The notes below the pieces were generated by a model. That model searched no databases, was not told the origin of the DNA, and saw only the letters and a program-made list of their open reading frames with translations. From contig DBQD01000042.1 of assembly GCA_002305715.1 (NCBI GenBank), forward strand, positions 12,436 to 76,435: DNA of 64,000 bases, in the 5' to 3' direction. The number at the start of each line of letters is the position of its first letter. The stretch's first letter is position 1. The position numbers were made by a program, and so were the translations under genes. This stretch comes from Proteiniphilum sp. UBA1403. GTDB lineage: Bacteria > Bacteroidota > Bacteroidia > Bacteroidales > Dysgonomonadaceae. Positions 1 through 64,000 of this stretch are shown piece by piece.

Positions 1-35
1 TTTGAACGGTACATGGAAAAAAAGATCGATAACCA

Positions 36-3000
36 ATGAAAAAATACGTAATTATCGCTTACTTGCTAGCGTTTGCTTCCGTTTCATCTGCACAGAATCA
101 TCATCCGGATTCTTTGAAAGCCTATATCGGTAGGTCACTCTCAAACATTTACCTAGAGACATTGTCACGTCCAACCAGGGTGGCAATAGAGAAGATTTTA
201 ATAAACGATCGACAAAAGTTCATTGAATTACAAACAAACCTTGCACTCTCCTATCTCCCCATGCGAGAACAGACTGTGCAATTGATATACGATAGTGTAC
301 GGTATCATCTTTCGGCGAAACAAAAAAAATACCAAATAGCAGTCATTACCGACGGGATGGAGATCAGCCTGCTGGTGCCAAACTTCTTCCGAAACAGTCA
401 ACTCGATAAAGATAGAATGATTGCGCACAACGTTTCGACACCACTGGTGAAGAATGTCTCCTCTCCGACTGGTTCTTTTAGCAAGGGATTGCAAAATAAC
501 CACATTGCACTCTGGCAGAGCCACGGTTGGCACTACGATCAAAAACTGGGAAGATGGGAATGGCAACGGGCACGCATTTTCCAAACGGTAGAGGACCTAT
601 ACACACAGAGTTATGTGCTTCCCTTCCTTGTTCCTATGTTGGAAAATGCGGGAGCCAATGTGCTGCTCCCTCGAGAAAGGGATTACAACAAAATTGAAAT
701 TATTGTTGATAATGATGAGAGCATTGGTGGTAAATCGACTTACAAGGAAACAAACGGAAAGGAGAAGTGGGGGAACACCGGAATAGCCGGTTTTGCCAAT
801 CTCCGAAAAATGTACATGGATTATGAAAATCCATTTCGAATGGGTACGGCAAGAGCAGTTCGTACAATTAGCCAAGGGAAAGAGAGTCTTGCAACATGGA
901 ACTTCGACATTCCAGAAAAGGGTAAATATGGGGTCTATGTTTCTTACCAGACACTAAAAAATAGCAGCAGCGATGCACTATATAGTGTATTCCATGCGGG
1001 AGGGAAGACCGATTTCAGGGTGAACCAACAGATGGGGGGAGGAACATGGATCTTTCTGGGATACTTCGACTTTGAAAAGGGTTCAACACAGAAAATTACG
1101 CTGTCTAACAAAAGTAGCCAGGATGGAAAAGTTGTGTCCGCAGATGCAGTGAAGATAGGTGGAGGAATGGGTAACATTGCTCGAATACCTCATCCAGAGT
1201 ACTTAGCTGTGGAAAGCACCAGTAAGACAGATACATCGAAAGAGAAAAAGAGTCTGGCTTCACAAATTAATTACACTCCACAAGTCAGCGGATACCCACG
1301 TTATGCAGAAGGCGCACGCTACTGGATGCAGTGGGCCGGGGTACCTGATACAATTTACAACCGAACAGAAGGGATGAACGACTACACAGACGACTATGTA
1401 TCACGGGGTGTATGGGTGAATTGGTTAGCTGGAGGTTCTTCGGTGCTACCCAAAAAGGAGGGTTTACAAATTCCGGTGGACTTGGCATTTGCCTTCCACT
1501 CAGATGCCGGCACCTTTTGGGGAGATACAATTGTGGGAACACTCGGCATTTATATGACACACTATAACAATGAAAAGTTCGAAAACGGTCGTTCTAGGTG
1601 GGCATCACGTGATCTGACTGAACTTGTTATGGAAGAGATTGTGACAGATATTCGTCGTGAATTTGAACCGGAATGGAATCGTCGTCAGCTTTGGAACCGC
1701 TCTTATGCAGAAGCTCGTATACCCAATGTGCCGACCATGTTATTGGAATTATTGTCACATCAGAACTTTGCAGACATGCGTTACGGACTAGATCCGACCT
1801 TCCGCTTTACAGTCAGCCGCTCTATTTACAAGGGGATGTTGAAATTTCTTGCAACCCAGTATAACAGACCGTATGTGGTTCAACCTCTTCCCGTAAAGGC
1901 TTTCTCTGCCCATTTCATCGGGGAGACACAAGTGAAGCTTTCTTGGCAACCGACAACCGATCCGGCAGAGTTGAGCGCTAAGCCTGACAGGTATGTGATA
2001 TATACTCGTATGAACGGAAAAGGGTTCGACAACGGATTCGTGGTACATGACAACAATGTTGTACTCTCTATTCAAAAAGACAGCATATATAGTTTTCAGG
2101 TGGTTGCAGTCAATGAGGGTGGACGAAGTTTCCCTTCAGAAACGCTTTCTATATGCCGCAGATCAAACCAAAAGGGAGAAGTTCTGATAGTGAACGGATT
2201 CACCAGAGTATCTGCACCTTTTAGTTTCACAACTTCACAAGATAGTATTGCCGGCTTTTTAGGAAGTGTGGACAATGGTGTACCTTATCTGGTAGATCAT
2301 CATTTCACTGGGCAAATGCATGAATTTAGACGTGTTATCCCCTGGATGGACGACGATGCGGCTGGCTTTGGAGAGAGTAATGCAAATTATGAAACTACAC
2401 CCATAGCAGGTAACACATTCGATTATCCCTATACTCATGGTGAGGCTTTTGCAACGGCAGGATACTCTTTTGTCTCCACTTCAGCCGAAGCAGTGGAAAA
2501 TGGGAGTATGAACTTGAAAGATTATAGAATTGTGGACTGGATTCTGGGCAAACAACGTGAGTGGAGTGTGGCTCGTGGTGCTAAACCACCGAAATACAAA
2601 ACATTTTCGCAATCGCAGCAACTGGCAATTACCGAATTTTGTAAAGGAGGGGGAAAGATCATCATCAGCGGAGCTTTCGTCGGCACCGACCTGTGGCAGA
2701 ACCCACATGCTACGTTAGCAGATCGAGATTGGGCATTGCAGACATTGAAATTTAAATGGAGAAACAACAACGCAGCGGTGACTGGACAAATAAAAGCGGT
2801 ACCTTCACCATTCTCGGCAATTCAAGGCAACTACAACTACTATAACGAACTGAACAGCGAATGCTATGTAGTGGAGAATCCAGATGCACTGGAACCGGTT
2901 GATGTAAATGCATTTACCATCTTTCGGTATACAGAGAACAATCTGAGTGCAGGGGTACTCTACAAAGGAGCTGTATATGACACCTGTATTCTTGGTTTTC

Positions 3001-3071
3001 CAATTGAAGCGGTGAAGACACAAGAGAAAAGAAATGAACTGATCCAACGCATCATGAACGTATTTGATTAA
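36..3071 (+). CDS. Exported multidomain protein of the family usually annotated 'xanthan lyase'; Amidase_3-like zinc amidase with inserted beta-sandwich (golvesin-C-like) domain and fibronectin type III domain
   Basis: Signal peptide (MKKYVIIAYLLAFASVSSAQ); amidase-like motifs HIALWQSHG, EDLYT, AFAFHSDA, PTMLLELLSH; FnIII-like segment (VKLSWQP...YSFQVVAVNEGGRSFPSE). Confidence 0.7.
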   Translation: MKKYVIIAYLLAFASVSSAQNHHPDSLKAYIGRSLSNIYLETLSRPTRVAIEKILINDRQKFIELQTNLALSYLPMREQTVQLIYDSVRYHLSAKQKKYQIAVITDGMEISLLVPNFFRNSQLDKDRMIAHNVSTPLVKNVSSPTGSFSKGLQNNHIALWQSHGWHYDQKLGRWEWQRARIFQTVEDLYTQSYVLPFLVPMLENAGANVLLPRERDYNKIEIIVDNDESIGGKSTYKETNGKEKWGNTGIAGFANLRKMYMDYENPFRMGTARAVRTISQGKESLATWNFDIPEKGKYGVYVSYQTLKNSSSDALYSVFHAGGKTDFRVNQQMGGGTWIFLGYFDFEKGSTQKITLSNKSSQDGKVVSADAVKIGGGMGNIARIPHPEYLAVESTSKTDTSKEKKSLASQINYTPQVSGYPRYAEGARYWMQWAGVPDTIYNRTEGMNDYTDDYVSRGVWVNWLAGGSSVLPKKEGLQIPVDLAFAFHSDAGTFWGDTIVGTLGIYMTHYNNEKFENGRSRWASRDLTELVMEEIVTDIRREFEPEWNRRQLWNRSYAEARIPNVPTMLLELLSHQNFADMRYGLDPTFRFTVSRSIYKGMLKFLATQYNRPYVVQPLPVKAFSAHFIGETQVKLSWQPTTDPAELSAKPDRYVIYTRMNGKGFDNGFVVHDNNVVLSIQKDSIYSFQVVAVNEGGRSFPSETLSICRRSNQKGEVLIVNGFTRVSAPFSFTTSQDSIAGFLGSVDNGVPYLVDHHFTGQMHEFRRVIPWMDDDAAGFGESNANYETTPIAGNTFDYPYTHGEAFATAGYSFVSTSAEAVENGSMNLKDYRIVDWILGKQREWSVARGAKPPKYKTFSQSQQLAITEFCKGGGKIIISGAFVGTDLWQNPHATLADRDWALQTLKFKWRNNNAAVTGQIKAVPSPFSAIQGNYNYYNELNSECYVVENPDALEPVDVNAFTIFRYTENNLSAGVLYKGAVYDTCILGFPIEAVKTQEKRNELIQRIMNVFD

Positions 3072-3079
3072 AATTTCGT

Positions 3080-4534
3080 ATGAACAAATTAGATGCTTTT
3101 ATCCTTTTCACAGAGCCAGAACAGGCAAGAATAACCATAAATGAATTGCGCCAGTCGGAGTCGGTCGGCACAATCTGGCTCCTTACTCCAGAAGGAAGTA
3201 AAGAGAAAATAAAAGGATGTAAATATATCCACATTGACAGCCTGTATAGTAGTGAGACAATCCGTGCAATTGCAAAGAATACAAAAAACAATTATACGCT
3301 CATTTACTTGAAACCTTACGCACTTAAACTGGGTTACTTTGCACTGGAACGAATGATTCGCATTGCGAAAGACTCAGCTGCAGGCATGGTATATGCCGAC
3401 TATTATGCAGTACTGGGAGGTGAAAAGAAAAATAGACCTGTTATCGACTATCAGGAGGGAAGCTTGCGCGACGACTTTAACTTTGGCTCGGTACTTTGTT
3501 ACAACACACTTGCCTTGAAAAAGGCGGTCAAACGAATGAAAAAAGAGACGTACCAGTTTGCGGGATTGTATGATTTGCGTCTTAAAGTATCTCAAAAGTA
3601 TCCGCTTGTTCACATCAATGAGTATCTCTACACAGAGATAGAAAATGATACCCGGGTAACTGGTCAGAAGATATTCGACTATGTGGATCCAAAAAACAGG
3701 CAGCTTCAACTAGAAATGGAGCAAGTATGCACACAACACTTGAAGGATGTGGGCGCTTGGTTGGAACCGACATTCAAACAAATTGAATTTGATAAGGAAA
3801 TATTTGAAGTAGAAGCTTCGGTCATCATTCCAGTCCGCAACCGCATACGAACAATACGTGATGCCATTGAATCGGTTCTCAGACAGAAAACAACATTTCC
3901 TTTCAACCTGATCGTCATTGACAATCACTCAACCGACGGCACGACAGAAGCTATCGATGCATTCAAAAGTGACAGTCGATTGATTCACCTTATTCCGGAA
4001 AGGGACGACTTGGGTATTGGAGGATGCTGGAACATGGGTGTACACCACAACCAGTGCGGGAAGTTTGCTGTACAACTCGATAGTGACGATGTATACAGCG
4101 ATGTAGACACACTGCAGAAGATTGTGAATGCATTCTACGAACAACAGTGCGCCATGGTGGTGGGAACCTATCAGATGACCAACTTCGAAATGCAAATGAT
4201 TCCTCCCGGTATTATTGATCACAGGGAGTGGACAACCGAGAATGGTAGAAACAATGCTCTTCGCATAAACGGTCTGGGGGCACCTCGTGCGTTTTATACT
4301 CCCGTGCTGAGGGAGATTAAGGTTCCAAACACCAGCTATGGGGAAGATTATGCATTGGGTTTAAACATTTCTCGACACTACCAAATTGGTCGAATCTACG
4401 ATGTTCTCTATCTCTGCCGCCGTTGGTATGACAACACCGATGCCTCTCTCGATATTGAAAAGATGAACGAACACAACCTCTATAAAGACAGGATCAGGAC
4501 ATGGGAACTTCAGGCGAGAAAGAAAATGAGATAA
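3080..4534 (+). CDS. Glycosyltransferase family 2 protein with tandem GT-A domains
   Basis: C-terminal GT2 motifs SVIIPVRNR, VIDNHSTDGT, QLDSDD, GEDY; N-terminal degenerate GT-A-like half. Confidence 0.85.
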   Translation: MNKLDAFILFTEPEQARITINELRQSESVGTIWLLTPEGSKEKIKGCKYIHIDSLYSSETIRAIAKNTKNNYTLIYLKPYALKLGYFALERMIRIAKDSAAGMVYADYYAVLGGEKKNRPVIDYQEGSLRDDFNFGSVLCYNTLALKKAVKRMKKETYQFAGLYDLRLKVSQKYPLVHINEYLYTEIENDTRVTGQKIFDYVDPKNRQLQLEMEQVCTQHLKDVGAWLEPTFKQIEFDKEIFEVEASVIIPVRNRIRTIRDAIESVLRQKTTFPFNLIVIDNHSTDGTTEAIDAFKSDSRLIHLIPERDDLGIGGCWNMGVHHNQCGKFAVQLDSDDVYSDVDTLQKIVNAFYEQQCAMVVGTYQMTNFEMQMIPPGIIDHREWTTENGRNNALRINGLGAPRAFYTPVLREIKVPNTSYGEDYALGLNISRHYQIGRIYDVLYLCRRWYDNTDASLDIEKMNEHNLYKDRIRTWELQARKKMR

Positions 4535-5919
4535 GTGAAACTCTTAAAAATGTAGGTGATCCACTTAGAGGAATAAAAGAACCACTTATAAAAGAACCAC
4601 TTATAAATGTAGGGATCATTCAAGAGCAACCCGAAATAGACTTCATATTGCTATCCGATTACAAGCTGAAGGGTAAACCTATCTGCAAAGGTAAGTATAG
4701 AGTTTGTTTTTCTGATGGAATGATTCTATTTAATGGAGAAACCTATACGGAAATATCCTTTGATACGGATGATATGCACAATGATACATTTGAGCTTAAG
4801 AATGTGATGATTGGTGTTAACTTTCACTGGCAGCGTAAAGAAGATCAACGTTTCCAAGGTGGCTTGAAGTTGGTATGTGGAGAGGAAGGTATCACGGCCA
4901 TTAATGTTGTCACACTTGAGGATTACCTTAAAAGTGTAATCTCTTCCGAGATGAGTGCCACCAGTTCAGATGAATTTCTGAAGGCACATGCTGTGATCTC
5001 CAGAAGTTGGCTGCTGGCACAGTTACAGAAAAGCAGAGAGATTCAAGAAAACAAGAAGATCGAGGACAACTTTAAATCGTCATTTGAAACGACATGTGAA
5101 ATAATCCGTTGGTATGATCGGGAAGACCATGCACTATTCGATGTATGCGCTGATGATCATTGTCAGCGTTATCAAGGAATTACGCGACAAACGACCGAAC
5201 GGGTGAACCTAGCGATCGATGCAACCAAGGGGCAGGTGATTACTTTCAATGGTATTATTTGTGACGCTCGCTTCTCGAAATGCTGTGGTGGTGTGACTGA
5301 GGCTTTTGAAAACGTTTGGGAACCTATTCTGCACCCATACCTTATAGGAAAAAAAGATTCCACTGAGGACACTCCATTACCCAACCTTAGGGATGAGGAA
5401 AATGCCAGGTCTTGGATTCTATCCGCTCCACCTGCATTCTGCCACACCTCTGATGCAGCAGTACTCAAACAGGTGCTGAACGACTATGACAGAGAGACGA
5501 CAGACTTTTATCGTTGGCAAGAGGTATATTCGCAAAAAGAATTAAGTGAACTTATCATGAAGCGTTCTGGTATAGATTTCGGAGAAATAGTAGCATTGGA
5601 ATCACTAGAACGGGGAAATTCAGGGCGTATCATCCGATTGAAGATCATGGGCACCAAACGGGTGATGACAATTGGAAAAGAGTTGGAAATACGACGTACG
5701 CTCTCGCCCTCACACCTTTACAGTGCTGCATTCGTAATAGATGCAGAGAATGAGAACGAGGAGGGAATTCCACAACAGTTCACACTTAAGGGTGCAGGAT
5801 GGGGACATGGTGTTGGCCTTTGCCAGATTGGAGCAGCCATGATGGCAGATAAGGGATATAAATTTGATGAGATTTTACAGCATTATTTTCCTCTAACAGA
5901 ATTGATTACCTATTATTGA
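4501..5919 (+). CDS. SpoIID/LytB domain protein (putative lytic transglycosylase); true start uncertain
   Basis: LEDYLKSVISSEM, KAHAVISRSW, FDVCADDHCQRYQG, GAGWGHGVGLCQIGA motifs. Confidence 0.9.
   Translation: MGTSGEKENEISETLKNVGDPLRGIKEPLIKEPLINVGIIQEQPEIDFILLSDYKLKGKPICKGKYRVCFSDGMILFNGETYTEISFDTDDMHNDTFELKNVMIGVNFHWQRKEDQRFQGGLKLVCGEEGITAINVVTLEDYLKSVISSEMSATSSDEFLKAHAVISRSWLLAQLQKSREIQENKKIEDNFKSSFETTCEIIRWYDREDHALFDVCADDHCQRYQGITRQTTERVNLAIDATKGQVITFNGIICDARFSKCCGGVTEAFENVWEPILHPYLIGKKDSTEDTPLPNLRDEENARSWILSAPPAFCHTSDAAVLKQVLNDYDRETTDFYRWQEVYSQKELSELIMKRSGIDFGEIVALESLERGNSGRIIRLKIMGTKRVMTIGKELEIRRTLSPSHLYSAAFVIDAENENEEGIPQQFTLKGAGWGHGVGLCQIGAAMMADKGYKFDEILQHYFPLTELITYY
4573..4607 (+). 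repeat. 15-bp tandem duplication ATAAAAGAACCACTT x2 plus ATAAA
   Basis: Read directly; encodes IKEPL-IKEPL-I at the SpoIID N-terminus. Confidence 0.9.
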
Positions 5920-5960
5920 TTACGTAGTAAAACAGGCTCACAAAGCCCTAATAAAATAAT

Positions 5961-7259
5961 ATGAACAAACACAAGAAAGTCGCATCTCGTAATCCTTGGA
6001 CGTGGATACCCACCCTCTATTTTGCGGAAGGATTACCCTATGTAGCGGTGATGACCGTCTCGGTAATCATGTACAAACGTTTTGGCCTTTCCAACACCGA
6101 TATTGCACTCTACACGAGTTGGCTATACCTCCCATGGGTTATAAAACCCTTCTGGAGTCCGTTTGTGGATATTTTGAAAACAAAACGATGGTGGATTGTT
6201 TCAATGCAATTGTTGATTGGAGCTGGCCTGGCGGGGGTAGCATTTACCTTACCAACACCGTTCTACCTTCAAGCATCCCTTGCATTTTTCTGGATGATAG
6301 CATTCAGTTCAGCAACACACGACATTGCCGCAGACGGCTTTTATATGTTGGCTCTCGACGATTCGCAACAGTCCTTTTTCGTGGGTATACGCAGTACCTT
6401 TTATCGGTTAGCTTCTATAACAGGACAAGGATTTTTAATTATTCTAGCAGGATTTTTAGAAAAAACGACCGGTAAGATACCCTTTGCATGGAGCATTACA
6501 TTCTTTATACTTGCTGGACTGTTCCTATTCTTTTTTGTTTACCATCGCTACTCACTTCCCCTCCCCTCCTCTGATACAGCTAAGGCAGCCCATACACCCA
6601 ATGAAGTGATGAAGGAGTTTGTCAACACTTTCAAGTCTTTTTTTACGAAAAAGGGAATCGGTCTGGCATTGGCTTTTATTTTGCTCTACCGGTTTGCTGA
6701 AGCCATGTTAATTAAGTTGGCGTCTCCATTTCTACTCGACAGTCGCGAAGTGGGAGGATTGGGATTGACCACTTCAGAGGTGGGATTCACATACGGTACA
6801 GTAGGAGCGATTTCCCTCACTGTAGGGGGGATAATTGGAGGAATTGCGGTATCGCGAAATGGCCTTAAACGATGGCTCTGGCCAATGGCACTCGCTATTA
6901 CGCTGCCTAATGCTGCTTACCTTCTCTTAGCTATCTATCAGCCAGAGAACTATTTATGGGTGAATATAGCTGTAGCAACAGAACAGTTTGGTTATGGCTT
7001 CGGATTTACGGCATACATGCTCTACATGATTTACTTCTCGCAAGGGGAACACAAAACGGCCCACTATTCAATCTGTACAGGTTTCATGGCTCTTGGTATG
7101 ATGCTCCCGGGCATGGTTGCAGGGTGGATACAGGAAAGACTGGGGTATGAAAATTTCTTTAATTTTATCATGTTGGCCATCATTCCAACACTATTATTGA
7201 TCCACTTCATAAAGGTAGATCAGGACTTTGGCAGATCGAAAAAAAGCGATAGAAGTTAG
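5961..7259 (+). CDS. ampG: AmpG-family muropeptide MFS permease
   Basis: PWTWIPTLYFAEGLPY, KPFWSPFVD, SATHDIAADGFY motifs; about 12 hydrophobic segments; locus context. Confidence 0.85.
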   Translation: MNKHKKVASRNPWTWIPTLYFAEGLPYVAVMTVSVIMYKRFGLSNTDIALYTSWLYLPWVIKPFWSPFVDILKTKRWWIVSMQLLIGAGLAGVAFTLPTPFYLQASLAFFWMIAFSSATHDIAADGFYMLALDDSQQSFFVGIRSTFYRLASITGQGFLIILAGFLEKTTGKIPFAWSITFFILAGLFLFFFVYHRYSLPLPSSDTAKAAHTPNEVMKEFVNTFKSFFTKKGIGLALAFILLYRFAEAMLIKLASPFLLDSREVGGLGLTTSEVGFTYGTVGAISLTVGGIIGGIAVSRNGLKRWLWPMALAITLPNAAYLLLAIYQPENYLWVNIAVATEQFGYGFGFTAYMLYMIYFSQGEHKTAHYSICTGFMALGMMLPGMVAGWIQERLGYENFFNFIMLAIIPTLLLIHFIKVDQDFGRSKKSDRS

Positions 7260-7279
7260 ATGAAAAGGAGTGTGCATGG

Positions 7280-7708
7280 ATGGTATCAAAAGAAATATCT
7301 ATAAAGTCGTTTTTGATTGTTTTACTTTTGCTAACGGGAATAGTTTTCAGCGGGAAATCGAGAGCACAAAACATACGACTGGATAAGCTTGTTTTCGACA
7401 TTCAGGATATTGGTTGTTAATCTTATACCTATATCTCCACGATGTATCTGGCAATGCAAGCTGCAGCAGAAAGTAACATTGTGTTTGAGGTACTAGAGAG
7501 TCCTAACCCATAATGACCCAAAGTGAACAAATGACTCTACAGTCCAGAATACTCACCATGGTGAAAATAAAAAAATGACGACAGAAGATGAGTAAGTGGT
7601 TTCATTCGACTGGCATTCTCCAAGAATCACCAGTTCGACGACATAAAAAACAACTGGACCAAAGATGAAGAAGCGTTCTGTAAATTATTGAAGAAGTATT
7701 ATCTTTAC
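7280..7708 (+). pseudogene. namZ: Collapsed remnant of a DUF1343 exo-beta-N-acetylmuramidase gene (NamZ/YbbC family)
   Basis: Manual translation from ATG 7280, all in one frame: signal peptide MVSKEISIKSFLIVLLLLTGIVFSGKSRAQ, then LVFDIQDIGC*SYTYISTMYLAMQAAAESNIVFEVLESPNP* (stops 7418 and 7511), a stop-rich stretch, then GFIRLAFSKNHQFDDIKNNWTKDEEAFCKLLKKYYLY matching the family C-terminus. Confidence 0.85.
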
Positions 7709-7783
7709 CGTTTAAATAAAAAGGATCAACACAATTATCTGAAATAAAAATAAAAAAATCACCTATTTATTCCAAAAAAGGAT

Positions 7784-8953
7784 ATGAAAAAACTTACTTC
7801 TACCTCACAAAATAATCGACTTTTGTCGCTCGACATTCTTCGCGGTATTACCATTGCCGGTATGATTCTAGTCAATAATTCCGCAGGTGGTTATGCCTAT
7901 ACACCCTTAAAACATGCACATTGGCATGGACTTACACCTACCGACCTAGTCTTCCCCTTCTTCATGTTCATCATGGGAGTCTCCACTTTTATGTCATTGC
8001 GTAAATTCAACTTTGCTCTTTCTGGTGCTGCGGTGTGGAAAGTGGTTCGTCGCACCCTGCTCATTTTCCTTATTGGGATGGCTCTAGGATGGTTTGGTCA
8101 ACTTGTGTATGGACTAGCTTCAGGAGAAACAATAGGTGTAGCTGCAACCCATTTCGACACAATACGTATCTTGGGTGTACTGCAACGACTGGCATTGGCA
8201 TATGGTTTTGCCGCTCTCATTGCGTTGTTGGTAAAAAACAAACAATTACCATGGGTCGCTGCGATAATATTAGCTGGTTATTATCTGATCCTTCGCTTCG
8301 GGAAAGGATTCGAGTTGTCAGAAGAAAGTATTATTGCTCGTATCGACACTGCACTTTTGGGAGCAGCACACATGTATAAAGATACCACACCCGAGGGAGT
8401 ACGGATTGCGTTTGAACCCGAAGGTTTAATTAGCACGCTGCCCTCCATTGCTCATGTACTCATTGGTTTTCTCTTTGGAAAATTAATTGTAGACAACAAA
8501 GACAACAATACAAAGGTGGCAAAACTACTTATATGGGGTACTATTCTTGCATTTTCCGGCTTATTACTCCAATATGGATGTCCCATTAACAAGAAGATCT
8601 GGAGCCCAACCTTTGTTCTTGTAACTACCGGTTTCGCCGCACAGTTGTTGGGGCTTCTGATATGGATCATTGACATCAACAAAAAAGAAAAATGGAGTCG
8701 CTTCTTTCATGCATTTGGGGTTAATCCACTCATTGTATATGTTTTCGCCGGTGTTTTTGCCACCCTGGTTGGTGCCATCCGATTTGCGTGGCAAGGTGAA
8801 ACAATTTCTGTTAAATCATTTACATACAGCGTACTACTTCAACCTTGGGCAGGAAACTACTTCGGATCGCTACTATATGCAGTGCTATTTGTCACAATTT
8901 GCTGGCTTTTTGGCTATATTCTATACAAAAGGAATATTTACATCAAACTTTAA
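7784..8953 (+). CDS. HGSNAT/DUF5009-family membrane protein; MurT-like MurNAc transporter or transmembrane acetyltransferase
   Basis: RLLSLDILRG, LVNN, HAHWHGLTPTDLVFPFFMFIMG, FEPEG, PINKKIWSPTF motifs; directly upstream of kinase and murQ. Confidence 0.8.
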   Translation: MKKLTSTSQNNRLLSLDILRGITIAGMILVNNSAGGYAYTPLKHAHWHGLTPTDLVFPFFMFIMGVSTFMSLRKFNFALSGAAVWKVVRRTLLIFLIGMALGWFGQLVYGLASGETIGVAATHFDTIRILGVLQRLALAYGFAALIALLVKNKQLPWVAAIILAGYYLILRFGKGFELSEESIIARIDTALLGAAHMYKDTTPEGVRIAFEPEGLISTLPSIAHVLIGFLFGKLIVDNKDNNTKVAKLLIWGTILAFSGLLLQYGCPINKKIWSPTFVLVTTGFAAQLLGLLIWIIDINKKEKWSRFFHAFGVNPLIVYVFAGVFATLVGAIRFAWQGETISVKSFTYSVLLQPWAGNYFGSLLYAVLFVTICWLFGYILYKRNIYIKL

Positions 8954-9008
8954 ATAGTAGTACGTTCACTTGTGGAATCTCTTTTCAATTCAATAAAAAC
9001 GTAGAACA

Positions 9009-9839
9009 ATGCTGATTGCCGACAGTGGTGCCACCAAAACAGATTGGTGTTTGGTACGTGGAGATGAAGTCTTGCAACGATTTTCGGGGAAAGGTATTAG
9101 TCCTATTTATCAGAGCGAAGAGGAAATAGCGCAAGAGATACGGGAACATGTTTACCCTTTGCTGACTGACAATGATGTTGGCGCAATTCATTTCTATGGC
9201 TCAGGATGCATTCCCGAGAAGATTCCCTTAGTGAAACAAGCCATTCAACAATCATTCTCAATTGATGCAATCCATGTATACAGCGACCTTATGGCTGCTG
9301 CACATAGCTTATGTGGTCATGAGGCTGGTATAGCCTGCATACTTGGTACGGGAAGTAACTCCTGTGAATGGGATGGTGAAACGATTCGGAAACAAATATC
9401 CCCGCTAGGCTTTATACTGGGAGACGAAGGAAGTGGTGCTGCGCTGGGAAAACAACTGGTGGCAGATGCACTTAAGAATCAGCTTACCCCGGGACTTAAA
9501 GAAGAGCTAATGGATGAATACCATCTAACGAGTGCACTGATAATTGATAAAGTTTATCGGCAGCCCTTCCCTAGTCGTTTCCTTGCTAGTCTTTCTCCTT
9601 TTCTGCATCAACACATTGAGGATGTATCAATTCGACGAATTGTCACTCAATCATTCCGAGTCTTCTTCGAAAGAAACGTCATGCAATACGATTATCACAA
9701 CATGGAAGTACATTTTGTGGGCTCTATCGCATGGTATTATGCAAACCTGCTTCGGGAGGTAGCTGTAGAAAAGGGTATCAACATCGGTAAAATTGCACAA
9801 TCTCCAATGGAGGGATTGGTCCGCTATCAGCTCACATAA
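9009..9839 (+). CDS. BadF/BadG-type sugar kinase, MurK-like MurNAc/GlcNAc kinase
   Basis: IADSGATKTDW, ILGTGSNSC, LGFILGDEGSGA motifs; between murT-like gene and murQ. Confidence 0.8.
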   Translation: MLIADSGATKTDWCLVRGDEVLQRFSGKGISPIYQSEEEIAQEIREHVYPLLTDNDVGAIHFYGSGCIPEKIPLVKQAIQQSFSIDAIHVYSDLMAAAHSLCGHEAGIACILGTGSNSCEWDGETIRKQISPLGFILGDEGSGAALGKQLVADALKNQLTPGLKEELMDEYHLTSALIIDKVYRQPFPSRFLASLSPFLHQHIEDVSIRRIVTQSFRVFFERNVMQYDYHNMEVHFVGSIAWYYANLLREVAVEKGINIGKIAQSPMEGLVRYQLT

Positions 9840-9878
9840 GCTAAAACCTTCATCTATTAATTATTTGAATTCCGACTT

Positions 9879-10697
9879 ATGACTTTTATTAAAATAACAG
9901 AACAACCATCGCTTTATGATAATCTGGAACAGAAGTCCGTCACGGAGATTCTGACAGAGATTAACAAGGAGGATCAAAAAGTGGCAATGGCTGTGGAGAA
10001 AACCATTTCAGAGATAGAGAAATTGGTTACCAGCGTTGTGGAGAGAATGAAGCGAGGAGGTCGACTTTTTTATATTGGCGCAGGCACTAGCGGTAGGTTG
10101 GGAGTACTCGACGCAGCGGAGATTCCCCCCACCTTTGGAATGCCCAACACCTATGTTATTGGTCTTTTAGCCGGAGGTGATCAAGCCCTACGCAATCCTG
10201 TAGAGGCAGCAGAAGATGATATGGAAAAAGGATGGGAAGAACTGCTGGAACACAAGATCAATACGAATGACGTGGTGGTGGGGATTGCAGCATCAGGCAC
10301 CACACCCTATGTGATTGGAGCGTTGCGACATGCTCGAAAAAAAGGTATTCTAACAGCAGCTATTAGTTGCAACCCAAACTCACCAATTGCAGCAGAAGCA
10401 GAGATAAAGATTGAACCAATTGTTGGTCCTGAGTATGTTACCGGCAGTACCCGCATGAAATCGGGTACTGCCCAGAAGCTAATACTCAACATGATTACGA
10501 CTACGGTTATGATCAAACTGGGACGAGTAAAAGGAAATAGAATGGTAAACATGCAGCTAACCAACCAAAAATTGGTAGAAAGAGGCACACGGATGATTGT
10601 CGACGAACTTTCAATCAATTACGAGCAAGCAAAGAACCTGTTACTTCTACATGGAACGGTTAAAAGGGCGATCGACAATTATAAAAACGATCAATAA
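9879..10697 (+). CDS. murQ: N-acetylmuramic acid 6-phosphate etherase
   Basis: GGRLFYIGAGTSGRLGVLDA, GIAASGTTPYV, GPEYVTGSTRMKSGTAQK, NMVNMQLTNQKL. Confidence 0.95.
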   Translation: MTFIKITEQPSLYDNLEQKSVTEILTEINKEDQKVAMAVEKTISEIEKLVTSVVERMKRGGRLFYIGAGTSGRLGVLDAAEIPPTFGMPNTYVIGLLAGGDQALRNPVEAAEDDMEKGWEELLEHKINTNDVVVGIAASGTTPYVIGALRHARKKGILTAAISCNPNSPIAAEAEIKIEPIVGPEYVTGSTRMKSGTAQKLILNMITTTVMIKLGRVKGNRMVNMQLTNQKLVERGTRMIVDELSINYEQAKNLLLLHGTVKRAIDNYKNDQ

Positions 10698-10706
10698 AAC
10701 TGTCAA

Positions 10707-11048
10707 ATGGCCATTATTATTCAAACGGACAATCCCGACCTTCTGCTGGATAAGATTTATGAGGCAATCGACACAAGAAAGGCAGATAAGTGGGTGCGAA
10801 CAGATGATGGGCGCCTCACATACGGTACCCTACTGTGGAAAAATGAAGCATTCTTCAAACCTCAAATATGGGTTGATGAGAATCAATTGCGATTTGGATT
10901 GATTAAAAGGAAAGATAGAAAACATATCACGACCCAATTGTATACTATCTTTCATAGTAAACTAATTGAAATGTTACTGTCGCATTTTGACGGTTATTTT
11001 AAGGAAGTAACAGCTACTGCAAAAAGAGCTGAACCTGATGTTTTCTAA
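10707..11048 (+). CDS. Small conserved hypothetical protein (113 aa)
   Basis: Clean ATG ORF 9 bp after murQ stop; globular composition; C-terminal EMLLSHFD. Confidence 0.7.
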   Translation: MAIIIQTDNPDLLLDKIYEAIDTRKADKWVRTDDGRLTYGTLLWKNEAFFKPQIWVDENQLRFGLIKRKDRKHITTQLYTIFHSKLIEMLLSHFDGYFKEVTATAKRAEPDVF

Positions 11049-11110
11049 ATGAACTGAAAAAATAAAGAAAATTAGTCGCTCGTTGAATTAACACATCAAT
11101 ATAATAACAG

Positions 11111-11943
11111 ATGAGACAATATACCCTAATTCTATTTCTAGCTGGAATAACCTTCGCAGTCACTGCGCAAGAAAATACTTATAAAACAGAATGCGATATA
11201 CCCTATTACAGAGAGGAAGTACGCCAAGAAGATCTGCACATTCAAGAACGTTGCCTGCTCGACATCTATTATCCTGTCAAAAAAAAGGATTTGCTACAGT
11301 TGTCTGGTTTCATGGAGGAGGTCTTACAGGTGGTAGTAAAGAGTTGCCCGAAGCTTTAAAGAACAAGGATATTTGCGTGGTTGGTGTAAACTACCGCCTC
11401 TCACCTCAGGTGCAAGCCCCTGCTTACATTGAGGATGCCGCGGCTGCAGTAGCTTGGGTATTTGCACACATTGAAGAATATGGAGGTGATTGTACGAAGA
11501 TTTTTGTATCGGGTCATTCAGCAGGAGGGTATCTAGCCATGATGATTGGATTAGATAAACAGTATCTCGCAGCGCATCATATCGATGCAAACCGCATTGC
11601 TGGACTAATACCCCTAAGTGGTCAGGCCATCACCCATTTCAACATTCGTGCAGGGTATGGCATGAAAGATACCCAACCCTTATTAGATAAGTATGCACCA
11701 CTTTACCATGTTCGTCCCGATGCACCACCAATGTTACTGATTACGGGCGACCGCGAAATGGAAATGTTAGGCCGGTATGAAGAAAATGCCTACCTTGCCC
11801 GTATGATGAAACTAGTAGGGAATAATAAGACACGTCTCCTTGAACTTCAAGGATATGGTCACGGTATGACATACCCTGCTTTTCCGTTGTTGTTGGAGGA
11901 GATACAACGGATTCTTCGGGAGAATGTCTCATTAGAAAAATAG
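11111..11943 (+). pseudogene. Exported alpha/beta-hydrolase (esterase/lipase) split by a -1 frameshift at an A8 run (11279-11286)
   Basis: Frame 1 gives signal peptide and LDIYYPV; frame 2 continues KKGFATVVWFHGGG, GHSAGG, DREME, GYGH; one extra A yields a 277-aa protein. Confidence 0.85.
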
Positions 11944-11959
11944 CTGTAATTGGTTTTCA

Positions 11960-11991
11960 TTTGTTTCCCCAGTTTATTTTGGCTAACTTTG
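11960..11991 (+). promoter_or_regulatory. Bacteroidetes sigma-ABfr-type promoter upstream of FemAB gene
   Basis: TTTG 11960-11963, 20-bp spacer, TAACTTTG 11984-11991. Confidence 0.7.
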
Positions 11992-12010
11992 TAAGTCAAA
12001 ATGAAACGAA

Positions 12011-13135
12011 ATGCTATCAAACGTCCACAAAAAAGAGGTTGAAGAGCTTTACGCCACCCCCATTTTACAACAAACTGCATTCTGGTCTGCCGTTAAAAAG
12101 AGATTGGGTACAAACTCTATCGCCATCAATTTTAACTCCAGAAAATCGGCACTTTATGGTGTATCTGACGACCGTTCATCGCTCTATTCCGATGTGTTGA
12201 TTGTACTTCAACAGATAAACAGGTACTATTCCGTAGCATATGTGCCCTATGGTCCTGAGTTGGAACCCTCCGATGAATTTCAAGGAATGTTTCTTGAGGA
12301 ACTTTCCGAATCGTTACGATCATTTTTGCCGAAGAATTGTATCCTGATCCGCTACGATCTATGTTGGGAATCGTGGTGGGCTAAGGACAAAGACTATTTC
12401 GACGAGCAGGGTATCTGGAAAGGAGAACCCGATACTCCTACCCAGGAGTTTCGATTTAATTTCAGTACACACAATTGGAATTTAAAGAAAGCTCATTCCA
12501 ACATTCTACCAGCCAATACGATCTATCTCAATTTAACTACCGGTACCGACACCCTGCTAAAGAGAATGAAGCCTAAGACTCGATACAACATTGGTCTAGC
12601 TCATCGCAAAGGAGTAACGGTAAAAAGCATGGGACTCGATGGTATTCATATATGGTATGAAATCTATAAAGAAACAGCTGCCCGTAACCACATTTTGCTA
12701 AACGATTTGAAATATTTCCAGGCAGTGCTCTCTGCGCGTGCCGACGATACACACTCACCAGCAGATGTGAACCTTCTGGTAGCAGAAAAGGATGGCAAAC
12801 CTTTGGCTGCTATGTTTTTGGTAATTACACAAAACAGGGGATCCTATCTCTACGGAGCCTCTTCCTCAACAGAAAGGAATCTGATGGCAACTTATGCTTT
12901 GCAATGGGAAGCCATCTGTCGATCGAAAGAAGCCGGATGTACCGAGTATGATATGTTTGGTATCTCACCTTCACCCGATCCGCAGCACCCGTTATATGGT
13001 TTGTACAAGTTTAAATCAGGTTTTGGAGGGGATATATATCACAGCCTCGGTTGTTGGGATTATCCGCTTGATAAAGATCTCTACACATTATTTCGTGCCT
13101 CTGAACTTAACAGTCAGGGATATCATATTAGTTAA
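12011..13135 (+). CDS. FemAB/FemX-family aminoacyl-tRNA-dependent peptidyltransferase-like protein
   Basis: ILQQTAFW, YVPYGP, MKPKTRYNIGLA, YLYGAS, ALQWEAI, YDMFG, GLYKFKSGFGG motifs. Confidence 0.85.
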   Translation: MLSNVHKKEVEELYATPILQQTAFWSAVKKRLGTNSIAINFNSRKSALYGVSDDRSSLYSDVLIVLQQINRYYSVAYVPYGPELEPSDEFQGMFLEELSESLRSFLPKNCILIRYDLCWESWWAKDKDYFDEQGIWKGEPDTPTQEFRFNFSTHNWNLKKAHSNILPANTIYLNLTTGTDTLLKRMKPKTRYNIGLAHRKGVTVKSMGLDGIHIWYEIYKETAARNHILLNDLKYFQAVLSARADDTHSPADVNLLVAEKDGKPLAAMFLVITQNRGSYLYGASSSTERNLMATYALQWEAICRSKEAGCTEYDMFGISPSPDPQHPLYGLYKFKSGFGGDIYHSLGCWDYPLDKDLYTLFRASELNSQGYHIS

Positions 13136-13146
13136 AATCATCTATC

Positions 13147-13584
13147 ATGTATATCGAAAAAATAACCTATATCGATTCAAATCTTGTATCGGCACTTAGA
13201 AGACTCATACCACAGTTAACTGGTAGAGAATCACACCTTACAGTTGAAGATTTGGAGAAAGTAATCGCTCAAGAAGAAACACATCTTTTTGTTGCAAAAG
13301 AAGAAGATGAGATTATTGGAACACTCACTCTCCAATTCTATCATATTCCCACAGGTAGGAAAGCATGGATTGAAGATGTGATTGTGGACCAGCAAGCACG
13401 TGGAAAAGGGGTAGGAGCAGCATTGGTTTGGCATGCTATGCGAATTGCTCGTCAAGAGGGAGCAGAAAAGGTGGATCTCACCTCCCACCCCGACCGTAAG
13501 GCTGCCAACATGCTATATCAAAAGATTGGATTCAAAATAAGAGAGTCGAACGTCTATCGTTTTGAATTTCCCATAAACGATTAA
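13147..13584 (+). CDS. GNAT family N-acetyltransferase
   Basis: IEDVIVDQQARGKGVG acetyl-CoA loop; AANMLYQKIGF. Confidence 0.9.
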   Translation: MYIEKITYIDSNLVSALRRLIPQLTGRESHLTVEDLEKVIAQEETHLFVAKEEDEIIGTLTLQFYHIPTGRKAWIEDVIVDQQARGKGVGAALVWHAMRIARQEGAEKVDLTSHPDRKAANMLYQKIGFKIRESNVYRFEFPIND

Positions 13585-13643
13585 AACAACTCGACTCAAA
13601 TATTTTTACAGGTAGGTATATACTTTGCTGTAATCTATATACG

Positions 13644-14738
13644 TTAGGGTAACTTATATACGATACTATTGATATTCATGCCCGCTCCCACAGAAGCCAG
13701 CACTATGTAATCGCCATGCTTTAAGTTATGTCCATCCATTTCATTACGGGTAATCATATCCAACAGAGTTGGAACGGTAGCTACCGACGAGTTACCCAAT
13801 CGGGAGATAGTCATGGGCATGATGGTCTCCGGTACTTCTTTCAGACTATAGAGCTTGAACAATCGCTGTAATATGGCATCGTCCATTTTTCCATTAGCTT
13901 GGTGAATCAATATCTTGCTGACCTGGTTAACATGCAGATTCAGTTTATCAAGACCTGCTTTGATGGCAATGGGTACATTTTCCAGAGCATACATGTAAAG
14001 CCTTCTGCCATTCATTTTCAAGTAATAGTCCTTTTTTTCTGCTAAAACCGGATTGTAAGAGTATCCCATATGTAGCATATTCACATAATCCAAAGCATCG
14101 CTTCGAGAATTGTGACCAATGATACCCAATGGCTCATCGCTTTCGCGAGCTTCCAGGACAGCAGCACCTGCACCATCGGCATAAATCATGCTATCACGGT
14201 CGTGAGGATCGGCCACACGCGACAATATATCGGCACCAACCACCAGGATCTTTTTAGCATCCCCCGAACGAATATAATAATCGGCCTGAATAACAGCCTG
14301 TACCCAGCCTGGACAACCATATAACACATCGTAAGCCACGGCTGAAGGATTTGCTATACCAAGTTTCTTTTTCAAGCGAGAAGCCAACGTAGGTAGCACA
14401 TCCATGCGAACATTATCGACTTTTGTCTCTCCAAAATTGTGTGCAAATATGATATAATCTAGCTCCTCCCCATTCACGCCGGCCGACTCTAACGCTCGTT
14501 GAGCGGCAATCAATGCTAAATCTGACGTCACCTGATTTTCTTCCGCATACCGCCTTTCAGCAATGGTGGTGATCTCCTCAAATTTACGAGTTATCTCCTC
14601 ATTGGGAGTGGTAATTATTGTACCATCTGCATCGTAAAAAGTAGTCTTATGGAAGTAATCGTTCTCGATACGTATGGAAGGCACATAATGGCCTGTTCCG
14701 GTGAATACACTATATATTTTTTTCATTTTGGTTATCAT
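13644..14738 (-). CDS. fabH: 3-oxoacyl-ACP synthase III
   Basis: Catalytic motifs YGCPG, LIHQAN, LGNSS; ADGAGA; GAGMN. Confidence 0.9.
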   Translation of the reverse strand: MITKMKKIYSVFTGTGHYVPSIRIENDYFHKTTFYDADGTIITTPNEEITRKFEEITTIAERRYAEENQVTSDLALIAAQRALESAGVNGEELDYIIFAHNFGETKVDNVRMDVLPTLASRLKKKLGIANPSAVAYDVLYGCPGWVQAVIQADYYIRSGDAKKILVVGADILSRVADPHDRDSMIYADGAGAAVLEARESDEPLGIIGHNSRSDALDYVNMLHMGYSYNPVLAEKKDYYLKMNGRRLYMYALENVPIAIKAGLDKLNLHVNQVSKILIHQANGKMDDAILQRLFKLYSLKEVPETIMPMTISRLGNSSVATVPTLLDMITRNEMDGHNLKHGDYIVLASVGAGMNINSIVYKLP

Positions 14739-14794
14739 TACAAAGTAACTGCGACATTAAAACTCTTTATTTTCCATCATCAACCAATTGGCGA

Positions 14795-14802
14795 CAAAGA
14801 TA
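14795..14802 (-). promoter_or_regulatory. -7 promoter element for fabH
   Basis: TATCTTTG on minus strand. Confidence 0.6.
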
Positions 14803-14929
14803 TGAAATAAAATTTAAACAATCGTTCTTTATAGTACACACAATTTAACTTTTCCATGAGCATTTGCATAGCAAAATGACAGCAAAAGTTTTTTTAAACC
14901 CATTTCCCCAATGATTCACAGATTCATTG

Positions 14930-14937
14930 TATATTTG
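14930..14937 (+). promoter_or_regulatory. -7 promoter element for the 15068-19230 gene run
   Basis: TATATTTG. Confidence 0.55.
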
Positions 14938-15067
14938 TTGTGAGAAATCTGCATTTTTGGATAAAAATGCAAACTTTTTTGTTGTATTAATACAAATCGT
15001 CACATCTAAATGGCATGATGAGTGACTAAACGTATAAATGGATTATTTGTTTAAATTATAATTAAAT

Positions 15068-16270
15068 ATGGGAAAAGTACTGATCATTGGTGCCGGAGGT
15101 GTAGGCACTGTTGTCGCACATAAGGTTGCGCAAAATAGCCAGATTTTTGGCGACATCATGTTGGCAAGTCGCACCAAAAGCAAATGCGATGCTATTGCCC
15201 AAGAGGTAAAACGTCGGACCGGTGTAGAGATCAAAACGGCGCAAGTTGACGCAGACAACGTACCCGAGCTGGTATCGCTCTTCAATGAGTTCAAACCGGA
15301 ACTGGTCATCAACGTAGCACTGCCCTACCAGGATCTTACCATTATGGATGCCTGCCTCGAAGCTGGCGTGAACTATCTCGACACAGCTAACTACGAGCCA
15401 AAAGATGAGGCCAAATTTGAGTATAAATGGCAATGGGCCTATCGGGAAAAGTTCGAAAAAGCAGGCCTTACAGCCATTTTGGGCTGCGGTTTCGACCCGG
15501 GTGTGACAAGTGTTTTCACAGCTCATGCTGCCAAACATCATTTTGACGAAATTCACTATTTGGATATTGTGGATTGTAATGCCGGTGATCATGGCAAGGC
15601 TTTTGCTACTAATTTCAATCCCGAAATCAACATCCGCGAGGTAACTCAAAAAGGAAAATACTGGGAAAATGGACAATGGGTAGAAACAGAACCCCATGAA
15701 ATCCACAAGCCCCTCACCTATCCAGAAATTGGACCAAAAGAATCGTATGTAATCTATCATGAAGAGTTGGAATCGCTTGTGAAGAACTTCCCAACCCTAA
15801 AACGTGCTCGCTTCTGGATGACCTTTGGTCAGGAATACCTGACTCACTTGCGAGTAATTCAAAACATAGGTATGGCACGCATCGATGAGGTCGAATATAA
15901 CGGACAGAAGATTGTACCCATACAGTTCCTGAAAGCGGTATTACCTGATCCGGGTGAACTGGGAGAAAACTATACCGGTCAGACCTCCATTGGTTGCCGT
16001 ATTCGTGGCATCAAAGATGGAAAAGAACGCACCTATTATATCTACAACAATTGTAGCCACGAGGAGGCATACAAGGAAACCGGTGCTCAGGGAGTAAGTT
16101 ACACAACAGGTGTTCCGGCTACCATTGGTGGCATCATGTTTATGCAGGGACTATGGAGGAAACCGGGTGTTTACAATGTTGAGGAATTCAATCCAGATCC
16201 ATTCATGGAGCAACTCAATATACAAGGTTTACCTTGGCACGAAATATTTGATATTAATTTAGAGGTCTAA
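15068..16270 (+). CDS. Saccharopine dehydrogenase family, likely carboxy(nor)spermidine dehydrogenase
   Basis: VLIIGAGGVG, NVALPYQDLTIMDAC, YLDTANYEP, GCGFDPG, ATNFNPEINIREV, QGVSYTTGVP. Confidence 0.85.
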   Translation: MGKVLIIGAGGVGTVVAHKVAQNSQIFGDIMLASRTKSKCDAIAQEVKRRTGVEIKTAQVDADNVPELVSLFNEFKPELVINVALPYQDLTIMDACLEAGVNYLDTANYEPKDEAKFEYKWQWAYREKFEKAGLTAILGCGFDPGVTSVFTAHAAKHHFDEIHYLDIVDCNAGDHGKAFATNFNPEINIREVTQKGKYWENGQWVETEPHEIHKPLTYPEIGPKESYVIYHEELESLVKNFPTLKRARFWMTFGQEYLTHLRVIQNIGMARIDEVEYNGQKIVPIQFLKAVLPDPGELGENYTGQTSIGCRIRGIKDGKERTYYIYNNCSHEEAYKETGAQGVSYTTGVPATIGGIMFMQGLWRKPGVYNVEEFNPDPFMEQLNIQGLPWHEIFDINLEV

Positions 16271-16285
16271 ATAAATATACTTTCC

Positions 16286-17203
16286 ATGCATCCCAAAAGC
16301 TTGGTTAATATTGATGATTACAGCCGGGAGGATATTTTTCGTATCCTCCAAAGTGCTGCCCGCTTTAAACAGCAACCCGATCGGGCTCTTCTGCAGGGCA
16401 AAGTATGTGCTACGCTCTTTTTTGAGCCATCAACACGTACCCGGCTGAGTTTCGAGACAGCAGTCAACAGGCTCCGGGGACGCATTATCGGCTTCTCCGA
16501 TGCAGCCACCAGCAGCTCCACCAAGGGTGAGTCGTTGAAGGATACCATCATGATGGTCAGTAATTATGCCGACCTCATCATCATGCGTCATCACCTTGAA
16601 GGCTCTGCTCGTTATGCCTCAGAGATATCTCCTGTACCGGTTGTAAATGCTGGTGACGGATCGAATCAGCATCCAACGCAGACGTTGCTCGACCTTTTTA
16701 CGATATACGAAACGCAAGGTACGTTGGAAAACCTTACTGTCACCATTGTTGGAGACTTAAAGTATGGTCGTGCTGTTCATTCTCTCATCCAGGGACTTTC
16801 GCACTTCTCACCTACTTTTAATTTTGTAGCACCCGAGGAATTACACATTCCCGATAAATACAGAACGTTTTGCGACGAGAAGAAGATACCTTACAATGAA
16901 TATACGGACTTCACCTCTGAATCGATACGCAATGCTGACATCCTTTACATGACCCGTGTACAGAAAGAGCGTTTCACGGATCTAATGGAGTATGAGAAGG
17001 TTAAAAACGTGTATGTACTACATAACGATATGCTGGCCGATTCAAAAGAAAACTTGCGTGTTTTGCATCCGCTACCTCGTGTAAAGGAGATATGCCAGGA
17101 TGTGGATGATAATCCCAAAGCCTACTATTTTCAGCAGGCTCGAAATGGAGTGTATACCCGTCAAGCGGTTATTTGTGAGTTGATGGGAATTGAGGTTGAG
17201 TAA
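16286..17203 (+). CDS. pyrB: Aspartate carbamoyltransferase catalytic subunit
   Basis: [34 protein letters not shown]. Confidence 0.97.
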
Positions 17204-17238
17204 CCGGTGGTTCGTCACTTTAAAATTTGATCCAACAT

Positions 17239-17691
17239 ATGAGAAAAGAATTACAGGTAGCCGCGCTTGAAAATGGCACGGCCATTGATCATATTCCAAG
17301 TGAGGCTGTTTTCAAAGTGGTATCGTTGCTACAGCTCCAAAAGCTTAACAACCGCATCACCATTGGTAATAATTTGAAAAGCAATAAGATGGGAACAAAG
17401 GGGATCATTAAGGTTTCCGATAAGTTTTTCAGGGAAGATGAAATAAATCGCATCGCTTTGGTCGCTCCTAATGTTATTTTGAACATCATCCGTAACTTCG
17501 AGGTTGTGGAAAAGAAAAAAGTGTTGCTTCCTGATGAAATCTTCGAAATTGTAAAATGCAACAACCCCAAGTGCATCACCAATAACGAACCAATGAAGAC
17601 CCGCTTTCATGTGGTTGACAAGGAGAAAGTGGAACTTAAATGTCACTACTGCGAATTGAAAATTAAAAAGGAAGATATAGAACTGATCTAA
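17239..17691 (+). CDS. pyrI: Aspartate carbamoyltransferase regulatory subunit
   Basis: NGTAIDHI; zinc motifs CNNPKCITN and CHYCE; ATG at 17239 preferred over TTG 17227. Confidence 0.95.
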
Positions 17692-17697
17692 GTTGGT

Positions 17698-18285
17698 ATG
17701 AAACAAGACTGGAAGCCGGGAACAATGATTTATCCACTGCCGGCGGTGATGATTAGCTGCGGGAGTAGCGAAAATGAATATAATATTTTCACAGTCAGCT
17801 GGGTAGGAACAATCAACAGTAATCCTCCCATGTGTTACATCTCCGTCAGGCCCGAGCGGCATTCCTATGAGATCATTAAAAGGAACCGAGAGTTTGTGAT
17901 TAACCTCACCACAGAGGATTTGGCTCGTGCCACCGATTGGTGTGGCGTACGCTCTGGCAAGGATTACAATAAATTCGAGGAGATGAAGCTGACAGCTGGT
18001 GAAGCAAGCATTGTGAAGGCTCCCATCATTAATGAATCACCCCTCTGTATTGAATGCGTAGTAAAAGATATCATTCCTCTCGGATCACATGATATGTTCA
18101 TTTCCGATGTTGTAAATGTGAAAGCCGATAATCGGTACTTTGATCCCGAAACAGGCAGATTCAACTTACAGCTGTCAAAACTACTCGCATATGCCCACGG
18201 GCACTATTATGGCCTGGGAAGGGAAATTGGAAAATTTGGTTGGAGTGTTAAGAAAAAACCAAAGAAGAAAAAACAACAAGGATAA
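17698..18285 (+). CDS. Flavin reductase-like (DIM6/NTAB) protein
   Basis: PLPAVMISC, SVRPERHSY, DWCGVRSG, ESPLCIEC, GSHDMFI. Confidence 0.9.
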   Translation: MKQDWKPGTMIYPLPAVMISCGSSENEYNIFTVSWVGTINSNPPMCYISVRPERHSYEIIKRNREFVINLTTEDLARATDWCGVRSGKDYNKFEEMKLTAGEASIVKAPIINESPLCIECVVKDIIPLGSHDMFISDVVNVKADNRYFDPETGRFNLQLSKLLAYAHGHYYGLGREIGKFGWSVKKKPKKKKQQG

Positions 18286-18294
18286 CAAGATATT

Positions 18295-19230
18295 ATGCCC
18301 GTAAATTTACCTGACAAATTACCCGCAATAGAGATATTAAAGAAGGAGCACATATTCGTGATGGACGATTTACGTGCATCCACTCAAGACATACGACCTC
18401 TTAAGATACTAATTCTCAACCTTATGCCCCTCAAGGTGACTACAGAGACTGACCTTATTCGGTTACTCTCCAACTCACCGCTACAGGTTGAGATTGAGTT
18501 CTTGGGACTTACCTCTCACACCCCCCGGAACACACCCATTGAACACTTGATGTCATTCTATAATGGGTTTGATAAGATTAAGTACTCTTATTACGATGGA
18601 ATGATTATTACCGGCGCTCCTGTTGAAATGATTCCATTTGAAGAAGTAACATATTGGGATGAGCTGACTCATATCTTCGACTGGGCACGTACGCATGTAA
18701 CTTCAACTTTTTATATCTGTTGGGGAGCACAAGCAGCGCTGTACCATTTCTATGGTATCCAAAAACATCCATTGGAGAAGAAATTGTTTGGAGTGTTCAG
18801 TCACACAATAAACGATCCCTCTTTTCCGCTCTTTCGGGGCTTCGATGATACATTCTATGCACCACACAGCAGACACACAACTATATTTGCCAGTGAAATT
18901 AATAAGTGTCCCGAACTCACCATCCACTCCGAATCGGTAGAAGCCGGTGTTTATATTGTCTCTTCCCGTGGTGGAAGAGAGTTTTATGTGACCGGTCATT
19001 CCGAATATGCACCCATGACGCTGCACAACGAATATACACGGGATAAAGAAAAGGGCATGGATTCTGTGGACTTACCCTTAAACTACTACAGGAACAACGA
19101 TCCCTCATTGCCACCATTGGTACAGTGGCGATCGCATGCGAACCTACTATACATAAACTGGTTAAATTATTTTGTATATCAGGCCACACCGTTCAACATA
19201 AACGAAGTTGCACAACTGGGAGAACTCTAA
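18295..19230 (+). CDS. metA: MetA-family homoserine O-acyltransferase, probably acetyl-specific
   Basis: LNLMP, ICWGAQA, GHSEY; ITGAPVE has Glu at the specificity position associated with acetyl-CoA use. Confidence 0.93.
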   Translation: MPVNLPDKLPAIEILKKEHIFVMDDLRASTQDIRPLKILILNLMPLKVTTETDLIRLLSNSPLQVEIEFLGLTSHTPRNTPIEHLMSFYNGFDKIKYSYYDGMIITGAPVEMIPFEEVTYWDELTHIFDWARTHVTSTFYICWGAQAALYHFYGIQKHPLEKKLFGVFSHTINDPSFPLFRGFDDTFYAPHSRHTTIFASEINKCPELTIHSESVEAGVYIVSSRGGREFYVTGHSEYAPMTLHNEYTRDKEKGMDSVDLPLNYYRNNDPSLPPLVQWRSHANLLYINWLNYFVYQATPFNINEVAQLGEL

Positions 19231-19237
19231 TTCCTTT

Positions 19238-20434
19238 TTACTCCATGCTGGCAAACTTCAAACAAACCGGCTTGCTGAGAGATATTGAATGATCTGTATC
19301 TTTAAGCAGACCGGTTTCTTTGTCTAAAGCAAAAACTTGTATCAGGTTGTCATCCCTACCAGCGACCAACACATAATTACCATCGGGTGTAATAACAAAA
19401 TTTCTTGGATGCTTCACGGTAAGCTGATAACCTAATTTTGTGAGAGTACCATCGTTAGGGTCAATAGAGAAGATAGCCAGACCATCACCTTTTAATCGAT
19501 TCGATGCATAAAGGAATCGGCCATCCGGAGAAACATGAATATCTGCGCTACCTTGTGCACCCAGCGTGTCGGCAGCAACAACCTGCTTCTGTTTCAAATC
19601 GCCCCCATTATAGTCGAATAAAATGACCTGACCGGATAATTCTCCCAGCACATAGAGATATTTCCCTCCATTGGGATGAAAATCAAAATGACGCGGTCCA
19701 GTACCGGGAGGCATTATGAATTCCCGTTTACTGCTTTGCTGAATCACAGGTTGTCCGTCAAAGGGAGTATTCTGCACAGTAAACCTATACATTTTATCGG
19801 TCCCCAGATCAGTAGCAAATAAATACAAGCCATCGGGTGAATAACGCACACTGTGAACATGCGATCCCTGTTGACGTACGCTATCTGGTCCATTTCCATT
19901 GAACTGCATCACCCAAGTAGCAGAACCCAAGAGCCCCTCTGAGTCTACTTGGAAAGAGGTAATGCTGCCACCACCATAATTAGCCGTATGCAAATCTTTC
20001 CCATTGCTGTGAATAGTAATGTAGCAGGGGCTCTCAGCGAGGGTGAGCCTTGTATCAATAATCGAAAGTTGACCATGCTTCTTGTTGAAGGATAAAGCGT
20101 ATACTGCACTACTCTCCTTTTCGTTTTCCCCAACAGCATAAACAAACTTCTCATCGGGGCTCAACGTGAGATATGATGGATTGGTTAGCTCAACCATGCT
20201 CACAGAATCGGATTTTCCGGATAGGGAATTGAATCGGTATACATAAATTCCTTTGCTTCCCTCTTCAGAGGTATAGGTACCGACAAGCAGAAACAGATCA
20301 CCCTCGGCCGCCTTTGCTAAAAAAGAGGTTGTCTCTTCAACTGAGACAGTTTTATTTAACTGTTGCGACTTTTTACCAGTGCATGATGACACTAAAACCG
20401 TAGTTAACACTGTTATAATAATTTTATAATACAT
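19238..20434 (-). CDS. Lactonase family beta-propeller lipoprotein (6-phosphogluconolactonase-like)
   Basis: Lipobox LVSSC; NPSYL, ANYGGG, GPRHFDFHP, SPDGRFLYASNR, PRNF. Confidence 0.9.
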   Translation of the reverse strand: MYYKIIITVLTTVLVSSCTGKKSQQLNKTVSVEETTSFLAKAAEGDLFLLVGTYTSEEGSKGIYVYRFNSLSGKSDSVSMVELTNPSYLTLSPDEKFVYAVGENEKESSAVYALSFNKKHGQLSIIDTRLTLAESPCYITIHSNGKDLHTANYGGGSITSFQVDSEGLLGSATWVMQFNGNGPDSVRQQGSHVHSVRYSPDGLYLFATDLGTDKMYRFTVQNTPFDGQPVIQQSSKREFIMPPGTGPRHFDFHPNGGKYLYVLGELSGQVILFDYNGGDLKQKQVVAADTLGAQGSADIHVSPDGRFLYASNRLKGDGLAIFSIDPNDGTLTKLGYQLTVKHPRNFVITPDGNYVLVAGRDDNLIQVFALDKETGLLKDTDHSISLSKPVCLKFASME

Positions 20435-20583
20435 ATTGCATAAATTGGGTTTAAAGAATCAAAATAAGTCATTTTTTTCGGATCCACTTCAACCTTTTGC
20501 AAAAAATATTCACTTAGGCTCCATTTTGAGTGAAAATTATAATAGATTGTGAAATTAAAGTTGCGAATATGGTGCAGTCTGCT

Positions 20584-20591
20584 TACTTTTG
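20584..20591 (+). promoter_or_regulatory. -7 promoter element
   Basis: TACTTTTG 40 bp upstream of the 20631 ORF. Confidence 0.6.
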
Positions 20592-20630
20592 CACCTATAA
20601 TTATCGAACTATACTATAAAAATTAGAAAA

Positions 20631-21056
20631 ATGTTATCCAAAATATTATCGATTACAGGACGTCCCGGTTTATATAAACTAGTCTCAACCAATAAAAATC
20701 TAAATATTGTAGAATCACTTGACAACGGAAAAAGAATTCCTATTTATCCACAGGAAAAAGTAGTTGCATTGAGCGATGTTTCCATTTATACAAAAGAGGG
20801 AGACACACCGTTGCGTGAAGTGTTTATGACAATGAAAGAGAAAGAGAATGGTGCAAAGATTACGTTGGGAAGCAAATCGAAGAACAGCGAACTGTTGGCC
20901 TATTTGGAGGAGGTTTTACCTGACTATAGCAGAGAAAGTGTATATCCCTCAGATGTAAAAAAGATGATTGCCTGGTATAACATTCTCATTGAAAATAATA
21001 TCAGCTTCGAAAAAGAGGAAGTAGAGAAAACAGAAGAGGAAAAAGCGGAAAAATAA
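20631..21056 (+). CDS. DUF5606-family Bacteroidetes protein
   Basis: ILSITGRPGLYKLV N-terminus; YPSDVKKMIAWYNIL. Confidence 0.8.
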   Translation: MLSKILSITGRPGLYKLVSTNKNLNIVESLDNGKRIPIYPQEKVVALSDVSIYTKEGDTPLREVFMTMKEKENGAKITLGSKSKNSELLAYLEEVLPDYSRESVYPSDVKKMIAWYNILIENNISFEKEEVEKTEEEKAEK

Positions 21057-21099
21057 GGAGAGGAAAACGAAAAAGGCACCCATTTAAGAGCAATGTAAA

Positions 21100-21942
21100 T
21101 TGAATGCAAGAGATTTATTTACTCGTGCAGGAGCAGGAATTATCTATATTCTGTTGATCCTGTTAGGTGTACTGGGAGGGCGCACCAGTTTCCTAATTGT
21201 CTTTGGCACCATCTTGGCCATCGGTCTCTTTGAATTCTATCGCATGGTTGAGAAGGACACCACTCACGCTATTAGCAAGATTTTCAACATATCGATGGGT
21301 ATTTTGCTCTTTTTATCCGTATTTCTCTTCATTGAGGGTATTTTCCTCTTTGCCCTGCCTGTCGGCATCCTCGTTTATCTGATGATTCTCTTCACCTCAT
21401 CGGTATTTCTACGCAGGCAGGATATCCTTCACGGCATCATCTATTCCGTTTTCGGACAAATATACGTAACGATGCCCTTAGGGCTATTGATGCTTCTCTC
21501 CTACTCCTACCAAAGTAATCTTTCTGGCGAGGGTCACCATTGGGCACCAATATTGGCTTTATTTGTTTTCATATGGATAAACGACACTGCAGCCTATTTT
21601 ATTGGTTCACTCATTGGTAAACACAAACTAATTGAACATATATCCCCAAAAAAGTCGGTTGAAGGGTTCATAGCCGGCATACTCTTTACTCTGCTTGCAT
21701 CCTTCTTTTTTGCCAAATTCTATCCGGAGTACTCTACTGCATTCTGGATGGGTTACGCAGCTGTAGTCGCTCTCTTTGGTACGTTGGGTGACCTATTTGA
21801 GTCACTCATTAAACGCACATGTGGTGTGAAAGATGCAGGGAACCTAATTCCTGGACATGGGGGTATCCTCGACCGCATCGACAGTCTGCTGGTAGCCGTA
21901 CCTGCTGCTTATCTTTACCTTCTTATATTTCTATCCTTTTGA
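21100..21942 (+). CDS. cdsA: Phosphatidate cytidylyltransferase
   Basis: DTAAYFIG, SPKKSVEG, GDLFESLIKR, KDAGNLIPGHGGILDRIDS. Confidence 0.95.
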   Translation: MNARDLFTRAGAGIIYILLILLGVLGGRTSFLIVFGTILAIGLFEFYRMVEKDTTHAISKIFNISMGILLFLSVFLFIEGIFLFALPVGILVYLMILFTSSVFLRRQDILHGIIYSVFGQIYVTMPLGLLMLLSYSYQSNLSGEGHHWAPILALFVFIWINDTAAYFIGSLIGKHKLIEHISPKKSVEGFIAGILFTLLASFFFAKFYPEYSTAFWMGYAAVVALFGTLGDLFESLIKRTCGVKDAGNLIPGHGGILDRIDSLLVAVPAAYLYLLIFLSF

Positions 21943-22013
21943 TAAATTCTTGTTTGTTCAAAACAAAAGCGGTGGAGTAACGTTATTTTATTTTACCATC
22001 AAACACTTTTACT

Positions 22014-22232
22014 ATGAACAAAAAGCTAATTGGAACGAATGCAGGAATAATATGGAACCTACTGAATAATAGACAAAAATGGAATGTTACTCAGTTAAAG
22101 GAGTCCTCTGGACTTTTAGAAAAAGAGATCTATACAGCTATTGGTTGGCTTGCCAGAGAGAATAAAATTGAAATAGACAAAAATGAAGAGGGGCAGGAGG
22201 TCTATTACCTCCTGATTGAATATTATTTCTAA
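22014..22232 (+). CDS. Small winged-helix protein (DUF2582 family)
   Basis: IGTNAGIIWNLL; AIGWLARENKI. Confidence 0.85.
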   Translation: MNKKLIGTNAGIIWNLLNNRQKWNVTQLKESSGLLEKEIYTAIGWLARENKIEIDKNEEGQEVYYLLIEYYF

Positions 22233-22254
22233 CTTATTGATCCATTCAACAAAC

Positions 22255-23286
22255 TTACATTACCCCTTTCTCACGAAGACGGAGCTGCCACCTCCAAGCT
22301 GAAGCCATGGTATCTTCAATAGTCTCCACAGCTTTCCAGCCCAGAACATTGTTTGCCTTATCGGGTTGAGCCCAAATCTTTTCTATATCCCCCTCTCTAC
22401 GGCCCACAATTTTGTAATTCAACGCTGTACCTGAGACCTTTTCAAAAACGTGAATCAGTTCAAGTACTGAAAGACCTTTTCCGGTACCCAGATTGAAAAT
22501 TTCCACTTTCTCTTCCGATTTATCTTCAAGCATTCTTTCTATAGCAATAACGTGTGCTTTGGCAAGATCCACCACATTAATAAAGTCACGAATACATGAT
22601 CCGTCGGGGGTATGGTAATCGTCACCAAAAACGCTTAATTGGTATCTAACACCAATACCAGTCTGTGTAATATAGGGCACCAAATTTTGGGGAACACCCA
22701 ATGGTAGCTCCCCAATTTCAGCCGAGGGATGAGCACCAATAGGATTAAAATAGCGTAAGATAATTGACTTGATTGGTGCTCCCGAATGAACAAAATCTTG
22801 AATTATCTCTTCATTGATCTGCTTTGTATTACCATATGGAGAGGCGGCAGGTTTGATGGGAGCATTTTCATCAATGGGATTGTAGTCCGGTTCTCCATAC
22901 ACTGTGCAGGAGGAAGAAAATACAATACCCTTCACTTGGTTAGCGGGCATCAACTCAAGTAGATTGATGAGCGAAACAAGGTTGTTGCGATAGTAGAGTA
23001 ACGGTTGTTGAACCGACTCTCCAACAGCCTTACTAGCTGCAAAGTGTATAATTCCATCGAAATGGTACTTTGCAAAAAGCGATTTCATAGCCTCAAAATC
23101 AGTACAATCTAACTTGTCAAAAACAGGTCGCTTTCCGGTAATGCGTTCAATACCATCGAGTACATCGATATTTGAATTAGAAAGATTATCAACTATAACA
23201 ACATCATACCCTGCTTGTTGTAGTTCTACAACCGTGTGCGAACCAATATATCCAGTTCCCCCGGTTACCAAGATTTTCTTTGCCAT
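22255..23286 (-). CDS. galE: UDP-glucose 4-epimerase
   Basis: GGTGYIGSH, FSSSCTVYG, YGNTK, LRYFNPIGAH, RDFINVVDLA. Confidence 0.97.
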   Translation of the reverse strand: MAKKILVTGGTGYIGSHTVVELQQAGYDVVIVDNLSNSNIDVLDGIERITGKRPVFDKLDCTDFEAMKSLFAKYHFDGIIHFAASKAVGESVQQPLLYYRNNLVSLINLLELMPANQVKGIVFSSSCTVYGEPDYNPIDENAPIKPAASPYGNTKQINEEIIQDFVHSGAPIKSIILRYFNPIGAHPSAEIGELPLGVPQNLVPYITQTGIGVRYQLSVFGDDYHTPDGSCIRDFINVVDLAKAHVIAIERMLEDKSEEKVEIFNLGTGKGLSVLELIHVFEKVSGTALNYKIVGRREGDIEKIWAQPDKANNVLGWKAVETIEDTMASAWRWQLRLREKGVM

Positions 23287-23397
23287 AATATTATTTTGTT
23301 TGCCTGTTTTTGCACAAAAATACGAAAATTTTCTCTATGTTTGTCATTACCCTATTATCGTAGTTAGCAAAAAGCAGTTCAATAAATCAGCCGTTAA

Positions 23398-24381
23398 ATG
23401 TACAATGTAAAAACATACTACCGAAAAGAAGAGCTTCCCTCCATGGAAGAGAGCAGTTTTTTTCATTCGGCCTCCGGATTCGACTGGTATAGTAATTCAC
23501 CAGCATATAAACCTCTGATGCTAGTTGCATTTGATGCCGACAGGCCAGTGGCTGCTTTATTTGCCGTAATTACACGCATTAACCGCTTTCTCAAGGGCAA
23601 GCTCTTTCAACGATGTTTCATTACACAGCAACCACAATTCTTTGAAAAGAACCTTTCACAAATAGATGTATTTGAAAAGCTGATAACCCATCTGGTTGAA
23701 GAAGTAAAAAATAAGGTATTTCTCATCCGATATGATAACTTGGGTAATGCAATATTTGGCTACAAAGGATTTCGTGCAAATAAATTCTATTCTGTAAAAT
23801 GGATCAATATCCGGAATTCATTACAGCGAAAACGCAAGATATGGGATCAGCTTTCTGCATCACGTAAGAATCAGGTCAATAAAGCAATGAAAAAAGGCCT
23901 GATTGTAGAGGAGTTTAAAACAGAAGAGAATTTACCGGAGCTATACAAACTCATTCAGCAGACGAATAACAAAAAAATTTGGCGCCGTTTACCTCCATAT
24001 CAGTATTTTAAAAATTACTTTTGTCATTATGTAAAAAAGGATAAAGGGAAGATACTTTTAACTCGCTATCAGGGCAAAATCGTTGGGGGAGCTTTTTTGG
24101 GGTTTGAGAAAAGAGAAACCGTTTACTGTCTCTATTACTGGGGTAAATCAAAACGATACAAGATGGTATACCCCACCATTTTCACCCTCTACACAGCAAT
24201 GAAGATGTCTGAAGAACAAGGATTTCAATATTTTGATTTCATGGATGTGGGTTTTCTTGATAAACGAGCAGGCAGATCGCGTTTTCTATTACAATTTGGT
24301 GGAAAACAAAGAGCTACTCGACGTTGGTACAGGTTCAACTGGTCTCTGTTGAATTTCTTTGCCAATAAGTTATACGACTAA
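23398..24381 (+). CDS. GNAT/FemAB-fold protein (Acetyltransf_6-like)
   Basis: SASRKNQVNKAMKKGL, FDFMDVG, FLLQFGG motifs of Fem-like fold. Confidence 0.7.
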   Translation: MYNVKTYYRKEELPSMEESSFFHSASGFDWYSNSPAYKPLMLVAFDADRPVAALFAVITRINRFLKGKLFQRCFITQQPQFFEKNLSQIDVFEKLITHLVEEVKNKVFLIRYDNLGNAIFGYKGFRANKFYSVKWINIRNSLQRKRKIWDQLSASRKNQVNKAMKKGLIVEEFKTEENLPELYKLIQQTNNKKIWRRLPPYQYFKNYFCHYVKKDKGKILLTRYQGKIVGGAFLGFEKRETVYCLYYWGKSKRYKMVYPTIFTLYTAMKMSEEQGFQYFDFMDVGFLDKRAGRSRFLLQFGGKQRATRRWYRFNWSLLNFFANKLYD

Positions 24382-24495
24382 TTTCCTGCAACTACACATG
24401 ATTTGCAAAGAAACGTAAAGAGCTATTTTTTTTAGAACATCCCTCTGATTCAAATACTAAAGTAGCTTAAAAATAAAACATTTCCCATGAAATCC

Positions 24496-24527
24496 TTTGG
24501 TTTATTCCAACAGATGCAATATATTTG
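24496..24527 (+). promoter_or_regulatory. Consensus Bacteroidetes promoter with no downstream ORF on the same strand
   Basis: TTTG 24496-24499, 20-bp spacer, TATATTTG 24520-24527. Confidence 0.75.
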
Positions 24528-24533
24528 CATCGT

Positions 24534-24602
24534 GTTTTTCATGGTATTAGATTTAAGGTTAACAATGAAGATTGGTTGTCGTGAGACAACCATTCCTTTT
24601 TT
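24534..24602 (+). ncRNA. Candidate ~70-nt small RNA
   Basis: Promoter immediately upstream, unstructured 5' part (TTTTTCATGGTATTAGATTTAAGGTTAAC), GNRA-capped terminator hairpin; 5' end estimated from promoter spacing. Confidence 0.7.
24573..24602 (+). terminator. Intrinsic terminator of candidate sRNA
   Basis: TGGTTGTC-GTGA-GACAACCA followed by TTCCTTTTTT. Confidence 0.8.
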
Positions 24603-24808
24603 ATGGCGTTAGGTATACCAAAATTATGAGAACTCTACTTCTTATTATCGCAATCCAAACGATTTCATTTATTTCTACGATATTATTTACTAGATTTTAA
24701 ACACCAACATCTACTTTTAAAATGAGCTGTATGTTGAGAAAGTGAGAACTATTATTTCAAGGGTATAATTTTTCTACCTATTCTTCGCTGCTCACTAAAA
24801 TCCAAAAC

Positions 24809-25540
24809 TCACTTGTATTTCTCCCACAGATCGTTGTGAATGATTTGCCACGACTGCTCAATCAATTGAGGAATATCAGATTCCTTCACTCCTTCAGTGG
24901 ATATTGGTTTATGAATAATCAATTCTAACTTCGATGGACTCAACTGAAATGAGTCTCTTTTTAACACATCGTACGATCCATTGATGGTGAGCGGAACAAT
25001 TGGCAGTTTCAAATCATATGCTATATGATAGGCTCCTTTTTTAAAGGATCTCATTTTGCCTGTATGTGTTCGGGCACCTTCCGGAAAAATAACCATTGAA
25101 ACACCATCCACAATCTGTTCCTTCGCTCTCAATATTGAAGCTGTACGAGCGGCAAGGCTTGAATTATCTACAAAAACATGTCCAGCTTTCTCCGATGCAA
25201 AACCAACAAAAGGAATCTTGCGCAAACTAGCTTTCTGCATCCACTTTACATTCTGATTGAGAAATCCATATACTAGAAAAATATCATACGACCCTTGGTG
25301 ATTGGCAACAAAAACATAGGATTGTTTGGGATCCAAATTTTCATGTCCTCTTGTTTTTACACGGCAGAGAGTTAACCAGCAAGTGAAACGCGACCACCAC
25401 TTGGGAGGATAAAAACCCCAGTACTTACTCCCAAAAAGAGGAGCCATTACCATTACCAACAATGCGGTAATCAATGTAAGCAATAAAAAAAGTGGCACAA
25501 AAATGATCCACTGATATAAAAAATATACGATTCTTTTCAC
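24809..25540 (-). CDS. plsC: 1-acyl-sn-glycerol-3-phosphate acyltransferase
   Basis: NHQGSYD, IFPEGAR, PIVPL motifs; GTG start at 25540 chosen because a TATTTTTG promoter lies inside the longer ORF. Confidence 0.9.
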   Translation of the reverse strand: MKRIVYFLYQWIIFVPLFLLLTLITALLVMVMAPLFGSKYWGFYPPKWWSRFTCWLTLCRVKTRGHENLDPKQSYVFVANHQGSYDIFLVYGFLNQNVKWMQKASLRKIPFVGFASEKAGHVFVDNSSLAARTASILRAKEQIVDGVSMVIFPEGARTHTGKMRSFKKGAYHIAYDLKLPIVPLTINGSYDVLKRDSFQLSPSKLELIIHKPISTEGVKESDIPQLIEQSWQIIHNDLWEKYK

Positions 25541-25735
25541 TTTTTCACTTGATTCTGTGTCTACAATGCAAAAATAAATATTTTTGCAAATCATCAGACA
25601 TAAATATGTAGTTTTTGCAAATCAAACAGCTTTTTTCCAGATTAAACCATTTTTTATCACGATTTATTTCCTCGTTTGTTGAATTTTGTGTTTATTTGCG
25701 CTACGAAACAAATAACAAAATTATATACATCACAC

Positions 25736-26020
25736 ATGAAAGAATTTGCTAAATACATCGGCGTAATTGTAATGCTAATAGGTGTTGCCTTTTTTGTGAT
25801 ACCTTTTTTTATGGGCACAACCAATAACACCAATCTTATTTTTGGTCTATTGCTGGTTGTAGAAGGTATGCTGGGCCATATCTATGTGAATAACATGAAA
25901 AAAGGGAGCATTATCAGCAACATCCTTTGGGCAATTATATTGTTGTTCGTCCCATTTACTGTTTTCTTCTTATTCAAAAAGGCTGCTTACACAGAAGAAG
26001 AATTGATTGCTTACAATTAA
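25736..26020 (+). CDS. Small membrane protein (94 aa, about 3 TM)
   Basis: ATG at 25736, three hydrophobic segments, followed by strong terminator. Confidence 0.7.
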   Translation: MKEFAKYIGVIVMLIGVAFFVIPFFMGTTNNTNLIFGLLLVVEGMLGHIYVNNMKKGSIISNILWAIILLFVPFTVFFLFKKAAYTEEELIAYN

Positions 26021-26048
26021 GAAGTTTGCACACACCTTTAAAGTACAA

Positions 26049-26085
26049 AGAGGCTGTCTCAATATTGAGGCAGCCTCTGTTTTTT
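26049..26085 (+). terminator. Intrinsic terminator
   Basis: AGAGGCTGTCTCAAT/ATTGAGGCAGCCTCT then GTTTTTT. Confidence 0.9.
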
Positions 26086-26180
26086 AGTACTATACTGATT
26101 AAGTTTTCGATGCGTGCAATCCATTTTAAAGGATGTGAAAGAATGGTCTTTCACTGCATCATGCATGTATCTTACTACCT

Positions 26181-26261
26181 TCACCCTCATTCCCTCCTTA
26201 TACCCTCCTTATGTCAACCTTATAAAACAACGGAGGGGATATATGGGGATGATAGGGTTGA
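26181..26261. repeat. Imperfect ~30-bp inverted repeat (C-rich/G-rich arms)
   Basis: TCACCCTCATTCCCTCCTTATACCCTCC ... GGAGGGGATATATGGGGATGATAGGGTTGA. Confidence 0.6.
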
Positions 26262-26285
26262 TGCAAACGTGAAGAGAGTTGAGTA

Positions 26286-27671
26286 TCACTTACGATCGAC
26301 GTACAGTTGAGAGTTCTCATACTTTTTAACCACAACCGCCTCATCTTTTTCAATAAATCCTCTCAAAGAAACAGCATCGTAATAACTCCCATCAATTATT
26401 ACCTTACCAGAAGGACGAAGAACTGTAGCTGCTTTTCCCATCTGTCCTACCATTGTTGCAGGTTGCATAGGAACAGATATGAAACCTTCCTGATCGGCAT
26501 GCAATGCAGCCTTATTCAGAATTCCCGGTTTTCCGATGCGACTCGACAAGTAGAGAATTAAACTAACACTCAATCCCATTCCACCCAATACAATCATGAT
26601 GGCTCGAAAGATTTCTGTAGTTGGTAGACCTTCGAAGTTAAAGCGAATATTTCCAATAAGAGCAAGTATCAATGCCAAAATGACCAAAATAATTCCTGTG
26701 ATACCGATGACACCAAATCCGGGAACGACAAACAACTCAAAGACAATAAGAATTATTCCCAAAACGAAGAGCAACATCTCCCAATTCTGGGCATAACCTG
26801 TTAGATAAAGAGGTGTAAAATAGAGTATTGCTGCTGTAATGGCGATAGCTGTAGGAAATCCTATTCCGGGTGAATGCAATTCAAAATAAATACCTCCAAT
26901 AATTAACATGATCAATAAAGCTTGCACCACACCATTGGTGAGGAAACCTCTTATCTGGTCATAGAAAGTGGGATTATAGGTTTCAAGGCGATAGTCGGGA
27001 TATGATAAGTGGGTGACAATCAACTCGTGAAGGCTTTCGGCAACTCCATCGCAATACCCCAACTCCATGGCCTGGCTTGCGGTAAGTGTGAGAATCTGTG
27101 TGGAATCGGCATAGCCGGGCACCACAACTTTTTCATCAACCATGGCTTCAGCAATTATTGGATCGCGCTTCCACCTGGTTAAAGTATCCTCCAGCTCAAT
27201 GGTTATTACTTTACCATGGCTCTCAGCTGTTGCTCGCATAATAGCACGCATATAAGACTGATATTTGTCAGGTGCCTTAGCCCCATCAGTTCCATCCACC
27301 ACCGTGGCCGCACCAATGGAGGCACTTTTTCGCATAAAGATGCTGTCGCAAGCAGTGGATATGAGCGCACCGGCTGAAGCAGCATTGTTATCGATAAAAA
27401 CATAAATGGGTAGCGGATAATTCAAAATAGCAGTACGCATTGAATCTGCCTCGAGTACACTGCCACCGTAGGTGTTCATATGCAGCAACACCACACGAGC
27501 ATCTTTCTGCAGCGCTTCATGCAAACCATTCTGCAAATATATCCAGGTGTTACTACCGATGTTTTCCTTGATGTTGATTCGATAGATTAACACTTTGTCA
27601 TCTTGTGCGTGCAGACCCTGTAACAAAAACCACCCTGCCAAGAGAATAAAAATGGAACGTAATTTTTTCAT
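26286..27671 (-). CDS. NfeD-family membrane-bound ClpP-class serine protease
   Basis: MNTYGG, AASAGALI, IGAATVV, YFELHSPG, PGFGVIG, LRPSGKV OB-fold tail. Confidence 0.9.
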   Translation of the reverse strand: MKKLRSIFILLAGWFLLQGLHAQDDKVLIYRINIKENIGSNTWIYLQNGLHEALQKDARVVLLHMNTYGGSVLEADSMRTAILNYPLPIYVFIDNNAASAGALISTACDSIFMRKSASIGAATVVDGTDGAKAPDKYQSYMRAIMRATAESHGKVITIELEDTLTRWKRDPIIAEAMVDEKVVVPGYADSTQILTLTASQAMELGYCDGVAESLHELIVTHLSYPDYRLETYNPTFYDQIRGFLTNGVVQALLIMLIIGGIYFELHSPGIGFPTAIAITAAILYFTPLYLTGYAQNWEMLLFVLGIILIVFELFVVPGFGVIGITGIILVILALILALIGNIRFNFEGLPTTEIFRAIMIVLGGMGLSVSLILYLSSRIGKPGILNKAALHADQEGFISVPMQPATMVGQMGKAATVLRPSGKVIIDGSYYDAVSLRGFIEKDEAVVVKKYENSQLYVDRK

Positions 27672-27740
27672 TTTTAACAGCTATAATATAACAAAGATAA
27701 TAGTTTTTGGATTTCAGCTGTCATTTTCATCAAAAATGTG

Positions 27741-27748
27741 TATATTTG
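27741..27748 (+). promoter_or_regulatory. -7 promoter element for folK-like gene
   Basis: TATATTTG 18 bp upstream of ATG 27766. Confidence 0.6.
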
Positions 27749-27765
27749 TAGTTCAATTTATCAGT

Positions 27766-28212
27766 ATGAGCACTATTATATTAAGCATAGGATCTAACAC
27801 ATTCGCAAAAACCAATATCGATAAAGCTAAGCGAATGCTCTCCCGGCTTTTCCCCGAGATAACTTTCACACAACCCATTCTCACCGAGCCCGAAGAGGAG
27901 AAGTACTCCTACCTGTTTCGTAATATATTGGCCAAAGCAGAAACAGATATGACACCTGAAGAGGTGATCGATAAAATTAAACAGACCGAAAGAGCTGTAG
28001 GGCGCTCACCCAAAGATAAGTATCAGGGAAAAGTAATCATCGACATCGATCTCATTCAGTATAACGACAAAATTCTGCGCCCTGAAGACTATGGACGCAA
28101 TTATGTGCAGCAGCTTCTGGTCTTGCTGCAACAGCAAGAAACAACTGCAACAACATCATCGACCACCGCTACCGTAGATAGCCCGGCCGATAAGGATGTA
28201 CTCGAGGATTAA
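27766..28212 (+). CDS. HPPK (FolK-like) pyrophosphokinase paralogue with low-complexity C-terminal tail
   Basis: IILSIGSN, IKQTERAVGR, IIDIDLI; ATG 27766 downstream of promoter. Confidence 0.8.
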   Translation: MSTIILSIGSNTFAKTNIDKAKRMLSRLFPEITFTQPILTEPEEEKYSYLFRNILAKAETDMTPEEVIDKIKQTERAVGRSPKDKYQGKVIIDIDLIQYNDKILRPEDYGRNYVQQLLVLLQQQETTATTSSTTATVDSPADKDVLED

Positions 28213-30410
28213 TTCAGTCGAGTTACTGATTTTACCCCCTTAACAGCTTTCAACTTTTTAATTAACTGCTCCATCATGGATGTATTGGCAATCATCACCG
28301 AGATGTTGCCTTGGAACAGTCCATCGTTTGAATCAATTGAGATGGAGCGCATCTGCACCCCGTCTTCCTTTGAGATGATGGAGATTAAATTGGCCACAAT
28401 ATTGATCTGATCATTTCCAATTACCCGCAGTACAATGGTATAATTAGATGATCCTGTGGCACTAGACCATCGTGCGTTGAGTACACGATATCCAAACCGC
28501 GCAAAGAGGTCGTGAGCATTGGGACAACTAGTTCTGTGTATCTTGATGCCCTGTGATGAGACAAAACCAAAGATTTCATCTCCAAAGATTGGATTGCAGC
28601 ATCTGGCCAACTTATAATCTATTCCGGTTAAATTCTGATCGATAACAAGTTCATCGTTGCTGGCAAATTCCTTTGTGGGAGGTTTCAGTGTGAAACTCTC
28701 AGCACTCACTGGAAGATGACTATCTCTGTTCTCCCCCTCCTTGCTCTCCAACTCCAAATAACGATCAATGACCCAGTTTACATCCAACTTTTCGGCAGCG
28801 ATGTCTGCATAAAAATCGGTCACTGTCTTGTATTTGAGTTTCTTGATCAGCTGCATCAGATAGGAATCATCGACCTCAATCTTGCGGTTCTTCATTCTGC
28901 GCGAAAGGGTCTCCTTTGCTATATCCACCTGCTTACCGGCCTCTTCCTTCAGAAGTTGTCTTATCTTGGTACGTGCTTTTGCAGTGACCACAAACGACAA
29001 CCAGTCTTGTTTGGGCGACTGGTGCGTTGATGTGTTAATCTCTACTTGATCGCCACTATTCAAAACATGTTTGATGGGTACATTCTTCCCATTCACCCGT
29101 CCCGACATGCAGGTAGACCCTAATTTGGAATGAATGGCAAATGCAAAATCAAGTACTGTAGCTCCTTTGGGTAGTTTGAAGAGGTCGCCCTTGGGCGTAA
29201 AGACAAAAATCTCCTCCTCATACAGGTCAAGTTTGAAGTCGGTCAGCTTCTGACTCAGGTTGGTTTCTTTGTCTTCAAGTGATTCACGCAAGGAACTGAG
29301 CCAGTTATCTAGCGCAGACTCTTCTTTCACCCCTTTGTACTTCCAGTGTGCGGCCAATCCTCGTTCTGCAATCTCATCCATTCTACGGGTTCTAATCTGC
29401 ACCTCTACCCATCGGGAGTCGGGTCCCATCACCGTAATGTGAAGCGACTCATAACCGTTGCTTTTGGGAATAGAAAGCCAATCCTTCAATCGTTTGGGGT
29501 TGGGTTGATACATATCAGTAATGATGGAATAAACCTGCCAACATTGTGCTTTCTCCTGATCGTCGGGAGCATCAATAATTACACGGATAGCAAAGAGATC
29601 GTAAATCTGCTCAAACTCAATTTTCTGTTTCTTCAGCTTGTTGAGTATGGAGTGTATCGACTTGGTTCTACCTTTGATGTCATACTTCAAGCCGGTCTTG
29701 TTGAGCCGCTCCTTCACAGGATCAATGAATGCTTTGATATATTGATCGCGCGAACGTTTTGTCTCGTTCAACTTCTGAGCGACAAAGTCGTACGATTCTC
29801 GATCGGTATATTTCAAGCAGAGATCTTCCAGCTCCGACTTAATAGTATATAGACCCAATCGGTGAGCAAGGGGGGCATACAAGTAGGTCGACTCCACCGA
29901 TAGATCGAGCCGGTGGGAACGTTCTGTACCCTTTGCTTCCCGCATCAGTTGCAACTGACGGGCAATCATGATGAAAACAACCCGTATATCTTCAGCCATG
30001 GAAAGCAGGAGGCGCATATAATTTTCCGACTCCACAGTAGAACGTCTGTCTGTGAACTCGGCAACCTTCTTCAATCCTTTCAGAATTAACTCTACTTCAC
30101 TGCCAAAAAGGGTATTTATTTCAGAAAGGGTATATTGGTCATTTTTTATCGCACGAAAGAGTAGTACAGCACATACGGTGGATTGCTTCAAACCGATCTC
30201 ATCAATGGTAATGAGCGCTGTTCGCATCTCTAGTAACAGATCGGAATAGGCCTCCTCTCTGTTTTCAACCTCATCAGACAACGACTGTTGCACCATCTTC
30301 TTCAAGTGCCATACTTTCTCCTTTTCCCAGGCCTGCCTCAAAAAAGAGTAAAGCCTGCGATACATTTGAAAAAACTCGTTGCGGTTCGTGATAATAAAAT
30401 CGCTTATCAT
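28209..30410 (-). CDS. relA: Long RelA/SpoT homologue
   Basis: APLAHRLG, GRTKSIHSI, YDLFAIR, NGYESLH, EVQIRT, AHWKYK, TGS and ACT domains. Confidence 0.95.
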   Translation of the reverse strand: MISDFIITNRNEFFQMYRRLYSFLRQAWEKEKVWHLKKMVQQSLSDEVENREEAYSDLLLEMRTALITIDEIGLKQSTVCAVLLFRAIKNDQYTLSEINTLFGSEVELILKGLKKVAEFTDRRSTVESENYMRLLLSMAEDIRVVFIMIARQLQLMREAKGTERSHRLDLSVESTYLYAPLAHRLGLYTIKSELEDLCLKYTDRESYDFVAQKLNETKRSRDQYIKAFIDPVKERLNKTGLKYDIKGRTKSIHSILNKLKKQKIEFEQIYDLFAIRVIIDAPDDQEKAQCWQVYSIITDMYQPNPKRLKDWLSIPKSNGYESLHITVMGPDSRWVEVQIRTRRMDEIAERGLAAHWKYKGVKEESALDNWLSSLRESLEDKETNLSQKLTDFKLDLYEEEIFVFTPKGDLFKLPKGATVLDFAFAIHSKLGSTCMSGRVNGKNVPIKHVLNSGDQVEINTSTHQSPKQDWLSFVVTAKARTKIRQLLKEEAGKQVDIAKETLSRRMKNRKIEVDDSYLMQLIKKLKYKTVTDFYADIAAEKLDVNWVIDRYLELESKEGENRDSHLPVSAESFTLKPPTKEFASNDELVIDQNLTGIDYKLARCCNPIFGDEIFGFVSSQGIKIHRTSCPNAHDLFARFGYRVLNARWSSATGSSNYTIVLRVIGNDQINIVANLISIISKEDGVQMRSISIDSNDGLFQGNISVMIANTSMMEQLIKKLKAVKGVKSVTRLN

Positions 30411-30434
30411 GCCCTTATTGCATTTATGTAGCTA

Positions 30435-30442
30435 CAAAATTA
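30435..30442 (-). promoter_or_regulatory. -7 promoter element for relA
   Basis: TAATTTTG on minus strand. Confidence 0.6.
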
Positions 30443-30564
30443 CGATTTTCTGTGAAAGTATCATCTTGACCAATAAAATAACCTTCTAACAGTTGCTTTG
30501 TATGATCGGGAACAAATCGCTATATTTGTCTATTCATTTTCATAATTATATCTTTTCCCCTTGT

Positions 30565-33153
30565 ATGAGAAATATTGTATCTATTTTATTTATTCTTTTC
30601 CCCTATATGCTTGTAGCTCAGAACAGTGAGACTATATCACTCAACGAAGGATGGCAGCTTAAACTAGCGAGTAACTCCTTCCAAAACGTGCAAGACGGCT
30701 CCCCTTTCTCTCAATGGCAAGAGGCAACAGTGCCAGGGTCGGTTCAAAGCAATCTCATTCGTCAGGGTCTACTTCCTGACCCCTACTACGGAACCAACGA
30801 AAAGGAAGTGCAATGGGTAGAAAATGTAAACTGGGATTTCAAGACAACATTTCTCATCTTTGCCCATCAGCTGGAGTACGATGATGCCCTGATTTCATTC
30901 GAAGGGTTAGATACACATGCCGATGTATTTCTCAACGGCTCCCGAATTCTTCAAACCGACAACATGTTCATCGGACATAAGATTCCTGTCAAGAAACTAC
31001 TCAAAGAGGGAGAAAACAATCTCTATATCCGTTTCTATTCACCCATCAAAAGGATGATGCCTGCACGGGAAACGTTTGGTTATGAGTATCCGGCCGGCAA
31101 TGATCATAGAGAGGAAAAACTAAGTGTATACAACCGAAAGGCACCCTACCACTTTGGATGGGACTGGGGCATACGTATTGTACAGATGGGTATTTGGAAA
31201 CCAGTATCCCTTCACTTATACAACATAGCCCGCATCGAAGATTTTTATGTGAAACAAACATCGGTCAACAAGCAGGAGGCACACATTGACAATCAAATTG
31301 AAATCTTCTCCTTGTCTGATCAACCGCTAAAAGCTACCTTGACGGTTGCGTACTGCTTACAAAATGACAAACATGAAAACAATAGCAAAGAGATCACTCT
31401 CCATAAGGGAATAAACAAAATTGACTTGTCGCTACTCATATCAAATCCTAAACTATGGATGCCGATTAATTGGGGTGAGCAACATCTTTATGACTTCACG
31501 GCAAAACTGATTGTAGACAACAACGTTATTGCCGAGAAAACGGTACGTACAGGGTTGAGATCCATACGACATATCACACAGAATGACGAACATGGTCGTA
31601 CATTCTACTTCGAGGTTAATGGAATACCCCTATTTGCCAAGGGAGCCAATTCCATTCCCGGCGAAATACTTACCACACAGCAGGATAGTGCATACTACAA
31701 AAAGATGTTCGACCATATTGAAGGAGCACACATGAACTTTGTTCGCGTTTGGGGGGGTGGAATTTACGAGAATGAGGAGTTCTACCGTCAAGCCGATGAA
31801 CGGGGTATCCTTATTTGGCAGGATTTTATTTTCGGTTGCACTCCCTACCCCTCCGACGATGTGTTTCTCAATAGCGTAAAAGATGAAGCCATCTATAACA
31901 TCAAACGATTGCGCAATCATGCTTCTTTGGCCTACTGGTGTGGTAATAACGAGATACTAGAAGGATTGCAGTACTGGGGTTGGGATAAACAATACCCCAA
32001 AGCGGTGATGGATGCCTGGTTTAAAGGATACGACAAGACCTTCCGTGAGTTACTTCCTGCATTGGTGGAGGAATACGACGGAACTCGCGATTACACACAC
32101 GGATCACCCGATATTGCGAACTGGGGCCGACCACACCTCTTCAACCAGGGTGACGTGCATGACTGGGGACTTTGGTACGGACAATTACCTTTTGAGGCGA
32201 TGGCCGACAGATTACCTCGCTTTGCAAGTGAATTTGGTTTCCAATCGTTTCCCGAAATGAAAACTATCCGCAGCTTTGCTCCCGAAGATCAATGGAGTTT
32301 AGAAAGTGAGGTGATGACAGTACACCAAAAAGCTTCTACTGGCAATTCCCTCATTAAAAAATACATGGATATGTATTATCATGAACCTGAAAATTTTGAA
32401 GACTTTGTTTACCTGGGACTGGTTATGCAAGGCAATGGTATGGAAGAGTCGGTTGAGGCAATGCGCCGCGGTAGGCCCTATTGTATGGGTGCTCTCTATT
32501 GGCAGATTAACGATAGTTGGCCGGTGGTTTCTTGGTCGAGTATCGACTACTACGACAACTGGAAGGCACAACACTACAGAATGCGCGATGTATTTGCGCC
32601 TCTAGCCCTGGGAATTGCTTTTAAGCAAGATACCCTGCAGTTCTATACTCTTTCCGACTACTTGGAGGACCGTAACAGTCTACAGCTGACAATTCAGTTA
32701 ATTGACTTTGAAAAGGGTAAACAAAAAGAACTCAAGATAGCTATAAACGCGAAAGCCAATAGCAGCCAAATAGTTAAGACCCTTGCATTGAAAGAGTGGA
32801 TGAATGAAGAGGAGAAGGTAAACAAAATGATCCACGCTTTTCTGAGCGATAGTAAGGGAAAAATAATTTCCACCAAAGATTTCTTTTTCTATTGGCCCAA
32901 CAAACTCAATCTGCCAGAAACAACGATTGAGACCAAAGTGAAGTATGCAGACGGACAATATACCCTCACCCTGAAGAGTAACAAACTGGCAAAAGACCTG
33001 TTCGTGGAGATTCCGGTACAGGGTGCACGCTTCAGCGATAACTTCATCGACTTACTACCAGGAGAGAAAAGAACCATCGTGATCACCTCTCCATTACTAA
33101 AGGCAGCCGATAAAACTCCCGTCACGATCAAGCATGTTAGACAGACCTATTGA
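30565..33153 (+). CDS. GH2 beta-mannosidase
   Basis: Signal peptide from ATG 30565; FEGLDT, RKAPYHFGWDWG, VRVWGGG, WCGNNE, SEFGFQSFP, YWQINDSWP. Confidence 0.92.
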   Translation: MRNIVSILFILFPYMLVAQNSETISLNEGWQLKLASNSFQNVQDGSPFSQWQEATVPGSVQSNLIRQGLLPDPYYGTNEKEVQWVENVNWDFKTTFLIFAHQLEYDDALISFEGLDTHADVFLNGSRILQTDNMFIGHKIPVKKLLKEGENNLYIRFYSPIKRMMPARETFGYEYPAGNDHREEKLSVYNRKAPYHFGWDWGIRIVQMGIWKPVSLHLYNIARIEDFYVKQTSVNKQEAHIDNQIEIFSLSDQPLKATLTVAYCLQNDKHENNSKEITLHKGINKIDLSLLISNPKLWMPINWGEQHLYDFTAKLIVDNNVIAEKTVRTGLRSIRHITQNDEHGRTFYFEVNGIPLFAKGANSIPGEILTTQQDSAYYKKMFDHIEGAHMNFVRVWGGGIYENEEFYRQADERGILIWQDFIFGCTPYPSDDVFLNSVKDEAIYNIKRLRNHASLAYWCGNNEILEGLQYWGWDKQYPKAVMDAWFKGYDKTFRELLPALVEEYDGTRDYTHGSPDIANWGRPHLFNQGDVHDWGLWYGQLPFEAMADRLPRFASEFGFQSFPEMKTIRSFAPEDQWSLESEVMTVHQKASTGNSLIKKYMDMYYHEPENFEDFVYLGLVMQGNGMEESVEAMRRGRPYCMGALYWQINDSWPVVSWSSIDYYDNWKAQHYRMRDVFAPLALGIAFKQDTLQFYTLSDYLEDRNSLQLTIQLIDFEKGKQKELKIAINAKANSSQIVKTLALKEWMNEEEKVNKMIHAFLSDSKGKIISTKDFFFYWPNKLNLPETTIETKVKYADGQYTLTLKSNKLAKDLFVEIPVQGARFSDNFIDLLPGEKRTIVITSPLLKAADKTPVTIKHVRQTY

Positions 33154-33165
33154 ATTAATTAACGG

Positions 33166-34560
33166 ATGAGTAATATAACGAAAAAAAATGCAGAACTATC
33201 CATGTTGTTGGTCGTAGCTGCTACATCTTTCATGGGAACCTTCCTTGTCTCAGCTGTAAACATAGCATTGCCCACTATTGAGCGCGACCTAACACTCACA
33301 GCCATCGAATTGAGCTGGATCATCACCTCCTTCATCTTGGGAACCGCATTATTTATGCTACCCGCAGGCACATGGGGTGACCGATACGACAACCGAAAGA
33401 TATTCACATTGGGGCTCTTTCTATTCACACTTTCCTCCATATTCTGCTATCTAGCCCCAAATGGCTATTTGCTTATTGCATCGCGTTTCATACAGGGTAT
33501 TGGTGTAGCTTTCACAAGTACTACAGGCATGGCCATTCTCGTAGCAATGTTTCCCCCTCAGAAAAGGGGACAAGTGCTGGGTATCTCTGTTGCGTCTGTA
33601 TACGGGGGTCTGGCACTGGGACCACTCGCAGGTGGCATACTCACCATCCATGCTGGTTGGCGCTCCCTTTTTCTGATAGCCATTATATTTGGGTTTCTCA
33701 CTTTTATCACTTCGTTTCGCTTCCTTTTGAATAATAATAGCAAAACCAGAAAACAGAGTGGAAATGATCATGCAGGGACCATTTTGTTTATGATAGGACT
33801 CACGTGTTTGGTCTATGGGTCGTCGCTCATTCCCTCTATAGCCGGTTGGATATTAATGGGTAGTGCGCTTGTTTTACTGCTGCTTTTCTGGCGAAACGAG
33901 GGGCGAGTCAGTCATCCCTTGCTCGACACCAAACTCTTTACACACAACAGGCTCTTTACCTATTCCAACCTCTCTGCACTTATCAATTATACGGCAACCT
34001 TTGCCATTGTCTTCTTCCTGAGTCTCTATTTGCAGAAAATAAAAGATCTCTCACCACGCGATGCCGGTCTAATCATTGTTGCACAACCCATGATGATGGC
34101 AATCTTCTCACCGGTAGTGGGAAAACTATCCGATAAAATTCAGCCTCGCTACTTTGCTACCGCAGGTATGGCCATGTGTACCTTGGGACTTTTTTTACTG
34201 GCATTTCTTTCAGCCACCACACCCATTGCATGGATTGTAGCAATCCTGTTGTGGGTGGGACTTGGATTTGCCCTCTTCTCATCTCCCAACATGAACACCA
34301 TAATGGGGTCGGTTGAGAAACAACAGTATGGGCAGGCATCTGGCATCTCCTCCTCCATGCGGGTATTTGGACAGATTATTAGTATGAGTATCATCACTTT
34401 TCTCATTTCAATGAAGTTTGAGAACTCGTCTGTAGATGCCGTCTCTAATCCTATTTTCATGGATGTTATGCAATGGAGCTTTTTAATCTTTGCCTTTGTG
34501 GGTATACCCGGTATCTACTTCTCATACAACAGGGGAAATGTACAACAAAAGAAAAAGTGA
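33166..34560 (+). CDS. DHA2-type (EmrB/QacA-like) 14-TM MFS transporter
   Basis: VNIALPTI, GTWGDRYDNRK, SRFIQGIG, GLALGPLAGG. Confidence 0.88.
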   Translation: MSNITKKNAELSMLLVVAATSFMGTFLVSAVNIALPTIERDLTLTAIELSWIITSFILGTALFMLPAGTWGDRYDNRKIFTLGLFLFTLSSIFCYLAPNGYLLIASRFIQGIGVAFTSTTGMAILVAMFPPQKRGQVLGISVASVYGGLALGPLAGGILTIHAGWRSLFLIAIIFGFLTFITSFRFLLNNNSKTRKQSGNDHAGTILFMIGLTCLVYGSSLIPSIAGWILMGSALVLLLLFWRNEGRVSHPLLDTKLFTHNRLFTYSNLSALINYTATFAIVFFLSLYLQKIKDLSPRDAGLIIVAQPMMMAIFSPVVGKLSDKIQPRYFATAGMAMCTLGLFLLAFLSATTPIAWIVAILLWVGLGFALFSSPNMNTIMGSVEKQQYGQASGISSSMRVFGQIISMSIITFLISMKFENSSVDAVSNPIFMDVMQWSFLIFAFVGIPGIYFSYNRGNVQQKKK

Positions 34561-34622
34561 ATTTATCGAATTATAGTATGGCTGTAAAGATCAAAGAATG
34601 AGTAGTACTAAAATATCGAGCA

Positions 34623-35239
34623 ATGGATAAAATTAAACTACTAATTGTGGATGATCATCATATTCTGGTGGAAGGATTAAAAAATCTCTTCGACCAGACT
34701 GATCATATACAGGTAATTGGCACAGCTGCATCTGGTACTGCCTGCCGCAAAGCACTCAATCATGAACTGCCCGATGTAATCTTGCTCGATATTAGTCTGC
34801 CCGATGCAAATGGTATAGAACTCTGCAAGGAGATTAAAACAGTACATCCCCAGATTAAGATTGTTGCTCTTTCAAGCTCAATGAATACGCCATTGTTCAG
34901 CGCATGATGGATCAGGGAGCATCGGGATACGTAGTTAAAAATGCCATACCCGAAGAGATTGTCCAAAGCGTGGAGATGGTCATGCAGAACGAAACGTACC
35001 TTTGTGAAGAGATTGACCATCTCATGTATAGGAGATTCACGCAACCAATTTGGCTCACGCGACGAGAGAAGGAACTACTTAGTCTCATTGTCGAGGGGTA
35101 CACCAATGTCGAAATTGCTGAAAAAATGTTCCTTGGGGTAGAAACCATCAACAGCTATCGCAAAAATCTACTTGTTAAAACAGGAGCCCGAAACACCGCA
35201 GTACTGGTCCGTATGGCCATTGAACAAAAGTTGGTATAA
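34623..35239 (+). pseudogene. NarL/LuxR-family response regulator split by a single-base deletion near 34878
   Basis: Frame 1 receiver (LLIVDDH, PDVILLDISLP); frame 2 continues NEYAIVQRMMDQGASGYVVK and the HTH LTRREKELL; one extra base gives 205 aa. Confidence 0.85.
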
Positions 35240-35246
35240 ACAAGAC

Positions 35247-37409
35247 TTAATAACCCATTAAATCGGATATACTTGGTGGCGTAATGTTGGCATCTACACT
35301 CACCGATGGCCCCCCTTCAAGAGCAAATCGACCGCTGACCTCTCCCTCAACCAGTCCGCCCACACCAGCCTTTACAGAACTGGTAAAAGCTACATCCTTC
35401 ACAGCATCATCCTGACCAATGGTGATCTCTACCCCCACGGTAGCTTCTCCCGTGAGATTGCCACTTCCATACTCACCCTTCACTCCCACACCTCCCCAAA
35501 TAGTAGTCTCGTGTTTGTTGAAGTCACGCTTTACAGACCACAATATACCTTCACCACCTGAAAACTTCACATGGTCGCAACTGAGCTCAAACGACAAAGG
35601 ACCGATACCACCCCCAATACCATTTTCTCCCAAGGGACATTTTTTCTTCTCTTTTTTGGGCAGTTTTGGATCGTAAGTAGAAGGAACAAGTGGCGGTGGT
35701 TCCGGATCCACACACTTCAACGTGCTGAGATTGTCGGCAATAGGTGGCAAAGCGACAGCAAAACCTGTAGATATCTTAAGGTGATTTAACACAATCATCT
35801 CCCGATAAAGATTGTAATATTCGTTGATACTAGGAGCATACATCCGTTCAATAATGGGATTGGTGAATGCATAATAATCGGAGATTGCCTCCATCACGGC
35901 ATTGGAAACAAAGGTGTAATTTCTAGCAGTGGCATAGTAGGTGGACTCCAAGTCACTCTTTAGTTGTTTACACATCTGATATTCGAGCTGTTCCATCTCA
36001 TACTTTAACTGATCAATTTTTTCCTTTACCTTCTTCTGACATATCTTGTTATCCCCACACCTACTCAATTCATTATGAAGGAGCTCATTCCTTTTCATCA
36101 ATCGTTGTTGTTTTTCTTGAAACTGTAGGAATATGGGATAACTTCGACTTAAGATTTCCGCATTGTTTTCCAACAACTTCGCTCCTTTATTTAATGCCCT
36201 CGCATAGTTACTGTTCTCCCCAAACAATAAACTTGTGATATCGGCAAATTGCATAATCTCCTTCGAAAAGTTTCTGGTAAACACCATTGAGTTATCCGGA
36301 TCTTTTATTGCCTTTAGCTGTTGCATTCTCATCCGTTCCGAGACGGAGAACAGATCTGAAGATAATTGTTGCTCTCGTCTACCCAATTGTGACAGGTAGG
36401 TATTGAGAGTCTCCTCCTGTCCAATCATCATTTTCCAGTTCTCAGAAACGGGTAAATCGGGAATATCTAACCCTCCTGTATCGCCTTTCTCTTCTGCCAG
36501 TGGACGCGGTGTGGACGATTGTTGTTGCGATGTGGAGATTGCTTCCTGCGCCTTTGCCATGGCGGCAAAACCTATGGCGGAATACTTTCCTCGTAGTGAC
36601 TTACGCAAATATTGCTCGGACTTCGCATAATTTTTCTCACATTGGGCAATCAAACCAAGTCCTAAGTAGGGAGAACTCATACTGGGTGCGGTACCCAATG
36701 CCTTTTCAAATTGGATAGTAGCATTTGCGGTATCACCTACGTCCCAATAAGCCCAACCTAGGTTGCAGAGGATGAGGCCAATGTTCGGTTTTAACCGATC
36801 GGCATAGTGCAACACCTCAATTGCCTGAGTATATTCACCCATGTCCTTGAGTGCCACACCCAAGTTGTTTGCTGTGAGAATGTCATCGGGACTTCGTACA
36901 GCGCTCCATGCAATAGCATAGACCGATGCTGATCCTGCCCCCGTCATCATAAATGCCGCACCCATATCTGCACCGTCGGTCTGTTTGACAGACTTCTCCA
37001 ACTGCTGCTTCAGCTGTGGCAAAGCTCCTGTTTTTGGTCCGTAAGTTGTCATCAACGATTTTGCCAACTCAATATACTGCTCCCGTGTCAATTGCGTATT
37101 GATTGTTAACACAATTCGCTCTGGACAAACATTATTCCTGTTCTGATTGGGACTCGTTACGCTTGTAGAAGCTAATTGTGAAGTAGGCGTTCCTTGTTCG
37201 TCGATGTTGTTCCCCTGTTTTTCATACTGCTGCAGCATCGACTCTCCCCACTCTTTCATCCGAGCTGATTCCTGTTCGCTCAGTTGCTTTCCGGAAGAGA
37301 CCTTCTCCATGATCTGTTTAATATCAGTCGGTATTTGATACTGCGCGTTGACTCCCCAAGCCATATTTAGCATGAATAGCAACAATAATATTTTCTTCAT
37401 AAATTTCAT
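35247..37409 (-). CDS. Secreted TPR-repeat protein with coiled coil and Gly-rich C-terminal domain
   Basis: Signal peptide (VNA-Q); TPR-like repeats (NNLGVAL, CNLGWAY, YLGLGLIA). Confidence 0.8.
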   Translation of the reverse strand: MKFMKKILLLLFMLNMAWGVNAQYQIPTDIKQIMEKVSSGKQLSEQESARMKEWGESMLQQYEKQGNNIDEQGTPTSQLASTSVTSPNQNRNNVCPERIVLTINTQLTREQYIELAKSLMTTYGPKTGALPQLKQQLEKSVKQTDGADMGAAFMMTGAGSASVYAIAWSAVRSPDDILTANNLGVALKDMGEYTQAIEVLHYADRLKPNIGLILCNLGWAYWDVGDTANATIQFEKALGTAPSMSSPYLGLGLIAQCEKNYAKSEQYLRKSLRGKYSAIGFAAMAKAQEAISTSQQQSSTPRPLAEEKGDTGGLDIPDLPVSENWKMMIGQEETLNTYLSQLGRREQQLSSDLFSVSERMRMQQLKAIKDPDNSMVFTRNFSKEIMQFADITSLLFGENSNYARALNKGAKLLENNAEILSRSYPIFLQFQEKQQRLMKRNELLHNELSRCGDNKICQKKVKEKIDQLKYEMEQLEYQMCKQLKSDLESTYYATARNYTFVSNAVMEAISDYYAFTNPIIERMYAPSINEYYNLYREMIVLNHLKISTGFAVALPPIADNLSTLKCVDPEPPPLVPSTYDPKLPKKEKKKCPLGENGIGGGIGPLSFELSCDHVKFSGGEGILWSVKRDFNKHETTIWGGVGVKGEYGSGNLTGEATVGVEITIGQDDAVKDVAFTSSVKAGVGGLVEGEVSGRFALEGGPSVSVDANITPPSISDLMGY

Positions 37410-37473
37410 TATGCTTATTCAACGGAAGGTACCACACTCACTACTACTTACCATGGGAGGTCGGTTATTGCTT

Positions 37474-38127
37474 TTACTCGGTGAATTGAATATCCTGAGG
37501 CACTTCAAATTTTTCTTTCGGGGGTACTGTCTTATCTACAGATTTTACGTGAGAAGAAGTCTTTATTCCCATCGCTTCCCCCTCCATGCTCATCATTAAA
37601 TTGCCCCACATCACATAATCCATATTGGTTCCTTTGTCGCTTTTCATGCGCATCTTGCGACAATTGTATCCAAGGAATTCAACTTCTCCCAAATCTTCTA
37701 TGTTCATTTTACCCAAGAGTGCATCCGACATTTTATCCACATCCACTCCCAGGGGGTTGATTATTCTTTCCATGGTATAATGCTCGCCCGTTTTCTTGTC
37801 TAGGTCAATTTTCCAGTGCTCATCACCTTTGTTGATCTCAAGTGTGTGAGTCGTAAAGTCTTGTCCCATTATTTCCATTGGCACCGTTGTTTCAATTGCC
37901 TCCCATTCACCCCATTTATCAAAGTAGGTGACAATCTCCATCTCTATACCCATTGCTTCAGAGACTGAATGAATGATTCCCTGTTCAAGAGGGTACCTCC
38001 TATTTCCACGCTCAGCCTGTAATGCTTCCACCTGTAATTCCTTGTCCTCGGATATCTTTCCTTTTTTCTCACCAGAACAGCTTCCTAAACTGAGGATCAC
38101 CAATAATAAGGATACAACTTTTTTCAT
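37474..38127 (-). CDS. Lipoprotein of unknown function (DUF4412-like C-terminus)
   Basis: Lipobox LGSC; GEVEFLGYNCRK, KEKFEVPQD. Confidence 0.75.
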   Translation of the reverse strand: MKKVVSLLLVILSLGSCSGEKKGKISEDKELQVEALQAERGNRRYPLEQGIIHSVSEAMGIEMEIVTYFDKWGEWEAIETTVPMEIMGQDFTTHTLEINKGDEHWKIDLDKKTGEHYTMERIINPLGVDVDKMSDALLGKMNIEDLGEVEFLGYNCRKMRMKSDKGTNMDYVMWGNLMMSMEGEAMGIKTSSHVKSVDKTVPPKEKFEVPQDIQFTE

Positions 38128-38300
38128 GATTCTTTCGATTTTACAACGATTACTGTCGCGTAATACAATTAAAATTCAATTCTTTACCATCCTACTTTTC
38201 AACGATTTGTATGTCAGTATTTCACTCAACAGCCATGCCAACCTCTCTGCCACCATAAGGGGAGTCGTTATTTCGTCTCCATCTGTTGTTCTGTTCGTAC

Positions 38301-38363
38301 CTTGAACTCATTATCCGGGTTCTCTTTATTAACTTGAACTCATTATCCGGGTTCTCTTTATTA
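38301..38363. repeat. Direct tandem duplication, 31-bp identical units at 32-bp period
   Basis: CTTGAACTCATTATCCGGGTTCTCTTTATTA at 38301 and 38333. Confidence 0.95.
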
Positions 38364-38433
38364 TACAGTGTAATGGAAATAGTGAAACTAAAACCATTAC
38401 TGCAATATCATGTGTCTCTATTTGCGTAAATTA

Positions 38434-39738
38434 TTACAAACGGACAAACTCCACCCTACGATTCATTGCTTTATTGGCTGGTGTATCGTTGGGAGCGACT
38501 GGCTTCGATTCTCCGGCACCCTCTGTCTCCATACGCGATGCGTCGATACCAAACTTACTCGCCAGTTCACTTTTCACCGATTCGGCACGACGTTGCGACA
38601 ATTCCATATTCTTGGCGTCATCTCCATCACTGTCGGTATGTCCAATGATTTTCACCCGAACAGAGGTATTTTCCTTCAGAACATCGGCAATGCTCTTCAA
38701 GGTACCAAATGATTCCGGTTTCACATCTGCTTTGTTCACATCGAACGTAATACCGTACGTTACCAGCTTCCCTTCCGTAATCAGTTTACTCCGTGTGTCG
38801 GGTGAAGCTGTCGTAATTTTCAAGTTGGTGATATAGGGATACGAACTCCTATCCCATCCCGAAAAGCGCATGCGGTCGAACTTCACACCCGCATAAATGT
38901 TGGTTGGTACATCCAACACCTTCTCCTGCTGATGATAAATACGTACCCTACGTTGTTGAATCCATATGATGACATGGTTCTCTTTTTCACGAATCACCGG
39001 ATTCCTAGAAGCCTGTCCGTCAATCCAGTCTTCATTATCTTTGTAACCTTTGGTATGCCAACCATTGGATCCAATATCAACATGAAGACCGGCCACACCC
39101 GGATACAAGTCACTGTTCAACTCCTTAGGTTCATTCTCCTTGTCTTGATATAGCGAGAACTGTATCCCGTGATAATATTGTGCATCGGGAATGATGTCAA
39201 ACTCCATAATATAGTTCGCAGGAAGGTTCAACTTACCGGTATAACAATACACGGCATCCTCCCCATTGAGGTGAAACCAGTTGCCCGGAGCAATGTTTAC
39301 CGTCTTTATCTCAGCGCTTCCATTAGAGGTCCAAAGTGCCGGAAAATCCCCTATGGCATCCTGTGAAAAATCATCGAAAAAGAGAATCTGATCACCCGGA
39401 ACAAAATCATACTTGCTTTCGGCGGTCAACTTCTGGACTGGCTCCTGCGAAGTGTTTGTGTTATCACTATTATTAATTATTTGCAGTTCTTCATCATTCT
39501 CATTCTCATTTTCGGACATGGATTTCTCTTTCTTATCCTTCTTATCCTTTTTACTCATGGAATCTTCGGCTTTATTCAATGCTTCTTCTGTTACTTCCTT
39601 CGATTTTTGCTCAACCTTTCTTTCCACGGTATTCTTCGCGGCTTCCTTAGCTGCGTTACCCAACTTATTCAACCACTGTGCGTCGACTTGTTCAGTGATA
39701 AGTAGGCAAAAACATAAAAAAATAATTACTCGTTTCAT
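38434..39738 (-). CDS. Secreted protein with C-terminal OmpA-like peptidoglycan-binding domain
   Basis: ITFDVNKAD, IIGHTDSDG, LSQRRAESV, NRRVEF; N-terminal signal peptide and central beta-sandwich. Confidence 0.9.
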   Translation of the reverse strand: MKRVIIFLCFCLLITEQVDAQWLNKLGNAAKEAAKNTVERKVEQKSKEVTEEALNKAEDSMSKKDKKDKKEKSMSENENENDEELQIINNSDNTNTSQEPVQKLTAESKYDFVPGDQILFFDDFSQDAIGDFPALWTSNGSAEIKTVNIAPGNWFHLNGEDAVYCYTGKLNLPANYIMEFDIIPDAQYYHGIQFSLYQDKENEPKELNSDLYPGVAGLHVDIGSNGWHTKGYKDNEDWIDGQASRNPVIREKENHVIIWIQQRRVRIYHQQEKVLDVPTNIYAGVKFDRMRFSGWDRSSYPYITNLKITTASPDTRSKLITEGKLVTYGITFDVNKADVKPESFGTLKSIADVLKENTSVRVKIIGHTDSDGDDAKNMELSQRRAESVKSELASKFGIDASRMETEGAGESKPVAPNDTPANKAMNRRVEFVRL

Positions 39739-39807
39739 ACGATTGGATTTATTAATTTAGATTACAACTTCTGGCATATGATATTGATATTGGGTATTTT
39801 ACATAAA

Positions 39808-39853
39808 CAAAAATAGAAAATACATAATCTTCATAAAACCCCCAAAAAGGGGT
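39808..39853 (-). promoter_or_regulatory. Promoter of the OmpA-lipoprotein-TPR operon with palindromic operator candidate
   Basis: TATTTTTG (minus, 39808-39815); ACCCC-CAAAAA-GGGGT at 39838-39853. Confidence 0.55.
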
Positions 39854-40013
39854 ATTTTTTAATTGCAACAAGAAAATAAATAAGGAACGAGAAAGAAATC
39901 AAGTAAGTCGAAAAAATGACATATGAAGAATTGAGCGTGTTCTAATAGGCAATTAGCGGTAAGTAATCGAAAAAATATGGAACATGAATGGGGCAAAATC
40001 AGTCAGTTGGTAT

Positions 40014-40021
40014 TATCTTTG
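40014..40021 (+). promoter_or_regulatory. -7 promoter element for proS
   Basis: TATCTTTG. Confidence 0.65.
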
Positions 40022-40055
40022 CACCCACAAAACAATAAACTGAAATCACATAATA

Positions 40056-41537
40056 ATGGCAAAAGAATTGAAGGAGATTACTCCCCGCAGTAAAGACTAT
40101 TCACAGTGGTATCTCGATGTGGTAATCAAGGCCGACTTGGCCGAGAACTCAGCCGTGAGAGGCTGTATGGTGATTAAACCTTACGGTTACGCAATCTGGG
40201 AAAAGATGCAGCGTCAACTCGACGATATGTTCAAGGAAACAGGACATATGAACGCCTACTTTCCGCTTTTTATACCCAAGTCATACCTGAGCCGGGAAGC
40301 CGATCACGTTGAAGGTTTTGCCAAAGAGTGTGCCGTTGTGACACACTATAGACTGAAAAATGCTCCTGACGGAAGCGGTGTTATCGTTGATCCAGAAGCA
40401 AAGCTTGAAGAGGAACTGGTAGTACGTCCTACCTCAGAAACTATTATTTGGAGTACGTATAAGAATTGGATTCAGTCGTACCGCGACCTCCCTCTGCTCA
40501 TCAACCAGTGGGCAAACGTTGTTCGTTGGGAGATGCGCACCCGTCTCTTCCTACGTACAGCCGAATTCCTCTGGCAAGAGGGTCACACAGCACACGCCAC
40601 GAAGGAAGAAGCAATTGAAGAAGCTGAAAAGATGATCAACGTGTATGCTGATTTTGCTGAAAACTACATGGCTGTACCGGTTATCAAAGGATACAAATCA
40701 GCATCGGAACGATTTGCCGGCGCACTCGACACCTACACCATCGAGGCACTTATGCAAGACGGAAAAGCCCTGCAGTCGGGCACCTCTCACTTCCTCGGAC
40801 AGAACTTCGCCAAAGCATTCGATGTGCAGTTTGCCGATCAGAATGGAAGTCGCGACTATGTTTGGGCCACCTCATGGGGTGTGTCAACACGTCTTATTGG
40901 AGCATTGATAATGTCACACTCCGACGACAACGGACTGGTACTTCCACCAAGCCTGGCACCCTGGCAGGTAGTAATCGTACCGATCTACAAAAACGCAGAA
41001 CAGCTTCAACAAATTAACGAGAAGGTAGATGGTATTGTTAAGAAATTGAAAGCACTCGGCATCAGCGTAAAGTATGACAATGCCGACAACAAGAAGCCGG
41101 GATGGAAATTCTCAGAATATGAGCTCAAAGGCGTACCCGTACGTCTTGCATTGGGCGCACGCGATCTGGAGAACAACACCATTGAAGTGGCACGTCGCGA
41201 CACACTAACAAAGGAGACTGTTTCAATTGAAGGAATCGAAGAGCATGTGAAAGACCTGCTCGATGCTATTCAGAAGAACATCTTCAAGAAGGCAGCCGAC
41301 TTCCGTGCATCCCAAACAAGAGAAGTTAATAGCTACGAAGAGTTTAAGGTAGAGATTGAAAAGGGAGGTTTTCTCCTCTGTCACTGGGATGGAACTCCCG
41401 AAACAGAAGCACTGATTAAAGAAGAGACAAAAGCCACTATACGTTGTATACCACTCGAAGGGGATAAGACTCCCGGTAAGTGCATGGTAACCGGTAAGCC
41501 CTCGGCTCAACGAGTCATCTTCGCACGTGCCTACTAA
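40056..41537 (+). CDS. proS: Prolyl-tRNA synthetase (archaeal/eukaryote-like type)
   Basis: [46 protein letters not shown]-terminal FARAY. Confidence 0.98.
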
Positions 41538-41555
41538 TTAATCTTACTCATAGTC

Positions 41556-42461
41556 ATGTCTACCTTCACACAGTGGATATCAGCCTTCAGGCTCCGTACC
41601 CTCTTTCTTGCTATCGCTGCTGTCGTTCTCGGCAGTGCCATGTCTTGGCGTGAAGGTAGCTTCAGCATTACAATATTCCTCATAGCGCTCCTATTGGCTG
41701 TCGCCATTCAAATTTTGGCCAACTTGGCTAACGATCTAGGAGATTTTCAAAAAGGAACCGATATTACCGGGAAAAGACAAGGTCCCACCCGGGCTCTGCA
41801 GAGCGGAAAGATTACACAAAAGGAGATGAAAAGAGCCGTTGTGCTCTTTGTCATCCTTTGTGTAATAACCGGTCTGGCACTTATTTGGAGTGCAACTCCT
41901 TTCCGCGATCCTTCCGCTGCTTGGATAATGGTTGCTCTTGGTGCCGCATGCATCTTGGCAGCTCTCTTCTATACAATGGGAAAACATGCTTATGGCTACA
42001 GAGGTCTTGGTGATTTGTTTGCGTTTCTCTTCTTCGGGCCTGTTCCAGTCATTGGTACATGGTTTCTTCATACTCATCTTATTAACTGGCAACCGGTGTT
42101 ACCGGCAATAGGCTTGGGACTTATTAGCTCCATGATTCTCAACATCAACAACATGCGGGATATTGATAACGACAAGACATCCGGTAAAATCACACTCGCT
42201 GTGAAGCTGGGTCTACCTAGAGCCAAAGTGTACCATATACTCATGAGCCTAACATCCTTTACCTGTTTTACCGGTTACAACATCCTCTTTGCTGTAGCCC
42301 CATGGTATCGGTATGCATACCTGCTTGTTTTTCTTTTGCCCCTCAAAATCCTAATCGAGATTCGGCACAAAGAAGGGCAAGCGCTTGACCCATACCTGAA
42401 ACAGACATCCCTTGCGGGGTTCCTTTTGGCCGTCGCGTTTGCCCTCCTTATTAACGTTTAA
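41556..42461 (+). CDS. menA: 1,4-dihydroxy-2-naphthoate prenyltransferase
   Basis: RLRTL, NLANDLGD, NINNMRDIDND, GKITLAV. Confidence 0.92.
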   Translation: MSTFTQWISAFRLRTLFLAIAAVVLGSAMSWREGSFSITIFLIALLLAVAIQILANLANDLGDFQKGTDITGKRQGPTRALQSGKITQKEMKRAVVLFVILCVITGLALIWSATPFRDPSAAWIMVALGAACILAALFYTMGKHAYGYRGLGDLFAFLFFGPVPVIGTWFLHTHLINWQPVLPAIGLGLISSMILNINNMRDIDNDKTSGKITLAVKLGLPRAKVYHILMSLTSFTCFTGYNILFAVAPWYRYAYLLVFLLPLKILIEIRHKEGQALDPYLKQTSLAGFLLAVAFALLINV

Positions 42462-42490
42462 TAAAACGTTCTTTATCTCCGAAAAAGCAT

Positions 42491-43792
42491 TTATTCCAAA
42501 ACCAATTCTACTACATTTACGGTTTCGTTGGGTAGAATACCCAGTTGCAAAACAATACCATCCGCAGCCTTGGTAAATTTTACCGGCTTTTTATCAAGAA
42601 ACATCTTTGCTGTAACTACTCGCTTTCCTTGCATTGGTAGATAAAGTGCTTCATCTTGCAAGTTCAGGATATGAACATACAGCTTGTTACCCTTTTGTGT
42701 AGTTACACCCCAATCGTGTGGAGCAATAAATCCACCGCGGGTTCCGTAGATTGTTTCACCATAGGTTTTCAACCATTCTCCCATCGCATTGTAGCGCGAA
42801 ATGGCAATGTCTGGGAACGTACCATCTGGACGAGGCCCCACATTCATGAGCAGATTTGCATTGTTTCCTGCTGCCTTCACAATGTAATGAATCAGATCCT
42901 TCTCCGATTTGTAATTCTTATCTGTGATGTTATACCCCCATGAATTATTCATGGTCTCACATGTCTCTAGCGGCAGTTGACCTATTGTTGCAGTACTGGA
43001 ATAACCCGACTTGTTCTGACCCGGCAGATCCTTTTCAAAAGTTTGTCCATCCTCCCCTTCAGCAGGCGCAAGGTGATGGTTGTTGATGATGAGACAACCC
43101 GGTTGAATGGAGTGGATATGGTCGTAAATCTCCCGCATGCGCCAGTTGAAGTCGGCCGGCTGATCCCATTGGCCGTCGAACCAGATTGCCCCAATCTCAC
43201 CGTAGTTTGTCAACAGTTCAGTCAACTGACCCAGCATGAACTTATGGTAGGATTCCCAGTTACCTGTCTCTGTACGCCCTACACCCTTTCCTGTTCTTCC
43301 AAGTGGATAATAATCGGCACGTTTCCAATCGAGCAGCGAGTAGTAAAAATGTAATTTGATACCCTGCTTGTGACATTCATCGGCAAGCTCCTTTATCACA
43401 TCACGTCCAAACGGAGTGGCATCCACAATGTTATAGTCCGACTGTTTTGTGCCAAACATTGAAAAGCCATCGTGATGACGTGAGGTGATACAGATATACT
43501 TAGCGCCGGCTGCTTTCACATCTGATACCCATTTTACGGCATCAAATTTTGTTGGAAAGAAGCCATTTGCCAACTTGGCATACTCCTCAAATTGAATGTT
43601 CTTATTGTTCATGATCCATTCCCCGTCGGCCATCATACTGTAGATACCCCAATGGATAAAAACACCAAATTTCATATCCTGAAACTCTTCCCGGTTCTTC
43701 AGATTTTCAGCTGTAGGAATATAGGGTTGTTGTGCTACTATAGCAGAAGTAATACACAACATGACAAAAAATAAAACAAACGTTTTTTTCAT
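42491..43792 (-). CDS. GH29 alpha-L-fucosidase
   Basis: KFGVFIHWGIYS, TSRHHDGF, WFDG nucleophile motif, LLMNVGP; signal peptide. Confidence 0.93.
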   Translation of the reverse strand: MKKTFVLFFVMLCITSAIVAQQPYIPTAENLKNREEFQDMKFGVFIHWGIYSMMADGEWIMNNKNIQFEEYAKLANGFFPTKFDAVKWVSDVKAAGAKYICITSRHHDGFSMFGTKQSDYNIVDATPFGRDVIKELADECHKQGIKLHFYYSLLDWKRADYYPLGRTGKGVGRTETGNWESYHKFMLGQLTELLTNYGEIGAIWFDGQWDQPADFNWRMREIYDHIHSIQPGCLIINNHHLAPAEGEDGQTFEKDLPGQNKSGYSSTATIGQLPLETCETMNNSWGYNITDKNYKSEKDLIHYIVKAAGNNANLLMNVGPRPDGTFPDIAISRYNAMGEWLKTYGETIYGTRGGFIAPHDWGVTTQKGNKLYVHILNLQDEALYLPMQGKRVVTAKMFLDKKPVKFTKAADGIVLQLGILPNETVNVVELVLE

Positions 43793-43807
43793 AGGATATT
43801 ATTCGGT

Positions 43808-44503
43808 TTAATGTTCGGTGTTTTCCATATATTGAATTAGCTTCATAACCTCTGTTGCTTCATTAAAATCAACCGGATTTGCTTTCAGATAGGCATCAAG
43901 CTGCTTCTTATTCTTTTTGTAATAACTCTTCAGCTGTCGCATGGTAATGAACTCTTTCCAATCTCCTCCATCTTTCAGATAGTAAACATTATAAGGTTTT
44001 ACATCATAATCATCGGGCAACTTCAACTCATAAACCCTACCATCAAGTGCCAGACTCGAATAGCTGTCTACCGATGATGTCTGTGATGTGCCACCAAAAG
44101 CTGCAGGATTCCCGGGCGGTATTATCTTGCATCGATAGTAAACAAGAAAGGTGAGATTATCTTGTTGAAGTACCTCCATGAACTTCTTTTTGTACAAGAT
44201 AAACTTGCTGTTCTTCAAAAAGACAGTGTCTATCTGGCTCAGGGAAGGTTCAGCCAATGCAAGTACGCGCTCATTCTGCTTGAAGAGCATCTCCTCGGTA
44301 GCAGCGTTGTAATTAAGTTTCGTTGGATTCCTACGTCCATCCTTCATCAATACTACACCATCAGCAAATTCGGGATAGAGATAATGAGAGATCTCCACAC
44401 CTTTTACTTGGGCAAACAATGAATAAGATTGCAAAAAAAAGAGACATAGAATTGCCATCACCAACTTCTTGTACGATTCAGAAAATGCTTGTTTCATAGA
44501 CAT
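43808..44503 (-). CDS. Exported hypothetical protein
   Basis: Signal peptide (SLFA-Q); clean 231-aa ORF. Confidence 0.7.
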   Translation of the reverse strand: MSMKQAFSESYKKLVMAILCLFFLQSYSLFAQVKGVEISHYLYPEFADGVVLMKDGRRNPTKLNYNAATEEMLFKQNERVLALAEPSLSQIDTVFLKNSKFILYKKKFMEVLQQDNLTFLVYYRCKIIPPGNPAAFGGTSQTSSVDSYSSLALDGRVYELKLPDDYDVKPYNVYYLKDGGDWKEFITMRQLKSYYKKNKKQLDAYLKANPVDFNEATEVMKLIQYMENTEH

Positions 44504-44617
44504 AAAGTTTAACGGGTTTCACTTCATTGAAATAATAAAGATACAAAAAAAAATTCATTTTTGAAAATATTTTAACACAAACACGCACTCGTTTGCAATT
44601 CACTTAAAAAAAAAGTA

Positions 44618-44625
44618 TAACTTTG
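44618..44625 (+). promoter_or_regulatory. -7 promoter element for HerA-like gene
   Basis: TAACTTTG, with TTTG at 44592-44595. Confidence 0.65.
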
Positions 44626-44656
44626 TTTTGACTATCAACCATTCATTTTCAACATT

Positions 44657-46195
44657 ATGTTTGATAACAGTAGGCGCCCTTTTATAGCGATAAACGACGA
44701 AGTTGAAGTATGCATGTTTCCTAAAATGGCGAACCGCCATGGACTCATCACCGGTGCTACAGGAACCGGTAAGACTGTCACACTTCAAACCCTATCCGAA
44801 ACCTTTAGCGAGATGGGTGTGCCAGTCTTCGCGGCAGACATGAAAGGTGATCTTTCCGGTGTCGCAAAAACGGGAGGAAACAAGGAGAGCGTTCAAAAAC
44901 GGGTAGATGAATATCTACTTCATGAAAAAGGATTCGAATATAAAGCCTTCCCGGTACGGTTTTGGGATGTCTTCGGTGAACAAGGTCATCCGGTGCGTAC
45001 AACCGTCACCTCAATGGGACCTCTGTTGCTGGAGCGGCTTCTCGACTTGAACGAAACACAGGGTGCTATACTCACAATGGCTTTTCGGATTGCAGACGAC
45101 AATAATCTGCTGCTTATTGATCTGAAAGACCTTCGGATGATGCTCCAATACATCGGCGACAACCGGAAGGAGTTTACAACAAAATATGGCAATATTTCAC
45201 CAGCAAGCATCGGTGCCATCCAACGTGGACTGATGCGTTTGGAGAGTGAAGGTGCCGATAAGTTCTTCGGTGAGCCCGATTTGGAGATAACCGACTTCAT
45301 CCAGACGGAACAGGGCAAGGGGGTGATCAACATACTGGCTGCCGACAAGTTGATGAACTCACCCCGAGTATATACTACTTTTTTACTTTGGCTGCTCGAT
45401 GATCTCTACGAGAACTTGCCTGAAGTGGGCGACCTAGATAAACCCAAGCTTGTCTTCTTCTTCGATGAGGCACACCTGCTCTTCAACGATATGCCCTCAT
45501 CCCTGCTCGAAAAGGTGGAACAGATTGTCCGCCTCATCCGCTCCAAGGGTGTGGGTATCTATTTCTGTACCCAAAACCCGGCCGATATACCCGAACGTAT
45601 TCTTGGGCAACTTGGGAACAGGGTACAACATGCACTGCGTGCCTATACCCCCAACGACCAGAAGGCTGTGAAGGTAGCCGCCAACACATTCCGTGTCAAC
45701 CCCAAATTCAATACTGAAGAGATAATCACCCAACTCAACACTGGCGAAGCGCTCATCTCTTTCCTCGATGTGAAAGGTGCACCACAAATGGTGGAACGGG
45801 CTAACATCCTTCCGCCACAAGGACAAATTGGTCCTCTCACCTCTGGAGAACGCAATCAGATTATTCGCAGTTCACTTATCTACGGTGTATATGAAAAACT
45901 AATCGACCGCGAATCGGCCTATGAGATCCTCACACATAAAAAGGAACTCCTCGAGGGAGAACGTCAGAAAGCAGCCCAAGAAATGGAACGAATCCGCCAA
46001 CAGAAGGAAGCTCAAAAGGCCTTGCTGGAGGAGGAACGAGCCAAACGTGCTGCAGCGCGCCAACGAAAAGCCGACCAGGGTATCTTGGGTGAAGTTCTCA
46101 CACAAGTGGGTCGCAGTACCACTCGACAGATAAGTAATGAACTGGGCCGAACTATTACTCGCAGCCTGTTTGGTGCACTTTTTGGAAAAAAATAA
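44657..46195 (+). CDS. HerA-like ATPase, DUF853/YjgR family
   Basis: [45 protein letters not shown]. Confidence 0.92.
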
Positions 46196-46213
46196 TTCAT
46201 TTAAGCGTGATAT

Positions 46214-47692
46214 ATGTATAAAATTCTATTCCAGCATTATCTGCTGAAAGGTTTCCGTTCGCCCGGATACTACAAAAACCTGATTGTCAACATTTTTGTC
46301 GGCATCATGATGCTCTATTTCTTAGCTTTATTCCTACTTATAGGATTCATGTTACCCAAGATGTTACGAGAAATCGCACCCGAAAGTAATCCGTCTGAAA
46401 TCTTTCATGGCATCATGCTATATGGGTGGTTTGGTATTCTCATGATCCGTTATCTGATGCAACCACTGAACAGACTCAACATTGAACACTACCAAGCGTT
46501 GCCCATAAAACGATCGATCATCACAAACTACCTCATATTGAAGCCGCTGTTGAATCCAGCGAATTACCTTATGCTCTGTTTGACGATACCTTTCGCCATC
46601 AAGGGCATTACTCCCGAATTGGGTGCATTTGCAGGATTCCGCTTTGTCGGTATAACCATTTTCATCATCTGGTTCAATTCCATGTTAGCACCATTCCTGA
46701 AGCGAAAGTACCACAACCTACTGATTGGATCAATTGCCCTACTGATCATCGGTGGCGGTCTTGCTGCTCTCGAGTATTTCAAGATCTTCTCGGTCTTTGA
46801 ATTGTCGCAACACCTCTTCAGGTTCCTGGTAACCACACCCTTCGTTTGGATTCTTGCCGTAACACCCTGCATTGTGGCGTTTCTGCTCAACAAGCTCTTC
46901 TTCTCTCAGAACTTCTATCCAGAGAAGTTCGAACGAAAGAGAAAGAACAAAGCTGTCACACAACGGTTCACTTTCATGGAACGATTTGGCACTATCGGAG
47001 AGCTCATCTCCCTTAACATCAAACTTGTACTCCGTCACAAACGCACAAAGAGTACCCTCTACACGGCCCTCTTCGTCCTTGCCTATGGGTTAATTTTCTA
47101 TCCCAACCCCGTCTATAACAACCAACCGGCGTGGTTGCTCTTTATCGCCATCTTCCTCTCAGGCACCGGCATGCTGATTTTCGGACAGTGGATCATCAAC
47201 TGGGATGGTGCTCATTTCGATTACCTGATGACCCGCAACATCGACACCCGCACCTACATACGAAGCAACTATACCCTGCTGATGGCGCTCTGTGTGGCCT
47301 CGTTTATACTCACTTCACCCTACTTCTTTTTCGGTCAGAAGATCATCATCAATCACATGGTGGCTTTTCTATACAATGCAGGTGTGAACAGTTATGTCTA
47401 TCTCTTCTCCGCATCCTTCAACACCAAGAGACTGGAACTTACCCGAGGCTCATCGATGAACATGCAGGGAGTGAGCTATAAAAACTTCATCGTGATGATT
47501 CCTCTGTTGGGAATTCCTATCATACTGGTAGCGTTTTTTGGCATCTTCAAAGCTTCGAACATCGCACTTATCATACTTGGTGCACTTGGCTTCGTAGGCA
47601 TACTCTGTCGTGAACCGCTGCTACGGATGACTGAGCGTCAGTTTCTTCGCCGTAAATATGCACTTTGTGCAGGATTCCGCAAACACGAATAA
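46214..47692 (+). CDS. DUF5687-family membrane protein (probable ABC permease)
   Basis: About 12 TM segments; NWDGAHF motif; upstream of ABC ATPase. Confidence 0.8.
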   Translation: MYKILFQHYLLKGFRSPGYYKNLIVNIFVGIMMLYFLALFLLIGFMLPKMLREIAPESNPSEIFHGIMLYGWFGILMIRYLMQPLNRLNIEHYQALPIKRSIITNYLILKPLLNPANYLMLCLTIPFAIKGITPELGAFAGFRFVGITIFIIWFNSMLAPFLKRKYHNLLIGSIALLIIGGGLAALEYFKIFSVFELSQHLFRFLVTTPFVWILAVTPCIVAFLLNKLFFSQNFYPEKFERKRKNKAVTQRFTFMERFGTIGELISLNIKLVLRHKRTKSTLYTALFVLAYGLIFYPNPVYNNQPAWLLFIAIFLSGTGMLIFGQWIINWDGAHFDYLMTRNIDTRTYIRSNYTLLMALCVASFILTSPYFFFGQKIIINHMVAFLYNAGVNSYVYLFSASFNTKRLELTRGSSMNMQGVSYKNFIVMIPLLGIPIILVAFFGIFKASNIALIILGALGFVGILCREPLLRMTERQFLRRKYALCAGFRKHE

Positions 47693-47737
47693 ACTCGTAT
47701 AAAATCGAATAACTAACATTCAAACAACATATAACTC

Positions 47738-48511
47738 ATGCAAGATTACGTACAACAACCCGACAGTCTTTCTGCCATGCCTCCTCCCCCTCCTGTGCAA
47801 GGAGAAGCAACAACCAGTATCATGGCAACAAACTTGACAAAAATATATAACGGCGTTACAGTACTCAATATCCCTTCTCTTTCAATACACAGTGCCGAAG
47901 GATTCGGTCTGGTTGGTAACAATGGTGCCGGCAAGACCACCTTCTTCCGATTGATTCTAGACCTCATTGAGGCCACAACAGGCGTTATCGAAATCGATGG
48001 CCAAAAAGTAGCCCGTCACGATGAGTGGAAATCGAAAGTGGGCTCCTTTCTCGACGAAGGGTTCCTGATTGACTTCCTCACGCCTGAGGAGTACTTTGCC
48101 TTCACTGCAAGGATTTACAAAAAATCAGAAGGCGACCTGGCTACATTTCTTGAAACAATGAGCGACTTCTTCAATGGTGAAATCATTGGATCGGGCAAAC
48201 TAATTCGCGACCTCTCCAAAGGAAATCAAAAGAAAACAGGTATCGCTGCCGCATTGCTTGGTGACCCACAGATCTTGATTCTCGACGAACCTTTTACGGC
48301 ACTCGATCCCACTTCGCAGATCCGCCTAAAGCGCATGCTCAACGATTTCAAAACGACCCGTAACATGACCATGCTCATCTCCAGTCATGACCTCAACCAT
48401 GTGACTGAAGTGTGCGACCGCATAGTTGTGCTTGAAAAGGGAGTTGTGGTGAGAGACATCCACACAAGTGAAAATACATTGAAGGAGTTGGAGTCCTACT
48501 TCGCTGTATAA
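47738..48511 (+). CDS. ABC transporter ATP-binding protein
   Basis: GNNGAGKTT, LSKGNQKK, ILDEPFTALD, SHDL. Confidence 0.93.
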   Translation: MQDYVQQPDSLSAMPPPPPVQGEATTSIMATNLTKIYNGVTVLNIPSLSIHSAEGFGLVGNNGAGKTTFFRLILDLIEATTGVIEIDGQKVARHDEWKSKVGSFLDEGFLIDFLTPEEYFAFTARIYKKSEGDLATFLETMSDFFNGEIIGSGKLIRDLSKGNQKKTGIAAALLGDPQILILDEPFTALDPTSQIRLKRMLNDFKTTRNMTMLISSHDLNHVTEVCDRIVVLEKGVVVRDIHTSENTLKELESYFAV

Positions 48512-48579
48512 TTCACCTTTTGGCTGGGCGATACCCAGCCAAAAAAATGTATCTTTGCCCGTCAAAAATTCACAAAACA

Positions 48580-49494
48580 ATGAGCGAACAAAATAAAATT
48601 GAAAAAGAAAACAATCAGAAAATAAGTCCTGTGGCCGATTGGTTCATCCGTCTGGCAAAAGGTACTTTGGTCGGCATAGGTTTTATACTCCCCGGGCTCT
48701 CTGGAGGCGTATTAGCTGTCATCTTTGGCATCTACGACCCCCTAATACGCTTTCTGGCCAATCTCAAGCACAATTTCCTGATGAACGTACGTTACTTCAT
48801 CCCGGTCGGATTCGGTGCTGCACTTGGCATCCTACTTTTTGCAGTAGTAGTGGAGAAAGCGTTCGGCAAGTATGCTGCACAATTTGTCTGTCTCTTCATC
48901 GGTTTCGTGGCTGGCACTTTCCCATCCCTTTACAAAACAGCCGGGCAAAAAGGTAGAAAAGGTTCAGACATCGGAATTCTATCAATCTCCACACTCGCCA
49001 TCTTTTTCCTGATGATTGTCGGCGGACAACAACTCACTGAGGTCACCCCCAACATCCTCGTATGGCTTGGCTCAGGACTTCTTATGGGACTGGGACTGAT
49101 TGTTCCTGGTATGAGTCCTTCCAACTTCCTCATCTATTTCGGTCTTTATGATAAGATGGCGATTGGCATCAAGAACTTCGACTTTGGCGTAATCATCCCC
49201 CTCATCATTGGATTCATCTTGTGTGTACTCCTCTTTTCAAAACTTGCAGCCTACCTTTTTAGGAAATACTACTCTGGCATGTATCACTTCATTCTGGGTA
49301 TGGTAGTCGGCTCCTCACTGGCCATTTTTCCCACCGTGGTCTTTCCCGCCTTCACCGAAGAGCAACTAGCTGCAACGGGATTAAGTTTTGGCGGTGCCAT
49401 CCTCTTCTGCATTGTGCTGTTCATTGTAGGTACGCTAGCATCCTATTTATTCAGTAAAGTTGAGGAGAAATACCCGCGTGAAGAGATATTTTAA
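48580..49494 (+). CDS. DUF368-family membrane protein
   Basis: LPGLSGG and VPGMSPS repeats; ATG 48580 downstream of TATCTTTG at 48550-48557. Confidence 0.88.
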   Translation: MSEQNKIEKENNQKISPVADWFIRLAKGTLVGIGFILPGLSGGVLAVIFGIYDPLIRFLANLKHNFLMNVRYFIPVGFGAALGILLFAVVVEKAFGKYAAQFVCLFIGFVAGTFPSLYKTAGQKGRKGSDIGILSISTLAIFFLMIVGGQQLTEVTPNILVWLGSGLLMGLGLIVPGMSPSNFLIYFGLYDKMAIGIKNFDFGVIIPLIIGFILCVLLFSKLAAYLFRKYYSGMYHFILGMVVGSSLAIFPTVVFPAFTEEQLAATGLSFGGAILFCIVLFIVGTLASYLFSKVEEKYPREEIF

Positions 49495-49501
49495 TCGAAA
49501 G

Positions 49502-49631
49502 ATGAGATCTTAAAAGCGATAAAATGAGATCTTAAAAGTGATTTATAGTGATCATCTTAAATGTACAAACAGAACTTTCAAAATCGTTTTAAAGATCTAT
49601 TGGGAAGTTTTAAATGAGACCTAAAACGATT
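49502..49631. repeat. Degenerate array of a ~19-bp motif in direct and inverted orientation
   Basis: ATGAGATCTTAAAAG(C/T)GAT at 49502 and 49524; variant at 49614; 10-bp IR AATCGTTTTA (49582)/TAAAACGATT (49622). Confidence 0.75.
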
Positions 49632-49682
49632 AATGAGTCATCAAAGCAGTTTATCGAGAGTTTTAATAAGATATAGACAAAT

Positions 49683-49714
49683 GAGCCGTTTTTATCGATG
49701 AAACGGCTCTTTTT
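49683..49714 (+). terminator. Intrinsic terminator
   Basis: GAGCCGTTT-loop-AAACGGCTC-TTTTT. Confidence 0.85.
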
Positions 49715-49882
49715 GTGCCCAAACCGTTCAAAAACCCCTATAAACAGCTGAATATTTGACTATTAATCTTGAAAAAAGACTGACTTTTCTTGATGACCAT
49801 ATTAAACATTTCGCTACATTTGAGAGTCATATTCAACGTAAACATTTTATTCACTTTATTCAATCATTAAAAAATAAACAGT

Positions 49883-50299
49883 ATGAAAAGAGTAGCTTTT
49901 ATGACAGTTATCGCCATCTTCGCAATGAGCGTATCTTTAATGGCACAAAACCCACAACGTCAAGGTCAAGGACCCGGAATGAGATTTAGTGCAAAAGAAA
50001 GAGCCGAAGCATTGGCAAAACAGGTTGAGTTGACAGATGCTCAGAAGGCTCAAGTGGTTGCACTTTTTGAGAAACAAGATGCTGCACGTGCTGAACAGTT
50101 CGCAAAAATGAGAGATGGTGGCAATCAAGATCGTGAAGCAATGCGTGCTGCCATGCAAAAGACAATGGAAGAAAACGATTGTGAACTTGAAAAAATTATC
50201 GGAAAGGAAAAAATGGAAAAGCACAAAAAAGAACGTGCAGAAAGAATGCCAAATATGGGAGGTCAAGGTCGTCGCAACGGACCACGTTCAACAAGGTAA
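49883..50299 (+). CDS. Exported helical protein (DUF4890/Spy-CpxP-like)
   Basis: Signal peptide; LTDAQKAQV; Arg/Met/Glu-rich; promoter TACATTTG at 49815-49822. Confidence 0.8.
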   Translation: MKRVAFMTVIAIFAMSVSLMAQNPQRQGQGPGMRFSAKERAEALAKQVELTDAQKAQVVALFEKQDAARAEQFAKMRDGGNQDREAMRAAMQKTMEENDCELEKIIGKEKMEKHKKERAERMPNMGGQGRRNGPRSTR

Positions 50300-50332
50300 A
50301 ATGCAACTAAAAAAATTAATCTGCTGATTTTA

Positions 50333-50368
50333 TAAATGGGGCTATCTCAAAAGGAGAGCCTCATTTTT
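50333..50368. terminator. Probable bidirectional terminator between convergent genes
   Basis: AAATGGGGCT...AGCCTCATTTTT. Confidence 0.65.
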
Positions 50369-51191
50369 ATTTGTAGTAGTGATTGTATATAGATTTGAAA
50401 GTTCTCGTCTTTTTGAAATTCTCCAACCATCCATTTAGGCTATCAAGTAACTGTGGTGAGTCGCGGCGTACCGCCCACGCTTCAAACTGAGTAAAACCAA
50501 TGTCGGTCACCACATCTATTTCCTCAAATTCTTTGGCCAGTCGTATTGCCAACATCTCATCACACACTGTGAAATCAATATCTCCAGAAGCCACCATAAT
50601 TACCAGCTGTTCAGGGCCGTAGGTAGGGTCCTCTTTTATATAGATGGTGTCACCAATCTCATGAGAGAGGTTCGAAAGACGCAAGATAGCAGGTGAATCC
50701 TTTGCCACATAAATTGTCTTCTTTGCCAGTTGAAGCTGCTGTCGGATGGGTTCAATGCTGTCGTTATACAAAGCCTTGCGTTGCACCAGCACCTGCTTAT
50801 TGAGTGTTATGGGAGTGGTAAATGCAACGTCATCCTTCAGTTTTGCATTTACAGGTATATTGCGTGCCACGAGATCGTAACGATGGTTTTGCAACCCTTT
50901 GAGGCTCTCTTCTAGGCTATTTTCCAAGGTCAGCTGCACCCTCACACCCCATTCTTTCTCCAATGCCCGCATCATCTCCAGTTGAAAACCAGTTGCAGAA
51001 TCACCCTCCACATAATAGCCGATGGTGTTGTAGTCCGTGACAACGTGCAATTCACCCAACTCAACTATCTCTGGATAATCTCGTGGAGTTGAATGGGGTT
51101 TATCCGCACGATTAATCGCGAGGTACAAAGCAATCATGGTTACAACAACCAAGCAGAGTAGAATGAGATATAAATATAGTTGTCTCTTCAA
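50367..51191 (-). CDS. SBP_bac_3 substrate-binding protein (MltF N-terminal-like)
   Basis: GELHVVT, GFQLEM, GDIDFTVCD, WAVRRDSPQL; N-terminal TM anchor. Confidence 0.8.
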   Translation of the reverse strand: MKRQLYLYLILLCLVVVTMIALYLAINRADKPHSTPRDYPEIVELGELHVVTDYNTIGYYVEGDSATGFQLEMMRALEKEWGVRVQLTLENSLEESLKGLQNHRYDLVARNIPVNAKLKDDVAFTTPITLNKQVLVQRKALYNDSIEPIRQQLQLAKKTIYVAKDSPAILRLSNLSHEIGDTIYIKEDPTYGPEQLVIMVASGDIDFTVCDEMLAIRLAKEFEEIDVVTDIGFTQFEAWAVRRDSPQLLDSLNGWLENFKKTRTFKSIYNHYYK

Positions 51192-51201
51192 TTCAAAGGA
51201 A

Positions 51202-53274
51202 TTAATTATGCAGATTCACAGAAAGACCTAACTTCAAACCAAAAGGGTTGACCGGATAACCAGGCATCGTAAAATAGTCCTGTGGCTTGATTACCTTTGT
51301 TGCTACGTTGTAGAACATCACGAAAAAGCGTGTCTGCTTCAAGTGAAAATTAGCGTAGACTGTCGAGATTGGATAGTTGCCGATTTCCCGATCCTGTTGA
51401 TTATAAAATTGCAATAATGCCGGCTCGTACCCCGGTGCAAAATACTTGGTATGATAATGCGCATCAACTCCAAACTGGAACGTAAGCTCGTTCACAATCT
51501 TCGTCTTCAAATACATATTTGAATAGGCGCTGAGTTCTGGCAACGGTATCGCATCTTCGTTACTCGAAGTCTGGTAGACCACTTCGTTATCCCAGTTAAA
51601 AATACCAAGATGAATCTTTTGCTCCACCCGGGCCGTCAACACCTGAATATTTTCACCCTCCTGTTGAATGTTTTTATCTTTATCGAAATAAATCAGGTTC
51701 TGTACATTCTCCACACCGGCACTCAATGTGGTGTTCGTGAAGGGAATGTGAAGTTTACCTCCAACATAGACCCGTCGAATGTCACCAAAGTCTCGGTCCC
51801 ACTTAAAATACTTGGAGTAGTAATGGTCTTGCAAGTACTTAGGTCTCAAATTCTTGACATAGCCATCCATTGTGAGTGTGGTACGTTTTCCAAAGAAATC
51901 AAAACCAGTCTCCACATCCCCCATTGCTCGGAACTCACCCAAGTTCACCCCCAGTACACCAAGGTCGGCACGCAGATTAAACAAGAGGTTATCCCCCTGT
52001 TGCTTATTGAGTTGCCCACCCAGTGTCACTGCATTTTCGTTGTAAGTATAATAGCCTGTACCCAGACTGTCACGCAATGAATACTTCCGTAAGTCATACT
52101 CCAGAAAGGCAGCTAGACCAAATTTCACCCACTCCTTGAAACCTTCACGTAGACCTAGAGTTACACTATTTTTGAAGGAGGTGTAGTGAATGCTGTCATC
52201 CACCGCACCCGCATAATTGCGTTGTGAATAAAACTGATCAATGCGATGCATCTGCTGACCATCTACATTCACATAGGCGGTGTCGTATGACAAGAAGCGT
52301 CGATACTGCTGTGTGAATTGCGACGAAAAGCCAATGCTTGCCACCGGAATAAAGTGCTCCTTGCTCTCAATTGTATCGCCTTCAATTTCGGTATATCCCA
52401 AGTTGTAGCGTCCTGAGAGAAAGAAACGGTTGTTCCCCACGGTGTTCCAGGTCTTGGTGAATTTTGTAGGTATATCTTGCGATGTAAAACGTTGTTGAAC
52501 AGCATCAGGGTCTGTAATGAACAACTCATCGGTGATTCCTCCATTCTCGAAGTTTTTCACAGAGCCCAGTGTCATGAAAGCATGCGACTCAAAGCGATCA
52601 GAAAGATAATTTCCATAAAGTGAAAAACTGTTATGTTTCACCGACTGAGACGCATAAAATCCTCGTGCATTGATCATGTCAGCATCGAGCCCCACGTTCA
52701 ACTTCTTTCCAAAATTAAATGTCAGTCGCGCATCCAATCGCTCCTCGCGAGTCTGTTTGGGACCAGCACGGTGATAGGTCAGCCGTGAATATGGTACCCT
52801 CGTATTTACAAAGAGCATTTTCTCTGGATCCTTCAAATAGGAAGAATAGGCATTGTTAAAGAGGAAGGTTTGTGTCTCTTCCCGCTCCGAAAAGATTTTC
52901 GAGTACATCGGTGCTCCGAGGGGGCCTAGGAAACCCATCGCCACCGACTGTCCATCTGGTAATGTGGTATGTTGGTAGTTGTGGATCAACGTATCCGACT
53001 CGGCCGGAATACGGTTACCCGTGCGTGCGTCAATTCTCCATAGCGTCATACGAGCCAATGCCTGCAAGGAGTCGGCCATCGCACCATGGTCGTGAACCAA
53101 GTGATTGATCGACGATGACTGAGAAGGCTGTTGCGACTGTTGTGGAAGTAGATTTAACGAATCGGGATCACTTGTAATCTGCGATTGATCGGGCATGATG
53201 ATGCGAGCCTGAGAGAAGGCTGTTGTAAACGCAATCATCCACACAAAAAAAGATATGCAAAACTTTTGTTTCAT
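51202..53274 (-). CDS. Putative outer-membrane porin (Bacteroidetes Porin_10-like)
   Basis: Signal peptide from ATG 53274 downstream of TAGATTTG (53281-53288); ENGGI motif; amphipathic beta-strands. Confidence 0.8.
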   Translation of the reverse strand: MKQKFCISFFVWMIAFTTAFSQARIIMPDQSQITSDPDSLNLLPQQSQQPSQSSSINHLVHDHGAMADSLQALARMTLWRIDARTGNRIPAESDTLIHNYQHTTLPDGQSVAMGFLGPLGAPMYSKIFSEREETQTFLFNNAYSSYLKDPEKMLFVNTRVPYSRLTYHRAGPKQTREERLDARLTFNFGKKLNVGLDADMINARGFYASQSVKHNSFSLYGNYLSDRFESHAFMTLGSVKNFENGGITDELFITDPDAVQQRFTSQDIPTKFTKTWNTVGNNRFFLSGRYNLGYTEIEGDTIESKEHFIPVASIGFSSQFTQQYRRFLSYDTAYVNVDGQQMHRIDQFYSQRNYAGAVDDSIHYTSFKNSVTLGLREGFKEWVKFGLAAFLEYDLRKYSLRDSLGTGYYTYNENAVTLGGQLNKQQGDNLLFNLRADLGVLGVNLGEFRAMGDVETGFDFFGKRTTLTMDGYVKNLRPKYLQDHYYSKYFKWDRDFGDIRRVYVGGKLHIPFTNTTLSAGVENVQNLIYFDKDKNIQQEGENIQVLTARVEQKIHLGIFNWDNEVVYQTSSNEDAIPLPELSAYSNMYLKTKIVNELTFQFGVDAHYHTKYFAPGYEPALLQFYNQQDREIGNYPISTVYANFHLKQTRFFVMFYNVATKVIKPQDYFTMPGYPVNPFGLKLGLSVNLHN

Positions 53275-53359
53275 CGGGTGCAAATCTACATAAAAAAACG
53301 CCACGCAACGCCACGCGATGCTGCTTTTCTCTTGTTTTTGAGATTTTTTAGAATGCCAA

Positions 53360-55153
53360 TTAATCGGTGATACCCATTGTCCGCATCAGGTAGCTGGCAT
53401 TCATATTTTGCGCTATACCCTCCTGCAGCTTGTAGCTGAATGTCAGTCGATCCCCCTCCAGCACTGCATCGAAATGCCAGTTGCTGATCTCCTTCGGAAA
53501 CTCCTGCTCCAGGCTCCCCAGTGCCAGGTCATGCGTCGCAATAATGCCATTGCCACCTAGACGTACCAGACGCTTCATCAGTGCCAGGGAGCCCCGTTGT
53601 TTGTCCTCCGAATTGGTCCCCTTCAGTATCTCGTCGAGGATGATGAACAAGCCCTCTTCGCCCGACTCTAACCGATCGATAATCATCTTCAAGCGCTTTA
53701 GCTCCGCCAGGAAGTAGGACTCGCTATTCACGAGCGAGTCGGAGGTTCGCAAGTTGGTCAGCAACCTACCCGGGAAGAGCTCCAGTCGCTTTGCACAAAC
53801 AGGCAGAGCAACCGACGCCAGAAGGTGGTTCACACCCACTGTACGGAGGTAGGTGCTCTTTCCCGCCATATTCGCCCCCGTCACAATCATGAAATAGGGC
53901 TTACGGGCAATATCAATATCGTTCGTCACACATCGCTCACGCGGTAAGAGAGGGTGTCCCAGTGCCTCACCCCTGAAGCAGGGCTCATCCGCAATCTCTG
54001 GGAAGGTATAATCCGGATGGTTCACCGCAAAGGTGGCCATCGAGACTAGGGCATCCGTCTCGGCCAGCACCTCAAACCATTTGCCGGTATCCTCCCCATG
54101 CAGCTTCATCCAGTTCGCAATCAGCAATGTGTATCGGGTGGTCCACAGAAATAGTGGATTCAATATCAGTACTGCAAGAGTGAAGCCTAGGTCGAGACTG
54201 CGACTGTAGTGCGACAGTTGCACAATCGCTTCCGAAGCCTTTTTGTTGTGTCTCAATTTAGCCTGTAACATCTTCAAGTAAGGTGACTCAAATTGTTCGC
54301 ACTCAAGGAGTGTGAAGAGTCGCGCGTAGGCACTCAACTGCTTCGATTTCTTGTCGAAGAGAAGCCAGGTCGCCTTCACCTGCCTCATCGGAACGACCGA
54401 CAGGCCAAGGGTGAAGACATACAGGAAGACAAACAATCCACCGGGTAACATACCATAAAGCCATAACACCAAATATACCAGATACAACAGTGGGATTATG
54501 CTAATAGCCAGTTTCCAGAAGCGACGGTTCGGCAGGCTGTAGGTCGACTGTGGCATTGCCATCGGGTTCCGTCCACCATTGCTCGATGGAGTAGTACTCT
54601 TCCCCGTCACCAGAAATTGAAGACAGAAATCCTCCTTCCTCATTAGCTCGGCTATCGCCTGTTGCCGGTCGAGTATCTCCCCTTTTGAAGTAAGCGGATA
54701 CTGCAACATCGTCGCCAGTCGCTCCTTTCCCTCCGCCAACGTCGTACGGTTTATCTGCTGAAATAGCGAATGCTCCCCAAACAGGTCGAGGTCGAAGCTA
54801 AATGGGTGAGAAGGATCAATCTTCTCTTTTGCTCCATCGAACGACGAGAAATCAAACTGCAACGCCTTCAGTTCGTTCTCCGCAATCCGGAGCAACGATT
54901 CGGCCGCTTCTTTCCTGTCCGCCAACATGTTGTGCCTCTTCAACGACAAGGCAAAAGCAATCACAATGACCAACAGTGAAACCAATAGCCAGGGTAGGTG
55001 CTGCACAAGCGCATAAATAATTGGAAAGCTCCCAACGAAAAGCGTCAAACGAAAAAGGCCTTGTAAATAAATTTTCCTCCGCAGCATGTCGCTTCTCTGC
55101 TTACTCTCCGTAGCGAGCATTGTATAGGATTGAATACGTTCTTCTATTGTCAT
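53360..55153 (-). CDS. Membrane-anchored MutS-related ATPase (domain V)
   Basis: TM helices; GANMAGKST, ESYFLAELKRL, IILDEILKGTNS, IATHD. Confidence 0.9.
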   Translation of the reverse strand: MTIEERIQSYTMLATESKQRSDMLRRKIYLQGLFRLTLFVGSFPIIYALVQHLPWLLVSLLVIVIAFALSLKRHNMLADRKEAAESLLRIAENELKALQFDFSSFDGAKEKIDPSHPFSFDLDLFGEHSLFQQINRTTLAEGKERLATMLQYPLTSKGEILDRQQAIAELMRKEDFCLQFLVTGKSTTPSSNGGRNPMAMPQSTYSLPNRRFWKLAISIIPLLYLVYLVLWLYGMLPGGLFVFLYVFTLGLSVVPMRQVKATWLLFDKKSKQLSAYARLFTLLECEQFESPYLKMLQAKLRHNKKASEAIVQLSHYSRSLDLGFTLAVLILNPLFLWTTRYTLLIANWMKLHGEDTGKWFEVLAETDALVSMATFAVNHPDYTFPEIADEPCFRGEALGHPLLPRERCVTNDIDIARKPYFMIVTGANMAGKSTYLRTVGVNHLLASVALPVCAKRLELFPGRLLTNLRTSDSLVNSESYFLAELKRLKMIIDRLESGEEGLFIILDEILKGTNSEDKQRGSLALMKRLVRLGGNGIIATHDLALGSLEQEFPKEISNWHFDAVLEGDRLTFSYKLQEGIAQNMNASYLMRTMGITD

Positions 55154-55352
55154 GTAGTTACGTTTTGAACCGTTTCGATGATGGCGCAGGGTATCTCCGC
55201 AGACCCACCAGTTACATCTGAAGCTACTTTTGTTGTGTCTGTCGCTGCTCCAAATTCACCCACAAAATTACTTCTTTTCCTTCTCCTGTCAAACAGGGAG
55301 ATACAAAGAAATGCCCTCTATGAACACTTCAATGCAAATTAATCTGTAAAAA

Positions 55353-55384
55353 TTGCATGATTTAAAATAAATCACTTATCTTTG
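55353..55384 (+). promoter_or_regulatory. his operon promoter
   Basis: TTG 55353-55355 and TATCTTTG 55377-55384. Confidence 0.75.
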
Positions 55385-55402
55385 CGACATCAAAACAACA
55401 AA

Positions 55403-55459
55403 ATGAAAGCAAATCTGTTCCATCATCATCATTTTCATACTTGCATCCAGGCGAGGTGA
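55403..55459 (+). CDS. hisL: his operon leader peptide MKANLFHHHHFHTCIQAR
   Basis: 18-aa ORF with five His codons between promoter and attenuator; below ORF-track size cutoff. Confidence 0.9.
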   Translation: MKANLFHHHHFHTCIQAR

Positions 55460-55493
55460 GACCGATTTGTGTGAACAGAAACGCAATATATAC

Positions 55494-55530
55494 AGAACCC
55501 GTCTGAATGATCTCAGGCGGGTTTTTTGTT
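55494..55530 (+). terminator. his attenuator terminator
   Basis: AACCCGTCTGA-ATGATC-TCAGGCGGGTT followed by T tract. Confidence 0.9.
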
Positions 55531-55571
55531 CTAACTACTGCTTGATATCATTCGACAAAAAGTACCAATCA

Positions 55572-56429
55572 ATGGAAAAAATAAAAATTGCAATCCAGAA
55601 GAGTGGCCGACTAAGTGAGAAGTCGCTCAACCTGCTAACCGAGTGTGGCATCAAAGTGTCCAATGGCGACCGGAAACTGCGTACCGACGCGCGTAACTTC
55701 CCCATGGAGATCCTTTTCTTGCGCGACGACGACATTCCACAATATGTAGAACAGGGTGTGGCCGACATCGGCATCTTGGGAGAAAACGAAGTGTGGGAAA
55801 AAGACAAGGAAGTCGATATTATCGAGAAGCTCGGCTTCGGCAACTGCCGCCTCTCGCTTGCCATCCCCAAGGATGAGCAGTATACCAACATCAACTATTT
55901 CCAAGGCAAGCGCATTGCCACCAGCTACCCCAAGATATTAAGCAACTACTTCAAGAACAAAGGCATAAATGTAAAGATCGAAGAACTAGGTGGCAGTGTA
56001 GAGATCGCCACCGGCATCGGTTTAGCCGACGCCATATTCGATATTGTCAGCACCGGCAGTACCCTGCTCATGAACGGTCTCAAAGAGGCCGAAGCCATAA
56101 TCCGCAGCGAAGCCGTCCTCATCAGCAATAGAAATCTCTCCCCCGCTAAAACCGTACTCCTAGAACAGTTGTTATTCCGTATAAAAGCCTACAAGAACGG
56201 GCAGGGTAAGAAGTACGTACTGCTAAATGCACGCAATGAGGTAATCCCTGAAATTGTGAAACTGCTACCAGGTATGCGCTCACCCAGCATTCTGCCACTC
56301 GCCGACGAAGGTTGGAGCAGCGTACACTCAGTGATTAGCGACGACGACTTCTGGGAGATCATCGATGAGTTAAAGCGTCACGGCGCCGAAGGCATCCTGG
56401 TTGTTCCCATCGAAAAGATGATCCAATAA
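55572..56429 (+). CDS. hisG: ATP phosphoribosyltransferase (long form)
   Basis: KIAIQKSGRL, RDDDIPQYV, RIATSYP, DIVSTGSTL, PGMRSP; ATG 55572. Confidence 0.97.
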   Translation: MEKIKIAIQKSGRLSEKSLNLLTECGIKVSNGDRKLRTDARNFPMEILFLRDDDIPQYVEQGVADIGILGENEVWEKDKEVDIIEKLGFGNCRLSLAIPKDEQYTNINYFQGKRIATSYPKILSNYFKNKGINVKIEELGGSVEIATGIGLADAIFDIVSTGSTLLMNGLKEAEAIIRSEAVLISNRNLSPAKTVLLEQLLFRIKAYKNGQGKKYVLLNARNEVIPEIVKLLPGMRSPSILPLADEGWSSVHSVISDDDFWEIIDELKRHGAEGILVVPIEKMIQ

Positions 56430-56443
56430 ACAGACCCAAGTAT

Positions 56444-57865
56444 ATGAAAACAACATCCAATCCGTCACAGTCCAAGTGGAAGAAGTTAGCCGAGCGACCG
56501 ATGATCAAACAGCGAAAGCTGATGGACATGGTCGAAAAGATGTTCTACAATATTCATCGCAAGGGCGACAAGGCCGTGTTGGCATACAGTCGTAAGTTCG
56601 ACTTTCCCGAACAGGAGACAATGCTAGTCGACCCTGAAGTCATTGCCCAAGCATCAGAGAAGTTACCCGAGCAGTTGAAGCAGGCCATGGCACTGGCGGC
56701 AAAAAATATCGAGACCTTCCACCGCTCCCAACAGGAGGAGGTACGCAAAGTAGAGACAGCACCCGGTGTGGTCTGCTGGCGGGAGTTGCGACCCATTGAG
56801 CGGGTAGGCATCTATATCCCTGGCGGTACGGCACCCCTGTTCTCTACGGTGCTCATGCTCGCCATTCCCGCCAAGATTGCCGGTTGCAAAGAGATCATCC
56901 TCTGCACACCACCCAGCGAGCAAGGTGAAATACACCCCGCCATCCTTTATGCAGGACAGATAACCGGTGTTACTCAACTCTTCGCCGTTGGAGGTATTCA
57001 AGCCATTGGTGCCATGACCTTCGGCACGGAGACCATTCCTAAAGTGAACAAGATCTTCGGACCCGGTAACCAGTATGTGATGGCTGCAAAACGTTCTGCA
57101 CAGTATTATGGGGTAGCTATTGACATGCCTGCCGGTCCGAGTGAAGTACTGGTCGTTGCCGATGAGACCTGCAACCCAGCCTTTGTCGCTGCCGACCTGC
57201 TCTCACAGGCTGAACATGGACCCGACAGCCAGGTGATCCTACTCACCAACAGCAAGAAGGTGATCAAGCAAGTAAACAAGGAGATCGACCAGCAACTACT
57301 CAGTCTCCCCCGTCAAGAGGTGGCCGCCAAAGCACTCAAGAACAGCAAGGCAATTCTCTTCCGCGATCTGGAAACATGCATCGACTTCAGCAACTTCTAC
57401 GCACCCGAACACCTGATCCTGGCGACTGAAAACCCGGTACTGCTGAGTCGCAACGTTATCAACGCCGGCTCCATCTTCCTCGGTAACTGGAGTTGCGAGA
57501 GTGCGGGTGACTATGCCAGCGGCACCAACCATACACTGCCAACCAGCGGTCACGCCAAGGCCTATAGCGGTGTATCGCTCGACAGCTTTGTGAAGAAGAT
57601 CACCTTCCAGCAACTCAACGAAGAGGGAATACTCAGCATCGGCAATGCCATTGAGATTATGGCTGAGACCGAACAGCTCGATGCACACAAGAATGCGGTC
57701 ACACTCCGACTGGGAGCCGTTGCATCACATCTGCTCCCGGCAAACAACATTGCAGCCAGCAACGCAAAAGAAAACGTGAACAGTATTGCAAATGAATATG
57801 GTAAGAGTGATGCAAATACTCCCGAAACAGAACCCAAAGTAACGCAGTCCGATGAAGAACTTTGA
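56444..57865 (+). CDS. hisD: Histidinol dehydrogenase with C-terminal extension
   Basis: YIPGGTAPL, GPGNQYV, DMPAGPSEV, SQAEHG, YAPEHL, GDYASGTNHTLPT. Confidence 0.97.
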   Translation: MKTTSNPSQSKWKKLAERPMIKQRKLMDMVEKMFYNIHRKGDKAVLAYSRKFDFPEQETMLVDPEVIAQASEKLPEQLKQAMALAAKNIETFHRSQQEEVRKVETAPGVVCWRELRPIERVGIYIPGGTAPLFSTVLMLAIPAKIAGCKEIILCTPPSEQGEIHPAILYAGQITGVTQLFAVGGIQAIGAMTFGTETIPKVNKIFGPGNQYVMAAKRSAQYYGVAIDMPAGPSEVLVVADETCNPAFVAADLLSQAEHGPDSQVILLTNSKKVIKQVNKEIDQQLLSLPRQEVAAKALKNSKAILFRDLETCIDFSNFYAPEHLILATENPVLLSRNVINAGSIFLGNWSCESAGDYASGTNHTLPTSGHAKAYSGVSLDSFVKKITFQQLNEEGILSIGNAIEIMAETEQLDAHKNAVTLRLGAVASHLLPANNIAASNAKENVNSIANEYGKSDANTPETEPKVTQSDEEL

Positions 57866-58904
57866 TTTGCAAGCGTGGGTGCGTCCCAACATCTGGGCAC
57901 TGAAACCCTACTCCAGTGCGAGAGACGAATTCTCGGGTAACGAGGGCATCTTCCTCGATGCCAACGAAAACCCCTTTGGGGGGAAGAATCGCTACCCCGA
58001 CCCTCACCAGCGTGCACTTAAAAAGGTGCTGTCAGAACGGAACAATATACCGGTCGACCAGATCTTTATTGGTAACGGCAGCGACGAGGTGATCGACCTT
58101 GTCTACCGCGTCTTCTGCGAACCGGGCAAAGACCGTGTCATCATCTGCCCGCCCACATACGGTATGTACGAAGTGTCTGCCAACATCCACAATGTGGAGA
58201 TCATCAGCATACCCCTTAACGATGAGTTCCAACTCAATATTGACAGCATTCTCTCCCAATCGGCCAAATGCCTCTTTGTATGCTCACCCAACAACCCTTC
58301 TGGGAATCGGCTCAATAATGTTCAACGACTGCTCGATGAGTTTCAGGGTATCGTCATCGTGGACGAAGCCTATATCGACTTTTGCGACAACCAAAGCTAC
58401 ACCACCCTGCTGCCGCAATACCCCAATCTCATCGTGATGCAAACCTTCAGCAAAGCCTGGGCACTGGCCAGCGCGCGTGTCGGTGTTGCCTATGCCAGCA
58501 AGGACATCATCGCCATCATGGACAAGACCAAGCCACCATACAACGTGAGTCGCTTCAACCAGGAGGAAGCCCTCAAAGCCCTCTCCAAGCCAGAGAAACA
58601 CGCTTATAGGGTAGCTACCATCCTCCAGGAGAGGGAATTACTCAAAGACGCTCTACTACAGCTGCCGGTCGTAAGGCATATCTACCCCTCTGATGCCAAC
58701 TTCCTGCTGGTGGAGGTCACCGATGCCAATGCCCTCTATGAATACCTGGTCACACAGAAAGTGATTGTCCGGAACCGTCATAGTGTGGTTCGTAACTGCC
58801 TTCGTATCACAGTGGGCACACCCGAAGAAAACAAAACATTGCTGCAGGCGCTCGAAGCCTTTCCGCTGACCGGTGCCGCAGAGTTACAACCAATTGTACG
58901 ATAA
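57852..58904 (+). CDS. hisC: Histidinol-phosphate aminotransferase
   Basis: LDANENP, GNGSDE, CSPNNPSG, DEAYIDF, TFSKAWALA. Confidence 0.97.
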   Translation: MKNFDLQAWVRPNIWALKPYSSARDEFSGNEGIFLDANENPFGGKNRYPDPHQRALKKVLSERNNIPVDQIFIGNGSDEVIDLVYRVFCEPGKDRVIICPPTYGMYEVSANIHNVEIISIPLNDEFQLNIDSILSQSAKCLFVCSPNNPSGNRLNNVQRLLDEFQGIVIVDEAYIDFCDNQSYTTLLPQYPNLIVMQTFSKAWALASARVGVAYASKDIIAIMDKTKPPYNVSRFNQEEALKALSKPEKHAYRVATILQERELLKDALLQLPVVRHIYPSDANFLLVEVTDANALYEYLVTQKVIVRNRHSVVRNCLRITVGTPEENKTLLQALEAFPLTGAAELQPIVR

Positions 58905-58910
58905 TAAAAG

Positions 58911-59999
58911 ATGAAGAAAGTACTATTTATAGACCGCGACGGCACGCTCATCCTCGAGCCCGCAGATGAACAGATTGACAGCCTGGAGAAGCTGGAGTTC
59001 TACCCCGGTGTCTTCAGCTACCTCTCCCGCATTGCCAACGAGTTGGAGTATGAACTGGTCATGGTTACCAACCAGGACGGACTGGGCACCTCCTCCTTCC
59101 CCGAAGAGACCTTCTGGCCCGTCCACAACAAAGTGATGAAAGCACTCGAGAACGAAGGCATCCGTTTCAGTGAAGTGCTGATTGACCGTTCCTTCCCGCA
59201 CGAGAACCTGCCAACCCGCAAGCCTGGCACAGCCATGCTTACCCACTATTTGAAGGGAGGATACGACCTAGCCAATTCTTATGTGATTGGGGACAGGGTT
59301 ACCGATGTGCAGTTGGCAGAAAACATGGGATGCAATTCGATCTATCTGAACAAGGAAGCCCACCCGAAGGCTACGCTAAGCACAGCAGACTGGGGCGAAA
59401 TCTACCGATTCCTGAAAGCGACACCCCGCACAGCATGTATCCACCGCAAGACCTCCGAAACCGATATATATGTCGAAGTCAATATCGATGGCAAAGGAAA
59501 GAGCGACATATCCACCGGTATTGGTTTCTTCGACCACATGCTCGAGCAGATCTCCCGACACGGGAATATCGACCTCACAGTGAAGGCGAAGGGTGATCTT
59601 CATATCGACGAGCACCACACCATCGAAGATGTGGGCATAGCCCTTGGAGAGACCTTCTTTGAAGCCCTTGGCAAGAAGAAAGGCATCACCCGCTATGGCT
59701 TCCTACTGCCCATGGACGACTGCCTCGCACAGGTTGCCATCGACTTTGGCGGACGCCCTTGGCTCGTCTGGGATGTAACATTCAGGCGCGAGCACATCGG
59801 TGACATGCCCACTGAGATGTGCATGCATTTTTTTAAGTCTTTTAGCGACAATGCCCGCTGCAACCTCAATATTAAAGCTGAGGGCGACAACGAACACCAC
59901 AAGATCGAAGCCATCTTCAAAGCTTTCGCCAGAGCCATTCGCATGGCAGTGGAGCGTAGCGATGAGGGAGGAATTCCCAGTACAAAGGGAGTTTTATAA
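58911..59999 (+). CDS. hisB: Bifunctional histidinol-phosphatase/imidazoleglycerol-phosphate dehydratase
   Basis: DRDGTL HAD motif, [26 protein letters not shown]. Confidence 0.97.
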
Positions 60000-60011
60000 T
60001 GTGATTTACGT

Positions 60012-60590
60012 ATGATTGCAATTATCAAATACAACGCAGGCAACATCACCTCGGTCGAGCATGCTGTCAAGCGACTTGGTCTCCCTTGCTTGGTGACCGA
60101 AGAGGTCGACGAAATCTTTTGTGCCGACAAGGTCATCTTCCCAGGCGTTGGCGAGGCAAAGTCCGCCATGGCCTACCTCAGAGAGCGAGGTCTCGACGAA
60201 GTGATCCAATCGTTACGCCAACCCGTCCTTGGCATCTGCTTGGGACTCCAACTGATGTGCCGCCATTCTGAGGAGGGTGACACCCCCTGCATGGGCATCT
60301 TCGACGCAACGGTCAAGAAGTTTCCTCCGCTCGATATTGTCCCCCACATGGGCTGGAACAACCTCGAGGAGGTGAAGTCGCCTCTCTTTAAGGAGTTCGG
60401 ACCGGATGACACCGTCTACTTTGTTCACGGCTACTACGCTGAGCTCTGCGAGCAGACTATTGCCCGATGCAATTACATCCTGCCCTTCAGTGCCGCCATG
60501 CAGAAAGATAACTTTTACGCCACGCAGTTTCACCCTGAGAAGTCGGGCAGCGTGGGAGAACAAATATTGGAAAACTTCCTGAGATTATGA
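60012..60590 (+). CDS. hisH: Imidazole glycerol phosphate synthase glutaminase subunit
   Basis: FPGVG, GICLGLQ, PHMGWN, QFHPEKS. Confidence 0.97.
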
Positions 60591-61300
60591 GAATCATCCC
60601 CGCCATTGACATCATTGGAGGCAAGTGTGTTCGCCTCACCAAGGGCGATTACAGCACCAAGAAGATCTACAACGAGAACCCGTTGGAGGTCGCCAAAGAG
60701 TTTGAAGCCCATGGCATCCGCTATCTGCATCTGGTGGATCTCGATGGTGCCAAATCGCACCAGATCGTCAACCACCCTGTTTTGCACGCCATTGCCACAC
60801 AGACCTCGTTGCAAGTCGATTTTGGCGGCGGTATCAAGTCCGATGAAGCCGTGCGCATAGCCTTCGAGAACGGAGCCCATCAGATTACCGGCGGCAGTAT
60901 CGCCCTACAGCAGCCCAAGCTGTTCCTGCAGTGGCTGGAGACCTACGGACCAGAGAAGATCATCCTCGGTGCCGACAGTCACCACCGCCGCATTGCCACA
61001 CAAGGCTGGCAGCAGGAGTCTGATACCGATGTGGTCGACTTCATTACCAGCTATACCGGCAAGGGCGTCCGCTACACCATCTGCACCGACATATCCAAAG
61101 ACGGCATGTTGGAGGGCCCATCGCTCGACCTCTACAAAGAGATACTCGAGAGAACACCCCTCAACCTGATTGCAAGCGGAGGCATCACTACTGTGCATGA
61201 TCTGCATTTATTGCAGCATATCGGTTGCGAGGGAGCCATCATCGGTAAAGCCATTTACGAAGGAAAGATTACATTACGTGAACTACAGGAATTCTTTTGA
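60587..61300 (+). CDS. hisA: ProFAR isomerase
   Basis: [36 protein letters not shown]. Confidence 0.97.
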
Positions 61301-61396
61301 ATGATGAATGATAAAAAAGGATTCTCTTTTTCACAAAATAAATAACTTTACAACAAAAAGCCGGAAGCCTTGCCTAAGGCTGAACAGATTGATGAT

Positions 61397-62152
61397 ATGC
61401 TGAAACGAAGAATCATTCCCTGCCTCGATATTAAAGACGGGCGTACAGTTAAAGGCGTGAATTTCATTGAACTTCGCGATGCAGGCGATGCCGTAGAGCT
61501 AGCCCGCCGTTATGTAGAAGAGGGAGCCGACGAGTTGGTGTTCCTCGACATCACCGCCACGGTTGAGAACCGGAAGACCCTTACTGAGCTTGTGCGGAAG
61601 GTAGCCGAAGCCATCAACATCCCCTTCACGGTTGGAGGCGGTATCCGCACACTCGAAGATGCCCGAGCCATCATCAAGGCGGGAGCCGACAAGGTAAGCA
61701 TCAACAGTTCCGCTGTAGACAACCCCGAGCTCATTACCGAAATAGCTGGGCAGTTTGGCAGTCAGTGTGTTGTGCTGGCCATCGACACCAAGTTGGAAGA
61801 GAGCGGCGAGTGGATGGTCTACGTCCATGGTGGTCGCACCCCCACTCCACGAAAGACTATCGACTGGGCTCTGGAGGGTGAACAAAGAGGAGCCGGTGAG
61901 ATTCTGCTCACCTCCATGAACAACGATGGCACCAAGAATGGATTTGCCCTCGACATCACCCACAAAGTGAGCGAAGCGGTCAACATACCCATCATTGCTT
62001 CCGGCGGAGCCGGCACCATGCAGCACTTTGCAGAAGTATTCCAGCATACCAAAGCCAGTGCCGCCCTCGGCGCCACCGTCTTCCACTTTGGCGAGATCCC
62101 CATACCGAAGCTCAAACAATACTTAAAAGCAAATGATATTCCCATACGATAG
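61397..62152 (+). CDS. hisF: Imidazole glycerol phosphate synthase cyclase subunit
   Basis: [11 protein letters not shown] from ATG 61397; [28 protein letters not shown]. Confidence 0.97.
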
Positions 62153-62192
62153 AAATCGGGACAACGAAATAAACAATTAAAAAACGAACAAC

Positions 62193-62780
62193 GTGAAGAT
62201 CGATTTTACAAAAAACCAAGGACTGGTGCCGGTCATAGTACAGCACTCCCGCACACTTCAGGTGCTCATGCTGGGCTATATGAACCAGGAAGCACTGGAA
62301 AAGACCCAGAAAGAAGGCAAAGTAACCTTCTTCAGCCGAAGCAAACATCGACTCTGGACCAAGGGGGAAACATCGGGTAATTTTCTCACGGTAGAAAAGA
62401 TACAGGTCGATTGTGACAACGACACCCTTTTAATCAAAGCCCTTCCGCAAGGTCCCACCTGCCATACCGGTAGTACCTCCTGTTTCGGAGAAGAAACCCC
62501 AAAAGGATTCCTCTACGAGCTGGAAGGAGTGATTGAGCAACGTATAACTGAAAATCCAGAAGGATCCTATACCTCCAAGCTATTCAGTAGAGGCGTGAAT
62601 AAAGTAGCCCAGAAGGTAGGTGAAGAAGCCGTTGAGTTGGTTATTGAGGCCAAAGACGACAACCTCGACCTGTTCAAGAATGAAGCAGCTGACCTGCTTT
62701 ATCATTTCCTGATTCTATTAAAGACAAAAAAGCTGAAGCTTCAAGATATCGAAGAGATATTGGTTAATCGGCACAAATAA
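62193..62780 (+). CDS. hisIE: Bifunctional phosphoribosyl-AMP cyclohydrolase/phosphoribosyl-ATP pyrophosphatase
   Basis: WTKGETSG, DCDNDTL, CHTG, KVGEEAVE, ADLLYH. Confidence 0.96.
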   Translation: MKIDFTKNQGLVPVIVQHSRTLQVLMLGYMNQEALEKTQKEGKVTFFSRSKHRLWTKGETSGNFLTVEKIQVDCDNDTLLIKALPQGPTCHTGSTSCFGEETPKGFLYELEGVIEQRITENPEGSYTSKLFSRGVNKVAQKVGEEAVELVIEAKDDNLDLFKNEAADLLYHFLILLKTKKLKLQDIEEILVNRHK

Positions 62781-62786
62781 TTACGG

Positions 62787-64000
62787 TCACACTTTTCTAC
62801 AAACAATATAAACTTTACGTTCGTCTGAAAGAGTGGTAGCAAAGAGGTAGGAATCCCCTCCCTCGGCCAGACCAGTTTTGCGACGAATCTCAGCAACCGT
62901 CATCGGAAAATTGCGAACAGCTATGTTCGCTTTTTTTGTCCCCTTTGTGAATTCCTTAATCTGTTGTTTGTTGGGGACAAAGAAGGAAGTCACCTCAAAT
63001 GACCTTCCCGGGAAATCAGCCACCCATTCGTTCGACGTATAAAGATGGCTGTTGGTATGTAGTTTTGTAAGATTAAAAGCTTGCGCCACCCCTTTGAAAG
63101 CACCTGCTTTCAAGATCGATGCATTTGGTTCGTAGAGATACCGACCCGGAGAATTTGTGAAGGCGATTTTCGTCTGCTGCTCCTGCTCCATGGTAAAAGC
63201 AAAGCGCTCCATCTCACCCGACCGTTTCAAGTTCACAGCCACATAGCGAGGTGCCTCCGTGGCGACCTTCGAAAGTAAGAAAAGCAACTCTTTGCACTCA
63301 TTCTCCAGCGACACAATATGAACCTCGCGCACATTGCCCAGCGTCTTCACCGCAAGTGCGATGTCTAGCATCGGAGAATACTTGACCATCACCTGCTCCG
63401 CCTTCTTTTGCAGCAGTTCTTTCATCAGTGTGATGTCTGGTGTACAATCCTCAATCCGTACCACCTTTCGACCGGTATCATCCCGACGAGCAGGGTCTAA
63501 GAAGATCAAGTTGTACGCTCTCGCTCTCTCCAGAAAATGCTCCGCATTATCACAATGAACCCGAGCATGCCTAAGCTGTAATACCCCAAAATTGTGCATC
63601 GCTATGTCGCACAACTCACTGTTCTGCTCTACATAGTCAGCCTCCCCAAACAGAGAAGCCAGAAAGGAGAAGTCGACACCCACACCCCCCGTCAGGTCTG
63701 CAAAGCGACCATGAGCAATGTCACAAGCAGTGTCACAAACAGTATCACAAACAGTATCAGATGTAGCACTGTCTGAAGCATCGAGTGAAGTATCGGTTAA
63801 AGCATCCGATGAAATCCCCATAATCACCGCCACCAACGACGCCTTGTAGCGTGCCGTCAGTTCCGACGAAGCCTGCTCCAGTGAGAGGTGCACCGGGTAG
63901 AGAATCTCCTCCCGCTCGTACCACGACGGGATCTTCACTTTCGCCACCTGCCTCCCTGCAATCTGCGACAGCAACAACGGCATATCCTCCCCCGAAAAGC
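62787..64000 (-). CDS. Class I SAM-dependent methyltransferase with THUMP-like C-terminal domain; 5' end probably beyond the window
   Basis: LEQASSE, DLTGGVGVD, FLDPARR, VKYSPMLD, YEPNASILKAG; frame stays open to the window edge. Confidence 0.85.
   Translation of the reverse strand, partial: FSGEDMPLLLSQIAGRQVAKVKIPSWYEREEILYPVHLSLEQASSELTARYKASLVAVIMGISSDALTDTSLDASDSATSDTVCDTVCDTACDIAHGRFADLTGGVGVDFSFLASLFGEADYVEQNSELCDIAMHNFGVLQLRHARVHCDNAEHFLERARAYNLIFLDPARRDDTGRKVVRIEDCTPDITLMKELLQKKAEQVMVKYSPMLDIALAVKTLGNVREVHIVSLENECKELLFLLSKVATEAPRYVAVNLKRSGEMERFAFTMEQEQQTKIAFTNSPGRYLYEPNASILKAGAFKGVAQAFNLTKLHTNSHLYTSNEWVADFPGRSFEVTSFFVPNKQQIKEFTKGTKKANIAVRNFPMTVAEIRRKTGLAEGGDSYLFATTLSDERKVYIVCRKV
63720..63761. 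repeat. 12-bp tandem repeats encoding DTVC-DTVC-DTAC
   Basis: GTCACAAGCAGT GTCACAAACAGT ATCACAAACAGT ATCAGA. Confidence 0.9.

Follow-up and report, generated by a model that had tools for sequence, protein, structure and literature searches.

Positions 7280–7710 on the + strand of the window, the 64,000-nucleotide stretch of DNA analysed here, almost certainly hold the dead, species-fixed remnant of a gene for a periplasmic NamZ1-type GH171 exo-beta-N-acetylmuramidase, a gene that has been lost repeatedly in the genus. The remnant is a pseudogene of the GH171/NamZ family rather than a member enzyme, and it is unable to make one. It lies between an ampG-like and a murT-like gene, in a gap of 524 bases that extends from the ampG stop (7259) to the murT-like start (7784) and whose longest entry in the ORF listing has 46 codons.

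The initial annotation had recognised in this gap a collapsed NamZ/DUF1343 pseudogene on the basis of a signal peptide, an FDIQDIGC*SYTY core (the asterisk marks a stop) and a C-terminus, and all three are present in the translation from the ATG at 7280. The frame-1 translation of 7280–7720 reads MVSKEISIKSFLIVLLLLTGIVFSGKSRAQNIRLDKLVFDIQDIGC, a stop, SYTYISTMYLAMQAAAESNIVFEVLESPNP, two consecutive stops and, at its end, FIRLAFSKNHQFDDIKNNWTKDEEAFCKLLKKYYLYR. The family assignment is confirmed by a profile search for DUF1343 across the interval, in which NamZ_N (PF07075), the catalytic domain, matches the remnant far beyond chance with 57.7 bits (E 1.3e-15, profile positions 78–132 of 203; Pfam cut-off 26.9 bits) and is found again with 56.1 bits in a whole-genome profile scan. 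NamZ_C (PF20732), the auxiliary domain, matches with 22.1 bits (E 2.9e-4, positions 108–152 of 152), just under its Pfam cut-off of 25 bits. When 17 intact genes of the genus are combined into a protein profile, the remnant scores 114 bits in total (E 7.7e-37), distributed over a signal-peptide, a core and a C-terminal segment, and a DNA profile built from 32 such genes finds three stretches with about 97, 74 and 10 bits (Table 1). The core piece shows approximately 80% amino acid identity to intact NamZ1-type proteins of congeners and approximately 44% to the NamZ2-type protein of its own genome. An Rfam scan of 6900–8100 at E <= 1 gave no matches.

Table 1. Features of the gap and of the adjacent genes, in window coordinates; "genus profile" is the protein profile of 17 intact genes, and nhmmer scores refer to the DNA profile of 32.
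Feature	Position	Strand	Evidence and remarks
GT2 glycosyltransferase, intact	3080..4534	+	Pfam Glycos_transf_2 77.7 bits
SpoIID/LytB-domain protein, intact	4501..5919	+	Pfam SpoIID 87.6 bits; TIGR02669 178.8 bits
ampG-like MFS muropeptide permease, 432 aa, intact	5961..7259	+	Pfam MFS_1; TIGR00901
Piece A: namZ1 start codon, signal peptide, AQ cleavage site (…SRAQNIRL)	7280..7376	+	genus profile 4–29
Piece B: NamZ N-terminal domain core (LVFDIQDIGC*SYTYISTMYLAMQAAAE…PNP)	7377..7510	+	NamZ_N 78–132; genus profile aa 126–171, 68 bits; nhmmer 97.4 bits, E 1.3e-32
Piece C: weak fragment from the middle of the gene	7520..7591	+	frame of 7282; genus profile aa ~207–232, hmmsearch 9 bits; nhmmer 10.1 bits, E 2.8e-6 in 551-bp search space
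Piece D: final ~39 namZ1 codons (FIRLAFSKNHQFDDIKNNWTKDEEAFCKLLKKYYLYR)	7594..7710	+	frame of 7280; genus profile 371–414, 47 bits; nhmmer 74.2 bits; Pfam NamZ_C 108–152, 22.1 bits
TATTATCTTTA motif (codons YYLY), candidate murT cis-element, -7 box-like	7697..7707	+	putative function
murT-like membrane protein, 389 aa, intact	7784..8953	+	position of TfMurT
murK-like sugar kinase, 276 aa, intact	9009..9839	+	weak BcrAD_BadFG and NagK matches; position of TfMurK
murQ, MurNAc-6-phosphate etherase, 272 aa, intact	9879..10697	+	NF003915 378.7 bits; TIGR00274 322.7 bits

The two profiles, together with a global alignment to the intact gene of a close relative (G002), resolve the remnant into four pieces separated by three deletions. 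Piece A is 53% identical over 34 aa to the N-terminus of the G002 protein (tblastn), piece B is in frame with it, and piece C, which is 73–76% identical to G002 in the global DNA alignment, is out of frame with pieces A, B and D. The net loss per deletion is about 290, 109 and 425 bp, respectively, which adds up to about 820 bp or some 65% of the gene and leaves about 35% of it in place. Seven stops, of the TAA and TGA kinds, occur in the frame of 7280 at codons 47, 78, 79, 85, 95, 97 and 104. The TAA at 7418–7420, which turns GCRSYTY into GC*SYTY, is the sole stop inside a homologous in-frame stretch, and the remaining six fall at the junctions or within the out-of-frame piece. The several large internal deletions and nonsense codons that had been proposed can thus be enumerated as three and seven, respectively, whereas the accompanying statement that the reading frame was kept holds for pieces A, B and D and fails for piece C, which lies in the frame of 7282. 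The frame is regained at the C-terminus because the combined length of the second and third deletions is divisible by three (-109 and -425, giving -534 = 3 x 178). As each of these two deletions breaks the frame and only jointly do they restore it, the kept frame is a one-in-three coincidence and no sign of constraint. In the intact relative, both ends of the third deletion have a brief stretch of similar sequence, CAAG(A/G)T, which hints that this deletion arose by slippage between short repeats. The gene has thus decayed through three internal deletions and through point mutations that contributed stops.

The genes around the remnant are all on the + strand and uninterrupted, and the ampG-like, murT-like and murK-like genes hold the slots of TfAmpG, TfMurT and TfMurK of Tannerella forsythia. 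In that organism the cluster Tanf_08345–08385 consists of glycosyltransferases, LytB, AmpG, NamZ1, MurT, MurK and MurQ, and TfNamZ1 (Tanf_08370) is located between TfAmpG and TfMurT (bioRxiv 10.1101/2021.12.02.470905). The top NCBIfam match of the ampG-like gene is the AmpG family TIGR00901 with 192.7 bits, which is under the curated cut-off, and both murQ family scores are above theirs. The murT-like protein has a sole family match, the NagX/HGSNAT-like NF046061 (135 bits, below cut-off), and no Pfam match at E <= 1; NagX is an HGSNAT-type transmembrane glucosamine N-acetyltransferase, and the putative role of the murT-like protein as a MurNAc transporter is read solely from its synteny with T. 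forsythia. A recycling locus that is otherwise retained, as the initial annotation had described it, is therefore what the intact ampG, murT-like, murK-like and murQ genes represent. Decay of the whole locus, in the form of accelerated evolution of the flanking genes, was considered and rejected, since the effect is lineage-wide across all genes of the first 16 kb: each of them is about equally farther from G002 and G007 than G002 is from G007. Upstream of the GT2 gene, a large gene at 36–3071 occupies the slot of the T. forsythia 'putative xanthan lyase' (Tanf_08345).

Most genomes of the genus carry two GH171 genes, which are cleanly separable by score. The intact slot orthologue of G002 scores 650 bits to 4K05 versus 183 bits to 4JJA, and the paralogue in the genome of the window scores 596 bits to 4JJA versus 174 bits to 4K05. 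4K05 is BfNamZ1, which forms one branch with TfNamZ1, and 4JJA is BfNamZ2, which groups with TfNamZ2 and TfNamZ3; TfNamZ1 releases the GlcNAc-MurNAc disaccharide, the substrate of AmpG, from glycan ends, and TfNamZ2 releases MurNAc, the substrate of MurT (bioRxiv 10.1101/2021.12.02.470905). The authors of that study caution that NamZ specificity is not predictable from sequence alone, and disaccharide-releasing exo-lytic activity within the NamZ1 subgroup is known for TfNamZ1 only (bioRxiv 10.1101/2021.12.02.470905). Judged by the score to 4K05 and by the position between ampG and murT, the lost copy is classified as a NamZ1 orthologue. The retained NamZ2-type paralogue, an intact gene on contig C60 with a MerR regulator and valS as neighbours, encodes a protein of 388 aa that has a signal peptide as well as both Pfam domains.

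This assignment alters how the metabolism of the locus is to be read. The lost activity had been described as exo-MurNAc release in general, which has to be replaced by that of the NamZ1 subgroup (650 versus 183 bits, and the position of TfNamZ1). A dependence of the organism on free MurNAc had also been proposed; however, contig C24 carries intact copies of murA and murB, so the organism is no MurNAc auxotroph and such a dependence does not follow. The paralogue that had been envisaged as the alternative is present in the form of the intact gene on contig C60. As the salvage cluster, the paralogue and murA/murB are all intact, only one activity has most likely been given up, and the loss is most likely limited to the exo-release of GlcNAc-MurNAc from foreign, peptide-free glycan strands, an activity assigned by orthology to TfNamZ1 and BfNamZ1. 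AmpG would still handle other disaccharides, and MurT, MurK and MurQ would still handle MurNAc. A literature search on Fermentimonas and N-acetylmuramic acid returned nothing relevant.

The fate of the gene was followed across 62 species genomes of the Fermentimonas/Proteiniphilum group of the Dysgonomonadaceae. About 39 of them carry an intact gene of approximately 410–420 aa in the slot between ampG and murT, so that intact counterparts, which were sought elsewhere, exist both as NamZ1-type genes in these congeners and as the NamZ2-type paralogue of the same genome. The nearest relatives, whose AmpG is 87–90% identical (G002, G007, G042, G044 and G058), all have the intact gene. A NamZ1-type gene is missing from about 20 of the 62 genomes, about a third of the genus, and the readable loci among them cover all stages of decay. 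The remnant in the window is the largest of three found; that of G020 is reduced to the signal peptide plus the final 41 codons, and in G062 unrelated DNA interrupts the C-terminal piece that is left. Eight further genomes (G045, G056, G059, G066, G069, G023, G071 and G074) have ampG-murT gaps of 20–160 bp, in which NamZ was not detectable, and in G073 and G075 the deletions removed murT too. The last 25 murT codons are all that remains between ampG and murK in G073 (L133), and in G075 (L135) an ampG with one in-frame TAA is followed directly by murK, with murQ barely detectable.

In a quick maximum-likelihood tree of the flanking AmpG and MurT proteins, in which 19 of the 51 inner branches are unresolved, the genome of the window belongs to a six-member clade with 100% support whose other five members are intact, and the three remnant-bearing species sit in three separate clades. 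The well-supported branches force at least six independent losses, and parsimony counts 11. This repeated independent loss shows that namZ1 is dispensable in the genus. Species without namZ1 have smaller genomes only as a trend (medians 2.76 versus 3.1 Mb, one-sided p = 0.057, uncorrected for phylogeny), and all genomes of at least 3.7 Mb retain the gene.

Several peculiarities of ampG were encountered in the same genomes. An apparent AmpG-NamZ fusion in G018, seen as an open frame of 897 aa, is not real, as stops lie between both genes. In G064 (L159, 504–1066) and G055 (L160, 5334–5893) AmpG carries an in-frame, hydrophilic insertion of about 187 aa free of stops, located in the central loop between the residues that correspond to ~174 and ~169 of the AmpG of the window. 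G020 has two ampG copies (contigs C64 and C6), each 84% identical to that of the window and one of them on a 5.7-kb contig, which may represent a strain mixture in the metagenome-assembled genome.

The 3' end of the remnant (TATTATCTTTAC, 7697–7708) may have been retained as a promoter or cis-element of murT-murK-murQ. This is a real possibility, if on balance a somewhat doubtful one, and it would add to the pseudogene reading without replacing it. Deletions that remove the motif would then be tolerated only where murT comes right behind ampG. The -7 promoter box of Bacteroidetes reportedly has the consensus TAnnTTTG, as is said to have been described by Bayley and colleagues in 2000, and TATCTTTA, situated 77 bp upstream of the murT ATG, agrees with it at 7 of 8 positions. 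Moreover, the motif TATTATCTTTA outlives namZ1 in five genomes in which the gene is dead, namely that of the window (G000), G020, G062, G023 and G071. In the latter two the motif is kept even though nothing else of namZ1 is detectable, and it centres an island of about 30 bp with 27 of 30 identical bases in a gap that is otherwise 45–60% identical, a level reached by none of 200 shuffles. In YYLY, 30 of 32 intact genes use CTT for Leu, which is the lowest synonymous entropy among 308 conserved codons and compares with a CTT share of 17% at other conserved Leu columns; CTG, CTC, TTG, CTA or TTA is used at this position in other families of the order. Finally, all three remnants retain the C-terminal ~40 codons, beginning within profile positions ~366–374.

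Other observations argue against such a role. There is no convincing -33 TTTG at the expected spacing from TATCTTTA, and the motif has been lost altogether in five lineages that kept murT. The shuffle test overstates significance, because the sequences are AT-rich and related. Synonymous constraint across the last 45 codons is barely raised (0.74 versus 0.81, p = 0.03), and the proposal that the whole retained stretch of about 130 bp acts as a DNA-level element was rejected, given that the constraint is marginal and only the YYLY codons stand out. If any stretch is selected, it would tentatively be the last ~12–35 bp, that is TATTATCTTTAC and a few following bases. A scan for sigma-70-type promoters and terminators over 5800–9100, whose range does not include Bacteroidetes promoters, found no site at the motif and, overall, no more sites than in shuffles. 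The window shows no enrichment of exact TAnnTTTG sites (60 versus 50 expected), and the candidate box is a 7-of-8 variant. If true, the cis-element role would account for both the retention of the 3' end in independent remnants and the frozen CTT codon. Two exact TAnnTTTG sites were also noted in the vicinity: TAAATTTG at 5859–5866 (+), between the SpoIID/LytB gene and ampG and about 95 bp upstream of the ampG start, is a candidate ampG promoter, and TACTTTTG at 7323–7330 falls within the signal-peptide part of the remnant.

A protein product that still functions, either a truncated NamZ produced through recoding or read-through or a 46-codon secreted peptide encoded by 7280–7420, is very improbable. 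It is true that the start codon is intact, as are the signal peptide and its AQ cleavage site, and that G020 has independently retained a signal-peptide ORF of 44 codons. However, the seven in-frame stops are of two kinds and the flanking genes read normally in table 11, and positions 1–77 of NamZ_N as well as positions 1–107 of NamZ_C are absent from the remnant. In BsNamZ, Glu92 has been proposed to be catalytic and Arg279 is conserved (PMC8054146); judged by profile position, the equivalents of both should fall in the deleted parts. The residues past the signal peptide differ between the genome of the window and G020, and in eight other lineages everything has been deleted.

The pseudogene is also well established at the level of the species. 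The window is part of contig C17 of a draft genome of 2.76 Mb, which is 99.3% complete in 74 contigs. The exact MurT-like protein is present in 125 blocks of a public assembly collection, and nine independent contigs among those listed (ENA, JGI and Logan) share the collapsed gap, with an ampG-murT spacing of 524–525 bp. The nine gap sequences differ by a few SNPs and small indels, which leave the stop codons untouched. With the gap common to nine independent metagenome assemblies, the collapse is, as far as assemblies tell, a fixed trait of the species and no artefact. An origin as an artefact of assembly or sequencing, or as a single-strain variant of an organism with an intact namZ1, has, despite the draft state of the genome with its 74 contigs, a negligible probability in view of the same spacing and nearly the same sequence in nine assemblies from three sources, and of a whole-genome search in which a second namZ1-type copy was not found. 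Some same-species metagenome assemblies (L161, L164 and L167) have a shortened or split murQ (236 aa; 96 + 185 aa) or a split ampG (290 + 47 aa), the latter in a contig with 1.4x coverage; these are probably assembly errors.

To conclude, the annotation of the locus gains a missed pseudogene, and its reading is corrected to one in which the NamZ1 step is absent and the NamZ2 step is kept. The genus provides a natural series that leads from the intact gene through a large and a small remnant to clean deletion and further loss of murT, which suggests that, for bacteria still able to make MurNAc, NamZ1 is the component of the AmpG/MurT salvage cluster that can most readily be spared. Matched sister species are available in which the contribution of NamZ1 to growth on foreign cell-wall glycans could be tested. 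The possible promoter inside the final codons would illustrate on a small scale how an adjacent gene can constrain a coding sequence. Overall, this is ordinary gene decay of a known family at a known type of locus, with one modest regulatory lead, and it is unsurprising to specialists.

The closest known systems are TfNamZ1 (Tanf_08370) and BfNamZ1 of Bacteroides fragilis (BF9343_0362, PDB 4K05), with which the locus shares the slot between ampG and murT in a cluster of the order GT-LytB-AmpG-NamZ1-MurT-MurK-MurQ. Orthologues from sister species score 650 bits to 4K05, and a signal peptide and an AQ cleavage site are found on both sides. In contrast to these enzymes, the gene described here is dead, with about 35% of its length, seven stops and one out-of-frame piece, and its host, a member of the Dysgonomonadaceae, has intact murA and murB, whereas T. 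forsythia is a MurNAc auxotroph. The MurNAc-releasing exo-muramidases TfNamZ2, TfNamZ3 and BfNamZ2 (4JJA) are the group to which the copy on contig C60, but not the remnant, belongs, and the C60 gene, like that of TfNamZ2, is not part of the recycling cluster. GH171 was founded on BsNamZ (YbbC) of Bacillus subtilis, which belongs to the same two-domain family and is likewise encoded in a MurNAc recycling operon; it differs in that this operon has the order amiE-nagZ-namZ and includes the PTS MurP, and in that the enzyme releases the MurNAc monosaccharide.

Follow-up and report, generated by a model that had tools for sequence, protein, structure and literature searches.

Positions 24532–24605 (plus strand) of the 64-kb window, the 64,000-nt stretch of Proteiniphilum DNA that we analyzed, very probably encode a regulatory RNA of the FopS family that has its own promoter and terminator, and the 5′ end of this RNA most likely pairs across translation initiation regions. 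FopS was described as a 'family of paralogous sRNAs' in Bacteroides thetaiotaomicron (Nat Commun 2025; PMC11697453), where it comprises 14 paralogues of ~65–70 nt each, with canonical sigma-ABfr promoters and induction by bile salts.

Identification of the locus as FopS

Scanning the whole window at Rfam gathering thresholds yielded one match, RF04319 (BTncRNA_FopS), at 24532–24605 (+), which scores 77.5 bits where the gathering score is 56 (E = 1.2e-9 over the whole window). The match spans model positions 1–71 of 71 and predicts a transcript of ~70–74 nt. Because the covariance model fits end to end at this score, the features of the locus are far beyond chance; the same follows from the conservation of the promoter boxes and RNA body, but not of the spacer and flanks, in 12 orthologous loci. 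The initial annotation had noted an unverified resemblance to FopS, and the full-length Rfam match proves it correct. At the level of sequence, the locus is confirmed as a genuine copy of this already characterized Bacteroides small RNA.

A related RNA of B. thetaiotaomicron, GibS (RF04182), is ~140 nt long, carries a second seed (R2) and extra hairpins, and is transcribed from a promoter with a different motif, PM2 (PMC7366714). The GibS model reaches only 48.8 bits at our locus against a cut-off of 115, with only the shared 5′ seed aligning well, which rules out a GibS identity. Judging from the terminator scan, the fold and the GibS model score, the locus has a single terminator hairpin after the seed and no R2. 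Its promoter is of the sigma-ABfr type, with TTTG at 24496–99, a 20-nt spacer and TATATTTG at 24520–27.

The kind of gene is already known, and only the host family, represented here by a Proteiniphilum-like member of the Dysgonomonadaceae, is new. The gene adds little that is new in kind, since any Rfam-based annotation would label FopS here. The Dysgonomonadaceae are a host family where FopS has not been discussed in print, and we found no published literature on sRNAs in Proteiniphilum.

Promoter, seed and terminator

Promoters in Bacteroidetes consist of a −33 TTTG box and a −7 TAnnTTTG box and, as expected from this, a sigma-70 promoter scan did not call a promoter at the FopS locus. The −33 box on the plus strand (24496–24499) lies within a TTTGG that is nearly invariant in 13 orthologous loci, and the −7 box (24520–24527, +) has invariant positions T41, A42 and T45–G48 in the alignment of these loci (alignment A1). 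The −7 box ends 4 nt before the predicted +1, a G at 24532.

From this +1, the first 41 nt of the RNA are predicted to be unpaired. They include a predicted single-stranded seed, GUGUUUUUCAUGGUAUUAGAUUUAAGGUUAA (24532–24562, +), which is the equivalent of the R1/R1′ region of the published family; it is unpaired in the Rfam consensus structure and agrees with the RF04319 model consensus. Within the seed lie the 5′ segment UUUUUCAUGG (24535–24544, +) and a putative anti-start-codon CAU (24540–24542, +), which we assign from the pairing mode of the published B. thetaiotaomicron interactions. The terminator scan and the fold place an intrinsic terminator at 24574–24602 (+), composed of a 7–8-bp stem closed by a GUGA tetraloop and followed by a U-tract. 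The hairpin, GGUUGUC-GUGA-GACAACC with a GNRA loop, occupies 24574–24591 (+), and the terminator scan places the U-run at 24597–24602 (+). The consensus promoter, the ~40 nt of unstructured sequence, the GNRA hairpin and the U-tract proposed by the initial annotation are therefore accurate in every structural detail.

The locus (24496–24602) lies between two convergent genes, an upstream FemAB/GNAT-like gene (23398–24381, +) and a downstream gene for a PlsC-type acyltransferase (24809–25594, −). We also noticed a 7-bp inverted repeat, GATGCAATATATTTGCATC (24513–24531), which overlaps the −7 box of the sRNA and is followed by the T-run of the sRNA 5′ end. The scan flagged this repeat as terminator-like, and the palindrome is preserved only in the two closest relatives (L004 and L005). 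Possible roles for the repeat are an operator or a terminator serving the FemAB-like gene upstream.

Conservation and distribution

Proteiniphilum belongs to the Dysgonomonadaceae in the order Bacteroidales, and not to the Bacteroidaceae. The closest relatives of the adjoining acyltransferase are found in other Proteiniphilum genomes at no more than 85% identity, and the protein is 65–85% identical among the orthologous loci. DNA downstream of the acyltransferase gene is retained in 12 relatives, and in each of them (12/12) a FopS match lies convergent to that gene; the FopS locus is therefore orthologous and vertically inherited. Across the 13 orthologous loci and one paralogue in alignment A1, the 60-nt RNA body (from +1 to the end of the stem) is 100% identical; both promoter boxes are kept, and the promoter spacer and 3′ flank are scrambled. 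This comparison indicates that every nucleotide of the 60-nt body is under strong purifying selection. Cultivable relatives with an identical body include Proteiniphilum acetatigenes DSM 18083 and P. saccharofermentans.

Beyond the family, the first 31 nt of the RNA show almost no variation in 16 other Bacteroidales families (alignment A2). The terminator helix is also maintained across families, with 96% of cells paired and compensatory change in 3 pairs, and the observed score was reached by 0 of 500 shuffles. The initial annotation had set conservation of the motif outside its own genome as a test of the proposal, and the motif emphatically is conserved, in 12 syntenic relatives and in 16 other families.

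With the canonical FopS model, we found matches in 100 of 101 genomes and all 21 genera (21/21) of the Dysgonomonadaceae. Members of the genus carry ~3 FopS copies per genome regardless of genome size. Among sampled Bacteroidales, matches occurred in 40 of 201 genomes (about a fifth) and 30 of 160 genera; none was found in the sampled genomes from the rest of the phylum. FopS conservation was published as being within Bacteroidaceae (PMC11697453); the range of the canonical model is wider than this, being universal in Dysgonomonadaceae and extending to about one-fifth of sampled Bacteroidales genomes. The gene is thus inherited vertically at a syntenic site, with an RNA body conserved at every nucleotide.

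FopS-like sequences are also present in four phage records (MT836368.1; PQ571285.1, Bacteroides phage BX-TP2; MT836359.1; and MT837453.1), at 81–97% identity to the Proteiniphilum copy. Their presence is in keeping with a suggestion in the FopS study that the family may be disseminated by phages (PMC11697453).

Copies in the genome

The Proteiniphilum genome contains three FopS matches: a copy on contig C27 (77.6 bits), the window copy, and a variant on contig C63 (C63:24643–24719, +; L021:344–420) that scores 49.5 bits, below the gathering score. The genome-wide paralogue count that the initial annotation asked for thus comes to two canonical copies and one divergent copy. The C27 copy has a body identical to that of the window copy and sits in an unrelated genomic context. 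The seed of the C63 variant, GUGGUUUUUUCAUAAUAGUAUUAGAUUUAAGG, carries a 3-nt insert (a GU and an AAU insertion); this copy has a promoter of its own (TTTG/TATATTTG) and a terminator stem that is different and longer. With this seed, pairing upstream of the AUG would be 3 nt out of register. The variant may represent a conserved subtype, given the steady three matches per genome in the genus.

Deletion of all 14 FopS copies was not achieved in B. thetaiotaomicron (PMC11697453). With 2–3 FopS copies and 31 susC genes, the Proteiniphilum genome would offer a simpler background for a clean whole-family knockout.

Coding or cis-acting readings of the locus

A small-protein gene at this locus is highly improbable. 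In the Proteiniphilum copy, the ATG at 24541 does open a frame of 23 codons, MVLDLRLTMKIGCRETTIPFLWR, and a peptide MVLDLRL...IGCRETT can be read in several other families. However, the stop codon of this frame (24610–24612) lies past the terminator U-tract, such that the terminated transcript would have no stop. Moreover, 3 of 16 other-family copies, like the genome's own C63 variant, have ATA in place of the ATG, premature stops interrupt the frame in 3 more, and the apparent peptide conservation is explained by nucleotide invariance. The authors of the B. thetaiotaomicron study likewise excluded sORFs at FopS loci (PMC11697453). We rejected a coding sORF at 24541 on the position of its stop and on the loss of its ATG or early stops in other-family copies, and the initial annotation's statement that the locus has no ORF holds, qualified by this non-credible frame. 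Equally hard to credit is a cis-acting element, whether as the terminator or 3′ UTR of the FemAB/GNAT-like gene or as a bidirectional terminator shared with the convergent acyltransferase gene. The hairpin does lie between convergent genes, the scan flags it on both strands, and one B. thetaiotaomicron family member is 3′-UTR-derived (PMC11697453). Yet the minus-strand hairpin has no T-run in the terminator scan, the −33 and −7 boxes of the locus stand at the right spacing and are kept in 12 orthologues, and the identical C27 copy has other neighbors. We rejected the cis-element reading on these three points, and the last two uphold the initial annotation's description of a stand-alone sRNA.

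Proposed mechanism

In B. thetaiotaomicron, the FopS 5′ end is single-stranded and comprises an R1 seed common to GibS and a 3′ extension, R1′ (PMC11697453). By pairing over the start codon of susC and other mRNAs for exported proteins, the seed prevents initiation; in-line probing, compensatory-mutation EMSA and in-vitro translation established this, with deletion or CRISPRi strains also used (PMC11697453). Eight further targets were confirmed by EMSA, five of which are susC genes (PMC11697453). In the published IntaRNA table, CAU (nt 9–11) faces the start AUG, the U-run faces the next A-rich codons, and nt 12–33 face the upstream ~20 nt, at times across symmetric internal loops (PMC11697453). 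It is the extended R1′ seed, pairing upstream of the AUG and mainly at susC genes, that confers specificity, and not any MKK start (PMC11697453). The RRM-1 protein RbpB binds FopS and relieves repression, in a relationship of mutual antagonism (PMC11697453).

By homology to this system, we infer that the Proteiniphilum gene is transcribed, has mRNA targets that it represses, and is antagonized by an RRM protein. The gene has its own promoter, of the housekeeping Bacteroidetes type, and an intrinsic terminator that would end the transcript. The single-stranded, invariant 5′ end would most likely pair across the initiation region of target mRNAs, with CAU (nt 9–11) contacting the start AUG, the U-run contacting the following A-rich Lys codons, and nt 12–33 contacting ~20 nt upstream of the start codon. 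Such pairing would keep ribosomes from loading, above all on mRNAs that encode outer-membrane or exported proteins, SusC-type transporters among them. The geometry that the initial annotation had proposed, CAU against AUG and the U-run against Lys codons, is how FopS binds susC mRNAs according to the published work (PMC11697453). The genome encodes one RRM_1 protein (104 aa, 80.1 bits; contig C56), a candidate for the RbpB counterpart. This sole RRM-domain protein of the genome is a likely antagonist or partner of FopS, like RbpB in B. thetaiotaomicron.

Target search

We called 2068 genes by a crude procedure (longest non-overlapping ORFs, first ATG of each) and scored their start regions with a loop-tolerant, register-locked pairing-energy metric calibrated on published B. 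thetaiotaomicron sites. The metric reproduces the published sites, as it gives −18.0 kcal/mol for BT_3983, for which the IntaRNA E_hybrid is −18.4; the in-register energies of BT_1777, BT_0140 and BT_3174 are −22.5, −18.6 and −18.2 kcal/mol, respectively. Compared to the published B. thetaiotaomicron targets, which range from −16 to −22.5 kcal/mol, none of the 2068 called Proteiniphilum starts reaches −16, and the strongest is at −14.8 kcal/mol.

Widening the in-register, loop-tolerant scan to all 28,130 ATGs followed by an open frame of 50 codons or more revealed no excess of strong sites, with 36 at or below −16 kcal/mol versus 29±11 with flank-shuffled seeds, and 9 versus 8.8±3.4 at or below −18. 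The best possible starts, C44-32389 and C35-17862, were rejected as internal methionines. Unconstrained RNAduplex-type scoring of the 30-nt seed against 60-nt start regions gave counts barely above those of shuffled seeds, with loopy structures, and when all 107,893 ATGs were ranked by energy, the sites that came up were mainly not starts. Because the B. thetaiotaomicron predictions by IntaRNA themselves carry an FDR of 0.88 (PMC11697453), a prediction made purely in silico is not decisive for either organism.

The individual targets named by the initial annotation do not stand out. All four start sites exist (36 and 7784 on the plus strand, 38127 and 43792 on the minus strand), and the corresponding genes rank 718, 479, 577 and 139 of 2068, respectively, by in-register pairing energy. 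Genes opening with ATGAAAAA number 109 of 2068, and those opening with ATGAAAAAA number 69 of 2068. The weight that had been placed on a 9-nt match is likewise not borne out, as long in-register matches do not exceed the number obtained with shuffled flanks; contiguous in-register runs of at least 12 occur in 37 genes versus 36±11 in controls in which the upstream part alone was shuffled.

At the level of gene classes, the start regions of signal-peptide-like proteins pair better with FopS than others (p = 9e-22); most of this bias can be traced to the A-rich Lys codons found in signal peptides, so it is weak evidence of targeting. For the 31 susC genes, pairing is stronger than for all remaining genes (p = 1e-4), with a marginal lead over other exported proteins (p = 0.018), and their mean pairing exceeds that of 60 of 60 flank-shuffled seeds. 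What we see is thus a class-level bias alone, exported above cytoplasmic, with susC slightly higher again. The initial annotation's reading is supported in part, as to the stand-alone sRNA, the FopS family and the pairing geometry, but not as to its particular targets.

A blastn-short complementarity search pointed to the leader of an accessory susC gene (C14:79001–82111). Two sites there, C14:78748–78762 and C14:78801–78817 (L020), lie 246 and 192 nt ahead of the gene, respectively, and are complementary to FopS nt 2–18 over 14/15 and 16/17 nt; the second forms a predicted duplex of −21.8 kcal/mol. The gene has no orthologue in 25 congeners (best identity 37%). Two readings are equally open to these sites, namely targets in the leader or the remains of a decayed antisense FopS copy. 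Separately, we observed that three susC paralogues (C14:85359, C25:16989 on the minus strand, and C14:79001) share near-identical start regions, gtagagtttATGaaaagaa, and near-identical N-termini (MKRRLMM/MKRKLMM...), which suggests recent duplication of a PUL module.

Pairing versus protein binding

Another explanation, improbable but less so than the coding and cis-acting readings, is that the RNA acts mainly as a decoy or sponge, titrating an RbpB-like RRM protein rather than repressing particular mRNAs, with base-pairing secondary. The orthologues show no variation in any of the 60 nt, be it in the spacer, the stem or the loop, and other families differ little in the stem-loop; this constraint exceeds the need of a seed-only pairing model. 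FopS genes are also multicopy, no strong mRNA target is detectable in the Proteiniphilum genome, and in B. thetaiotaomicron an RbpB CLIP peak falls on each FopS and the two antagonize each other (PMC11697453). Against this, direct pairing, compensatory mutations and in-vitro repression without RbpB were shown in B. thetaiotaomicron, where the affinity of RbpB for FopS is merely micromolar (PMC11697453). The decoy and pairing roles are also not mutually exclusive.

With all 60 nt invariant and no high-affinity target detectable, there is a small probability that the sequence is constrained mainly by protein binding and not by mRNA pairing. A broader evolutionary version of this idea, to which we give slightly more credence while still considering it unlikely, is that FopS in small-genome Dysgonomonadaceae is under absolute 60-nt constraint without a high-affinity susC-type target. 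It might serve primarily as an RRM-protein ligand or decoy or as a low-affinity global damper of exported-protein translation, with PUL-specific repression in Bacteroides a later elaboration accompanying copy expansion. We favor the reading of the locus as a FopS RNA that would act mainly by pairing across initiation regions.

Comparison with known systems

The Proteiniphilum gene differs from B. thetaiotaomicron FopS in its host, a member of the Dysgonomonadaceae and not of the Bacteroidaceae, and in copy number, with two canonical copies and one divergent copy compared to 12–15 in Bacteroides. Furthermore, unlike the published B. thetaiotaomicron targets, the start regions of this genome lack 18–25-nt complementarity to FopS. 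With GibS it shares the R1 5′ seed, GUGUUUUUCAU.GUAUUAGAU, and GibS, like FopS, pairs with translation initiation regions. Relative to B. thetaiotaomicron FopS, its 5′ ~31 nt carry at most one base change, and both RNAs combine a sigma-ABfr promoter, a single-stranded 5′ seed, one terminator hairpin, a length of ~70 nt (predicted for the Proteiniphilum RNA) and multiple gene copies. As in B. thetaiotaomicron, the genome that carries these copies also encodes an RRM-1 protein and many susC genes.
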